Of a stretch of DNA of 64,000 nucleotides, positions 1 through 64,000 are shown piece after piece (the stretch's first letter is position 1; the number at the start of each line of letters is the position of its first letter). The notes under the pieces were generated by a model. That model searched no databases and was not told the DNA's origin. It was given only the letters and a program-made list of their open reading frames with translations. The stretch comes from Blasia pusilla. Taxonomy: Eukaryota. The DNA lies in the NCBI GenBank assembly GCA_050084515.1, contig CM114271.1, forward strand, positions 42,904,001-42,968,000. Reading direction: 5' to 3'. A program made the translations under genes and the position numbers.

Positions 1-422
1 GTGCTTCACTTGAAGACGAAGCTCTTTCTCCTAATCTGAAGACGAAGCGCTCCATTCTTCGCTCTTATTCCAGGGGCTTCGTTCTTCGTGCTTCGATAAA
101 GAGCAAAGTACTTCTTCCTCTTCTTCTTCATCATGTTTCGTTCAAGAGTGAAGCACTTCATAAACAGGTTCTTAATAAGGCTTTGTTGTCTTTTCCAAGC
201 TTCGCTCTTAGTCTTTAGACTTCATTATTGCATTTCTATCTCCTCTAAGGCAAATCCTTGATTTTTCATCTCTCTGCCTTTTCTTAGGAGCTTCATGATT
301 TCTTTCAATATTAGTCATTCTTCTACTACACAAACATAATATCCAAAATCATTATGTATACACAAGTTTTCTTCGAATAAAAAGCTCTAAATCTTCAAAA
401 GTACAAAATTGCGGGCATCACA
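1..422 (-). mobile_element. Terminus of an LTR (probably Gypsy-type) running off the left edge
   Basis: Plus strand ends ...AAAATTGCGGGCATCACA at 422 (minus strand begins TGTGATGCCCGC, an LTR-type TG start) and abuts a cleanly truncated Copia LTR at 423. The orientation is inferred. Confidence 0.5.
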
Positions 423-574
423 ATAGGGTTAGGGTTGCTTGCACATACCCTATACAATTGAGAAGAGGACCAGCCTCCACTCATTCTCTCATTGCAAATT
501 TCGTTCTCCATGGTGGTGTGTGCGTGTGTGAGAGCCGTTTTCTACCAATTATGTTTGTTTAGCAATTTTCCACA
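423..574 (+). mobile_element. 3' part of a Copia LTR (same family as LTRs at 14992, 19974, 54478) inserted into the Gypsy RT
   Basis: Reverse complement of about 54478-54627 (TGTGGAAAACTGCTAAACAAGCATAATTGG...). It ends TTTTCCACA at 574, exactly where the Gypsy RT reading frame breaks. Confidence 0.85.
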
Positions 575-2480
575 AGAAGAGCATAGTAGTTCCTAACTAT
601 CACTTTATTCGGCACTCGATAATCAACACAGAGTGTCAAATTTCCATCTTTCTTCTTCACAAAGAGAACGGGCGCTCCATAAGGTGACTTGCTAGTTTGG
701 ATGTAACCTCTCTCTAGGAGTTCACCCAACTGTTTCTTCAACTCAACAAGTTCTTCTTGATTCAACCTATATGGCACCTTTGAAGGTGGTTGAGATCCGG
801 GTATCACCTCTCTCTTATGATCAACCGCCCTATGTGGTGGCAACTCAGTCGGAAGCTCCTTAGTCAAGACATCTCCAAATTCTTTCACAACTCTCTTGAG
901 TGTTTCAGGGATTCCCCTTGACGCTGAGTTCTGATCTTTGCATCTCGTGCTTGGATCATCCTCTACTTGTCTCATCAAGCAAAGTTATCCTTCCTCTAAC
1001 TTGGTCAAACTTGTCCTCGTGATGGCACTCAACAACTCCATTTTTCTAAGAACCTCACAAACCAATTTGACGTTCGTCCATTTTCCCTTAACCAAGACGC
1101 TTAACCTCAAAGGTCTTTGCCCCAGTTCCACCTCATACGCATCCAAGACTCCATCGCTTCCGTCCATGTCGCAAATTGTGAAATTCTCCTTCAACTCGAA
1201 TACTCCGCATCCCACACCTAGTCTTAAAACCAGCTTGAGGTCTGGTGGGAGTTGCCTCCCGCAAATCCTACCCTAATGGGTTCATCTGCCTTGGTGGTTG
1301 GCAATCCCAACGTCTTCACGATTCTCGGGCTTAAGAATGAGTGTGAAACACATGTATCAACGAGCAACATCACATTGTAATTACCGATCTTGGATCCTAG
1401 GTAAACCAAATTGGGCGTTCTCTTGGTGATTTGGAAAGATGTATCTAGGTCTTCCGCCGATAAGTGCTTAGTAGCAAATGCAATCATCCTCGGTTTACTA
1501 ACCTTGGGCCTCACACATTCCTTAGCCATATGCACATGTTCGCCATAATTGTAGCAAATCACTTTGGCGTTTGCTGACTTCGGGAACGCTGGACCTCTTG
1601 GCTTCGTGTTGAGTTCCACTCATATCGATGCTAGGGCAAGAGACCCTCCGTAGTCGCGCTCACCCCCATTCCAAACCCTCTTGTATGCCCCTTTGTTTTT
1701 TGGTAACTTAGAAAATATTTTCGGCTCAAAGGGTTTTTGGTTTTGGACTTCATCATCCCCTATCCGCTGTGCTAACCTCAGAAGCTCCGCGCACGTCTCT
1801 GGAATGTGAGGCATACGAAAGAGGGCCTTTTCGGCGCTCGATTAGAGTCCACTTAAGAAGATCAACTTCTTTGTAAACTCATCCATGGAAAGTGAGCTCA
1901 TTTATGCTTTGAACTCTTGCACATCAGCGCTAAGGGATCCGCTTTGGCGCAACCTCACAAACTCCATGCCATCGCGATACTCCTGATATTCTGGAGTGAA
2001 TCGGTTACCAATCAACCCCTTGAAATCTTCCCAACTCAAAGTTCTTCCACGGCCAAGATGTTCCTTACGGTGAGCCATCCACCACTGGAGAGCGTGATCC
2101 TTCAGAAACGTGACTGCTACAGTCACCTTGTCTAGCTCATCTGCCCTTTGCGCTTCGAAGTAAAGTTTGAGTTCCGTTAGAAACTCGCTCACTTTCTAAG
2201 AACGCCCCATTCCTATGAATGACGTTAGGAAATTTGTCTTACAAAACTTCTTGCTGGAACTAGAGGCTCCATTCGACTTGAGTTCTACAATCACCTTGCT
2301 CTGTTCGGCCATATGGTCCGCCATCACCTTCATCGAATCCATCGTCTGGATATAAAAGGCCGGGTCATTTGAGTTTGGAGATGAAGGCCCCGTGGAAAGA
2401 TTTGCATTTGGAACATCCTCATGTCTCGGACTCGGCACTTTGGGAGTCGCTATCTCTTCCTCTGGCTTATGGTCCATCAT
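575..2480 (-). pseudogene. Ty3/Gypsy gag-protease-RT, frameshifted and interrupted
   Basis: Retrotrans gag (FLKDHALQWW...SWEDFK...LRQSGS), decayed zinc knuckle (CYNYGEHVHMAKEC), protease (LLVDTCVSHSF) and RT start (LPPHRAVDH...[23 protein letters not shown]), split over several ORFs. Confidence 0.92.
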
Positions 2481-2697
2481 TAATTTGTCTCTCGGTTTTT
2501 TTTATTTGACTCGCGGCTTCCTTGGTTCTTCGCCCGTGGTCGCCATTTGCGAGTCCTTGGTTTCTCAGATCTCCTCCTTGTCTCTTGCATTCCTCCTCAA
2601 GTGTTGCGGTCTTCTAGCTACCTTGAGTTCTTCTCAAACGTCCAGATCTTCTACGACCCCAAGTTCAGGCTCACCAAGGATTTGTTCCAATACCGCG

Positions 2698-3713
2698 TGT
2701 CGTGCGCCTACTCTTCTTGAACGTTAATCTTTGTTATTGCGTAAGTGTGCATTCAGTAGGTCATGATCTCAATGTTGATCTACATCCATACACGCACTCT
2801 GGTTAGTTGGGTCTCGACCAATCAGTGGGCTAAATTTCTGAGTTCTCGTCTCGGTCTCTCATCAAGCTCAACCTTCCTAGTCTTGCGGTTTACAACACAG
2901 GCAAGTCTCGAAAGACTTGGGACAGACTTTCTGGTCGGTTCAGGAACTTCAAATGGCGTTTCACGCGTGGCGGTTCAAACTTTCCGATGGACATCCAATG
3001 AGTCCCTAATCGAGACTCACACAAAATGAATCAGGGGTCACAATCCAAGTGTGGCGTACAAAGTCCACTCCCTTGGATTAGGTTTGGGTTTCGAATTCCA
3101 ATGCCAAACTCCCGTTCCATCCCGTGCCCTTGAGATGCCGTTTGGTGCTCAAAAATGGGAATTTGTGTTCCAAGACATCTTGGGGAGACTCCTCCCTTAC
3201 TAGTACTTCTGGGAATCTCCGGGGTCCCCCTAACTTTAGGGAAAGACAGTCGGGCCCCTCAAATTGGCCCTCAACCCAATTGCTCTCATAGTTGTTTTTG
3301 GCCAATATCTCAGCCTCTACTTATGCGTTTGCTAAGATCTTTCAAGCGTTGAAAGAACCACAAGATAAGCTTTCCAACCCAGTCTTACTTGTCCCAAATG
3401 CATCTTGGAGATAAACATTGTGGTCCGAAATAAAACACCCCAAACTCTAGTAACGTTCCAAAACTGGTTCTCACCTCTTTGGAAACCAACCTTCCAAGAC
3501 TCAACTCATCTCAAGTCTTGGTTTGCGTTTGGTCTAGGTTTCTTGGTCGCAACCACTAACGCATGAAATGCACAACTCTATTCCGCGTTTTGTCTCTTGG
3601 ATTTTTCCAAGAGACCTTTCCAAAAGCCTCTCCAAAGCGCAATCATCGCAACGTGAGTCTGATGTTCCGCTTGGCACCTATTTGTTGTTCGTTTGGTTAT
3701 GAGGGTCACGACA
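2698..3713 (-). mobile_element. 5' LTR of the Gypsy element (about 1.0 kb)
   Basis: Perfect 7-bp inverted termini TGTCGTG...CACGACA, collinear with 38472-39502. A degenerate PBS-like CGGTATTGGAAC follows on the minus strand, ahead of gag. Confidence 0.9.
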
Positions 3714-6700
3714 AGAAATGTATGTTATGTAGCGATGCGTATGCGCATGACAATTGTCACATGTGAGTAGCCGATAGGCCGAGATCTATCGTGGATAGGG
3801 CATAGGAGCCAACGGACTGTCTTGAGTGTAACTTTGTCCCGAGATGTCGGATGAGGTTGAGGATAGGTCGGTTGTTTCAGGAACATAGGTCTTTCACAAT
3901 CGGATGACTTGTTGATCAGGTCATCCGCCCTTGGTAACCTGTGCGTGCAGGTTACCAAGAGAATAGCTATTATTAGGGAAAGAGCCTTTTGGCTCTTCCC
4001 AACCCTATATAAGGGAGGAAGATGGCTTTCCCAAGCCATCTTTCTCATGTTGGGTTGTTGGAGCTCCTCTCTTGTTGTGTGTGAGATAGGACCAGGGTGA
4101 TAGCGTCTGGATTTCCTAAGATTACCCTACTGATGAACCTACTATACCCGGATTTAGTAGGTTCACCTAAACCCTAAATGTGAATCCAAAACTGCCCTCC
4201 ACAGATTCCCTTAGCAATACAGAGAAAAATTATGTACAGTGCTATAGAGGGGAATTTTTGTAGATTTCAATACACAAGTGTATATGGTAAGTAGATTAAT
4301 TACATTACCCAGTATTTGCAGGTCTAAATCAAGGAGTGTAAAAGCATGGAAGCACCCATCTTCAGTTGGTTTGAATCTACGAGTCTAAATACAGGGTGTA
4401 CTCATTTCATTTCCCAAATTTTCCAAGAAAACATATCACGAAATAGCTAAACTTGAATGCAGTGCCCCCCTCCAAGGTTTCCCTACCCAATGTAGGGGAA
4501 TTTGCAGTGCCATATGGCACTTAAGATTTCCCTATTTTGTCATGGATGGAATGTCCATTTCTGATCCAGTCTGAAGATGTTAATCTTGTGGTTGGCCAAT
4601 GCCATGGTGATTTCATGGCACAAATTGAAGCGGGGATTTATGCACAACCAGATGCACTGGGATTGGCAAGTGATATCACATGATGGTTTGAATTTATGTA
4701 AACCTTCTTGTCCTAGATTGAATCCTGGAAACCTACTCCAAGGCATATTGGCTCTTGAATTGATGTCATGGTGCAATTTCGTGTAGAAATAGACTTTACT
4801 TCGGGTACAAATCGAGTTCATGTCTTATTGTGAATTCTGGTAGGATATGTGCACAGTCTCAAGATGTACCAAGTGGAATGTTTGTTAATCATAATCCAAC
4901 AATCCCTATTGTCCCCTAAACCCTAAAATTTTTCTCTTGTCATGCGTTTAGGCTACTGGCATCTTTTGTCGTAAGAGAGGAAACCTAAGAAGTTCATCTA
5001 CATCCAAATACACCTCGTGTGGATACCCTAAACCGATTGTGGCAATTCAAAGAGGTTCACCACATTTTGCCCAACCCACGCAAGGAAGCAACGATTCGCT
5101 GGAAATTCAAGGATACTACGACACCCACGCGAGGAAGCAACGATTTTCCATAAAAATAAGGAGAAATTTTTGGCGATTTGTGAGACAATTCAAAATATCA
5201 TGGGCTTAGAACATTTAACTTACTCGTTCGCGCATTCCACTCCCTGCTCATGCATTACCATCCATGTAATTTGCAGCAATGTCCACTTGGAAGTTCAACA
5301 TCATGTCGGTGCAATTTGCGAACATCGACTACAGCACATGTATCCGAATAAATCATTCAGATTTATACAAAAGACATATCAGATTGCGTGGGAGCCAATC
5401 AAAGACCAAAATCTGGACCTCTACGCCCTAGACAACTTTCAAAAAGCATTTGCCACGCAAAGTATGTCGATGGGTTCCTACTCACCTAATTCTTATACAA
5501 CTTGCTTCGATGAATGCCCCGCACCCTCCACAGACTTCCAGAAATCTTATGCTTGCAAGGCCTCAAACACGGAACAAGCCTCAAACTCGAAGTGCACGAC
5601 TTTGATGACTAAATCACCATGGAATCGATCTTCATGCCTAAGTAAACCCTAAACAAAAATCCCCCGCCCTCCAGAGACACGTGCTCCATAGGCCGATACA
5701 CAACCGTGCACAAATCGCCTCCCAATCGGCTACTCTCACGTTATAAAATCGCATGCAAATTCGACGCAGACTCCCTCAAAGTGCTGACTCCTAAATCGCC
5801 ATGGATTCTGGCAGCTCAGGAACAAAATCAACCACAAACGCGATGACAAATGAATAACGTTGTCGTCCTAACTTTTTTTCCCACTGCGGTAGCGAAACAA
5901 TGAGAAAATTGGCGGAAACCTAGGGGCCGTGAACTACAAACACGAGGAAAAAAATTCGAGAAATTTGAACGCGATTGCCGAGCGATTCATTAGCGTGAAT
6001 GGCGGGTGGAGGCGGATGGGTCTCATGAGATGATGGCATGGTATGGTATGGTGTGGTGGCATGGTATGCCTCCGACTCATGGGCAGACATCATCCCATGC
6101 ATATATTCATCATACATTACTATGTGCATGTATTACCATGCTCATGTACATAGTAATCATGCGACTCCATGCATATGCCATGATCCCACGGTGCCGCTAG
6201 CGTCGGCCATACCGATAAGAAATGTGCGAGGTTATTTGGTGAACACTCTGCGGATTGCGGGTCTCATCGCCACCGGCCCGGGTCGGAGAGGGCGATAGTA
6301 GTACGTGTGCAACGTATAATGCCAGGGCAGTGTTTCCAATGTTCGGAGAGATCCGGGGTTACGAGTAACCCCGGCCGGCAGTTTTCAAAAATTGCCGACG
6401 ACCCTAAACGACCACCGGCAGAAGTTCTAGGAGAAATTCAGGAGATAACGGAAACTAACGGGAGAGATGATAAGACGTCGGAATGTGACTGTTTCTCGGC
6501 AGGAATTTGCCAGAATGTGGCCGCTCCCGGGTAGGGAAGCCGGTTTCCGGCTGGAGTGGTTTTCCTGGTGGACGGTTATTTCCCGTTTGGGGTGCTCGCC
6601 GTCGGAAATACAGGAGTGGCCAGGATTCACTTAGGGGTAGGCGGCTGAATCCACATCATCCACTCAAATGTGTGCCCTAATGCCCGTTTAGGGCACACTA

Positions 6701-6889
6701 ATTTGAGCCATCCGATCTGAATCGGACGGCTCAAAGTTTGGGTCCCATTATCTCTCCCATATCTCCCAGGGGCCCGTAGGGGGGTGGAGACCCCACTACG
6801 GGCCCCTGGGAGACTCATTCTCCCCATCTCCTTGTCCGAGTCCTCCGTCCGAGTCCTCGTCCGACTGCTGCCTATATAGCCAGCAGCCT

Positions 6890-7720
6890 GCCTCCGAAAC
6901 TCCGCTCCGTGACCCCGACGCCCCGTCTCGTGACTCGCGTTCCTGAATCCGTCTCGACTCTCGATGTTGTGCTACGGGGAAGCTGGAATCTAGTCTGATT
7001 TGCATCACACAACTTTCCGAGTTCTGTGGCAACTTCTGCCTCTACAGCAAGCCTCTGAAACTCCGCTCCGTGGGACTGTGACTTCGTCTCATGACTCTCG
7101 TTGCTGAATCCGTCTCAATGTTGTGCTGCTGGGAAGCTGAAATTTAGGCTGTCCGAGTTCTGCCTCTATAGCCTTCTTCCGAAAATCCGCTCCGTGACTC
7201 CGTCTCGTGACTCTCGTTGCTGACTCCGTCTTGGGAAGTTGGAATCTAGGCCGATTTGTTGCACTGGATCACGTTTTTGTTGGTTGTGTAACTCAATGGA
7301 TTTTTTTAGGTTTGACGAGGTTTGACAGGTTGCATTGCAATCTTGTAGGGTTGCATTGCTGCTCTTAGCCTGGGTTGCATTGTTGCTCTTAGCCTGGGTT
7401 GCCTGGGTTGCATTGCTGCTCTTAGCTCTTTAGGTCGCGTTGCTGCTCGCAGCCTGGGCCGATTTGCTTTTGGCTGCTATCGGGTCGCGTTGCCGCTAGG
7501 AGCCTCGATTGCGTTGCTGCTCTTAGCCTGGGTTGATTTCTTCTCGTTTCTGTTGGGGCGCGTCGTTGCTCGTAGCCTTGGCCAATTTTCCTTTGGTTCC
7601 TGTTGGGTCGCGTAGCGAGGGCCAATTTTCTTCTGCTTTATGTTAGGTCGCGTTGCTGCTCGCAGCCTAGGCCGATTTGCTTTTGGCGGCTACCGGGTAC
7701 CGTTGCCGCTAGGAGCCTCG
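6890..7720 (+). repeat. GC-rich imperfect tandem repeats in the hAT leader
   Basis: Three copies of a CTCCGCTCCGTG...CGTCTCGTGACTC...GGGAAGCTGGAATCTAG unit (about 6890-7250), then repeated TTGCATTGCTGCTCTTAGCCTGGG units and a duplicated TAGGTCGCGTTGCTGCTCGCAGCC...GGAGCCTCG block. Confidence 0.8.
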
Positions 7721-7853
7721 GTTTCTGAGTTTTCTTTGCTGCTGCTCTGCTAAGCCACACTCTTTATCCAACGAGCCAACGAGTTTTGACAGGTTTACAG
7801 ATTGTAGTCTAGATCAGTTTGGGCATTAGGTAGGTAGTTTTTGAGAAGTGCAC

Positions 7854-10078
7854 ATGGCCAAGAGACAGAAGACAATGACTGCGTTCCTAGGTAAGGAACG
7901 CACATATGATGGGCCTGACATTATCGCATTGTCTGGCTCATCTGATGAAGGAGACGAGCAGCCTCCATCGGGAAGCAGTGCAGCTATATCCGAAAAAGTT
8001 CGTGCAACATGGAAGGATGTTTGGTATTCAATGTTTGATTGGATTGATTTTGAACCAGTTCTTGGTAGAATATTTTGTAAAGTTTGTAGGAAGGGGAAGG
8101 GGAAGAGTGTCATTGCAAGAGATGGAGCAATTAATTGCAAGGTTTCAGCCTTCACTGACCATGCAAAGTCCAACGAGCACATTAAGCTTGCATGGGCTGC
8201 TAATGGGGGTAAGAAGTCGATGGCAAAGGCCATTTCCACAACCAACTGAACTTGCGAAGTCGCTTTGGTGACACTGTTTAAGTGCGCATACTTCCTTGCG
8301 AAGGAAGCTATGCCATTTCTGAAATTTCCCAATCTCTGTAAGTTGCTGATTTCTGTCAATGCTCCCATAACCAGAGACTTTTACCAAGATGAAAAGAGTT
8401 GTAGTGAAATGTCTTATTTTATTAGCCAAGTTTTGCATAGAAGAACTCTTGCTAGAGTTCAAGCCTCTCCTTTCTTTGGAATTATGATCAATGAATCAAC
8501 AGACATATCTGTAACAGGGCATTTGGTCGTCTTCGCCACTTTCATTGAAGAAGGGCAGGCACAATGTTGTTTTCTAGGACTACTTCGCTGTGAATCAAAA
8601 TGTTCTAATGCTATTACTGAAAGCTTGCTGCAACTAATCAAAGATGGAGGGTTGGAATTCTCCAAAATGATAGCATTTGGTTCAGATGGTGCATCAACAA
8701 TGGTAGGTAGCCAGACAAGGGTAGCCTCCCAAATGAGGCAGAAGGTAAACCCTTACATTCTTTCAGTTCATTGTGTAGCCCATAGAACGAATCTGGCTGC
8801 TTTGTCTGCTGCAAAAGCTCCTGATTGCAAGTTAATATCCTCCGAAGTTGATTCAATTCTCAATGCTATAGCTAGTTACTTTAGAAGGTCGTCCAAGAGG
8901 AAGACAATTCTAGCATCTTTGCAGGAAAAGTTCAATGACTCCCAACGAGTCATGAAGAGATACCACAAGATTCGATGGTTATCCCGGTGGCAAGCTGTGA
9001 CCACATTGTGTGATTCGTTAGAATCAGTACTGACATACTTTAGAGATATTCCTCCTTCAGAGGACGATGGGAATGCAGTGAATTTATTCAACAAGCTGAG
9101 ATCATTCCAAATGATCTATCAATTGTATTTTTTGGCTGATATTCTTTCCATGCTTGCAAATCTGAGTAAGATATTTCAGTGCAAGTTTGTGGATGTTAGC
9201 ACTATAGGGAGCATTTTCAATTCAGAGATAGCTAGGATTACCATGAATTTTGTCATGGAAACTCATGACTTGAATGTTTCAACCTTCTTTGAAGATACAG
9301 GTTACCATTTACTTCCTGACTTTGGGCCGCCTGGTGGTTATCTTCGTTGTTTACAGTCTGAGATTAGGGGAAACAAATTTCATAGTATAAATATGTCTCG
9401 GGATCGGACAGGAAAGGACTTGGAGGCTACCTTGTTCTTTCAGAAAAGGTTTTTGAAAGTGTGTGTGCAGCGTTACACGAACGATTTCGAGATAACAACC
9501 TCATTGGTTCAATGAGAATCCTCAATCCTCTACACATGCCTTCTAGGCAAGTGGGATTGAATAGTTGGAGATGTAAGGATTTAGATGACTTGTGTGGTTT
9601 TTTCGGAGCTCAATTGCCATTGCGGGGTAAGTTGCAACAAGCTGTCATTAATTCTCCGATTATTAAGCAAGAGTTTCAGTCTTTCAAATTGATGGCTACT
9701 ACTGAGTGGAAGGATCGAAATTTCAGAGACTTGTGGGCTATGGTAAGTTGGAGTCCCTCCTTGCAATGTAAGTTTTCCAATCTGCTGATTTTGGCAAATG
9801 TAGCTAGAGTCCAGTGTGTTAGTACTGCCATAAGTGAGAGGGCTTTTTCCATTCAAAATATGATAAAGACTGAATCTCGTAATAGGCTGACCACCAAGTA
9901 TTTGGATGCCGTCTTGAGGATTGCCTTAGAAGGACCTTCCTCTGATTCTGAGGAGATATTGTCTGAGTCTGTGGTACTGTGGAAGAATTCTGCTCATTTT
10001 AGGTATTTGTTTGCAAATCCAGATAGATATATCTCTCCGAGTGAAGAAGTGGAACCTACTGAAATCCCTGTAGATTAG
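7854..10078 (+). pseudogene. hAT transposase, ZNF862/DUF4371-like, with N-terminal TTF-type zinc finger and C-terminal hATC domain
   Basis: Motifs W..MFDWI...IFCKVC...H..S.EH; MINESTD (DESTD with D>N); GSDGA; HCVAHRTNLA; IRWLS; STAISERAFS.QN.IKT..RNRL. One in-frame TGA at 8247-8249 and one frameshift near 9450-9460. Confidence 0.92.
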
Positions 10079-11830
10079 ACTACTGTAGGAAGTAGGGCCC
10101 TTTTTGAATACTTGGAGCCATGAGGCTCCAAGTATTCAAGAGGGGAAGGATCCTTGGCTCCCAACAGGTGGGAGTTTTGACAGGTTCAACTCCTGCCAAG
10201 GATGACTATACAATGATTTATGACGTAGATAGGAATCATAGGATTCTCTGTAAGATAAAATGATTTAGGAGTTATCTCACAATATTTCATGTAGAAAACA
10301 AATTATCTACATATTAAGTTGAGGTATTTGGTAGGTGGACTCTGGATTCTGGATTTTGTATGTTTGGAATGTGGAGAATAGAAATAGTGACTTCACAATA
10401 CTTTCTGAGTGATTTCTGACGTTCCGGTTTTTTTTTGCCGACTACTAAAATTATGGCCGGAAATTGGAGGGGGGAGAAAAAAAAACACCAGAAATGTGAA
10501 GAAGAGGAATAAGGGATTTTCGAATTTAAATTCACTAAAAAAAATTCCAGAAATAAAAAAGTAAGTTTAAAATCTTCCAAGCTACGACCGGTACCTTTGA
10601 TAGGATAAATTGATAGGATATTACTTATATCCGATGATTTTAAATCCTGAGTGTTTCCTATCCCTTGGCTGGGAACTAGGCCGGGGGAGAATAAAAGCCT
10701 AAAAGAGAACCCTTTAAAATCCTTTGCAGGGCATTTAAAATGCAAACGCTCCCTATACTCCATCGCGCATGTCGTACACCCAAATGGTATTGCGTTTGGA
10801 CACTCCCATCGAGGTTGCCCCAGAGCCATCGTCCAGAATATTGAAAGCTGGTTCAAAACCCGTGACCGAGCCATGATATTACTGCAACTCCCCTCCGTAA
10901 AGAGCCCGAAAAGAAGCGAGCAGCGTTTAGGGTCCTACTCTGGTGCCTGGTAGGAGTGAATCTCTAGAGTCTGGGCGTTACAATGCAGGGACCGGCTAGA
11001 AGGCGGAGCATATGCTCCAATGCTTAACGATCCGGCGGTCGGGAAAGTCGGTGCTATCCGATCGCAGCATCGCCCCACTCAATCTCGAAGAACGACATCG
11101 TCATCATTCATTATCATTATTTTCGATCGGTCGCTCGAAGAACGATATCCTCATCATTTACTATCATTATTTTCGATCGGTCGCCGTCACAGGCCATTTC
11201 CCGCACGCACTCGCGCTCTCCCCTGGCACCCATGCCATCATTCCCGTGCTGCGCGACAGCCGCGACTCAGCGAGCTTTGCTCATTCCGTCCCGCCTCTCC
11301 CGCACCTCCTCCCACCGTTCAAACTTCACACGGCGTGCTCACATCGTACCATCCGTCGCCTTCTGTACAACTTTCGCAACCCTTTTCTCCCTGTACCTTC
11401 CTCGCAGCAGTTGTCAAGTCCCGACCTCTTTCTTCTCTCTCCCCAGAAACTCTGCGTGACCGTCGATCGCAGAGCCCTCGCTCGTTCTTTCGCGAGTCCT
11501 CCATGGCTCTCTGTCCCACCCGCTTTTCATTCAGGCTTTCCTCCCCACCCCAGGAAAGCGAACGAGAGAAGAAGCAGTAGACGGAGGAAGCGAGCTGCCA
11601 CCAATCGATCACGACCGAACTGTCAAGCGCGAACGTGGATGCCAGAACGGCGTCTGCGACGTTGTAGTTGTTTTCCATGGCTCCGCAGTCTTCCCGTATA
11701 GGTGCGGTGCGGCTTGGACATAGGCTATGCAGGAGAAGCACGGAATGGACCTCTAGGCCGGTGATAGTTGTCTGCGGATTTTGTTGTTTTGTTGGAAGTC
11801 GTTATTAAAAAAATAAAAATTGGGTGGGGG

Positions 11831-13340
11831 TGTCATGAGGTTTCTGCTTTCTTAGTCTTTTGTACTTCTCCTTTTCTCCGTGCCTTATAGGCCACTCCAC
11901 GTGAATGCGTTGAGATAATTGGGCGAAGCACATGGGAAGGAGAAAACGAGGCGTGAATAAATAAATGGAGATGGCGAATTCCCATGAAGGTGAGGAAAAA
12001 AAAGAAAAAGAAAAAGAAGACTCCATGAGTTGTGAACACCCTGACCACACACGGGAAGGGCACGAGAAAAGGGGAACCTCATACAAGTTAAATTAAGATA
12101 TATCAGATCTCCTTCAAAATTGAATGTGAATAAAAATTTCTTCTTTTTTAGAAATAGATATTTTATAGGAAGAGGAATCATTCCTCTTTGCCATGCAAAT
12201 AGAACTAACTCCCAATACTCATTCTAATTTGAATTTCGAATTTCTCGTGAAAACCCGGTTGAAATAAAGCATTTTGGTGGTATAAAAGAAAACATTCGGA
12301 GATGGAAAACTGGACGAGGCAACCGAGATTTAAATTTTCCGGGAGGAATTTTACTGGAAAGTTATGATGAAGGAAAAGATCAAGCAATAATTAGCATTAT
12401 CGGATAGGTATTTCGGAAATGGTGGAAATTGGATACAAGTTTCCAAGAATAATTCTCACGGTGAAAACATTAAGTTTGACGTCAAGTTCCCGACTGTCGG
12501 TTGTCAAAATCACAGCACCTCATAAATGTGAAGCCTTTCAACGGTGTGGCATAAAGTAATAGTAATTCGATCCTTGTGCGTTTAGGCTTTGGCCATATGG
12601 AGATGAGGAAAGATAATGAGATGACATGAACTTCCCATTTTTGAAAAATCTTTCCCGTGAACCTTTTCGTTGAATATTTCTTCTATCAGTATCTCGTAAG
12701 ATATTTCGGAGATCTTGTTGGATATTTCCATTGAAAATCTCTTATGAAAACATTACCGATAGGATTTGTTGGGCCAGCCAGAAAAATGAAGAAATGCCAT
12801 GTGTGAAATCATTAAAAGTGTTTAAGAACTCCAGATCTTAACATGAGAAAAATACCGCAAATAATAATGTAATTTGATAACTATTAGGACAAGATTAAAA
12901 GGCATGTGGGTTAGGGAGGGAAGGAGGGGTTTGGAGGAGAGAGCATGTCATCTTTTAGAAAAGGGGAGAAAGCAAAGGTTAGATTTTAAACCAAGGTCTA
13001 GGAAGGAGATTTATTTATTCATCTTTTGAAATCAAGGTACAAGGAGGATTTCTTTTCTTTTATGTCAAATTGAAGTTGGTGGGAGAGGGATGACAAAACG
13101 TGGTTTCATTCCATATGGTGGGGGAGAGAAATTTTAATTTTGAAAATAAAAGTGGATGGGATGATTTTCTTCTTAAAAAGTAACCTATGTATATTTTTAA
13201 TGCCAAAATATTTTCTTATGTTAAAAAATTCTAAATTTTAGCAAGTGAGAAACAAAAAGGGAGAAGAGGTGGGATTGAATTAAGAAAGAAAAATAGGGGA
13301 GTGGGTAAGTCAAGGAAAAGGGGAAGTAGGGTTAGTGACA
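11831..13340 (+). mobile_element. Putative 3' LTR (about 1.5 kb) of an unidentified LTR element
   Basis: Termini TGTCA...TGACA, immediately preceded by a G-rich PPT-like tract GGGTGGGGG. No second copy in the window. Confidence 0.45.
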
Positions 13341-14991
13341 CCTAGACAGAGTGGGAAAAAGGAAGGGGAAGGTGGAGAGGGATAGAGAGAGTCTCTCTAT
13401 CCAATCAACTCACAAAGGTTATATGGTTTTCTTCAACTTATGAGGTTGTAATTATCATGCAAATACACATCTCTAACATCCATCTATCCTATGAATCCTA
13501 CAATAACTAAATATGAACAAGTACACATAGATGATAAACTTGGTCTTTAAATATAAATCTTCTCTTTAGTTATAAACCAAATCTCACTCTTGGCTACATA
13601 TGCTATCAAGTGTACCTCCTTACATTGTTGTAGCACTACGTTCACTCCCAATGTGGCTCAAAATTAGTAAAACATGCTCACTATGCTCACGACTAAGAAT
13701 ATGAGGTCAATTCACTCCAAATACAAAATGTGTGTGATCTTCATATCAATCCTACCACATTCCCAATACAATAGAAGCAAGATAGAAAGGTATTTTTCCA
13801 TAATATTGTTGCAATGCATCACATGCATGACACACAATAATATGGTGCCAAACACAATTGGGAAGGATGAGCTACAAACACTTGCCATATTTAAAGACCG
13901 GGTCACCAATGGCCTCCTAAAATGAATATTACGATGCAAACCTTTAGACCTTGCCTAACTTCCCATATTCATAATAGATGTCATATGCATAGTCATGGCT
14001 AACCAACATACATCACTTTTCATGAACATATATTTAAGATCCATATATCATATAATCCTAACACACAAACCATTGGACATGCCCGATTTCCCCCCTAATT
14101 AAGGGTTAAGTCCCTCTAAACTCCACATACCAAAAATCCCTAAATAATAGGTAACTTTATGGTTCTAAGATGAGGAGGTCATGCGCTACGTCGCCCCATT
14201 GTTAGTCATCTTCTTGCAATCTATAGCATCAAGATTCATCATATAATCCATCCATCAAGCTCTATACATTTGGCATAAATCCAACATCCTTAAGGAACTA
14301 AGTCAACAAGTGGGTCTCAAAGATAACATATGCACCCTCAAGCTCTTCAACACCCATTACCTACTAGCATCATTTTTTTTTCCTTGGAAAATCCAAATAA
14401 TATATGTCTCTCAAACTCGTAGGAATTATTGCAAAGCTTGGATCAACACTCCTATCGATATTTGGAAGATAATATCAAGCAGAATTGTGCACATGATCTT
14501 TCCAAACTGTACTATCATGACTCTCTAACATGGGGAATCATCACCTCTTGAACAAGAAAAATAATGTGTCTTCCATAACATTCAATGGTATTGGTGTTGT
14601 TTACAAAAGATAGATATAGTAGGATGAAATATTTAAATGCATGGTTGATAACCATCTCCCCAAATAGTCACATAGCTCAAAGTATCAAGATGTTAAGAAA
14701 TACATAAGTTGACAAACATCATCACCACGACTCTCCATAATAGTTCTACCAACTAAGAACAAGCTCTTATCCAAACCTTTGGTTTGTCAAGATCACATAC
14801 GTCAACCATATCATCGCAAATAATTTATGTAAAATCTCAATCTATCTCATAGAGCAAGAAATATGGGGGTTACGAATAATGCCAAGGATGCTTGCCGATT
14901 GAGATAGTTCTTGGAAGGGTTCTTGGATATTTCTTGCCAAATGTGGAACCATAGAGTGTGCAAGGAGTGACCCGCATCGCTTAAGGAGTCA

Positions 14992-17900
14992 TGCTAGTAA
15001 ATTACTAAACAAGCATAATTGATGGGATACGACTCTTACACTTACACTTACACACCACCATGGAGAACGGAATTTTGCAATGAGAGAATGAATGGGGGTT
15101 GGTTTTGTTCTCAATTGTATAGGATATGTACAAGTAGCCCAAACCCTAATCCTAACCATAGTCTCAAGTTAAAATAATTTTGGTTAACTAACCCTAGTGA
15201 AGATAATCGTGATTAACTAACTAACCAAGATTAAGCTTTCCTACTTCATGTGAATATCTTAAGTAGCAGTTCGGGTGTCCAATGAGCTTGACTATAACTC
15301 AATCTTAAATACTCCCCCTTAAGCTCATATCGATATCTCTAACACTAAAATTATTTCTAAACATCTCAAACTTATCTCTACAGAATGCCTTTGTAGAGAT
15401 ATCAACGATTTGTTGATCTATACCTATATTCAAAAGATCAATTTCTCCTACAAGCATTTTCTTTTTGATAAAGTAGTAGTGCACCTCAACATGCTTTGGT
15501 CGAGCATGAAACACAAGATTATTAGCAAGATTGATGCTTCTAATATTTTCTGCATATATGACAGTGGATCATAAGCTACAAAATCTAAAATTAATCTCAA
15601 CAAGTAATTGATGAAGCCACTCTGCTTCACATGTTGGATTGGTTGCTACTTCGTACTCAATCTCTGTTGAAGATAAAGCATATATAGGTTGCTTCTTTAA
15701 AGCCCAACTTATAATTGCGCTTCCTAAGATAAATGAATAACCATACATTAAGTGTCTATTAAGTGCACACACTTCATGCCCAATCAATATCTTTAGATCC
15801 ATGTAATTGTAAACTCTGAGAAGATTCAAATGGAAGCCCAAATTGAACAAAGAATTCCACATATCGCATAACTCTCCTCATACTATCAAGATGAGATTTT
15901 CTAAGTGTTTGCATAAAGTGGCTCACTAAGCCAACCGCGTAGCTCAATTTCGGTCGGTTATAGTCAAATAGATCAAAATTCCAACCATACGTCTGTAAAT
16001 AATAGAATTTGCAAGCAACTCTCCTTCATCCACTCTAAGCTTCACATTATGGTCCAACAATGTAGAGATTGGCTTACAAGCTATTAGACCATATTTTGAA
16101 AGCATAGTTTCGTTGTAATAATTGCATGCTCTCTCCAAACCTGATAAACTCAACACCAAGTAAGTAATTGAGTTCTCCTAAATACTTTATATATCAAATT
16201 TTGCATGTAACTTTAGCTTGACTTGTTGTAACATATCCTCAATACTCCCAACAATCAAGAGTTCGTTAACGTTAACATACAATACAATGATAATCGTATG
16301 ATCTTTTCCTCTTAAGAGATATGGCAAGGAATCATAATCACAAACTCAACTCTTGTAGGACGTATATAATCTTGCTATATCAAGCTCTGAGAGCTTATTT
16401 GAGCATGTGTAGAGCTTTCTTTAACGTGCATACGCAAAATAGAAACTCGGATCCTCATATCCAAGTGGTTGAATCATGTATACCTCCTCATATAGATGTT
16501 TGTTCAAGAGTGCATTCTTGAGGTCCATGTGATGTAGTCTTCACTTCTTATTTGTTGAAGGTACAACCACCATTCTTGTAGTTGCCATCTTTGCAATAGG
16601 GCTAAATATCTCCTCGTAATCGATGCTATATTATTGTGCATAGCCCTTGGCTATCAATGTGGTTTTGTATATGTTTATTATACCATCTTGATTGCGCTTG
16701 ACTTTGTAAATCCATTTGCAACCAATAGAGTCCTTATTGGAAGGTATATCAACGAGCTCCCAAATCTGTTGATGTCTTAATGCAACAAGCTTTTCCTCCG
16801 TAGCTTCAATCTGTTTGACTTTCCTTGCAACTTCTTCAAAACAACTCGGTTCTTGTTCTTGAAGGATAATCAACATATATGCATTATATGTTGCAAGGAA
16901 TTCTTAATTTATGAATCTGTGAATATGAACAATATGTGTGAGTTTACTTGATATATGAAGTTTTTGCTCAAAGGTGAATATCTCCGACATGTGACTTGAG
17001 CTCTAACTAGTGTCAACAAATTGAATACGTACTCTTCCCAACCATAGATTAACAAATTCAACTAAAGAATCTAGGAGCTCTCTTAATCATGCAATAGTAC
17101 TTGGGGAACTTTTAGTCAATGTTTGTTGGTTTGTAATCATATTCTCCTCCTCAAAAGACCAATTTAGAGGTGGAATAGGCTTAGATGAAGCATACCATGA
17201 CTTCAGCTCATAAAAAATAAAATTGCGACTAATAATAAGCTGCCTAGAGGAAGGAATGTAGCACTTATACTGGTTAGTTCCATGAGCATAGATAATTAAG
17301 ATACTTCTCTCATATTTCAGTTCTTATTTGTCATGTCTTCTAGAAGGAACATGAGCATAACAAATACAGCCAAAAACTTTCAAGAAGGAAAATCATATTA
17401 ATTTCTCATGAAGATTTTGAATGGAGTCTTATCATGAACTCATGTTGTTGGAGTTCGGTTGATTAAAAAGATTGCGCATGCTACAATCTCTGTCTAATAC
17501 ACCTTATGCATGTTCTTCTCATTTATCATAACACGTGCCACCTCAAAAATATTTCGATTTTTTTGCTCAACCACTCAATTTTTTCGTGGAATGTAACAGC
17601 AAGTCACATATCGTTGGATGTCATTTTTACATAAGTAGTCATTAAACTATGTTGAAATGTACTCTCCTTCTGCACCACAACGCAATTTGAGAATGTGTTA
17701 TCTAGTCTGCTCCTCTACCAGAGTCTTGAATATTGTGAATATTTCTTACGTGGCTTTCACAAAGTATAATTATATACACATAGAGAAGTCATCAATTAAT
17801 GAAACAAAGTACAAACATCCACCAATACTATTTTATAATGTTATCCATACATCATTGTGAATCAACTCCAATATCTTGGATGACCTTCTACCTTACTTTG

Positions 17901-20286
17901 GAAATGGAAATCAACCTTGTTTTCCAAATTGGCAAGCACGGCATACCTCCAACGTACTAGGACTCGATAATTTAGGACTAGAGTTGATAATTTAGGACTA
18001 GACTAGATGATGAAAGACTCTATAATCTTTGAAGATTCATATGCCCAATTCTCTTATGCCATACATTTAGATTTTTGCCTTGTTGTCCAGTTTGACCATA
18101 CATTGTTGCTTGAATCTCTCGCATTGAAACATCTAATTTGAATAGTTTGCCAAATCTTGTTCTTTGGCTATTATGGTCTGATCACCCATTGCTTCAATGA
18201 AACAACCACTTGTGTTAAACTTCACATGATAAGCTTGTTCTACTATCTTTCCTAGAGAGATCAAATTCTTGGAATGTCAAGAACATAGATAACATTTCCA
18301 AGAGCACAAAAACCATATCATGTTATTTGAACTTTATTGGTATGTGTGATATAATGTCTTTTTTATCTCCTATGAGCATTATTGTAGGATCTTCTACCGA
18401 CTCCATCCTACTAAATTATTTAGCTTGTGAGGTTTTGTGATTTTATGTACCAGAGTCGATATACCAATCTAAAGTCGAGTCTTTCTTGAACATTGCTATT
18501 ATATGATGAGTCATAGCCAAAAAGTCTTGAGTTTGTGAATGTTGTTATTGATACTGCACTTTGTGTTGTTGCTCCACATAGATTTGTTGTTGTAAGACTT
18601 CCATTCTCATAACTGCCTTCTTCTTGAAGAAAATTTTGCACAGTGATTCTTTATCCCATAGTGATTATAAGATTTAAGGACTTTCTATTGTTGACCTCGA
18701 CCCCAAAGATTTCCATCATCACCACCTTATGATTATATCTGGTATTGGTTCGTAGTTGATTGAGTAAATTTATGTTGAGTGTCTCTTCCTCCATATGCTC
18801 CATATCCACCACGATCATGGAAGCTTCTACCATGATCTCTGCCTCTCTTTCATCCATTATCTGTAAATAGCGTATTCTCTTGCATACTAGGCAAGCTACC
18901 GCTGCCGACTAAGAGCATCTTCTCACCAATTAATAGTGTGGTTAACTCTTGAAAAGTCAAAAAAAAATTCTCTCACAAAGATACAAGTCTCAAAAGACTT
19001 GTAGTCTTTTGGAAGGCCTTGAAGAGTGAAAAAAAAATCAGATCATTCGTCTTCTACAATTACTCTAATAATATTCAACTGATCAAAAATATAGTTAATA
19101 CTTAAAACATAGTCATTGATGTTTTGCGATCCTTTTCCCAGTTTGTTTCATTTTTGTTTCAATTGAAGCGTTATGGCCTTTGTGCATTTCTGGAACAAAT
19201 TTTCCAATGTATCCCATGCATCCTTCAAAATATCAACATCTTCAATGTGACCAATCATTGGCGAACTGATTGTTCTTGAAATGTAGTGGATTATTTCCCT
19301 TGCGTGTTTGTTCTAAGCGCAAATATTCAAGTGTATTTAGTCACCTTCTGATTTGACATCATTATCTCTAACTAGCTCCCATAGTTCTTGACCCATCAAA
19401 AATTTTTGCATGAGAAACTTCCACATATTCTAATTTTGCATATCTAACTTCTCACTTTTAATTATTGTTAAGAAATACTCAAGAAAGTAACTGGAATTTT
19501 ACTCAAGAAAGTAACTGGAATTGAAACATAGACCACTCATATACAGAATTTGACTTGAGATTTTCTAGAATTCACCAACTATATGGAAGAACTAATCAAA
19601 ATTGGCTTGTAAAGAGCACACTGCACAACTTACCTCTATTGAAATTGCACTTTTCCACACTGAAATTGCTATTGTAGGATCTCACAATGTCATAATTAAA
19701 CAATTTTGGATGCGTTACAAAGCTCTTGATGAGCTCTACAAGGAGGTTAGAACCATAATTTGATGTTGTTCTAACCTACGCGGATACAGCGTATACATAT
19801 TTATAAAAAATACTTCTTATATTTTGTTATCTTTACGACTCCACCTGAAATCTTCTGCCATTGAGCTATTGTTGAAATTTCCTTGCCCCAAACTGAAATG
19901 ATATCCTCTTTCCTTTCTTCTTTCCTCAAACACTATGAATTTCAAGTTATATTCTCCTATCGCTGTGATATCATATAGAAAAGTATGAAATAAGCATAAT
20001 TAATAGGATACAATTCTCATAGTGACACATCATCATGAAGAATAAAATTTTGCAATAAGAGAATGACTGGAGGTTGTTCCCCTTCTCAATTATATAGGAT
20101 ATATACAAGAAATCCCAACCCTAATCCTAACCATACTCTCAAGTTAAAATAATTATGATTAATTAACCCTAGTTAAGATAATCGTGCTTAACTAACTAAC
20201 CAAGATTTATCTTTCCTAATTTTTGTGAGTAGCAAATATAGCAATTCGAGTGTCCAATGAGCTCGACTATAACTTTGTATTCAATA
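14992..20286 (-). mobile_element. Full-length but heavily decayed Ty1/Copia retrotransposon (Copia-A)
   Basis: LTRs 14992-15311 and 19974-20286; degenerate Met-PBS at 19962-19973 (GCTGTGATATCA on plus); PPT AGGGGGAG on minus next to 15311. Coding remnants: RT (EPSCFEE...WELVDIP...IGCKWIYK), RNase H (ISWALKKQ..ALSSTE; FHARPKHVEVHYYFI), integrase and gag. Confidence 0.9.
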
Positions 20287-23200
20287 AGAGGATGTTTGAT
20301 CTTGGAAGATAAGGGCACAATACCCAATGCATATGACCGTTGGTGTAGAGACTCAAGTCAATCTTGCAAGAGTTCAATCCTTCTTGGAATTGGTGAAGAT
20401 CCCCAACGCTAATCTTGAGCCTCGTAGCGTTTGAAAAGATGCATTCAAGAGGAGGAAAGGAATTGTACCTCAATTCTTGTAGCCTAATACATCTTTGGAA
20501 AGAAGGTGGGAAGGAGTCCTTGTGATATCGTATAGTTGGAATATGTATGATGGAGGATGGGGCTAGTGATGAATTTCAGATTATTGGGTATGGTCGAGTA
20601 AGCATTGGACATCAGAATGTGGATTGAAAACTAGGGGACTACTCCCCAATCATGTGATATGTGGTAAATGCACAACAAGTTGCTTGGTATCTTCATTGAT
20701 AAAACATGCGCTAGGAATGGTAGTGATTGCGTGATTACTCTTGTATAGCAGATCTTGGGGCTAAATTATTATCTTACATAGGAGTGAAGTGATCAATTTT
20801 ATTTTATTTTGGAAAAAATTGGTAGGCATCCAATGTCGAGTTGGTGACATCATGCACGTGAGGTGCCATTCAATGACCAAAAGGTGATAAAATTGCACAT
20901 ATTCTGTGTAATACATGAACCCAAAAGAGCGATTGTGGATGGGACAAAGAGTTGTGGATGCAATGTAGTAACAATCAAGAAATGTGCTAAGGTATTTGGT
21001 TGTATCAAGTTCTGCATCAACATACAAATATGCATTTGGAATTTTTGTGTGGGGTAGAGTTGCACCATGCCGACACTAGAGGTTGCTTCTCTTGGACTCC
21101 CAAAGACGGGGTGGAGTTCAAGGGTTTTCGTTAGTAGATTAACATTGTAGACGATGGCTACATGATCCAAGAATAGGAAATGCAAGTGAGAACCTAAGAG
21201 ACCTTGAGTGCCAAGTATGTGTATGGGGAGACATTTTGGTTGAACTCAACATTTTTTTGGGGAGACAATATTTTGTTAACATTATATACGAGTAAAAACA
21301 ACCAACACCTAGGAAGACCCTTGGGTTGACGGGTAGTGAATGCGTGCATGCACACATGCCACCAATAGGACTAGCCATTCAATTGTGTGAGTTAGAAAGG
21401 AATGTTGTTGTGGGTTGGACATAAATAGCTACTATGGTATGGGATACAATAAAGTTGCAATGATTTTATAACTTGCATGATCTTAGAGAAGATTAGTACA
21501 ACTATGGAATTTCTACCTCTCAAGTTGTAATGACATGCAAAGAAGGAATGGCTAATTTGAAGCCACCATGGATAAGCGCCTTTATTTGCGTGGGCTTAAT
21601 AGTTGTTTAATGGAAGAATAGTACCACCCTTGGATTTGATGGTTATGGATTAGATCCATGGTCTGCATGGGGGCTATGTTGGAGGGAAAATCATGTTAGA
21701 GAGTGGTTGCTATATAGTACTTAGGCGAATTTGCATGTTTAGGGAAGTCACTTCGAAAATAGAAGAAGAGTTGAGTTTGGGATATTAGTGGGAGTGGGAC
21801 CAGATAAGGACGTGTATGTGTTTTATGTCATATTGATGTTATGTTATAGTATATTGTGTATGCATGATAGTGATATACCCAACAACATGCCTTTCCATCA
21901 GCATTTCTTCCTTAGCCAATACATAACCTATCACTATAGAGGCCACGCTACAAAGTGAATAGAAATTTATGTACATCTTTGCTTAGCCAAACCTATGATG
22001 AACATTCAAGTGAAATAGTTTTCCATACTCTAACCAAGTATCTATCTCTATATGTTATTCTTCTTCATCGTAGGTATCATTACTATACTTATAGAGAATC
22101 CCATAGGGCATTATCGCTCATCAGCATTGGGATCCACTAGTTTACATGCTTGCTCATTCCATATCATGTATGGTCCTTGTTGATAAAAAGAATTTGATGC
22201 TAGAAAGATCATCAAGAGTACCTTGTGTTGGAATATCCTATTGTCCAATGCCTATAATATTATATCATCTTAAGTAATATGAGATTTTCACCCTTCATCC
22301 AAGATATTATCCACTATAAGTAGGCATGTCTTTTGGACTATGATAAGTGTGCCTTAGTACTTGGATGGTAAAAGGTTTTTCCCCCCTAAGCATGGATGGC
22401 GTGCACGTGATTCATAACTTTATGCATATAACATCACTACTAATCCTATCCAAGACTATAATTAATGAAACAATTTCATCTCTCACAATGAAATATTATA
22501 TATATCTAATAATGTCCTATTATTCTAAATATAGATTGGAGAACATCTTTAGGTACTCTGCAAGTATCCAAGAATTTGCAATATCTCCCAAAACATACTC
22601 AGACTCTTTATGGAATGACCATCATATGGCCATCCTCTCATCACCAAGTGAGTCATGCCTACTTAATTTATCTACATCCCATTCCCCCAACAATGAAATA
22701 TTGGCCAGTAGAAGATGTTAACATACCATAGTAGTAGACATAGGTAACAATTCAGAATACTACTAGACTGACCTTGCCTCATGGTATAATTAATATAAAC
22801 TCTTCTTATGGTCCCATATGTCTTGACACACGATTAATATTTTACTTAAACATGAATATGCATCTTTGCAGAAAAAGTTAAAACAATCCCACTAATCTCT
22901 TTGAAAGAGATCTACTAGATGCACATCCTCCTCAAAATATTGCCACCCTATCAATGTGGTATCCAATGGTGTCCACATCTCTTCCATTGGAGCAGTTAGT
23001 CTTGTTGAATCACCTTGCTTTAGAGCATACGCCCGGCTCCACATCTACCTCATGAGCTCATCTACACTCTCTAAAAATTAATGCTTGTCCCTACAATCTT
23101 GAAAGTGTTGTCAACAAGAATGGCCACACGTATCATCGGATGATAATTCTAAGACTATCCTATCCTCTATATGGGTGTTCCTCTAAAATTAAGGAAACAA

Positions 23201-24039
23201 GCATGGGTAATCAAATTAGTCATCCCTCTCTTAAATGCCACTAGGATTATCAATGGGATATCTTCTCACGAGTTTCTCATCTTGACAAGGAAGTGCTTCC
23301 AAGTGATGTCTCAATATTGAAGTGGATAAGGAGTGATCTTGAGCTTTCACAAACCCATTCTTAAGCATGTTGCCCTCCCCAACATAAGGGATCTTGGTAT
23401 TGAATCAACTAGAATCCATTGAGATTTATACAAAACTATAGATGGACCAAAAATCTCAAATATTCTAGTTTGAGTATCCAAAACCAACCATGGCTTCCTC
23501 TATAGTTATCGTCTAGCAAGGGTCTTTGCCATCCTAGTTGTCATTAGCATGCCAAATTTTTTTTAACATCTTCCTGAGGATACATCCATTCATCTCGTAT
23601 AATCATACGTATATTCAAGCTCTAGTATTTTGGAAGCACATTGACCTTTTCTTGGAAATGGATCCCTTATTTCGTTGCCAAATTGACAAGAAGGAGAGAC
23701 TTTTGTGAATAAGTAATAAAGGAAGTGAAAGATGGTACTTTTGTCCCCATGATAGAGTTTGGCAAAATCTTCTGCGTTTGATAGTTGATGTGTCTTATCT
23801 TCTTATTCTATATCTCCAAATATTCTACCTTTAGCCCACTTCATTTATAGATTGCTATTTCTACTATGTATAGCAGCATCTCATTCAAATATACTATTAG
23901 ATCTACTTCCCTTTTCTCCTATCTTGTACCCATGGGTGGTTAGATTTTTATTAAGCATTTTTTTATTGAATCTAACCTTGTAATTATGTTTTGCCATCTT
24001 TCCTACAAAGATTAGATTTCTCATAATAACAAATATACA

Positions 24040-24682
24040 TCTATATTATTATGGGAGAGTGCCTTCTTGATTTGCAAACACTTTTCTACCTGAGACATGG
24101 GAAGTGGGCAGCAAGAAAATGTTTCACAGGCTATGGGCAGTAAGAAAAAATTTGAATTTATGTGCAACATCATTAATCTCTTCCCTTCACGAGCTACGCA
24201 CGAACTCTTTGAACACTTTTTTTATTTCGCGTGCATTGCACATGCACCTTATCTATATTATTATGGGAGAGTGTCTTCTTGATTTCCAAACACCTTGATC
24301 TATGCTTGACATGTGGCAATTGGGCAGCAAGAAAATGTTTCAAAAGCTACGGGCAACAAGAAAAAATTTGAATTTATTTGCAACATCATTAATCTCTTCC
24401 CTTCACAACTTATACACTAGCTCTTCAAACACTTTTTTATTTCACTTGCATCGCACGGGCACCTTATTTATATTATTATGGGAGAGTGCCTTCTTGATTT
24501 TCAAACACCTCTCTGCTTGACACGTGGCAATTGGGCAGCAAGAAAATGTTTCACATGCTACGGGCAATAAGAAAAAAATTTGCATTTATGTGCAGCATCA
24601 TTAATCTCTTCCTTTCACGGGATATACACTAGCTCTTCAAACACTTTTTTATTTTCCGTGCATCGCACGAGCACCTTACTAG
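24040..24682 (+). mobile_element. Head-to-tail trimer of a roughly 215-bp non-autonomous Helitron
   Basis: Units 24040-24251, 24252-24466 and 24467-24682. The array starts A|TCTATATTATTAT and ends with the hairpin CGTGCATCGCACG then CTAG|T. Confidence 0.85.
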
Positions 24683-24728
24683 TAAAAAAATATCCCAAAG
24701 TAGATGATAGAAGCAAAGAGAAGGTCAT

Positions 24729-25760
24729 TGGCATTTGCCTACTCCCTTGAACACGAGTCTTATGCGTCACCTAAGCTTGTGTTCAACAGATCACACTCTT
24801 CTTACTGATGTACATCCAAACATACTCACATTGTGATATTAGCCATGATTTGGATCAACGAACCTTATGTCTCATGAGTCTTGGTCTCATGCCAACCTTC
24901 AAGCCCAACAATCTAGATAGGGTTACACACCATCCTAACCCCTCATTCCCCAACATAAGAAATTCTATCAAGACTTAGGGTAGACTTCCTTAATAGTCTA
25001 CTAACGTGAAATGGCGCTAGTGCACTTGGAGGTCTGAATTGCCTAATAGACCTCACATGAGTCTCTAATTGGGATTCAATATTTGAGTCACAAGTCAAAG
25101 TCCAAGGTTTGTGTCCATAAGTGTTCCATATGAACTTGGCTTGGTGTGAAAACCCCAATGCCAATCTCTCAATCTATCACGTGCCCTTGGTTCATCCCCA
25201 TAGTTCCCAAGGTGGGGTTCTGGTTCTAAGCACTCTTGGAGAGCCTCCCGATTATATATAATTCTAGAGATCCTCAACCCCTCTCTACATGTAGGGAAGT
25301 CCTCTTAGGCCGTTCCTAGTGGCCTTCAACCTAACTATCATTTTGATAGTTTGGGGATGATTTTTAGATCGCTACTAATGCGCTTGTCCGTATCTTCAGT
25401 GTGTTGTAATTGGCTTCTCACAAGCTTTCCAACTCCATTTTATTCATCCCAAATGCATCTTAATTCTAGCGATTATGACCTCAAACATGGAGAACCCCCA
25501 AATACTCAATCAAGTTCGAGGCTATGTTGCGATCCCCTTACTGCCCAACTCTTATGGGACTTGAGCTCTTTTCAAGTCCCGCTTGACCTTTGTTCATGTT
25601 GTGCTAGAGTATAACATCCATAAATTATAATGCCCATCAAGGCTCGCGTCTTGCTTTTGCGACTCATGTTTTACTCATGAGACTCATATACACTTAGTGT
25701 GAGTCAACTACATTTATGATGTTTCACATTGGTGCGTGTTTGGTCATGAGGGTCGCAATA
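24729..25760 (-). mobile_element. Old isolated LTR related to 35267-36289 and 2698-3713
   Basis: Collinear with 35267-36289 (TGGCATTTGCCTACTCC ... GGTCATGAGGGTCGCAATA). The flanks GTCAT and ATTAC do not form a clean TSD. Confidence 0.75.
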
Positions 25761-25769
25761 ATTACCCAC

Positions 25770-26830
25770 ATGGGTGATTCGATTTTATGGACCATCTATT
25801 GGTGTAATGATTTCTGGAATCTTCAATAGTTCCATATTGATGAACCATTCTTCATGACCAGTCATATAGTTTGATACTCCTAAATTGGTGTTTCATTCTT
25901 CTCCACTAATTTTTGGGCTTTGTTACTTTATGATGTGATTCATTATGAAGACTTGTTTGTCACTCTAGAATTTCTCTCAAAACTTGCCTCCTTTTGCAAA
26001 AAATAATTTGGTGAAAATATTATTATGGTTTTTGTTACTGTTGTTGATATTAGTAGCCTTGATTTTTTGGACCTCGACCTTAGAAACCAAATCTTCCACC
26101 ATAGTTTAAGCTTCCCCAACAAAATTTCTAATTCTACCTCTTTGTGCATCATATGCATATTCCTACAAACTACTTGAAGAAAAATTGGATCCTAATCGTA
26201 TGTTTAAAATATCGGGAATGCATATGTAGTAAAGATGGATATTTTATGTTATACACCTTTCCTAATCCTTGGAATACGATCATTATAATCTAGGAAAACT
26301 CCAATAATATCCAACTAATCAATGAGAATTCCTTGAATCATAGCATTATTCCCTCCTCGAAAAAGATAGGAATGGGTTGCAATCTTTACAGCTGGCTTAT
26401 CATAGGAATCCTCAAACCCTTTGTCCTTAAATTCCCCATAGTTTCAGTTCTAATAGTAAGGATGTAATTAGTTATACTCCGACATCCTTTCCTAACCTCA
26501 TTCAAATATTTCTTTATGCGCAACTTTCTAGCAGATGACTCAAACATTTTGGCCAGTGCATCCCATACTTCCAATGGTTTTTTTGCATTTTGAATTGGGC
26601 CTATCATACATGGATTGATGGTTATCAAAGTGTAATGGATTCCATGCCTCACCCTCTTGCCTCGCACTCTAACCTCAAGTTCCGTGATGTATCTTTTGGG
26701 CTTGGGTTTGTTTCCTTTGATCAGATTCTATAGTTCATGATCCATAAAGAAGTTCTTGATTTTAAAACTTCCATGAGGAATAGTGTTTATCATCTAATCT
26801 CTCTTATTGAAAAAAGGTGAATTGTGATGG
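25770..26830 (-). pseudogene. Degenerate Copia gag(-protease) remnant
   Basis: MIGPIQNAKKPLEVWDALAKMFESSARKLRIKKYLNEVRKG.RSITNYIL is homologous to the Copia-C gag (MIGHIQDVDILKEAWDALENLF...NEVRKRSQSINDYIL). Confidence 0.75.
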
Positions 26831-26974
26831 AATTATGCTCTATCTCTTGAGCATAAATAGTCCATTTTTTAATTGAAAATTTTCTCAGCATCGTAGTTTT
26901 TTCCTTTTAATACCGTCTTGGCTTCTAAACAAGCATTTCCAAAGTGGAAAACTTTATTTTCATGAAGTATTTTT

Positions 26975-26977
<3 letters not shown>

Positions 26978-27036
<59 letters not shown>
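26978..27036. repeat. (TC)n microsatellite, about 29 units
   Basis: Perfect TC run read directly from the sequence. Confidence 0.97.
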
Positions 27037-27037
<1 letters not shown>

Positions 27038-29572
27038 ACTTAAAGTCCTCTTCAAGAGATATTGGGTTCTACTCTCCCCTTGGATAGTGGTGGGATATAT
27101 CCAATTCTCCCCTATGATAGTGGTGGTGCCTTGACTATTCATGTGTCTGGATAAATGAAATTCCAAACCTTCCAACAAAAAAAAAAAAACCAAATCTCCT
27201 TAGTGAGAACCCCAAACTGAAATCTAGATGTAAAGATGTATGTCGAGTGGGATGCCAATATCACATATGTGGAAGGGGTCCAATAAGCGAGATCAGCTTC
27301 TTATGGACATCTCACTTGAACCTACCAAAATCATTTTTTGACCTATGACTCTAAATGTCACAGTATTAACTTTATCACTTTTTTATCCGTATTCATTGTT
27401 TAACCTCATTTTTCCTTAGATTCATTGTCAAGATTTAATGTTTTATTGAATTTTACAGAGGATGTGCTTTACCAAATTTTCTAAGAAGGTAAGATATGTC
27501 CAAGACTACCTAGGCATAGTCATGATCTATGTAGAGATTTTGTGACCACATTAGTGTCATTTAATAGTGGTTTCAACAAGTTACAAGAGTTTTTGGAGTG
27601 TATCAAGTTAACAACCATATGGAGGATATGCATATGAAGGATAATCTTAAGGAGAGACATGGCATGTTGAGTGTCTCTTCTCGTGGCAGGAATGTATCAT
27701 CATTATCATGGGATATAAGCATCAATTTGTAAAGTGTAGACAAGCTTATGAGATAATTATGGAGTGATGCCTTTATTCTAAAGTAGAAGGAGTCATGTGA
27801 TGCTTGTGCTCATAGACTAGTGATATTATCAACATTAGATATAGGATCAATTATGTGGTGGTGTCTAGGGATGATGTATGAATGTTGTATCTCTTTGAAG
27901 GGATAAGCATGAATTTGGATGTAGTATTGCAAGAAGACTTGTTGTGCAATCTCACATCTCTATAGTATTGTAGAGAGAGATAAGATTGCACAACGAGTCT
28001 CATTTTGCCATATAATAATATTTGCGTAGTAGTAGTCTAAGTTGTTACTAGTATTACCAATATGTGGATACAAACATATATTAACCAAAGATACTTCATT
28101 ATTCGGAGCATAGGATTTGGATAATGTTTGCACCATTCACTTTAAAAAAATTGTATTGTCATTTCAAGATAGTTCCTTGGCTGATCCAAGGTTTGGTTTG
28201 CACAACCCAAGGGTAACCATATTTTGGAAGATGATACAAGTCTTAGGGCACTTTTAGGAGAGTCCAATTTATTCTCCATGACACTTGCTAAAAGTTAAAT
28301 ATGCATTTTGGAGAATGTATCGTTGTTAGATAGCATTCATGCACGAGTTACGAGGAGTATGCATCAAGTGGGATCCTAGTTTGGACCAATAGTGGTATTA
28401 GATATGATAAGCATTTGATCAAACATGCATTATCCATGATAGTAATATTGTGGATGACAAGCCTTATACCATACGTGACAAATGTTTAATTATCACAAGC
28501 AAGAACAACACACATCAAGTTTCCAATGCATACATTCTTAGATTGTGATTGTATCTATCTCTAGTTTGTCTTTCCATATTATAAGATTCCAAACACTTCT
28601 TTGTTTTGCTTGTCATAACTAGTAATAATGTTATCTATGCGACTAATATTTCACGACAAATTATAAGTAATAATAAAAAGTAAGACATAATTTAAATCCA
28701 CACCACAATTCGAAAAGATGCATATTTGTGAAAAGAGAACTGTACATGAAACATAAGTAAATTTAATTTATTTTCCAAACTTTTCTTCATAGTATCTTTA
28801 CGTTATCCGTATCTTCCATTCCGATAGTGAAGGTGCTGATCCAGTTTACTCGGAGGTCAGATGCGCGTTCGCATTGTGGGAGCATCTTGCCATACCTACG
28901 TAGCCCCGGGACAGCTGTATTACCTTGTGATGGGAACATGGCCGGGGGGCACCAGCGTGTACTCCTGTAGCAAAATCCTAGTACCGTACAACAGGGAAAC
29001 CAAACGTTGAGTAATCAAAGGTCGTTCCTGACTCTCCTGACGTTTCGGAGGCTTGGGCTCGCGCGCAGGAATAGGCACGCTGCGTGGGCGGCTTTGCTTG
29101 CTTTGAAGCGACCGAGCTTACATGCGCCCGGACGGACGATGGGATTTGGTGCGCAGCGTCGAGGAGAGATCGGGGGAGCACGAGAGGTGCCGTGAACAGT
29201 TGCTCGGGCTGCTTGGGGACAGGAAACGTGGACAGACCAGGCCTTTTCTGTACCTTTTTCCAGAGTATTCCATTATCCGGACGTGAATGGAGAGCCAGCA
29301 TCTTAAACTAACTCTGGACGATCCGGGGCGACGTGGGCATGTCTGCTAACTTTTGACTCAATAGCTTGGCAAACCTGCACAACACCGGGAATGCTTGGGA
29401 CTGCATTCCCTTTGAAAACCGCATTGTAACGAGCTCCTGCTTTGTGGGGGTAGCCATGGTACCCGAAAGCAATGTCCGGGGTTACGTGTTGAGCTAGCCG
29501 GAAGAATTTGACAATTTCTGATCTAGTTTCTCACGGTTCAGGTGGGTTTCCTTTGTTGTTGTTTATGTTTAG

Positions 29573-29943
29573 CCGGCTGGGATGAAAAGAAAATCGAAAA
29601 TCTCCGTTCGGTTTTACGCAGACCGGAAATGTACCGGTTGTCACGAAAAAACTCCCCGGACCTGCCCGAAAGATGCTGCTTTTGGCCGCAGCAAATCGGA
29701 TACAACCTGAAAGCTGGATCAAGGGCAGGCGACAATGCAGATTTATCAAAGTTGCGCCGGGTTCTTTCGGATGAGATAAAAATACTCCTGGCTTGGAGAG
29801 ATAATTACAAGTTGCTGTACATTGGATTAGGCGGATGCTGCCAAGATTGCAGAGCTTCTCCCGCAATCAGCCAAGTGAAAACTGTGCCCAAGTATGAAGG
29901 CTATTGGATCCCTGGCACACATCCCACTGCAGCTCCTATCTAG
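29573..29943 (+). CDS. Possible terminal exon of an unidentified small gene convergent with the RAD51AP1-like gene
   Basis: Open frame of about 120 codons after a pyrimidine-rich TTTAG acceptor (GWDEKKIENLRSVLRRPEMYRL...YEGYWIPGTHPTAAPI*). No family recognised and upstream exons unresolved. Confidence 0.3.
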
Positions 29944-30019
29944 ACCGAAAGCCCTGCCCAGGGAACAGCTAGGGAAAACAAGGTTTGATAACCTCGAGAC
30001 GTAATCCAGTACTTTGTAA

Positions 30020-33000
30020 TTAATTGCCTGTCAGATAAGGATGCAACGGAGGAGGTCTGCATCTTCTTGAGAGTCCTAAAACTCGGCGATGGAGTACGTT
30101 CGGTGCTACGAGTTGTAACGGAGCATCACCTGTAAGCCAAGGTGCAGCAAGTCAATGGCACAAACGTGGACACAGTTAATTATCAAAACGGGAAAGCGGC
30201 CTCCTTCAAGCGCGTATAACAAGAGTAACAAATAAGTAATTCACTTATGCAAAGAGTCCTTATGAGGGGCTTTCCAGAACGCAGAAAATCTTGGTGGTTG
30301 ATACGTCCACAAAGAAGAACGTAATGGACCAGACAAATATTCGACAAAGCAGACCTAATATCATGGCATCATGCGGAGTCCAACCGTGTGAGACTCGACC
30401 TGGAGATCTAGCAGAGAGGTTGTCTTGTGCGGCTTCCTTATTAGCCATCTTCATCCGCAACTTCGCTGGCTGCAGGTCTGCAGACGAAACTTGGAAAGTC
30501 GCACTATTAGCTAACGTTCATCACATTTTGTGCTCTTCTTCTAGACCTCACTCATACACGCTTATACGGCTTCAAACACCTTGTTAGATTGTGTGTTTGA
30601 AGGAAGGCACTGAACTTACTCGGAATGTTCGTGCGAGCTCCAAGGCCCCGGCTAGAGACCTTTGAGACCACTGTTTTGCGAAGAGCTTCGACACATTGGT
30701 TCTCTTTCGAGTTGAGCGTCTGGAAAAGCCAGCGCGCACCTAGTCAGGAATTACAGGACCTCTTGCAACAGAAAATAGAAAACCTTGGTGTGTAGAGAAA
30801 AGATGGACTGCGGGTTCTACAATTACTTACTACATCGACAGGTCATTGGGTAGGCCAGTCGTGAGTTGAAGATGACAATCTCCGTTACATAGCTTAAGTT
30901 GACGAGCTCGTGTATCATTTTTAGTTGAAAAAAAAACCATGGTCGAGCAACTGACTCCCACGAGGTACAAATATCTCACCGGTGGGTTAGGAGTCTTCCG
31001 TGATATAGCTCTTTGGTGTCCGATTGAAGTTGATCTCCTTTCAGATCCAGTACTTTTGGTCCTCGGTCCCTGCAGACATCGAATCAAGACTCACTACTAC
31101 AAAACAACCGACAAACTTTCTAGGAGTTCATCTTTACTTTAGAGAAGTGGCATCAGAAATCAATGAGGAGGTGATTCCCTCCCAATTCATTAACCTCCAA
31201 ACTTTCTCAAGACAGCTAAGAAGTAAAGGTGACTTCATTTGACATAAATACAAACGTCGCCTATTGGTCCGTGAATCTGTTTTGCTTCAACAAGCACCAG
31301 TAAGCCATTCCATATCTTATTGTTCAGGTAAGAACATGCTGAACGGGTTGTGAAGAAGAAAAAACGGTGGGTGGTTTTGAGGCAAACGAACAATACTTTT
31401 GTGACGGGAGCCAGAACAGTAGACCGTGACCGTTTCTTCGTTGCACTAATCGTACTAGCCCTCGCTTGGCGGCCTCGCTTCGTATCAGCCTCAGAACCGC
31501 TGGATTCCTCGCTACAGAAATCTGACTCATCGTCTGAGCTGTCGCCATTGACTACATCTTCCTGGAACCAATCCTCATCATCCTCACCATCCTTAGCGGG
31601 GCTTCCGAAGGAAGCTTTCACAGTGGTCTTCTGCAAGCGCAACAAATATCACGAAAGGAAGAATTTCATATTCAGGAACTGTGAGAACTTGGATAAAACT
31701 GCTGTATTGACGAGGACTCAGAGTGATTTCTGAAACTGAAATCAGTTTTGCTTCAACAAGCACCAGGAAGCCATTCCATATCTCATTGTTCGGTCATCTA
31801 TGGTGAAGACGACGATGAAAACCAAGTAAATACGAATCCAAATTAAACCAAATAACAAAGTGGGAAGCGTGAAAAGAGATTAGCACGAACTAATGAAGGG
31901 TAAAAAAAATACCCTACTCGGCATTGCTGTGAGCAGAAGGAGGGATTCACCTTTAAAGGCGTCCGAACATTCTTCTTACATTTGTTACCCTCTTTCATAT
32001 CAAGACTTTCCCCTTCCTCGTGCCGAGTATCACTCGGTCGATCTGGGAAACCTTCTACCTCTCGTCTTTGAGCACCTCCGGATATACTGCCCTCAAGCTC
32101 TGAAGGCTGGAACGCGTTCTCAACGTCTGAAGCTAAGGTGTGAGCCTGTTTCAAATCACTGTCTCATCAATTGACACCTTTGAAACAACTCCCCTGAATG
32201 ACAACCGCCCTACACCCAATGAGAATGAAATTTACTTTGTAGGGTTTGTGGATGAAACTACGAATTATGCAGAAGAGTGCTCCTGTACGAGCAATAAGAT
32301 GTGATGAAATAAAATGAATCGTTTGACAATCTACCTGTCGGCCTTCCTCCATTTCCTTAATGGTCCCAGTATTGTCGATCGGAACCAAGCAAAAGCTATC
32401 CTGAATATCCTCCGCCATTGGCTTCGAATTGCTCACATCGAAAGCCACATCCAGCAACCTTTGGAAGGCGCCTCCAGCATCGTGAGAGGGCAATTTTTCA
32501 TCTTCTGAATCGGAGACTTCGACGCGATCGACGCGGCTTAGATTTGGAGCATTGCAGATTCCACCGTTGCGAGGAAGTTCGGGCGGCAAGACGGCATTGT
32601 GAAGAGACTCCTTCAGAGCTCTTTCCAGCTCCCTTGCTTCTGCCCGCTCCTGAGGTGACCAACCCCGTCTTAAGCATGTCATCAGAAACTCAGGAGTAGT
32701 TTTCGGTAATGTGCACAAGGTCAATGCAGGGAGGAAATTTCTATGCACGTGACATCAGTCGGTAGCTGCAAAATTTAGATGCTCGATCCGAAAATCAAGA
32801 ATCAAGCAGCATTATGGGCACTACACATCGACAGGGTTTATCTTATACTGTTTAGACATAAGGAGCACAATCAGCAAACGGGGGTCGTTGCAAATTGACC
32901 CCGCCTTCAACAAGATGTAATTTTAAATATCAGAGCTCAAATTCCCTGTGGCAGGCAATGAGGGGGCCGCGAAAGTTCTAACCTTAGGATTTGCCCGCTC

Positions 33001-33875
33001 CTGCATCAAGTAGATCACAAGCAGACCACACGACAGGAGATTTAAGATTTTGAAGATAACAAAAATGCTTTTGAAGAGTAAACCCATTACTATCCTCACT
33101 TGACGAATGATTTTTGGGAGCCAATCTGGAATTAACGAAAACCAATATTATTGTTCGTTATATTTGCTTCTATGAGATTGTGCCAAGTGGGACCATTCCA
33201 GAAAAGTTCTTTCCAGGACAAGGACCTCATCTTATCCTGGAATGTTGCAAACCAACAGAAATTTAGACAAGGCCCACCGTTGGCGAGCGCCAAATCAGGT
33301 TCGATTGTGTGAGTCCAATGCTCGTTGTCAAAACTGACTGATTTCAGACGAGATTGTTGATCACCAGGGCAGTAGTCGTAGATTGGCCTAGCTATCATCA
33401 TTTGCATATGAACCCAAGGGCCGTAAAGTCACAGCGTGAGCGAACCCGGGAGAACCGCAGAGGAACAAGACTTACGACTGTCCTATCTTGGCATTCCACG
33501 GAGGACGAAGAACTGGATTTGGAAACAAATGAGCTAAAAGATATAGAACCCCCACGCGAGGAAAAAGATGAGAGGATTACGTTAGAACAAATGGAGGGAA
33601 TACGGACGGTAGCTCAATACTCTACAGCGCCGAACCTCAGACTAGAACAATAAAATAAAATGCCCACTTCTCCGTACCTGTGTTCTGCTCTTCTTCAACG
33701 CCAAATTCTTGCGTCCCTTTAAGGCGCCTGTTGTGTCTACTCTATCCTTACTCCTGTCATCCAATGCATCAGCCCGTTCGCTCAAATGTCCCGCAAAACA
33801 CAAATCCTCGTCATCAGAAGAATCCACCTTGTAAGAAACATTCGCCCTTGTTTGTCTCGTTCTGGAAGCGCCCAT
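30020..33875 (-). CDS. Intact-looking 8-exon gene; low-complexity charged protein with C-terminal RAD51-interacting-like motif (RAD51AP1-like), 454 aa
   Basis: Exons 33875-33678, 32649-32335, 32145-31951, 31630-31397, 31069-30980, 30719-30620, 30477-30355 and 30129-30020. All are GT-AG and phase-compatible, totalling 1365 nt with no internal stop. Motifs: RANVSYKVDSSDDED, ELERALKESL, DDESDFCSEE and terminal RRVLGLSRRCRPPPLHPYL. The exon 3 acceptor and exon 7 donor are the least certain. Confidence 0.8.
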
Positions 33876-34502
33876 ACCTCAATCTTTCCACCAACCGTCT
33901 CACTCTCGACCCGGCACCGCCGTCTCAATCCTCACATATGCCAGGTAGCCCGCCGGCACACGAAATCAATCCACCTCCGACTCCAACTCCAGCACCATAG
34001 CATCACTCCACTGCGCTCGCAAAATGCAACGGTATCGCGTACTCCAGCTGTGGATAGCCACCATCGCCGCTAACTATCGCGCGCCATCGGAGAAGACGCT
34101 GGAGAATTCATATGCACGAACAGGGAAACATCCTCAGCGCACGCATGGAAATGTAAGGAATCTCGGAGGGAGACAAGTGTTAAGGCTCGGAACTCTGAAT
34201 CCATTCAAACGCGGGGCTCTCCAACCAGAGAGAGTGCCGTGTGTGAATTGGCGCGCCTAAAGCACCAAATCAAAACTGGGCACGCAGTCTCTTGCACCGT
34301 CGGATTTCTGACTGTACTCCTATTGCGAGAGCGGCTTGATTGAGGGATATTTCTTTGAACGGGTGAATCTATATTATTAGGATTAATTGTTTGGGAAAAA
34401 AATGTTTGTTCATAGAATGGAAAAAACAAAATTACTAGAATAAGAATGGAAAAGATTTGTTTATGATAAGTAGAGAGGAGTTCGCAAATAAAGAAGAGAC
34501 TT

Positions 34503-34690
34503 TCTCATAATAATAAAATTTTAGGATGCCTTCTGGATTTCCAAACATCTTCTTATTTGACATGTGGCAAGGGGCAGCAAGAAAATGCTTTCTATTATAC
34601 GGGAAATAAGAAAATGTTTCACCCTCTACGGGTAGGAATAAAACAACATGTAATTAGTCCCGTCACTCTCGTGCATGGGCTGGCAACTAG
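34503..34690 (+). mobile_element. Non-autonomous Helitron related to the 24040-24682 unit
   Basis: Shares GCCTTCT.GATTTCCAAACA...GACATGTGGCAA..GGGCAGCAAGAAAATG with the trimer. It has a TC start, an imperfect CCCGT...ATGGG hairpin and a CTAG|T end. Confidence 0.75.
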
Positions 34691-34691
34691 T

Positions 34692-34911
34692 ATTCACATA
34701 CGTGAAGCTTCCTAGTTCATGATACGAAGGGATGAGCGATGGATTACAGAAAGCCTCCTCCACCTTAAAATCTCCTGCACTTTAAAAGAGGAAGATAAAT
34801 TAAGAAGAGATAATTAAATTAAATAAGGAAGGGTAAAAAGGACACGAGATGTAACGCTATAATTTTTTTAAATTCAAGGTTCACCTGTGGTATGCACGGG
34901 CAACACTCTAG
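34692..34911 (+). mobile_element. Second, unrelated short Helitron-like element (3' end clear, 5' end approximate)
   Basis: Hairpin CCTGTGGTATGCACGGG followed by CAACACT CTAG|T, with CTAG at 34908-34911. Confidence 0.6.
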
Positions 34912-35266
34912 TATGTAATAAAGTATACTATGTCTATTGCCCCACGCAAAGATATGATGGGTAGCTAGGAGACTCAATTCACAATCATGGGGATTGGTAC
35001 GAATTTATTTACTATGACAAGTCAAAGTAGGCTCCGTGTCATGGAAAAAAACTACTATATGCTAAAAGAGGGACACCACTATGGATCAAATTGGAACTTT
35101 GTAATAAAACATCTTTCCCATGCGCCGTTGATTACTGAAATTTTGAATTATAAGATGGAAAATTCATAGCTTACTTCTCCTTAATAAGAAGACCACTCAC
35201 AGTACTCACCAAAGCTCGAGACTTACGACTTAGAAGGTAATTATAAAACTCATATGGTAGTCTACA

Positions 35267-36289
35267 TGGCGTACGTCTACTCCTCTGGAATGTCAATCTC
35301 AAGTATTACGGAAGCATACGTTCAATAGGTCACACTCTCCTTATTTACTAGCACCCAAACACACTTACGTTAGTGAGTTTTTGGGTCAACAAGTCTCACA
35401 TCTCCCAAGTCTTGGACTCGGGCTATCCTTCAAGCTCATCAGACCTAAGTGGTTCAGATACCATCCTAACCCTTCGCTCCCTTACACAAGCAATTAAGTC
35501 CTTCAAGACTTATGACAAACTTCATTGATAGTTCAAGAACCTAGAACGGCATCATAATGTTTGGCGGTCCCAACTTCCCAATGGATCTCAAATGAGTCTC
35601 TAGCGAGATCTAATGTATGAGCCACAAGTCAAGATCCAAGGTTGATATCCATAATTTATCCGCTTGGGCTTGGTTTGGTATTCGTAACCCTAAACCAACC
35701 TCTCGATCCATTATGTGCCTTTGGTTCACCCCCCACGGTTCCCCAAGGTAGGATTCTGGTCCCAAACTCCCTTCGAGACCTTCCCCTTTATATATAGTTC
35801 TAGAGATCTCCACCCCCTCCCTACCTTTGGGAAAGTCCTCTTGGGCCGTTGCTTGTGGCCCTCAACCCAAATATCATTTTGATGGTTAAGGGATGATTTC
35901 TCAATCTCTACTCATGCATTTGTCTTGATCTTTAGTACGTTGGAATTAACTTTTCCTAAGATTTCCAATGTCATCTTGTTGATAAAAAATGCATCTTAGG
36001 TCTATCCATTAGGACCTAAAATGCGTAGAAATCCCAAACGCTTAATCAAGTTCCAAGTCCCTTTGCGCCCAACTCTTGTGGGACTTGAGCTCCTCTCAAG
36101 TCTTGTTTGGCGTTTGATATAGTTCTACTAGGTCATTTCCATCATCACTTGAGGTGCCCAACAAGGCTTGCGTATCTCTTGCAACTCATATCTCATTCTA
36201 TAGACTCTAACGTGCTTCCATCCTAGTATGAGCCCATTAGAGTTATGATGTTCCACATCGTCGCACGTTTGGCTATGAGGGTTGCGACA
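35267..36289 (-). mobile_element. Gypsy-family solo LTR with TSD CTACA
   Basis: TGGCGTACG...TTGCGACA; CTACA at 35262-35266 and 36290-36294; diverged homolog of 2698-3713. Confidence 0.88.
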
Positions 36290-38471
36290 CTACAAGCTCA
36301 AAAGTCATTTTTGGCTCTCTTCTTCCAATCTCAACAACAAACACGATAAATCCTGAACAAGGCACTGAGCTTATCTATTCAAGTGTCCAGAGACTCCAAG
36401 ATGAGAACAAAGTGTTCATTCAAACTCCTCCTCGATCTCTCTTGACTTCAAACACCTTCAATCAACAATCATACTTTCCTACAACACCCTTGTGCACTTG
36501 GTCTCATTTTTTGAAAGTTGGAGAAATTATCTTGATATGATTTTAACTTTGTAAAAAACACACGTCTTTGATCTTTCCAAACGCTTATCCTTCCAAATTT
36601 CTTTTAAGGAGCTTTTGCCATTTAGCAACTTTTGAATAGTAAGGACTTTTCTATTCATCATCCGCCAATCTTAATACCTTACAAATTTAACTCAAGGTAT
36701 TACATTCTCTTTCTCTGAGATTTACTCTTGACCAAATGTGTGTGGATATTCTTTGGCCGTGAACAAGGTACCAATGCACCACTACTTTTTGGACGGCAAA
36801 TCCTCGTGATTAACCTCCACCTCCTATCTTTTTTCCTTTTTAACTTTAAAAGTCCTCTTTTCACTTTACGGGAGTTTAGCCTTAATACTTATTCTCGGCT
36901 AACATTAATAATTTTCTTCATAGTATTACATGAGATGCTTCACAAGGCTTTACTACGACTTTCCTTACGAGATCTTCTAGCTTAGACTTCTAAGGCCCCA
37001 AGTCTTGATTTAGGTGATTAGACTTACTTGTGGTTTTAATCTTCATCATCCTTGTAAGTTTAGAATACACATGCGCACTTAAGATGCAACGCATGTATTT
37101 TGTTTTCTTAACACATTACGTCTACTTTATATGCATACACACTACGACATCCCATGGGTGACCCGTGGGTGGTTGTAGGCGTCAATCACGGCCAAAAGGT
37201 TTCCCCAATATTCAAGTGGCTCTTGAAGTGCCTTTCGGATTGTGATAAGACATCTCATGCATCTCCATGGTCATGTACTAGCACGTAGCAACCTCATAAC
37301 ATTGAGACTATCCAAAAGAGTCCGCCCCATTCCATAAATTATTCGTGATTGAGAGCTACAAACAATCCTTCACATGGACATCCCCCTTCATGGGAAACCC
37401 TAAGTGACTTGCCCTACAAGTACTCATATAATCTTAGATGCCATCGATTTGTAAGTATAAATCAATAATGATTTTGAATTGTAAATTTGTATTTCCGTTT
37501 GTGATATGAATTGCATTTTTCATATCTACTCTTCATGAAGCCAAAGATAACTTTCCTTGAGAGAAAAAAAAGGAGCAACCAAGTATATCCCAAGCTTTTG
37601 AAAAAAGTAACCTCAAGACTTATTATTGTTCGTGGCAAAAGGAGCAAGAATAGGAAATTGATATCGATGCAAATAGAATAGTAATATGAAGTTCCATGCA
37701 CTCAATTGGATCAATGGGTGAAAATTTATCTCCGTTAATTATCCCTATAATGTTCTATTAATCTATATGATACTTAAAATAAACCATGTATTTATCTGGA
37801 AGATGGAGTGCTAATCTCAAAATATTTTGGTTATTTTGATTGTAAATCAAACTCAAAAGTTTGCCAATGATTGCAAGAGTTGGTTGCATAAGCATTTCCA
37901 TACATGAAGAAAAGTGTAGAAATGAGCATGTCATTAACACATATTAGGAGAAAATCACAAGTTTCACCTGTTAGACAAAAAGAATTCAATAAATTTTCAC
38001 CTAGCATCAAGATAATACATTACATCATCAATGATCTCCATAGACATTGAAAATATATTCACATCTTTAGACACCTTAAATAATACTATATTTGATCCCT
38101 TATATATATGGGATAGAAAATTATATATCATATAGATGGGACATACAATTATGTATATCCCATCCCATGTATAACTAAGAATAATTGTACAGTTTGTGTT
38201 TCATACGGAGAATTATATTTTCCAAACGTCTTATGCCACCCCACTTACATAGGAATAGAGAATATCTACTCAAAGTTCCCAAAGTGATTAAACTTCCATC
38301 TTGTTAGGTGAAGGAAAACATGCTAAGGAGGTGGGAAACTCAAGTGTGCAAGTTTTCCCCAATTCAGGGTGCATTTGAGGCTATTTGGAGGGGTTTACTC
38401 TTAATAATTCAAGATTTTATAACCATAATTTAATTCTTTATTTGGAACGTGCCTCTTGATCCGTTGCAAAG

Positions 38472-39502
38472 TTTTGTGCGCCTATTCTCCTTAAACGTTA
38501 ATCTTTGTTGTCGCGGAAGTGTGCGTTCAGTAGGGCACGATCTCAACGCTGATGTGCATCCGAACACGCGCTCTAGTTATTCGGGTCTTGGATCAATTAT
38601 CGGGCTAAATTTTGTAGTTCACGTCTCGGTCTTTCATCAAGCTCAACCTTCCTAGTTTCGCACTTTACAACACAGGCAAGTCTCGAAAGACGTGGGATAG
38701 ACTTTCTGGTCGGTTCAGAAACCTCAAACGGCGTTTCGCGCCTGGCGGTTCCAACTATCCGATGGACATCCAATGATTCCCTAACCGAAACTCACACAAA
38801 ATGAATCACGGGTCGGAATCCAAGTGTGGCGTACAAAGTCCACTCCCTTGGATCATGTTTGGATTTCAAGTTCCAACGCCAAACTCTCGTTCCATCCCGT
38901 GCCCTTGAAACGCCATTTGGCGCTCAAAGTGGAGATTCATGTTCCAAGACATCTTGGAGAAACTTCTCCCTTACTAGTACTTATGGGGATCTCCGCGGTT
39001 CCCTACTTTTAGGGAAAGATATCTGGGCCTCTCCAATTGGCCCTCAACCCGATTGCTCTCACAGTCATTTTTTGCCAATATCTCTCTCTATAGTCATGCG
39101 TTTGTCGATACCTTTGGTGCGTTGGAAGCGTCTCAAGATAAGCTTTCCAACGCTCACTTATTTGTCCCAAACGCATCTTGGGGCTAAACTTTATGGTAAA
39201 AAACACAGTCAAATTCCCCAAACGATAGTCGTGTTTCAAAACTGGTTCTCACCTCTTTGGCAACCAACCTTCCAAGACTCAACTCATCTCAAGTCTTGGC
39301 TCGCGTTTGGTCTATGTTTTATGGTCGCGACCATTAACGCATGAAACACACAACTCTTTTTTGCGTTTTGTCTATTGGACTTTTCCAAGAGACCTTTCCA
39401 AAAGCCTCTCCAAAGGGCGATCATCGCAACGTGAGTCCACTTGAGTTCTAAAGTTCCGCTTGGCGCCTATTTGGTGTTTGTTTGGTTATGAGGATCACGA
39501 CA
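38472..39502 (-). mobile_element. Gypsy-family solo LTR with TSD CAAAG
   Basis: Closely collinear with 2698-3713; CAAAG at 38467-38471 and 39503-39507; no internal domain adjacent. Confidence 0.92.
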
Positions 39503-42500
39503 CAAAGGGTCAAGGTTAGAAAGGTGACATGTTTGCTCAAGGCACATGGAAGGGGAGGGGTTGGCAGAGGTGAGGGCTCATTCTATAACGTGGAGAAGTT
39601 ATGGTATCTCTTATCTTGAGAGTAACCGTGAACCTCTCACTAAGAGATCTTTCTTGGTTTGACATAAGAGAGAGAATTTTGTGATGTGAGAATATGGTTA
39701 CACGCCAAATTTATAAAGAGACATTGAGAGAGAATCGTTGAGAGAGGTGTTGTGCCCTACGAGAGCATGCAAATTTTGCAATTTTCTGTAAGCAAGGATT
39801 CATATATTACATGTTGTTGTCCATAAGATTGATATGGATGTTAGTTGGGTTTTTTTTTCTAGAATAAATTTTGGATGGGAGCAACAAACACATAAGCATT
39901 GGTGGATTTTGGATAGATTGGGGGTCGCGACATCTTAATTTCTTCCACCAAGGATATTTTTGCTATTGCAAAGTTGATGTTAATATAGGAAAAAAATCTA
40001 GAAATGCAATGCAACTTGCAGTGTACAAAATGGGTTAGCAAGGTGACCAAAAAATGTCAAGCTGCCACTAGCCAACTGTAATTCTAGCCATGCATATGAT
40101 TTGTCATGCATGTTGCTTGGGTTCTCATGCCGCTTGGTCGAGATATTGTTACTATGTAATTGTGCCACTATTTGCCATTATTATACTGCCATCCATCGCC
40201 ATTGATGGTCGCACCTTTTGATCCTTCACCATCCCCCCCATTCGTAGTTCGATAGTTAAGTTGTGCTAATTTGTGTTATATAGAGGGTTTTGACATTGCA
40301 AAAAACAATTGCATTGTACCAAATTCAAGGGTTGTATCCTTCAATGACTTGGTTGTTAAGGGAGATTCTACAATTATAATATATATGTTCTACTTCTATT
40401 ATCATTGTTCTTAAATTCACCCATAATGTATTTTCATGTTACTTTCCATTATTGTCCTTTTATTTTATGTACAATATCCACCTTATAGAGTGTCTAATTG
40501 CTCTAAGATGGAGTAGGAGGTCCTTGTCAGATGTATACTACACCCAATGGATGCATTGGGCTTATCCGTCATAGGCATCATCGCATATGATTGTACAACA
40601 ACAAACCTATTCTATCTCACCTTGTCCCAATTTGTAAGTCATGTTTATCTAAGTGTGTGGATAACTTGAGTTATATATAAGCATCGATAAGAAGAGTAAT
40701 AGAAATGAAAGACAATGAGCAATAGAAGAAATAAATAATGTACTCCACCTTAGAGCGGCAATATACTCTATAAGGTGGATTTCCTTGTCAGTTTTCTTAT
40801 CCTTGATGTATGAGTCATTGTCTGAAAATTTGCCTCCTCCAACAAGCCTATCCGATGGGGTATATGAATTTGATTCAATCAACGTAGACTTGCATATCCA
40901 TTATTGCTTCTCTTCTACCTTGGCATCACCAAAATGTGGCACGTCATATTGCACCAAAAAGGGAAAATGTAGTTAGTAACTTTGTTGAAAATAAAATTTC
41001 GGAAGATACTACATGAGTTATAACTTTTCGTGAACTTACCCTCGATGCAATGACGTCTTGGTTTGTAAAAACCTCATATTTAGTTGTTTTGCCTCACTGC
41101 ACACCATCCACAACATGAGAAGTCAAAAACTCCTAATACCTCGTAAATTGCACCAAAAATCCACATAGTCAATTAACTATACATTTTAAGGATATCACAA
41201 GATAAGAGAGACTTACAAAGGTATGTCCAAATGCATTGTCTTCTCCTTGATTGTACAAGTGAGTCCCCTTTGTTATATGAGATGAATGCCGCTCCTCCAC
41301 CAACCGCTCTCTTGGCGGATCTTTTTCTAGTGCTATTTTTATGCATAGGATTGACACTCAAGATTCTCCACCAAATTTTTGGGTTTTGGTGTAGCCAACA
41401 TCAATACCTTTGGCTCCTCCCTTGTTCCCCATACCATCCATCCCCCTTGGTTGTCTACGTCCATGCCAAAAAAGAAGAAAAGAAAAGAAAGATAGAAGAA
41501 GAGGTTGGAAATGGAAAGGGCTAGATTGCATATGGAAGGAATAAGTCTAAATGCTCTATTGGTAGAATTTAGAGGTAAAAGGTGGAAAACAAGGGAAGTA
41601 TGGGATATTTTGAATTTGTAAGTCCACTATGAATCCATTGTGAGTAAAGTGCAAGTCCTATCACTTGCAAGTTTTTGTCTAGTATGAGTCTCAAAAGTTG
41701 TTATTCTCGTTTAGATAATGAATGTGAATCACAATCACTTTTGTGATTGCATTGTTAGATCAATGCAAGTCCGCACACTCGCAATATCCAAATGGTTGTC
41801 TAGACTTACAAACCAGATGAGACTTGGAAAGCTGCACGGAGTTCATAAAGTAACTTGTCAACTTACACTCACAATGGGCTTGCAAATTAGCTGCTCTTGG
41901 AAAAAAATGGACTTGTAATGGATTTATATGGACAGCTCTATCAACACTCGTGTATACTTTTGTGGACACATTTAATGATTTTCAATTCTCACTTCAATAA
42001 GTGAGGAGAACAAGAAAATTTTTGTTAATCTTTATGTTGCAAAGACACAACTTAAGGAGATTAGTCCTTAATTAGCTTACTTTGCCAAGGATTTTGTTGA
42101 TATGATTTAGAGAAATCCAAAGTTTGGCTTGTAGTTAGCAATACTTCAATCAATAGTGTATTTTAATTTCATTACTGATGCTCATTTAAATAGTGCACGC
42201 CTTGGTGCATCACCATTTTTATTACGCATTGATTTATGTGATGATTATCTTGAGGATTATCTCAATTGGAAATTTTGTAGAATAAATTTTGTAAGGACTT
42301 TATTTTGTAAATATAACTTCAACTTTTGGAGAGCAGTGCCATCTATTGGATCTTGTATTTTCATGTTCCAAGTCTACATAAATCTTTTGAACATATTTCA
42401 AATGGGTATAACATGCTTATGCAATATAAAATTTTAAAAAATACATGTAGTTGCTTGTGAAATTTTGTTTTGAGTTATATTACAAAGGGTCAAATTCAAT

Positions 42501-44149
42501 CCATCAAATATTTTAAACTTTTCCGTGAAATGAACCACTTGGACTTTCTGATGGAATTTTGTTTCATTCGTGACCAAACTTTAGCAATTTTTCTAGTAAT
42601 TCATGAAAATTATATCTATCCTGGTGTGGTTGTTTATCTTAAATTTTGGTTTTGTAGTACTTTATAGTAATTTTCATCAAAGTTTCTCAATCTCTCAACT
42701 ACCATATCCACTCTTAATAACTTCTAAGGGGAATAATTGAAAACAATGTGAACCATTCAAATCTCATGCAATTGTCTCGTTACCCTATTCAAGTTTCCCA
42801 TATTCGTGAAGTCTCACTAAGAAATCCCGACGTAATCAATTCATCATTTTATATTCTAATTTCAAAATGTCTTATCATTTCACTTCACTACCACATTCTA
42901 AATTAGGATTTTTAAAGACTCCTCTCACCATTCAATTGTAGCTTGAGTTATTTCTCTAGCCTTATGAGCACCACATATGTAGTGTTAAGATTGTACCTCT
43001 CTTATTGGGAATGGAAGTTAGTACTCATTGAACAAGTATGCGGCCAGTGAGGGATGGTGGGAATATTCTAAAAATATTCTTTATATTTTATTAAGTACTA
43101 AGGCGGAGAATTGGCATAAAATGACGGGGAAAAGTATAAGGAGAAAATTTTGGTGTCATGTGGCATAGAAAAATAGTAGGGTAGGAGTTTGAGATGTGGA
43201 GAGAAGGTAAGTGAGTAGAGCATCACAAAACTCAAGGTCAATTAAATATGCACTAAATCCGTATAATTTTTTTAAAATATCGTTTAAATCAATAAATGTT
43301 AATCTTTTTACGTGTCAAATGAGTATGCACGATAAAGATAACAAATTTAGGTACCAAGTAGATGTTATTTCGCATTTATATACATCAATGCTACTTCAAT
43401 GTGTATTTTGCCCTATAAACTACTATACTTCATATATGAAAAAACTACAAATTTAATATAGATTTGAAGATGTTAATTTAGTAAAAATAAACTATATTAT
43501 TCACACCGATTAGGCATTTCATTCTTTTAGATTATTCATATGAGAGTTAGCTATATTTTTTGTCTACAATGGCATCGAAATTAGATTAGGAATATTGTGA
43601 TTTTATTTATCTGTTTATGGTTATTTTTCAACCTTTCACATCCAACAATATTAGTTTTTGGGCATATTTTTGCACAACTTCCACTACAAAAATTATGAAA
43701 ATTAAGTAAGCAACGTAATGATTTGTACTTGAGGAGGAGGGTAGTATCATCATTGATTGGGATGAAATTATCTTTGTAATCCCAAATAATATATGTCATG
43801 AAATGTACCATACTTCAAGTAATGATGGCCTCCAATAACTTTCGGCAAGCTATGGAAGTGTATGATCTAAATAACTTAAGGATTGGGTACTCTTCCTCTA
43901 GTATACATGTCTATGGTGCGATATTCAACCGATGTTATTTTGAGTTTGGTGCCTTGAAATCCACAATTGGAATTTTGTATAAGTTTCTCATTCTATTACA
44001 CTAGTAGTGGAAGTGTCCAAACATTTAGATTCTATTGCAAATCACTAGATGAGAAATTAAATCGAACTACAAAATCTACATGTCAAATTTGCAACTCTAA
44101 AGGTGGTTTTATAATTTCATGAATGGAGATAAAGATAAGTTTACAAATG

Positions 44150-45230
44150 GATCGTGGCGGGCTGCCCAATCAACCCTTTACACAACTATGAAATCACCTT
44201 ATCCTTAGTGTCCCGTTATGCGTATCGCCGAAACATTGCCCACGAGCCCTTAAGCCGATACTGAGAGTAGGATGGCATCGAGCGTATTGGAATATCTCTT
44301 GCGCGATGGATTCAAATTTATGTTGTGAAAGTAATGTCAAATTACGCAAAGAGGGCAAAGTTGGCAAGCAAAGCTAATGGAATAGTATTTTTTCACATTT
44401 AGCAAGTTAGTGTGGCTTGCGTCTAAGAGCATGTGCAATTTGTGGCATGTGTTGCAATTACATGCACAGTTGTGTTCTGTTTCTATTTACCAATGAAATA
44501 GTATCAACCCGTATCTAGGCAGTAGACAATCAATCGAGCACTCATTATTGGAACTAAGTGGACATCCTATAGTAAGGGATTCTATTGAAACTTAGGATGA
44601 ACGAAACAAATTAAGATGCCTCTCATAAGTCTCTCGAGTCAATTTGTGATTCGATTTATCTCAAATGAAAGTCATAATCACAACCTTGGTTGGAATTTGA
44701 CGCTCATCCAACATTCGATGATGATGAGTTGACCATAGCTATCATGAAAATACGGTCTCTATGTCCAAAAGAAGGAAATAGAGAGAACGACCACGACCTG
44801 TTCTTAATAATAGATATCACATCCACGTTGTTGTAATTCCCCCATATCATACAGCTAAAAGAAACCATAAAATGGAAAATTTTGAAATGACACGGCCATA
44901 GAGAAGAGGAGAACTTGACAAGCATATCGTTGTTATCAAGTTTCTCGATCAAGTGAGAGAGCGGGAAAGTTGCAACGGAGTATATAACCGCAAGGCCTAC
45001 TTGTAGTAACATGTAAGAGATATGTATTGTTTCACTTCATTACTTCTTCACAGGCCCCGCCCCTCCTCTCATGAACGTGACAACCCGTATCGCAATCGGC
45101 TGATTCATAAGAACAACTCCTACTCCTATTGTATAGAAATCCTCTACAATCGTTAACACATAGCAGTCTGGAATGGCAAAGCTCAAAGATAGGTTTAGCA
45201 AAATCCAGGTACAAATCATCGTCACGCCAC
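44150..45230 (-). pseudogene. Very degenerate Gypsy RNase H / integrase remnant
   Basis: FAIPDCYVLTIVEDFYTIGVGVVLMNQPIA resembles L.PDF..PF.IE.DAS..GVGAVLMQ..PIA. Downstream LAVIYS...LSHLIE and GNYNNVDVIS resemble later RNase H motifs in the correct order. Confidence 0.4.
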
Positions 45231-45316
45231 AATGCCCAATTCCTTCTCAGCTCCCGCTCCCAACGGCCTCTCCCCCTCCCTTACTAGCATCCTCTCTCTC
45301 CCCTCTCAAGACGGAT

Positions 45317-45600
45317 GCCCATAGATTGCCCGGTCTTGTATTTATTTCGAGACCGGGTAGCTTGGATGCAGGCAAGCAAGTAAAGGGGGACTACGCATAG
45401 ATAGCACTCAAGTGGATTCGAACCCGGACCATTGCGCCTGCACCCAACAACCCACTCCACTAGCCTTACAGCCTGCCATAGTGATCTGCAGGGGCTTTGT
45501 TAGTTAGTTGTCAAAAATGTTTTTAAACTACCAGCCCGGGTCTAAGCCCGCTGAAGGTATGGGGTCTCACAATAAATGCAAGACCGGAGCAATTTAGGGC
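45317..45600. mobile_element. MITE-like element with about 38-bp imperfect TIRs and internal tRNA-like A/B boxes
   Basis: Left arm GCCCATAGATTGCCCGGTCTTGTATTTATTTCGAGACC versus right-arm reverse complement GCCCTAAATTGCTCCGGTCTTGCATTTATTGTGAGACC. The minus strand has TAAGGCTAGTGG...GGTTCGAATCC. Confidence 0.65.
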
Positions 45601-46560
45601 CTTTGCAAGGGGAACATTGCAAGTGTTGAAGGAAAACTAATGTGTGTGATTTCAATCATCCAAAGTGCAACTACAAAGATTGTCATATTGATGCGGCTTT
45701 TGGCCTCGGTTGGAACGTCCAACAGGTTTCTACTTGGCTAGTTAACTTGGTGTGAAATTTTTGAATTTTCAAGCGTCACTCGTCTCGGAAAAATTCCACA
45801 TTTTCCGAGATTTGACACTCTAGTAATCTAAATGAGTTTCTTGCAAATATGTGTGTATAGTCAGAGAGTGGAGTTACTTGCAATCATATGGTTGCGTAAA
45901 ATTTAAACTTTAATTGCAATTCGCGTTCCGCATTGACATTGCCATTGAGATCATGTATGAAACTTTTTCATCAAAATCGATATCGTCATATCCTTTCTTG
46001 GTAAGTAACAGGAGTTCCGTCATGTAAATTTACAAAAATAAATTCAGATCGTGCTCGGTTCTTGTTGAGACCTAGAAAATTTTCCGCAAGTTCTCTCTAA
46101 ATCTAGTACTATCTGCTAATTATAATATAATCTGGAAGGGCTTGTCATGGAGTCAAAGCTACATCCATCTATGTAATTCAAGGTTTTTTCTCTTATGGAT
46201 TAACCTTCTTTAACAGTTGATTGCATGTACAGATATGGAGAGGTCAAGATCTTTTTAGATTGCACTGTATGGATTAGGACTGGAAAAGTTGGCATCGGAC
46301 TTGAAGCTGAAATTCTGCATGCAATGATGCCAAGTGTAGAATGGTAAGGGTATGAAATTAAACATTGACTGACATGCCTTGTGTGTCAAGCCACAAGAAT
46401 TTTTGGATGCATGAACTTCCAATTCTTAGCGGAAGTGAGCTTTTTTTTCTTCGCTCATTTTGTTTCCTCAACGACGACGAATTTTGTTTTAGCAACTCCA
46501 CCGCGATAGACCTGGAACGCGCGCTGCACTTGAGAATTAATTTTGTAGAGAGGCTCAACC

Positions 46561-46704
46561 ATGGCGGAGATGGAGCCCAAGTTCAAGACGCAAGTCCAAC
46601 CTATAAAGAGGATGTTCAAGAAGTTCACCTTCAAGGGTGTCAACCTTGATGCACTCTTGGACATCAACTCGGACGAGCTCGTGGAGCTGTTCCACGCACG
46701 TGCT
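46561..46704 (+). pseudogene. RPS15: 5' fragment of 40S ribosomal protein S15 (uS19)
   Basis: MAEMEP...[33 protein letters not shown] matches the plant RPS15 N-terminus (KRTFKKF.FRGVDLDALLDMS.DELV.LF.ARA). Similarity then stops abruptly. Confidence 0.9.
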
Positions 46705-47222
46705 TGCTCTGAAGTAGATTTTAGTTATATCATTCACATATTTGGATGTATCCTCTTCTTCGTACGCAATATTTGATGATTCAAAGGGATGAACAGTATG
46801 GGAGGACATTTACTCTGAGAAAGAAAGATCCATTCACCATTCTCTTTCTAAATTACATCTACCATAACTTCTTTTCATTCTAGACTTCACGAAGCTTGAT
46901 TGGTCAAGGGGAGGTGAGACCCTATCAAGGGTTGTGTGTCAATTGAGGGAAAGATAGCGGAGTGGGTTAAATTACTCCTCTGCATGAACATATGGTTGTG
47001 GCATTCTTTGTGATTGTGTCTCAGGCTATAATAAGCCATAGTGGTCTACAAGCAAAATCTTGTGAGGTCTTGTTAGAAAGGTAATACGTTTCAATGTCAA
47101 TGTGTAGCTGATGTAAAATTTAGAGGGAATGGATTCTCCTTACCGATAGTTGTGAGGAGAATCAATGAGCTAACCTGTGTCTGACGGGTTTTGATGTAGT
47201 AAATGATGTTTCTGCTCAACAG

Positions 47223-48036
47223 GGTTTGGAGGAAATTGAGCAAATGCAAAAGAATGTGGATATCCTTATTGTGATACCAAATGATAGACTCCAGGATATG
47301 GTTCAAGAATAAACACCGCTACATGAGGCTTTTCTTCTGGCTAATGATGTGTTGAGGCAGGGCGTGCAAGGCATTTTGGACATCATTATTGTAAGTAAAT
47401 GAAACACTCTGTAAAACTTTGTAGATTAAGTAGGCTCACACTCTTCAGCCTTTGGTGTAATTCAAGTTGTTGAATAAATTGTGATAGGGCACTTATTTGG
47501 AGATGCTTGTTGATTGTGCTCAGTCAAATAATTTAGTGTATATCCAATTCATAATAATTCTCATCTTGTGTATCCTACGGATTCCGAGGTTGATGAATGT
47601 TGATTGTGTAGATGTAAAGGTTGTGATGATTGATGAGCAATTCATGAATAGCAATGTTGGGAGTAGGCATGTCCACTAAGAAAAATCGTATTGAAGAAGC
47701 TTCCCAGCAAGCTACTTCTATCCCATTAATTGAGCGTTCAATCGAAAGAGTCATTGGTGTGGTCTACAACATAACTGACGACAAAGACTTCACTCTCGAG
47801 GAGGTCAATATAGTCTCCCAAGTAAGTTTGATCTTCCAAAGAAACCATGGAAATATCTTGCAATTGTATACCGCCCTCTTTTACGATGATTTTTTCTGAA
47901 GTTTCAATTCTGATCTTTTGTCCCTAAAAAATTATTATGTACCTAAATGATCGTGACAATGAATGTAGAGGAGTCGGACTACACTGCTAAAATTACTTTT
48001 CTTTGCAGGTTGTGACTGAACTAGCATATCCGAGCC
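47223..48036 (+). pseudogene. FtsZ1: Plastid division FtsZ1 internal fragment, three exons with introns
   Basis: Exon 47223-47390 reads GLEEIEQMQKNVDILIVIPNDRL...E*TPLHEAFLLANDVLRQGVQGILDII. Exon 47581-47821 reads IPRLMNVDCVDVK..AMLGVG...VVYNIT..KDFTLEEVNIVSQ. An exon from 48009 reads VVTELAYPS. Lesions: a stop, a frameshift and a mutated acceptor. Confidence 0.92.
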
Positions 48037-48799
48037 GGAATTGGTATCTTGGGCTATTGTTGTATGATAATAGAGTGTACAATTGAGTCCTTGTATTCCT
48101 ATCAACATTATCTTTCAGGCTCGTGACTATCAAAGATAGTCTTTACATCGTTGATAGTCTTGACAGTAAAATTCATGTCGTTGATAGTCTTGATAGTCGA
48201 TGATTGAAAGTATGCAGAGTCAAAACAAAAGCATAATTTTAGAGAACTCGTTTGTTTACTGTTATCCTCATGAAAAAAATTGCATGTGCTCTACAACTCT
48301 GTGTCTCCCCTAAGGGAGACGCTGAACTCAAATGGTCCTAGCTACTAGAGTCCTCTCTACAAGAATTTCCTGTAACTTCACCTTTGGTTCAGAAGAGGCC
48401 AGAGGAAATACGCATTCATAGAATTTTCCATACCTCCACCATGAATTGTGAATCCATGTGGTATGTAGCACATAGTTTGATAGGATCTAATTGTGTTCTC
48501 ACAAGTGTCGGACTTCTATTCCTTAACCATCGAACGGGAATAAAGATGATGATTGAGTCAAAAGCGTGAACTTGTGTTCCAACTATAATTTCCTTCAACA
48601 CATACTCTTCCTACATGCACGAAGGTTTGTAATCAACAGATAAATTCCCTCTAGCGCCTAGGTCCACAGAAGCAAGAAAGAAAAAAATTGGATATTTTTT
48701 AGCATTTATGCTAGCAAAAATCAAATCAAGAAGTCTATATAAAAGGGAACAAACCTGATCAAAATTTCCCACTTGTTTGGTCTTTCCTTTATCAAAACA

Positions 48800-51700
48800 C
48801 CCCCTTCTGTCGCCAAAGAAATATCAAGCCTGGTATAGACCATTGCCCACATCAAACTACCTGCTACACTTTTATAAGGTATCTTTCTCATGAACCTTCT
48901 TTCTTCTTCATTCCTGGGGGAATCCTTTCTTGAGAGCTTCTTCCATGATTCTACTAGTGTATCTATAGGTTTTTAGTCAGACATTTTAAACCTTGCAAGT
49001 ACACTATTTACACACCTACTTTGAGATAGTCTTATCCATCCCTCCTTTCTGTTCCTAGTTACTTCCATTTGAAGGAAATGATGGATTTCTCCCATATCTG
49101 TCATTTCGAACTCCTTTTTCATTGAGTCTTTGACGGATACTAGCAGTGGTATATAATTTATAATCAATACAACATCATCTACATATAGGGATTGAACAAA
49201 ACATTCATGATCATTCAGGATGTACACATTTGTATCATTATCAAATCTCCGAAATCCTACTTTGATCATTTAACTATCCATCATTTGATACCAGAATCTT
49301 GATGATTGTTTAAGTCCATAAATGGACTTATACAACCTACAAACTTAATCTTGGCAAGTAGGATTTCACACCCCCTCTGGTATCTCCATGGATACTTCCT
49401 CCTCAAGTATACCATTCAGAAATGTTGTCTTTACATCCATTTGATGTACTTCAAGATCAAACTATGTTGCCAGAGTAAGCATAACTCGGATTGAAGTTGT
49501 TTCGACTATAGGTGAGAATGTTTCAATGTAGTCCACACCATAAACTTGTGAGTAGCCTTTTGCTACTAATCTTGCTTTATACCTTTCAATGCTCCCGTCT
49601 GCTTTGTACTTGATTTTGAAAACCCGTTTGCATCCCACGGCCTTTCTACCTTGTGGAAGTAAAGTGAATGACCAACTGTTATTCAACCTCATGGATTCAA
49701 GCTCTTGTTCCATTGCATCCTTCCAATGAAATTCTTGCTGCCCAAATAGAGCTTCTTCATAGGTCTCGGGTTCTTCAATATTGATATGCTTCTCTTGTTG
49801 ACTCAATAACGCAAGAGTCAATTTCTCCGTATGTGGATTCCTTGCGTGTGATTCCTGATGGGTTGCATCATATTTTTGCACTTGCCTTGAAACTCTTTTA
49901 GATCTTCTTGGTCCAACACTTACTTCGCTTGGAGTTTTGTTGTTGGACTCTATTTGAAAAATTTGTGGCTCATTTTGAACTTGTTCTAGTGCAACATCAA
50001 GAATACGGCTCTCTATTGGAATCTCACTAGCACTCTTACTAGTACTTGGAGTGCTCATACCTAGTGTTAGTGCACCTTTTCCTTGAGTGGTAGTCGATGT
50101 TGGAGTTGGTAAGGCTCCCACTAAACTCATTCCCCAAGACTCAAACAAGGAATCTTCATCCTCCTCTTCACCCAAAACAAAAATGCCACTTTTCCCTCTT
50201 GGAATTTTACATCCCTAGAGGTGAAGATGGTTTTGCCAAATTTCTTTTGCAACTTGTATCCTTTTCTTTGCTCATTGTAACCAGGAAGAATACATTCTTT
50301 TGATTTTACGTATAGTTTTCTCCTCTGAGAATAATGAATTAGTGCAAAAGCTGTACACCAAAAAATTCTAAGGTGACTGATCTAGAGGCTCTATGTACCA
50401 AACCTCATGTGGTGTCTTATCATGCTCCAAAGCCTTTGTTGGCGATCTATTTTGCAAGTAGTTTGCTGTCACTATTGATTAATCCCAATAAGCCTTTTTG
50501 AGACCTGATTTCTTCTACATTGCAAGTACATTAGATGTTAAAGTTTTATTTTTTTATTTTTGACTCTCCGTTTTTTGTGGAGTGTAAGGGATTGAAAATT
50601 TCCTTCTAATGCCATGCTCTTGACAATATAAATTGAAATCAATGGAAGTGTATTCTTCTCCATTGTCACATCTTTACATCTTGTTTTTTCTTCCTATCTT
50701 ATTCTCTACTAAGTTTTTGTACAGTGCAAACTTTTGATATACTTTTGATTTCTGCTTCAAAAGATATACATATGTATATCTTGACAAATCATATATAAAA
50801 GTCAATAAATATCTAGCTCCATTGAATGTAAATGTGCTTATTGGTCCACAAACATTATAATGAACTAAGCTGAGAACATCTTCAGCTCTTTTACCATCTG
50901 TCCGAAATTTCTCCCATACTTGCTTGGACTTGATGCATGTGGTACAAAGAGGAAAGTTGTCAAAGTCTACTTCCTTCACCAAAATCTATTTTTTAAGTGC
51001 TACGAGTCTCGCTGGGCTGATGTGGCCAAGCCTCTCAGGTCACAAAACAACATTAGTTGTTGTAGAGAGAGCAATGATCTCCTTGCACATGGAATTTCTG
51101 GTTGATTGCTTAGGTGTTATGGAGTCAGCTAGTATATAGAAATTGTTCATAGACTTGCAATTTGCTATTGTTACTCTAACTTTGTTGTTCAGGATACAAC
51201 GAAGATTCTTGGTTGTCAAATGTCCTCCTACTTGATCAAATTGATCCACTAAGAACAAATTCTTCCTGAGACTAGGGACATACAACACATCTGGGATGAC
51301 AGTTTTTACTCCATTCAGTAGCTTGATGCTTACTAACCCTATTCCTTGACTAGGCTGGGCTGTTTCATCTCCCAAATACACCACCGATTGTTGATCTGGA
51401 TTACTATATCGAAAAGTGGTTATAATAAATATGTTGAGAGGTCGTTAGCCATGTGCTGAGTGGCTCCTGTATCTACATACCAAGATGTATCTAGACTACT
51501 TGAGGTAGTCAAGGCTATTACATAGAGTTTAGTCCCAACATCATTACTCTGATTTAGCTTCTACAATCTCTTAGGAAAATTCTTCAATATGTGTCCTAAT
51601 TGCTTACAATAGAAACAACGAATTGATGTGATCGGAAGCTTCTTCCTGTAGCTTCCTCTTTCTTGATTGAATCTTTGATTATCACCTGTATATAGTATTG

Positions 51701-52855
51701 TTGATGACTCATCACTCCCATCCATATTCCTTATATGAGTTTCTTCTTGGAACAATTGAGGAATGAGAGTTTTTATGGTCAAATTGGGTTGGACCTGAAT
51801 AGAAAAAAAAATGATGTAACTTCGAGGCATGCTTTGCTTTAGATCTTAAACCTTCTCTTCTTCACTAATGACAGCCCCAACAGCTGTCAGTTGATCCAAA
51901 ATGGATGTCAAGCAATGAATGTGTTTTAGTACACTTTCACCCTCTCTCGTCTTGATTGTTGACAATTGATCTTTTAGATACATGTGTGTGACCTGATCCT
52001 TCTACTAACAAATATCGGACATTCTCTTCCAGGCATCAATAGACATTAAGCAACCACTTAGGAGAGAGAAATGATTGTTCTCTAGCGAGTTTGCAATGAT
52101 AGAGGAGACAAGACTATCTTTCTTGATCCATAGAGTTGTTGTAGTAGGTTCTAGGGGCTTTGTTTATGCTCCCTCTTCCATCTGCATAAGTACTTTAGAT
52201 CTGAGAACCCATATCATTCTCTGTTTCCATACTTTAAGATAAGTTCCATCAAACTTAGGAATATCTGAAGCGCTAAGATGAGCCATTACTAGTTGACAAG
52301 ATTCACCTAGCTTTCCTCTCAATTTCTACGCCCTCAGTTCGAGTAAGATTTCAAGCACATAAAATCACACCCACCTTGGGTTCCTACTTGATTTTTTTCT
52401 CAAGTCACATAGATGTCCTTCTATAGAAACACAATACTTCTTGGACACTCTTCTAAGATAGAACTGATAGCATTGCTTTTCATGATTGGTCATGGGTCCC
52501 CTATGGACTCGTTACTGCAGATATTCCTAAACCTTACTCCTAAGTTCTACCACATATCACCTACTATGTAGGAAGGATCCTTATTCCTATCTTGCTAATC
52601 TCTTTGATACCATGTTGAATATTCAGAGGAATATAGACTGACCTTTCATTGTAGAGAAATAGTAAGGAAGACAATAGAACAACACGCATCTATAAGGAAT
52701 GTGATCTGCAACAAAGAGCGAATCACAATTTCTCTTTAAATATACATGGCCCTCTATTGTGCCCTCCTACAACAAAAAACATGTCCTAACTAAAGTAAAT
52801 GCAATTCACGTCCATGAGTGTTGAGTCACTGACAAGTGACACATGTTCACTAACA
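48800..52855 (-). mobile_element. Truncated Ty1/Copia of a second family (Copia-B): 5' LTR, PBS, gag, protease, integrase, RT; no RNase H or 3' LTR
   Basis: PBS TTTGATACCA (plus) ending at 52612, then TGTTG...AACA (about 52613-52855). Motifs CFYCKQLGH, YVDTGATQHM, LVHYNVCGP, PETYEEA...WKDAMEQE...[12 protein letters not shown] and LYVDD. Similarity ends after TRPDI-like sequence near 48820. Confidence 0.88.
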
Positions 52856-53159
52856 CATTAGAGGTGAGTCACTGTAATGACCTTCATGTCCTATTATATC
52901 TGTAGAGGTGGCTAGGCATGGTGTTAATAGAGGAAGGTCGTTGGTAATCAGCTACGTGCTGATATCTAACATCATCTTCATAAGAGGAGGTACAATTCAC
53001 CTTGAGAAACAAATTATTTACAATAAATAGGGCTACAAAAAAGGTGTCAACTGAGATGAAGGATTTAACTTGTGAAGGCCATGTTTCAATGGTTAGCAGC
53101 AAGATTGGATTGAGGTGAGCATACTTTTCTGAAGTTCCTTCACACCCAACCCGGATGTA

Positions 53160-53745
53160 GAAAATGCAACTACAGTTACAGCAACATCGTGCTTTGCATC
53201 CCTGGATTATTTGAGCAAGGTAATATTTGGTCTATTTGATTCATTTTCATCACCGTAAGTGGTAGGAAAAAGTTATGATCTTTACTAGTCGATAAAATGA
53301 GTTCCAACTTGTCCAACTATAGATAATGGATGTTTGATGAGGATTTGCATGAAGGTGATATTGGTGGGAAACTATGCAATCTGTTCAGCCACTTTTGAAT
53401 TCTTAGATTTCACTCTTAATAGTTTTCTTAAGTCCTGAAAAGGCTTAGAAAAGTAAGTTGGGTCATCCAAGGTACATTTTCCAGATTCAAAAAGGTGTAA
53501 ACTCACCTGAAACTTTGACAAGCACGTATGGAGCTTTACAAGAGTGATTGATCCATCAGGTCCCTAAGCTACTAACTTGGCTGTCATTGGATCTTAATAC
53601 ACACTGGCAGAATCTCCCTCACCAACACCAGTTTCCACCCTTATTGAATCAAAGGATTCAACAGACAGCCAATTACTCGAAGCATCCTACATAAATTTGA
53701 CTCCTTCAGATTCATACAACTAAATGACATCAGAGATGGGAGCAG
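53160..53745 (-). pseudogene. MCCA: 3-methylcrotonyl-CoA carboxylase alpha subunit (biotin carboxylase C-domain) fragment, two exons with intron
   Basis: Hand translation gives IRVETGVGEGDSASVY*DPMTAKLVA*GPDGSITLVKLHTCLSKFQ, then an intron GTGAGT...CAG (53506-53381), then IA*FPTNITFMQILIKHPLSIVGQVGTHFID. This matches recalled plant MCCA VRVETGVEQGD.VS.HYDPMIAKLVVWG...LVKLKDCLS.FQ|VAG.PTNI.FL...VETHFIE. Absent from the ORF track because of stops. Confidence 0.85.
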
Positions 53746-54002
53746 GCTGACAGCATAGAAGGTTTTATTTGGTGATTCTTAAGGTTCATCAATAAACGAA
53801 TACCCATTGAGGGTTTATGGCTTTTAAGGGTCAGTACGGTGTTGTGAGAATGTTGAATGGAATATTAGTTTTATAAATTTGATTCTGTAGTCCCAATTGC
53901 CCTTTAATGGGTCCTCATCAATCTACCAATGATCATGTCATACGTTCGAGGTTTAGAAGCATCTGAAGAGTGGCTTATCAAAATCACTTTATTTCTTGTG
54001 TT

Positions 54003-54477
54003 GCGGACGATAATTTCCATTGCAGATGCAGATGGTAACTACCTCTTGGAGGTTTGGGAGCACATTCTAACTTGTGTATCACGATTTGAGCATCTCCATC
54101 TTATTGGTGAGGATGCGCCCGTTGACACAACCTTCTTTGCCGCACCTCAGAGTGATACAAAGAAAAGGCAATCAATAAAATCACCTCTGCTTCCGGTCTT
54201 GAGGCAAAAAGGAGCAGGTCCTACTTGTAGTATATTGTAGCAATAGGTAGGCGAGGTTCATATGATTATACAAGAGTTGGAGGTGGTTCTCCTAGAGTGG
54301 TTACAACAGAGCAGATGAAAAATCTTGTCTCAAATTTGAATATGTTGGAACAGATAGACAATTTGAAATTAATAAAATATTCTCACGTAGTTATAGGCTG
54401 ACTAGTGAGGCGATTGTTGATTTTGTGAAGGATTTAGGAAAGGTTTCAATGGAAGAGTTGCGTTCAACCAATGATCC
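54003..54477 (+). pseudogene. BIG: Brefeldin A-inhibited ARF-GEF (BIG2/3-type) internal fragment, cut by Copia-C
   Basis: IADADGNYLLEVWEHILTCVSRFEHLHLIGEDAPVDTTFFA, then after frameshifts RRGSYD...VTTEQMKNLVSNLNMLEQI...SEAIVDFVKDLGKVSMEELRSTNDP, which ends at the Copia LTR. Confidence 0.92.
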
Positions 54478-57400
54478 TGTGGAAAACTGCTAAACAAGCA
54501 TAATTGGTGGAAAATGGTTCACACACACATACACCACCATGGAGAACGAAATTTGTAATGAGAGAATGAGTTGAGGTTGGTCTCCTTCTCAATTATATAG
54601 GGTATGTACAAGCAACCCTAACCCTAACCTTAACCATAGTCTCAAGTTAGACTAATTGTAATTAACTAACCCTAGTTAAGATAATCGTGCTTAAGTGACT
54701 AACCAAGATTAAGTTTCCCTACTTTGTATGAGTACCAAATATAGCAGTTCATGTGTCTTATGAGCTTGACTATAACTCAATCTTCGATATTCTCCCTCAA
54801 GCTCATATCAATATCTCTAACGCCTAAATCATTTCTAAACATCTCTAACTTATCTCTAGACAATGCCTTTATAAAAATATCAACAATTTTTTTATCTGTA
54901 TATATATACACAAGATCAATTTTCCCTGCAAACACTTTCTCTCTGATAAAATGATAATGCACCTCAACATGCTTTGTACGAGCATGAAACACAGGGTTAT
55001 TAGCAAGCTTGATGCTACTAGTATTGTCTCCATATATTACACTAGGGCCTAAGTTACTAACACCAATCTCAACAAATAATCGATGAAGCCACACCGCCTC
55101 ACATGCTGCATTGGTTGCTCCTCTATACTCACCCTCTGTTGAAGATAAAGCAACTAAAGGTTGCTTCTTTGAAGCCCAACTTATATCTGCGCTTCCCAAA
55201 GTAAATGAATAACCAGATGTGGAGTGTCAATCAGACACGCTTCTTGCCCAATCAGCATCTATGAATCCATGTAATTGAAAATTTGGAGAATGTTCAAATT
55301 GAAGCCCGAATTGAATAGAGAATTTTACATACCGCATAATCCTCCTCACAACATCAAGGTGAGGTTTTGAGGTGCTTGCATTAACTGTCTCACTAGGCCA
55401 ACACCATAACTTAAATCTGGTGTGGTTATAGTTAGATAGATCAAATTTCCAACCATGCGGCTATACATATTAGAATCTGCAAGCAAGTCTCCTTCATCCA
55501 CTCTTAGCTTCACACTCTGGTCGAACAGTGTAGAGATTGACTTAAAAGCCGTCATACCATATTTTGAAAGTATATGAACAGCATATTGTCGTTGTAGTAA
55601 CCACATGCTCTCTCCAACCTTCATAAACTCTATACAAAGGAAATACTTGAGTTCTCCCAAGTCTTTCATATCAAATTCTGCTTGTAACTTAAGCTTGACT
55701 TGTTGTACCATTTCTTCAGTACTCCCAATAATCATGAGATCGTCAACATACAACACAATGAGAACCGTATGATCTTGTCCTCTCAAGACATATAACAAGG
55801 AGTCAGAATCACATACCCTAAAACCCAACTCTTGTAGGACGTATGTAATCTTACCATACCAAACTCGTAGAGCTTGTTTGATCCCGTAGAGAGCTTTCTT
55901 CAACCTGCATACACGAAATAGAAACTTGGGATGCTCGTATCCAGGCGGTTGAGTCATATATACCTCCTCGTATAAATCTCCATTTAAGAAGGCATTTTTA
56001 CGTCTATGTGATGTAATCTCAATTTCTTACTTACTCCAACTACAACCATTGTTCTCGTAGTTGCCATCTTTGCAACAGGGCTAAATGTTTCCTCATAATC
56101 GATACCATATTGTTGTGCATAGCCCTTAGCCACCAATCTCGCTTTGTATCTGTTAATTGTACCATCTTGATTGCGTTTGATTTTTTAAATCCATTTGCAA
56201 CCAATAGCTTCCTTACCAAAAGGTATATCAACCAGCTCCCATGTCTATTCATGTTTTAATGCAGCAAGCTCTTCCTCCATAGCTTCAATCTATTTGACTT
56301 CCTTACAGCTTCTTCAAAATAACTCGGCTCCTGTTCTTAAAGGGTAGTCATCATATATGCATGATGTGTCGCAAGGGAACCTTCATTTATGAATCCATGA
56401 ACTGGATGTCTAACTCTACTTGATCTACAAAGTTGTTGTTCATAGATAGATGCCTATAACACCTAACTTAAGCTTAGACTAGTGTCAACAGATTGAATAC
56501 GTACTCTTTCCGTCCATGGACTCATAGATCTAACTGATGAATCTAGGACCTCTCCTAATACTGCACTAGTACTTAGGGAAGTTGAAGACAATGTCCGTTG
56601 GGGTACAGTCATATTCTCCCCCTCAACAGACAAGTTTAGAGGTGGAATAGGCTTAGACGGAACACACCAAAGCTTTAGCTCATCAAAGACAACATCTTGA
56701 CTAATAATAAGCTGCCTAAAGGATAGAATGTAGTACTTATAGCACTTATATCTCTTAGTTCCATCAGCATAGCCAATGAAGATATATCTTTAAAATTTGG
56801 GGTCTAATTTCTTACGTCTCTCAAAAGAAACATGAGCATAACAAATACAGCCAAATATTTTCAAGAAGGAAAAATTTGGTGTACTTCCTATGAAGATTTT
56901 GAATGGAGTTTATATCATGAACTCCTACTGTTGGAGTTTGGTTGATTAAGAAGACTACACATGCTACAGCCTCTGCCCAATACATCTTAGGCATGTTCTT
57001 CTCATTCAGCATAGCTCATGCCGCTTCAGCAATATGTCAATTTTTTCTCTCAACCACTCCATTTTTTTGTGGAATGTAACGGCAATTCACTTGACGTTGG
57101 ATGCCATTCTGATGTTAATTATCATCAAACTCTGTTGAAATATACTCTCCTCCTCCATCACAACGCAATTTCAGAATGTGTCCTCAAGTCTGCTTCTCTA
57201 CTATAACTCTGAATGTTTGGAACATTGAGAATACCTCTGACTTGGCTTTTAGAATGTATACCCATATATACCTAGAGAGGTCATCAACAAATGAAACAAA
57301 GTACTGGCAACCACTAAGGTTATATTGTGATGGTAGGAACTATGGATCAACTCCAATATCCAGGATGCTCTTCTACCTTGCTTTGGAAAATGAAATCTAA

Positions 57401-59265
57401 CTTGTTTTCCAAATTGGCTAGCATGACATACCTCTAACATAGCAGGACTCGCTAATTTAGGGAGTCATATTACTATATTTGATGATAAAAGACTCTGTAA
57501 TCTTTGAAGATTCATATGTTCAATTCTTTTATGCCACACATTTAGATTTGTGACTTGTTGGCCGGTTTGACCATACATTGTTGTTTGAATCTCTAGCATA
57601 GAAATATCTAATTTGAACATTCTGCCAGATCTAGTTCCTTTGACTATCGTAGTGTGGTCATCCATTGTTTCAATGAAACAACCATCTGCGTTAAACTTCA
57701 CTTGATAACCATGTTCTACTATTTTTCCTACAGAGATCAAGTTTCTTGCAATGGTAGGAACGTAGAGAATCTTTCCAAGAGCACAAAGACCATCTGATGC
57801 TATTGGAACTTTACCAATATGCGTGATATGATGTTAAGTGTCATCTCCTATGAGCACAATTGCAGGATCTTTCACCGGATCTAAACTACTGACCATTTAG
57901 CTTGTGAGGTCATGTGATTTGATGCACCAGAGTTAATGTACCAATCTGATGTCGAGTCTTTCTTGACCATTGCTCCCATATGATGAGTCATGACCAAGAG
58001 ATGCTCCGTTTGTGAATGTTTTTGTTCTTGGTACTGCTCTTGGTATTGTTGTTCCACACAGTTTTATTGCTGTAAGGCTCCTATTCTCATATCTGCCTTC
58101 TTCTTGAAGCAAAACTTTGCAAAGTGAACCTTTATCTCGCGGTAATTGCAAGATCTAAGGACCCTCTACTGCTAACCTCGACCCCAACGGTTTCCACCAT
58201 CACCACTTTGTGATTGTATGTGGTGTTGGTTCGTAGTTGATTGAGTGACGTTATATCGAGTGTCTCTTCCTCCATATCCATCACAACCACGGAAGTTTCT
58301 TCCACGACCCCTACCTCTGTTTGATCCATAACATGCAAATAGCGCACTCTCTTGCAGACTAGACGAGCTACCGCTGCCTACTAGGCACATCTCTTCAATG
58401 ATTAATAGAGGGACTAACTCTTGAAAGCTTGGATACTTATCTCTCACAGAGATAGAGATCTCAAAGGACTTGTAATCCCTTGGAAGGCCTTGAAGAGTGA
58501 AAAAAATCATATCATCATCTTCTACTGTCATTCCAATGTTATTCAACTGATCAACAATATGTCTCATACTCAAAATATAATCATTGATGCTTTGCGATCG
58601 TTTCCTCACTTCGTTCAATTGCTATTTCAATTGAAGCTTTATGGCCTTTATAGATGTCTTGAACAAATTTTCCAATGCATCCCAAGCCTCCTTCAGAATA
58701 TCAACATCTTGAATATGACCTATCATTGGCGAACTGATCGTTCTTGAAATGTAGTGGATTACTTGCCTTGCGCATTTGTTCCAGGCGCGAACATTCAAGT
58801 CTGTTGAGTCACTTTTAGACTTGGCTTCATCACCTGTGACGAGCTCCCATAGTTCTTGACCCATGAGAAATTGTTTCATGCGAAACTTCCACACATTTTA
58901 ATTCTGCTTATGTAACTTCTCGCCTGTGATTGATGTTGAGGAATATTCCATGACGAACGATTTCACTCAAAAAAACATAATTTCAGGCTTTCTACTTCTA
59001 TGTTGGAGGCTTTCTCACTCCAACATAAAAATAAACCTGAAATTTGCCAAAATTGATCAAGTATATGAAAGAACTAGTCAAAATTGGCATGTAGAGAGCA
59101 AAGTACATAACTTTTCTTCACTAATTGCACTTTCCTACATTGAAATTGCTACTGCATGAGCTCAAAATGTTAGAATCAAGCGATTTTGGGTGCGTTGGAA
59201 AGCTCTTAACGAGCTCTAAAAGACGGATAGAACTAGCCTGTGTCATTGTTCTAGACACTGCGGAT
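54478..59265 (-). mobile_element. Ty1/Copia (Copia-C, same family as Copia-A), 3' LTR present, 5' LTR and PBS missing
   Basis: LTR 54478-54789 plus PPT; RNase H (ISWASKKQPLVALSSTEGEY...FHARTKHVEVHYHFIRE), RT (LKKALYGIKQA...LYVDDL), integrase, GAG-pre-integrase (WHKRIEH) and gag. Homology to the Copia-A leader stops near 59265. Confidence 0.92.
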
Positions 59266-61264
59266 CTAGATGGCTAAATCGGCCGGGAAAGCCCTCTAAA
59301 ACGTCTCTTGCAGGATATCTCCCAATGTTTAGCATCGTCTGCTACTTTAAAGAGAGAGCTAGGAAAGCAAGAGTTAAAATCTCCCGTTGTTTAGCATCGT
59401 CTGCTGCTTTAAAGATAGAGCTAGCACATTTTAGATTGTTAGAGATTGGTGTGTTCAATCACAAACTTTTGGTATGTTTGTGTATTATAGGGTCGCAAAT
59501 TTAGTGCTTTTGTAGCTAGTTGAAGCTTCACACCTATTTTGTGGATATATGAATTATTTGAAAACAAAAAATGCACATTTTTTCACATTGTGTATTTCAT
59601 GATGATACAATGCAATTCATTATCAAGTTTTTCATGGAATATTTTTCAATATATGATTTTTATAATACAAGATGCTCAATTATTAGATCGATAAAGTAAG
59701 TAAAATTGACGACTATCCTTTATACTTATTATGTGTATTTTTACAACAAAAAAAACATAAATTTAATTTAGTGTTTAAATCAAAATATTTGGAAACGATA
59801 CCCAATTAATGCAAAATATAAGGCCTCTCAAATTTGTGATGAGTACTTGAGGTAGCGTGAAAATTTACACATATTTGATGTAAATTTGGTGGTGGAGTAG
59901 TAATTATAAAGAGAGGAGTCTAAATCTGTAAAACAAATTAAAAATGTAAAGTGAGATGCAGGAAATTAATTTAGGAATGAAATTTTTTGGTTTGGAAAAA
60001 AAGATAAGGTTAAGTAGAGAGATGGGAACGTGGAAGATATATATTTCAGGGAAAAAGACGTGAAGATACTTTGATGTGGAAAGATTTGTCATATTGTGGG
60101 TATTGAGGTTGGTTGTAGTAAAAAAGTGTCGTCGTTTATATGAGCAAAACAGGTTAGACTGATGTGTAGGAGATGCAAAGTGCAAAGTTTAAATGAAAAT
60201 GGCGAATGGCGAATGGGGCATGAGTAAAATGTAGATTCCACGAGAGTATGGATGGACATACCAGTGTAATCAATGAATTAGAGGAAATTATAATAAAACA
60301 GCTTGTAGACATGTTGAAGCAAAGAGCAAGAGACGATACGAAATGAATTGTAAGAGAATGTGAATGTAGAGATCGAAAAGGGAAGCAAATCTATGAACAT
60401 GGGAAGAAGATATAGTGTAAGCAAAGGAGGGACAAAAAAGTAAGAGATGTGATGGAATGATATAAAAAACAATAGCAAAGGAATAGATCCAAAGGAATGT
60501 ACTTAATAGGAAAGTGAAAGTAATAAAAGTTGAGGGATCCAATTGTGTGATCTCAGAAACAACAGTAAGGGAATAGGGGAAAAGGGATGTATATAACATG
60601 AAAGTTAAAGTAAAGGAGTATGAGAAATCTATGCAGAGTAGTTAAAGGAGAAAAAAAAATGAGAGATGTGCACAGATCTGATATGCAACAGTAATGGAAG
60701 TGTGGAAAGTGCAAGGAAACAAGAGGAAAGAAGAAACTTATGAACTTGAAGGATATTTACAATGGTAGTAAAAGAGAAAGATGGATATTGAAAGAGATTA
60801 TGGAATGATTATGAATAACATAGAAAGGGAATAGAAGACATGCAAAGTACACATCAGAAAAGTAAAATGTTGCGAACGTGAAAAAAAATGTAGTAAAAGA
60901 AAAGTAGGGAAAAATATGTAGTAAAAGAAAAGTAGGGAAAAAAATGAGGCATACAATGCAAACATCTGAAATAGTGTTGTAGAAAATACAAGAGAAGCAA
61001 AGTACATGGGAGGAAAGTAATGAGACATACATAATTTAGAAACGAGCAGTTGAAACTTAAAGTGTTTAGTGGAAAAATTGCACTTCTGTTGTAGTTAAGA
61101 GTGGAACTCAATCATCATTGGGAAAATCAGTGGTACAATAGTATCCGTGGAAATGCTGATAGATCAAAATCTGCTTCTACGAAGAATAATACAAAATAGA
61201 AGCTAATAGGTAGACGAATGTAGAACTATGTACTGCCGCAGTATTGACATGAATTATGTTATGA

Positions 61265-61581
61265 ATGAAAGCTTTGGGTTGTTAGCAATGATAGGCTAGA
61301 TATAAGCCAAGAAGTCTTTCAAGTATCTGTTGGCATCCTTCAACTTCTACGTGTAGTGATGTAGAGTCTCCTTGTGCTGGTCAATCTCTTCATAGAGAGA
61401 TGACATAAGGTCGTCACGCAAATTCATCTGGTTCTCCAATTTTCCAATTTTCCAACTTTCCAACTTTGGACTCGGCTTCATAGAGCTTCAACTCAATTTT
61501 TTCATGGACCTACATTGGAACATAGTTAGTGTCGTGGGAAGTAGAACGTCGAGACGATGCACTAGCATGTTGAGCTCTCAT
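61265..61581 (-). pseudogene. Decayed short coiled-coil-like ORF
   Basis: Hand translation MRAQHASASSRRSTSHDTNYVPM*VHEKIELKLYEAESKV...LENQMNLRDDLMSSLYEEIDQHKETLHHYT*KLKDANRYLKDFLAYI*PII. It is a coding-like island inside purine-skewed DNA. Confidence 0.4.
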
Positions 61582-62715
61582 GGATAGATTATTGTAGCAA
61601 ATTTGCAAACATATTTGTCATTGAAAGGATAAAATTTTGAGCAAAAAGAAGTAGTTGCAAAAAGAATGAGAAGCCATATGTAGCAAAAATAAAGTATCAT
61701 ATGTGTAGGGAAAGGCAAGGACCAAATAGAAAAGATTATATTTGTGGAATGTGTGGAAGTGAAAGTGGTTTTTTTATGATGTATTAGATATGTTGAGTGA
61801 AATTTAGGGAAAGAAAAGAAAAGGAGAAGTGAAGTATATTGAAATATAGTGCACAGAAAGAAAGATTGTATGATAATGTGAATGATATGGAGACAACGAG
61901 AACAACAAGGAGAAGGTAGATGAAGTAGGTAAAAGCAAGGAAAAAAATAGAAGTGAATTTGAAAGTTGAAATGAAAATAGTGAAAATGTAAAGCAGCTCG
62001 CATTGAAAGCTGAAATGTGAAAGAGATGGAGTTAAATTTAGAAATTTGAAATGTAGCATAGTGAACCGAGGAGAGATGATGCATGATTTTGCACAAATGG
62101 AGAAAAAACTAGAGAGATTAGTGGAAAGTAGATCGTGGACAAAAAGAATAGAGAAAAAAAATGGAAATGGTAGAAGTGACTTGCATGGAAAGGAGTGCAT
62201 AAAATAAAGGGAGAGGAAAGTACTATACTTGATAATATCATGCATGTTTGCGTTTACTTGGTGAGTTCATCATATTGTTGTTAATGTATGGAGTGGTCTC
62301 TAGGTTTTGTCTTGAAGGCAAGTCAAAATCCGGAAGGATGGGAATTGTATTCGACTTGCTAGAATCCAAAGGTGCGATAGGGAGTTATGGCACATCACCA
62401 TTATTTTTTGCCAACTTCATGCGTGGGAGTAGATGGGAGGCTTTGATTGAACTTAGGTCAATCAGCATGTGCAATAGTAGACAAAATTCATGGCGGATTG
62501 GTCTAAACCGGTCTAGCCTCATCCCTCCCGATGCAAGTGAAAAAAGTCCATTTTCCTAAGTGCGAGTGAGAGTAGTTTCTTTGTAGTGGATTTTAAAAAA
62601 TGTAATGGCTTCTTTCTGCAAGACTTGGAAAGTAAGAAGCTTGTGGGAGCATGTTAACGCAAAGAAATTATGGAATATAGGAAGAGAAGTGAATAAGAAA
62701 GACAGAAAAAAATAC

Positions 62716-63224
62716 TTGAGGCTGGAGCATCCTTAGTATGAAGAGATAACTTTTTGTTCAAATCTTGGCCTTGGGCAATCATTGTTTGAATTTTTCTGCT
62801 TGTAACCCCGTTCTCCCAAAAAGCAGGAACAAGACCAAGATTGTCAAAAAATCTCATTTGGTTTTCAGTGGGTTGGACAAAGCGTAGTGCTTGTACTTCC
62901 GGTATACTCTCGATGTCATTAAGGATCATGGAGGCAAAGTCCATATAGCTTGCAAGAACCTGTTGGCTATAAGTTAGAAATAATAAGGTCAGAAAATGGA
63001 GTGAGGTTTGAAAGTAAGTTGAATTACCTAAGATCGGGGTGGAGGAAAATCAGCGTGGTGAGGAGCAAGGTGAGGAGGCGATAGGGCAGGCTCATCGTCA
63101 CGTGATGGGAGCATAGAGGTGGCTGCTTATTGTATGTGCTCCATGTAAGACATAGTGGGTGGTGGAGTTGTTCCTCCAATGACCTTCTTACCCCTAGACT
63201 TGGTGTTGCTATGAGTTGATGCCA
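62716..63224 (-). pseudogene. Unidentified spliced accessory gene remnant downstream of PIF1
   Basis: Exon MASTHSNTKSRGKKVIGG...PPPR with GTAATT donor near 63027, a short intron ending CTAACTTATAG, then exon QQVLASYMDFASMILNDIESIPEV...PAFWENGVTSRKIQ. One premature stop. Confidence 0.4.
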
Positions 63225-63333
63225 TTTTGCATGAGGAAGAAAGTTGTAGTAAAAGTAGAGAGTGCAAGTTAAACTTGTTGTCCATATGTTACAAAATCAG
63301 AACATTGGAGGGTACCAAGTATTCGCAAGTGAC

Positions 63334-64000
63334 CTATAGTACGGACATATAAACCATACCTGATAGCGTCATATATACCATACCTGGCGCAAAAGCATAC
63401 TTGATGACTACGAGGCATTTTCCATGTATAGTTGAGCCGTGACTTTTATGTGCAGTGAGTGCATAGTCAAGAGACAAAGGGAATGTTTTTTTTGCTATAT
63501 TTCTGGTCTGAACTATAGCGTAGACTAGCATAGTTGGACCTAGTGATGCCCAATGTGTGGCCTGACAAACATGTACGCACAAAAATAGTACAAATGTCAT
63601 TATCTACATAGTGAATATCTACTACAATAGCAGTGGCACCATTAGCACCATGTACTTTCAAGTTTATATTAGAAGTAAGCATTATATTACCTTGCAGCCT
63701 GTTGCAATGAAAGGTATTTGATGGAAATCTGGATCTTGCAGCCAGTCCAAGAACTCAGGTGATGCACGAGCATTTGATAAGACTTGAATATCAATTTTAG
63801 AGGCACTGCCAAATAGACGTCTTAGGTCTATATTTTTGAACGATTGAGCATCAGATCGGTGAGAGCATATTATGGTAGTGTCATATGTAATGAAGTCTAT
63901 TGCGGCGTCTTTGGTAACAAAAGAATCCTTAAGGCAATCATGAATTTCCTAAGCAGAAGGTAATTTGGTTGTGATAGTAGCAAGAAACCTCAAGTATGGT
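63334..64000 (-). pseudogene. PIF1-family 5'-3' DNA helicase C-terminal half, probably transposon-borne (Helitron-like), frameshifted
   Basis: IICSHRSD...WLQDPDFHQIPFIATGCKV / MLTSNINLKVHGANGATAIVV / FPLSLDYALTAHKSHGSTI...AFAPGMVYMTLS correspond to the PIF1 motifs NG..., FPL.LAYA.T.HKSQG.T and G..YV.LSR. Confidence 0.85.

Follow-up and report, generated by a model that had tools for sequence, protein, structure and literature searches.

Do land plants possess a counterpart of RAD51AP1, a protein called vertebrate-specific in reviews (PMC3401455, PMC12535699)? The question is raised by a locus of Blasia pusilla on the minus strand of the window, that is, the whole stretch of 64,000 nucleotides (64 kb) analysed here, for which a sequence-only reading had proposed a gene ending in a RAD51-interaction motif. 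We consider it probable that the product of this gene is a plant RAD51AP1-type RAD51-binding factor. That it shares common descent with RAD51AP1, rather than merely a motif, has a little under an even chance.

The transcript was defined from two raw RNA runs (X8 and X9) and two contig runs (X1 and X2), all under the same species label. Stranded RNA-seq establishes an expressed gene of nine exons, whose open spliced frame of 1335 nt encodes 445 amino acids, from the ATG at 33875 to the TAA stop at 30022-30020. First mates map almost only to the plus strand, consistent with RNA from the minus strand. GT-AG borders are found at all eight introns, seven of which appear as clean joints in the stranded reads of the two runs and/or in the two transcript contigs. 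For intron 2, the evidence of removal comes only from records spanning exon 1, a micro-exon and exon 3 in one piece, and this intron is retained in part of the transcripts. The GT-AG spliced, stop-free gene proposed earlier thus keeps both its ends and its strand, but not its eight exons and 454 residues: the 18-nt micro-exon (33000-32983, ERANPK) had been missed between the first two exons, and the borders of exons 7 and 8 had been drawn differently (according to RNA, exon 7 starts from 30719 and exon 8 spans 30477-30400). Annotated proteins of Riccia sorocarpa and Marchantia paleacea align collinearly with the RNA-defined frame, exons 7 and 8 included (phmmer, E ~1e-45), which excludes chance as the source of the reading frame. 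Many transposon remnants are also present in the window.

The 5' UTR (33876..34157) reaches 34157 in the X1 contig and 34140 in the X2 contig, and contains eight upstream ATGs with short uORFs. Exon 1 (33678..33875, 66 coding codons) provides a basic N-terminus, RTRQTRANVSYK, the acidic run DSSDDED and KGRKNLALKKSRT; its joint, 33001..33677, is found in the X1 contig, in seven reads of X8 and in two of X9. The micro-exon, exon 2 (32983..33000), is documented by the X2 contig and four X9 reads, with joints from 32999 to 33677, and from 32655 to 33677 with 11 letters between; its peptide aligns with ERANAK or ERENAK in fern homologues. Exon 3 (32335..32649, 105 codons), placed by RNA joints and by alignment, contains the ubiquitin-interacting-motif-like ELERALKESL (32602-32631; inspection and simple pattern), the hydrophobic-plus-acidic stretch VDRVEVSDSEDE (32497-32532) and an AFQRLLDVAFD block. 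Exon 4 (31951..32145, 65 codons; joints from 32144 to 32334 and from 31630 to 31951) is acidic and poorly conserved. In exon 5 (31397..31630, 78 codons, RNA joints), the acidic patch DGEDDEDWF...DDESDFCSEE (31505-31591) is followed by a basic run (KRGRQAR...KKRSRS). Exon 6 (30980..31069, 30 codons; joints from 31068 to 31396 and from 30719 to 30980) is basic and rich in Ser/Thr.

Downstream, exon 7 (30620..30719, 100 nt) is tied to exon 6 by 17 + 9 reads and both contigs (30719 to 30980), and to exon 8 by 13 + 9 reads (30477 to 30620). Its acceptor and frame differ from those of a long ORF starting at 30739, and the frame is borne out by collinearity with Riccia and Marchantia (IPNLQPAKLRMKMANKEAA). 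Exon 8 (30400..30477, 78 nt) ends with ...NLSARSP and the first base of a split Gly codon. The joint 30129|30400 (recorded as 30127 to 30398, cut +2), which links it to exon 9, is carried by 20 reads of X8, eight of X9 and both transcript contigs; these 28 reads and two contigs bear out the earlier claim that the last exon is spliced to those upstream. Exon 9 (30020..30129; last 35 codons, plus the stop at 30020-30022) reads as had been quoted, the split codon G and then DAPLQLVAPNVLHRRVLGLSRRCRPPPLHPYLTGN. It is followed by a 3' UTR (29632..30019), the contigs ending at 29632 (X1) and 29754 (X2).

Five other motifs had been likened to human RAD51AP1 in the sequence-only reading. Four are present in the mRNA: RTRQTRANVSYKVDSS..DDED and LKKSRT in exon 1, ELERALKESL in exon 3 and DDESDFCSEE in exon 5. 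The fifth, RSP...WTP, loses its second half, as WTP (RVSHGWTPHD), the supposed DMC1-type element, belongs to intron 8 and exon 8 stops directly after ...SARSP. The N-terminal and central motifs may resemble those of human RAD51AP1. Two functional readings of motifs were rejected. ELERALKESL as a ubiquitin-interacting motif had come from inspection and simple patterns only, and a Pfam scan of exon 3 gave no match at E <= 10. As for RVEVSDSEDE as a SUMO-interaction motif, the strict SIM pattern matched only an unnamed gymnosperm-like sequence, not the window.

A full-scale profile search among 1,835,955,588 representatives gave 14 matches at E <= 0.001, the named ones being from Marchantia, Riccia, Cryptomeria, Welwitschia, Psilotum, Adiantum (three proteins) and Ceratopteris. 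A profile search for further proteins, among the 8000 candidates sharing most words, added two liverwort proteins. Searching with exon 3 for longer homologous proteins gave none at E <= 0.001 among 665 candidates. Two fragments, P0014 (185 aa, tail missing) and P0019 (190 aa, 30-residue match), were left out of the Pfam scan, the naming and the alignments. The locus belongs to a land-plant family, unnamed until now, whose members occur in liverworts, ferns and gymnosperms, and is its bryophyte representative. In keeping with the sequence-only reading, all homologues that could be named are recorded as hypothetical or uncharacterized proteins, and a full-text literature search found no published report of a plant RAD51AP1 counterpart. 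The proteins with an intact tail measure 235-445 aa, of which the two shortest may be partial; the current Marchantia polymorpha model, MPTK1_1g21120, lacks the motif-bearing end.

The Blasia product is charged and of low complexity. It is predicted to be largely disordered and is presumably nuclear. A basic N-terminal segment is followed by an acidic middle, a basic C-terminal third (net +3 to +7 per 25 aa) and the tail. Between the window and the RNA runs, five of the seven exonic differences change an amino acid; constraint on most of the protein is therefore weak. The only strongly conserved element of the family is the C-terminal module encoded by the short last exon. Its last 20 residues (HRRVLGLSRRCRPPPLHPYL, 30032..30091) are near-invariant across liverwort, fern and gymnosperm homologues. 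Twelve positions (G, L, S, R, R, P, P, L, H, P, Y and L) are identical in all 12 plant tails, so that the conservation expected for the GLSR/PLHP motif holds for its core in every plant C-terminus compared.

How does this tail compare with the RAD51-binding end of human RAD51AP1? The latter is described, in a recent structural study, as comprising Site-M (L-R-L-G-L-S-R), whose leucines L334 and L336 insert into RAD51, and, at a fixed distance from it and at the extreme C-terminus, Site-C, L345-H346(-P347) (PMC12704761). The window has R-V-L-G-L-S-R as its Site-M element (VLGLSR, 30065-30082), with G, L, S and R constant in the 12 plant tails, and P-L-H-P, constant in all 12, as its Site-C element (30038-30049), ending five residues ahead of the stop; both are named here after the site definitions of that study. 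LGLSR and LHP are separated by six residues in human RAD51AP1 and in the window alike. The RAD51-contact residues in the 2025 cryo-EM structure include L336, L345 and H346, which correspond to the mutants L319Q, L328A and H329A in another numbering (PMC1636435, PMC12704761). The window has identical residues at all three positions, and these do not vary among the 12 plant tails; the column of L334 holds L, I or V.

A fourth residue reported as critical in yeast two-hybrid, R316, equals R333 of Site-M (PMC1636435, PMC12704761). Here, the plant proteins differ from RAD51AP1: the column holds V in the window and in 11 of the 12 tails, and I in one, and is directly preceded by an invariant R. The plant-invariant residues moreover extend past the animal core, with H-R-R before it, Y-L after it and extra prolines (HRR..., RP.P, ...YL). 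A further difference concerns Site-N, the WVPP motif upstream of the human tail that binds DMC1 (PMC11229353, PMC12704761): no aromatic-x-P-P of this type occurs anywhere in the window protein. On the side of likeness, the plant protein is similar to RAD51AP1 (PIR51) in size, disorder and charge. It also shares with it an extreme C-terminal LGLSR, six residues and LHP, all from a short last exon: exon 9 holds the whole tail module in 35 codons plus the split codon, and in the human RAD51AP1 and RAD51AP2 genes the whole motif is encoded by the short last exon (PMC1636435).

Among 24,736 Pfam models, the last exon matches RAD51_interact (PF15696) only (E 3.3e-4, 21.2 bits, against a curated gathering threshold of 25 bits), covering positions 24-39 of the 39-position profile. 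This model is also the best Pfam match in 17 of 18 homologues (8/8 and 9/10; 13.6-23.9 bits), where it spans 16-37 positions at the very end of the protein; the exception is the Marchantia polymorpha model, which has no C-terminus. The scan called for by the sequence-only reading hence gives the expected family as best match, but always with scores below 25 bits. Searched against 177,635 distinct PDB sequences, the last exon matched only the human RAD51AP1 C-terminal fragment 9qnc_B, of 41 residues; the E value of 0.34 is not significant alone. Because this alignment, vlglsrrcrppplhpylt over RLGLSRLARVKPLHPNAT, is ungapped, the spacing of the motif is identical to that of the human protein. 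As judged by these sequence comparisons, the C-terminal module matches the RAD51-binding end of animal RAD51AP1 in sequence and spacing. In a protein-language-model search with the fern member P0015, ranks 1-3 among the named clusters are taken by chordate RAD51AP1 clusters, which are similar in length (297-347 aa; scores 0.86, 0.85 and 0.85; 174, 170 and 169 shared features), which counts as a lead only, the bar of the tool being 0.9. RAD51AP1 thus gives the best Pfam match, the best PDB match and, for the fern member, the nearest language-model features.

Other searches were of no help. A Marchantia paleacea protein in the language-model search reached 0.84 at best, with unnamed arthropod clusters and low recognition, and was judged uninformative. 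Against PDB, P0015 matched cytochrome bc1 subunit 6 alone, through acidic stretches (E 3.3), and exon 1 matched adrenodoxin and a protein of the eIF-1A family (E 1.1-1.7), which was judged to be due to chance.

Two other vertebrate proteins may be considered. RAD51AP2, which is meiosis-specific, has the same C-terminal RAD51-interacting motif, a short last exon (PMC1636435) and the same Pfam family. It differs from the plant proteins in its length (1159 aa vs 235-445 aa), and the feature search with the fern member pointed to RAD51AP1 clusters. NUCKS1, the vertebrate paralogue of RAD51AP1, presumably lacks the RAD51-binding tail, the only element that is firmly conserved among the plant proteins. 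Like these, it is charged and disordered; it is a chromatin protein, and extensive homology with RAD51AP1 has been claimed for it (PMC4787752).

The likeness to RAD51AP1 can be read in several ways. An independent disordered plant protein may carry the same short RAD51-binding linear motif through convergence or exon transfer; such a protein would bind RAD51 all the same but could differ from RAD51AP1 in whatever else it does, and we hold this to be rather unlikely. Detectable similarity to the animal family is limited to 16-37 of the 39 Pfam positions, at the protein end, as expected for motif sharing. Moreover, no profile search bridged to animal proteins: neither a profile of 12 plant tails, tried on PDB sequences with the human peptide included, nor the full-length family profile gave a match at E <= 10 there, and the exhaustive search of the 1,835,955,588 representatives gave none nameable as animal RAD51AP1 at E <= 0.001. 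There is also precedent, since the common ground of RAD51AP1 and RAD51AP2 is only the C-terminal motif region, to which residues 96-111 of RAD54 are similar as well (PMC1636435); and the absence of Site-N from the window fits in. However, the plant protein is like RAD51AP1 in size, in charge layout and in having its motif on a short last exon, and the whole-protein features of the fern member lie nearest to chordate RAD51AP1 clusters, even if this is a lead only.

It is less probable still that the tail serves another purpose, such as nuclear import, degradation or another docking signal, its likeness to RAD51AP1 being fortuitous. Such a view could appeal to similarity statistics that are all below threshold (Pfam under 25 bits, PDB E 0.34) and to the plant-invariant residues beyond the animal core, which could mean a different partner. 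Nevertheless, RAD51_interact was named before the scan and was then the only match of the last exon among all Pfam models, the sole match in PDB was RAD51AP1, and the conserved positions are the human RAD51-contact residues at identical spacing. Finally, the abundance of transposon remnants, the eight upstream ATGs, the partly retained intron 2 and the five non-synonymous variants out of seven might suggest a decaying or non-coding transcribed region without functional protein. This is very hard to reconcile with a 1335-nt spliced frame that is open, with canonical splice sites in use, and with collinearity down to ferns and gymnosperms, where the tail is invariant.

The reading that we prefer is a RAD51AP1-type factor. 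After the human model (PMC12704761), PLHP would act as a recruitment anchor by docking on a surface of a RAD51 protomer, and V-L-G-L-S-R would insert at the protomer interface beside the N-terminal domain of RAD51, stabilising the filament. The flanking basic segments would hold DNA, and strand invasion would be stimulated. The plant protein is thus predicted to bind RAD51 and DNA and to act in homologous recombination. If this is true, a missing accessory factor is added to the plant recombination toolkit, and a factor stabilising RAD51 filaments would also be relevant to plant gene targeting. The origin of RAD51AP1, or of its RAD51-binding motif, would move far back in eukaryote evolution, and one would have to ask why the named matches come from non-flowering lineages only. 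Marchantia polymorpha offers a genetically tractable species for direct tests of the family.

More tentatively, RAD51AP1 might be no vertebrate invention but an ancient eukaryotic modulator of RAD51 filaments, one that liverworts, ferns and gymnosperms have kept and that would work in them through Site-M and Site-C only. The family would then have been overlooked because it evolves fast outside the 20-residue tail, because its scores fall just under the Pfam threshold, and because the gene model of the model liverwort is wrong and flowering plants, the subject of most work on plant recombination, apparently have no member or none that can be recognised.

The tail also recalls the FxPP "P-motifs" (BRCA2 PhePP and TR2, FIGNL1, Site-N of RAD51AP1); the RAD51 site of Site-C is itself common with BRCA2 TR2 (PMC12704761). 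Upstream of the tail, aromatic-x-P-P is found in one of 15 family sequences (FSPP of Welwitschia, near the N-terminus). Within the tail, F/Y-[RK]-P-P (GLSRR-FRPP-PLHP) occurs in seven of the 15, namely the fern members and one unnamed member. Under an ancient origin, an FxPP element may have been fused into the tail in ferns, and its binding to the P-site is putative. By contrast, the same position has no aromatic residue in the window, which reads C-R-P-P, or in gymnosperms, which read V-R-P-[APV].

The RAD51AP1-like gene of the minus strand is real and expressed. When contigs from two transcript-like runs (X1, X2) and reads from two stranded RNA-seq runs (X8, X9), all under the same species label, were placed on positions 29500-34500, RNA depth tracked the exons and fell to zero or near zero across most introns. 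First mates in X8 and X9 lie nearly all on the plus strand which, with the usual stranded chemistry, means that the RNA derives from the minus strand. Each of the eight introns is bounded by GT and AG (CT..AC on the plus strand), and seven of them show clean RNA joints: intron 1 (33001-33677; X1 contig, 7 reads of X8 and 2 of X9) and, each in both contigs, introns 3 (32146-32334; 3 and 12 reads), 4 (31631-31950; 13 and 10), 5 (31070-31396; 6 and 20), 6 (30720-30979; 17 and 9), 7 (30478-30619; 13 and 9) and 8 (30130-30399; 20 and 8), the latter splicing the last exon to the gene body. Intron 2 (32650-32982) is seen indirectly only, through the X2 contig and 4 X9 reads that carry an 18-nt micro-exon (33000-32983) between exons 1 and 3 and appear as a 32655->33677 joint with 11 letters between. 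Joined, the nine exons make a 1335-nt frame of 445 codons whose only stop is at the end. Thus, the sequence-only reading had the ATG (33875), the TAA stop (30022-30020), the last exon and its splicing right, but its eight exons and 454 residues give way to the RNA-defined model, as do its borders and frames for exons 7 and 8. Four of the five additional motifs that it had likened to RAD51AP1 are found; the "WTP" half of the fifth, "RSP...WTP", is intron 8.

The window and the RNA runs differ at seven exonic positions (30703, 31012, 31587, 32417, 32539, 33717 and 33724), five of the changes altering an amino acid (E356G, R340G, G257A, M150K, A51V) and two being silent; none is in the conserved C-terminal tail. 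An X1 contig (32622-33001) also covers intron 2, at a depth of 26.5 (spliced contig, 85.9), as do reads of X8 and X9, some X8 reads spanning the joint of exons 1 and 2 and continuing into the intron. The observation also concerns part of intron 1 (33277-33680). Retention of intron 2 would terminate the frame about 20 codons past the micro-exon, and may reflect regulated unproductive splicing or simply pre-mRNA. Eight ATGs lie upstream in the 5' UTR (33876-34157) and open uORFs of 1-32 codons. Many RNA reads of either strand match about 43 bases (29620-29662) just past the point where the mapped 3' UTR ends, but diverge from the window in their flanks (37-85 reads at each loose end); this looks like a short repeat common to many transcripts.

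With the 43-aa ORF surrounding the last exon as query, a word-based search retrieved proteins of Riccia sorocarpa and Marchantia paleacea, plus six unnamed transcript-derived proteins. The RNA-defined protein aligns over its full length with the two liverwort proteins (phmmer E ~1e-45; blastp identity 33-34%), its closest full-length relatives being liverworts at only about a third identity. Since this alignment includes exons 7 and 8, it independently confirms the RNA-derived frame. Several blocks of the protein are closer to ferns than to Marchantia or Riccia, which points to a bryophyte source other than these two genera. An exhaustive search of 1,835,955,588 representatives with a profile of these eight proteins gave 14 matches at E <= 0.001, among which an exact look-up named proteins of gymnosperms (Cryptomeria japonica, Welwitschia mirabilis) and ferns (Psilotum nudum, Adiantum capillus-veneris with two proteins, Adiantum nelumboides, Ceratopteris richardii). 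A further profile search added Marchantia polymorpha and Riccia fluitans. All named homologues are labelled "hypothetical" or "uncharacterized" and none bears a precomputed Pfam domain; the protein family is real and unnamed. No angiosperm, moss, lycophyte or alga is among the named matches at E <= 0.001. Absence from these groups can only be hypothesized, because several matches are unnamed and only those at E <= 0.001 were listed. The public models of M. polymorpha (MPTK1_1g21120) and R. fluitans (R1flu_020592) have no GLSRR..PLHPYL and depart from the family just before or within the tail, the former ending in unrelated residues and the latter continuing into a repetitive stretch after HRR. 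Their last exons are probably mis-modelled, which would conceal the motif in the model liverwort.

In the 445-residue protein S, R, A, E, D and K abound while W (0.2%), Y (0.4%), F and I (2% each) are scarce, a composition that is, by this measure, that of a disordered protein. Its charge comes in blocks, with a basic stretch (residues 51-75), an acidic middle (extreme of -9 per 25 residues at 251-275) and a basic C-terminal third (+3 to +7 per 25 residues from residue 301) before the tail. In the family alignment, block 1 begins with a basic N-terminus, after which come V-S-Y-K and a stretch of acidic residues and serines. In block 2, R-x-L-A-L-K-K-x-R-x-Q precedes the micro-exon peptide (ERANPK in the window, ERANAK or ERENAK in ferns) and ERAEA..L.RA..ESL. 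By inspection, the latter shows the hydrophobic-x-x-A-x-x-x-S pattern known from ubiquitin-interacting motifs; the window and ferns keep it, Marchantia and Riccia have a degenerate form, and a Pfam scan gave no match for it. Block 3 is a hydrophobic-plus-acidic stretch (RVEVSDSEDE in the window, IDVFDSEDE in gymnosperm-like sequences) followed by A-F-Q-x-L-[LV]-D, and in block 4 a basic run comes after an acidic patch that includes D-W and S-D-F. Block 5 is the tail, in which R, G, L, S, R, R, P, P, L, H, P, Y and L are invariant in all 12 intact sequences.

The sole Pfam match of the last exon, in the scan that the sequence-only reading had advised, is RAD51_interact (PF15696; E 3.3e-4), but its 21.2 bits, like every score of the homologues, are under the 25-bit cut-off. 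PF15696 is the best Pfam match in 8/8 and 9/10 homologues of two sets, the single exception, without a match, being the tail-less M. polymorpha model. Among 177,635 PDB sequences, the last exon matches only a 41-residue fragment of human RAD51AP1 (entry 9qnc), ungapped, with an E of 0.34. According to PMC12704761, human RAD51AP1 has three RAD51 sites: Site-N is WVPP, Site-M is 332-LRLGLSR-338, in which L334 and L336 are buried, and at Site-C L345 and H346 sit in a surface groove. As L336 is L319 of the older numbering (PMC12704761), the residues critical in yeast two-hybrid assays, R316, L319, L328 and H329 (PMC1636435, in part), correspond to R333, L336, L345 and H346. In the 9qnc alignment the window keeps L336, L345 and H346, which do not vary within the plant family, whereas R333 is replaced by V or I. 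The human and window proteins have the same spacing of six residues between the LGLSR element and the LHP element. Moreover, a short last exon holds the whole motif in the window gene, as in human RAD51AP1 and RAD51AP2 (PMC1636435, in part). Unlike human RAD51AP1, the window protein has no counterpart of WVPP.

Binding of RAD51 through the tail module appears fairly probable, while true orthology with RAD51AP1 would be slightly less than an even bet. The main alternative, that the motif alone is common to both, as between RAD51AP1 and RAD51AP2, agrees with the missing WVPP, with the exhaustive profile search, which did not reach animal proteins, and with the full-length (A1) and 12-tail (A3) plant profiles, neither of which retrieved the human RAD51AP1 peptide from the PDB at E <= 10. 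It agrees less well with the language-model features of a fern homologue (P0015), for which three chordate RAD51AP1 clusters are the top three among named clusters (scores 0.86, 0.85 and 0.85; 174, 170 and 169 shared features), scores below 0.9 being rated as leads only. Sharing of the motif alone is considered rather unlikely.

The mechanism established for human RAD51AP1 is the best supported one, given that the contact residues are conserved at fixed spacing in a module that occupies the extreme C-terminus and has basic segments beside it. By analogy, we infer that PLHP would dock the plant protein onto a RAD51 protomer as an anchor, that V-L-G-L-S-R would insert at the protomer interface and stabilize the filament, and that the basic regions would bind and hold DNA, favoring strand invasion; all functional statements on the plant family are of this kind. 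Without Site-N, the plant protein may be devoid of nucleation and DMC1-specific functions. The initial idea of a RAD51/DMC1 accessory factor is borne out as regards the tail; the DMC1-type motif, "WTP" being intronic, and the exact gene model are not upheld. The family would represent a branch, in plants, of RAD51 binders of the RAD51AP1 type, under the Pfam threshold and without Site-N.

In ferns and one unnamed sequence (7/15 sequences), the tail includes F/Y-[RK]-P-P: six fern tails (P0013, P0015, P0017, P0018, P0020, P0021) read GLSRR-F[RK]PP-PLHP and the unnamed P0016 has YRPP. An FxPP-type motif thus lies between the Site-M-like and Site-C-like elements. Motifs of this FxPP form bind recombinases in BRCA2 and FIGNL1 (PMC11229353), whereas the window has C-R-P-P, liverworts CRPP and gymnosperms VRP[APV].

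Reviews term RAD51AP1 vertebrate-specific (PMC3401455, PMC12535699), and the words "plant", "invertebrate", "ortholog" and "phylogen" do not occur in PMC4787752. The full-text literature searched, with subscription journals and supplements outside its scope, yielded no report of a plant counterpart of RAD51AP1, no paper on Mp1g21120 or on RAD51AP1 with Marchantia or Viridiplantae, and nothing relevant on PF15696, IPR031419 or the RAD51 interacting motif. For RAD51AP1 with plants and ortholog, no title among the matches listed denotes a plant-protein paper, and two papers examined for RAD51AP1 with Arabidopsis discuss the animal protein alone.

Pfam scans of ORFs indicate a transposon-rich neighborhood. 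Retroelement pol fragment-like ORFs were noted by eye at 559-1619 (minus strand), where the sole ORF scanned (559-984) has no Pfam match at E <= 0.001. A hAT-type transposase remnant occupies 7845-10078 on the plus strand (Dimer_Tnp_hAT, 24.1 bits, over the cut-off; DUF4371, 21 bits, under it), and copia-type reverse transcriptase ORFs lie at 49462-50214 and 55346-56026 on the minus strand (RVT_2, E 7e-42 and 2e-16).
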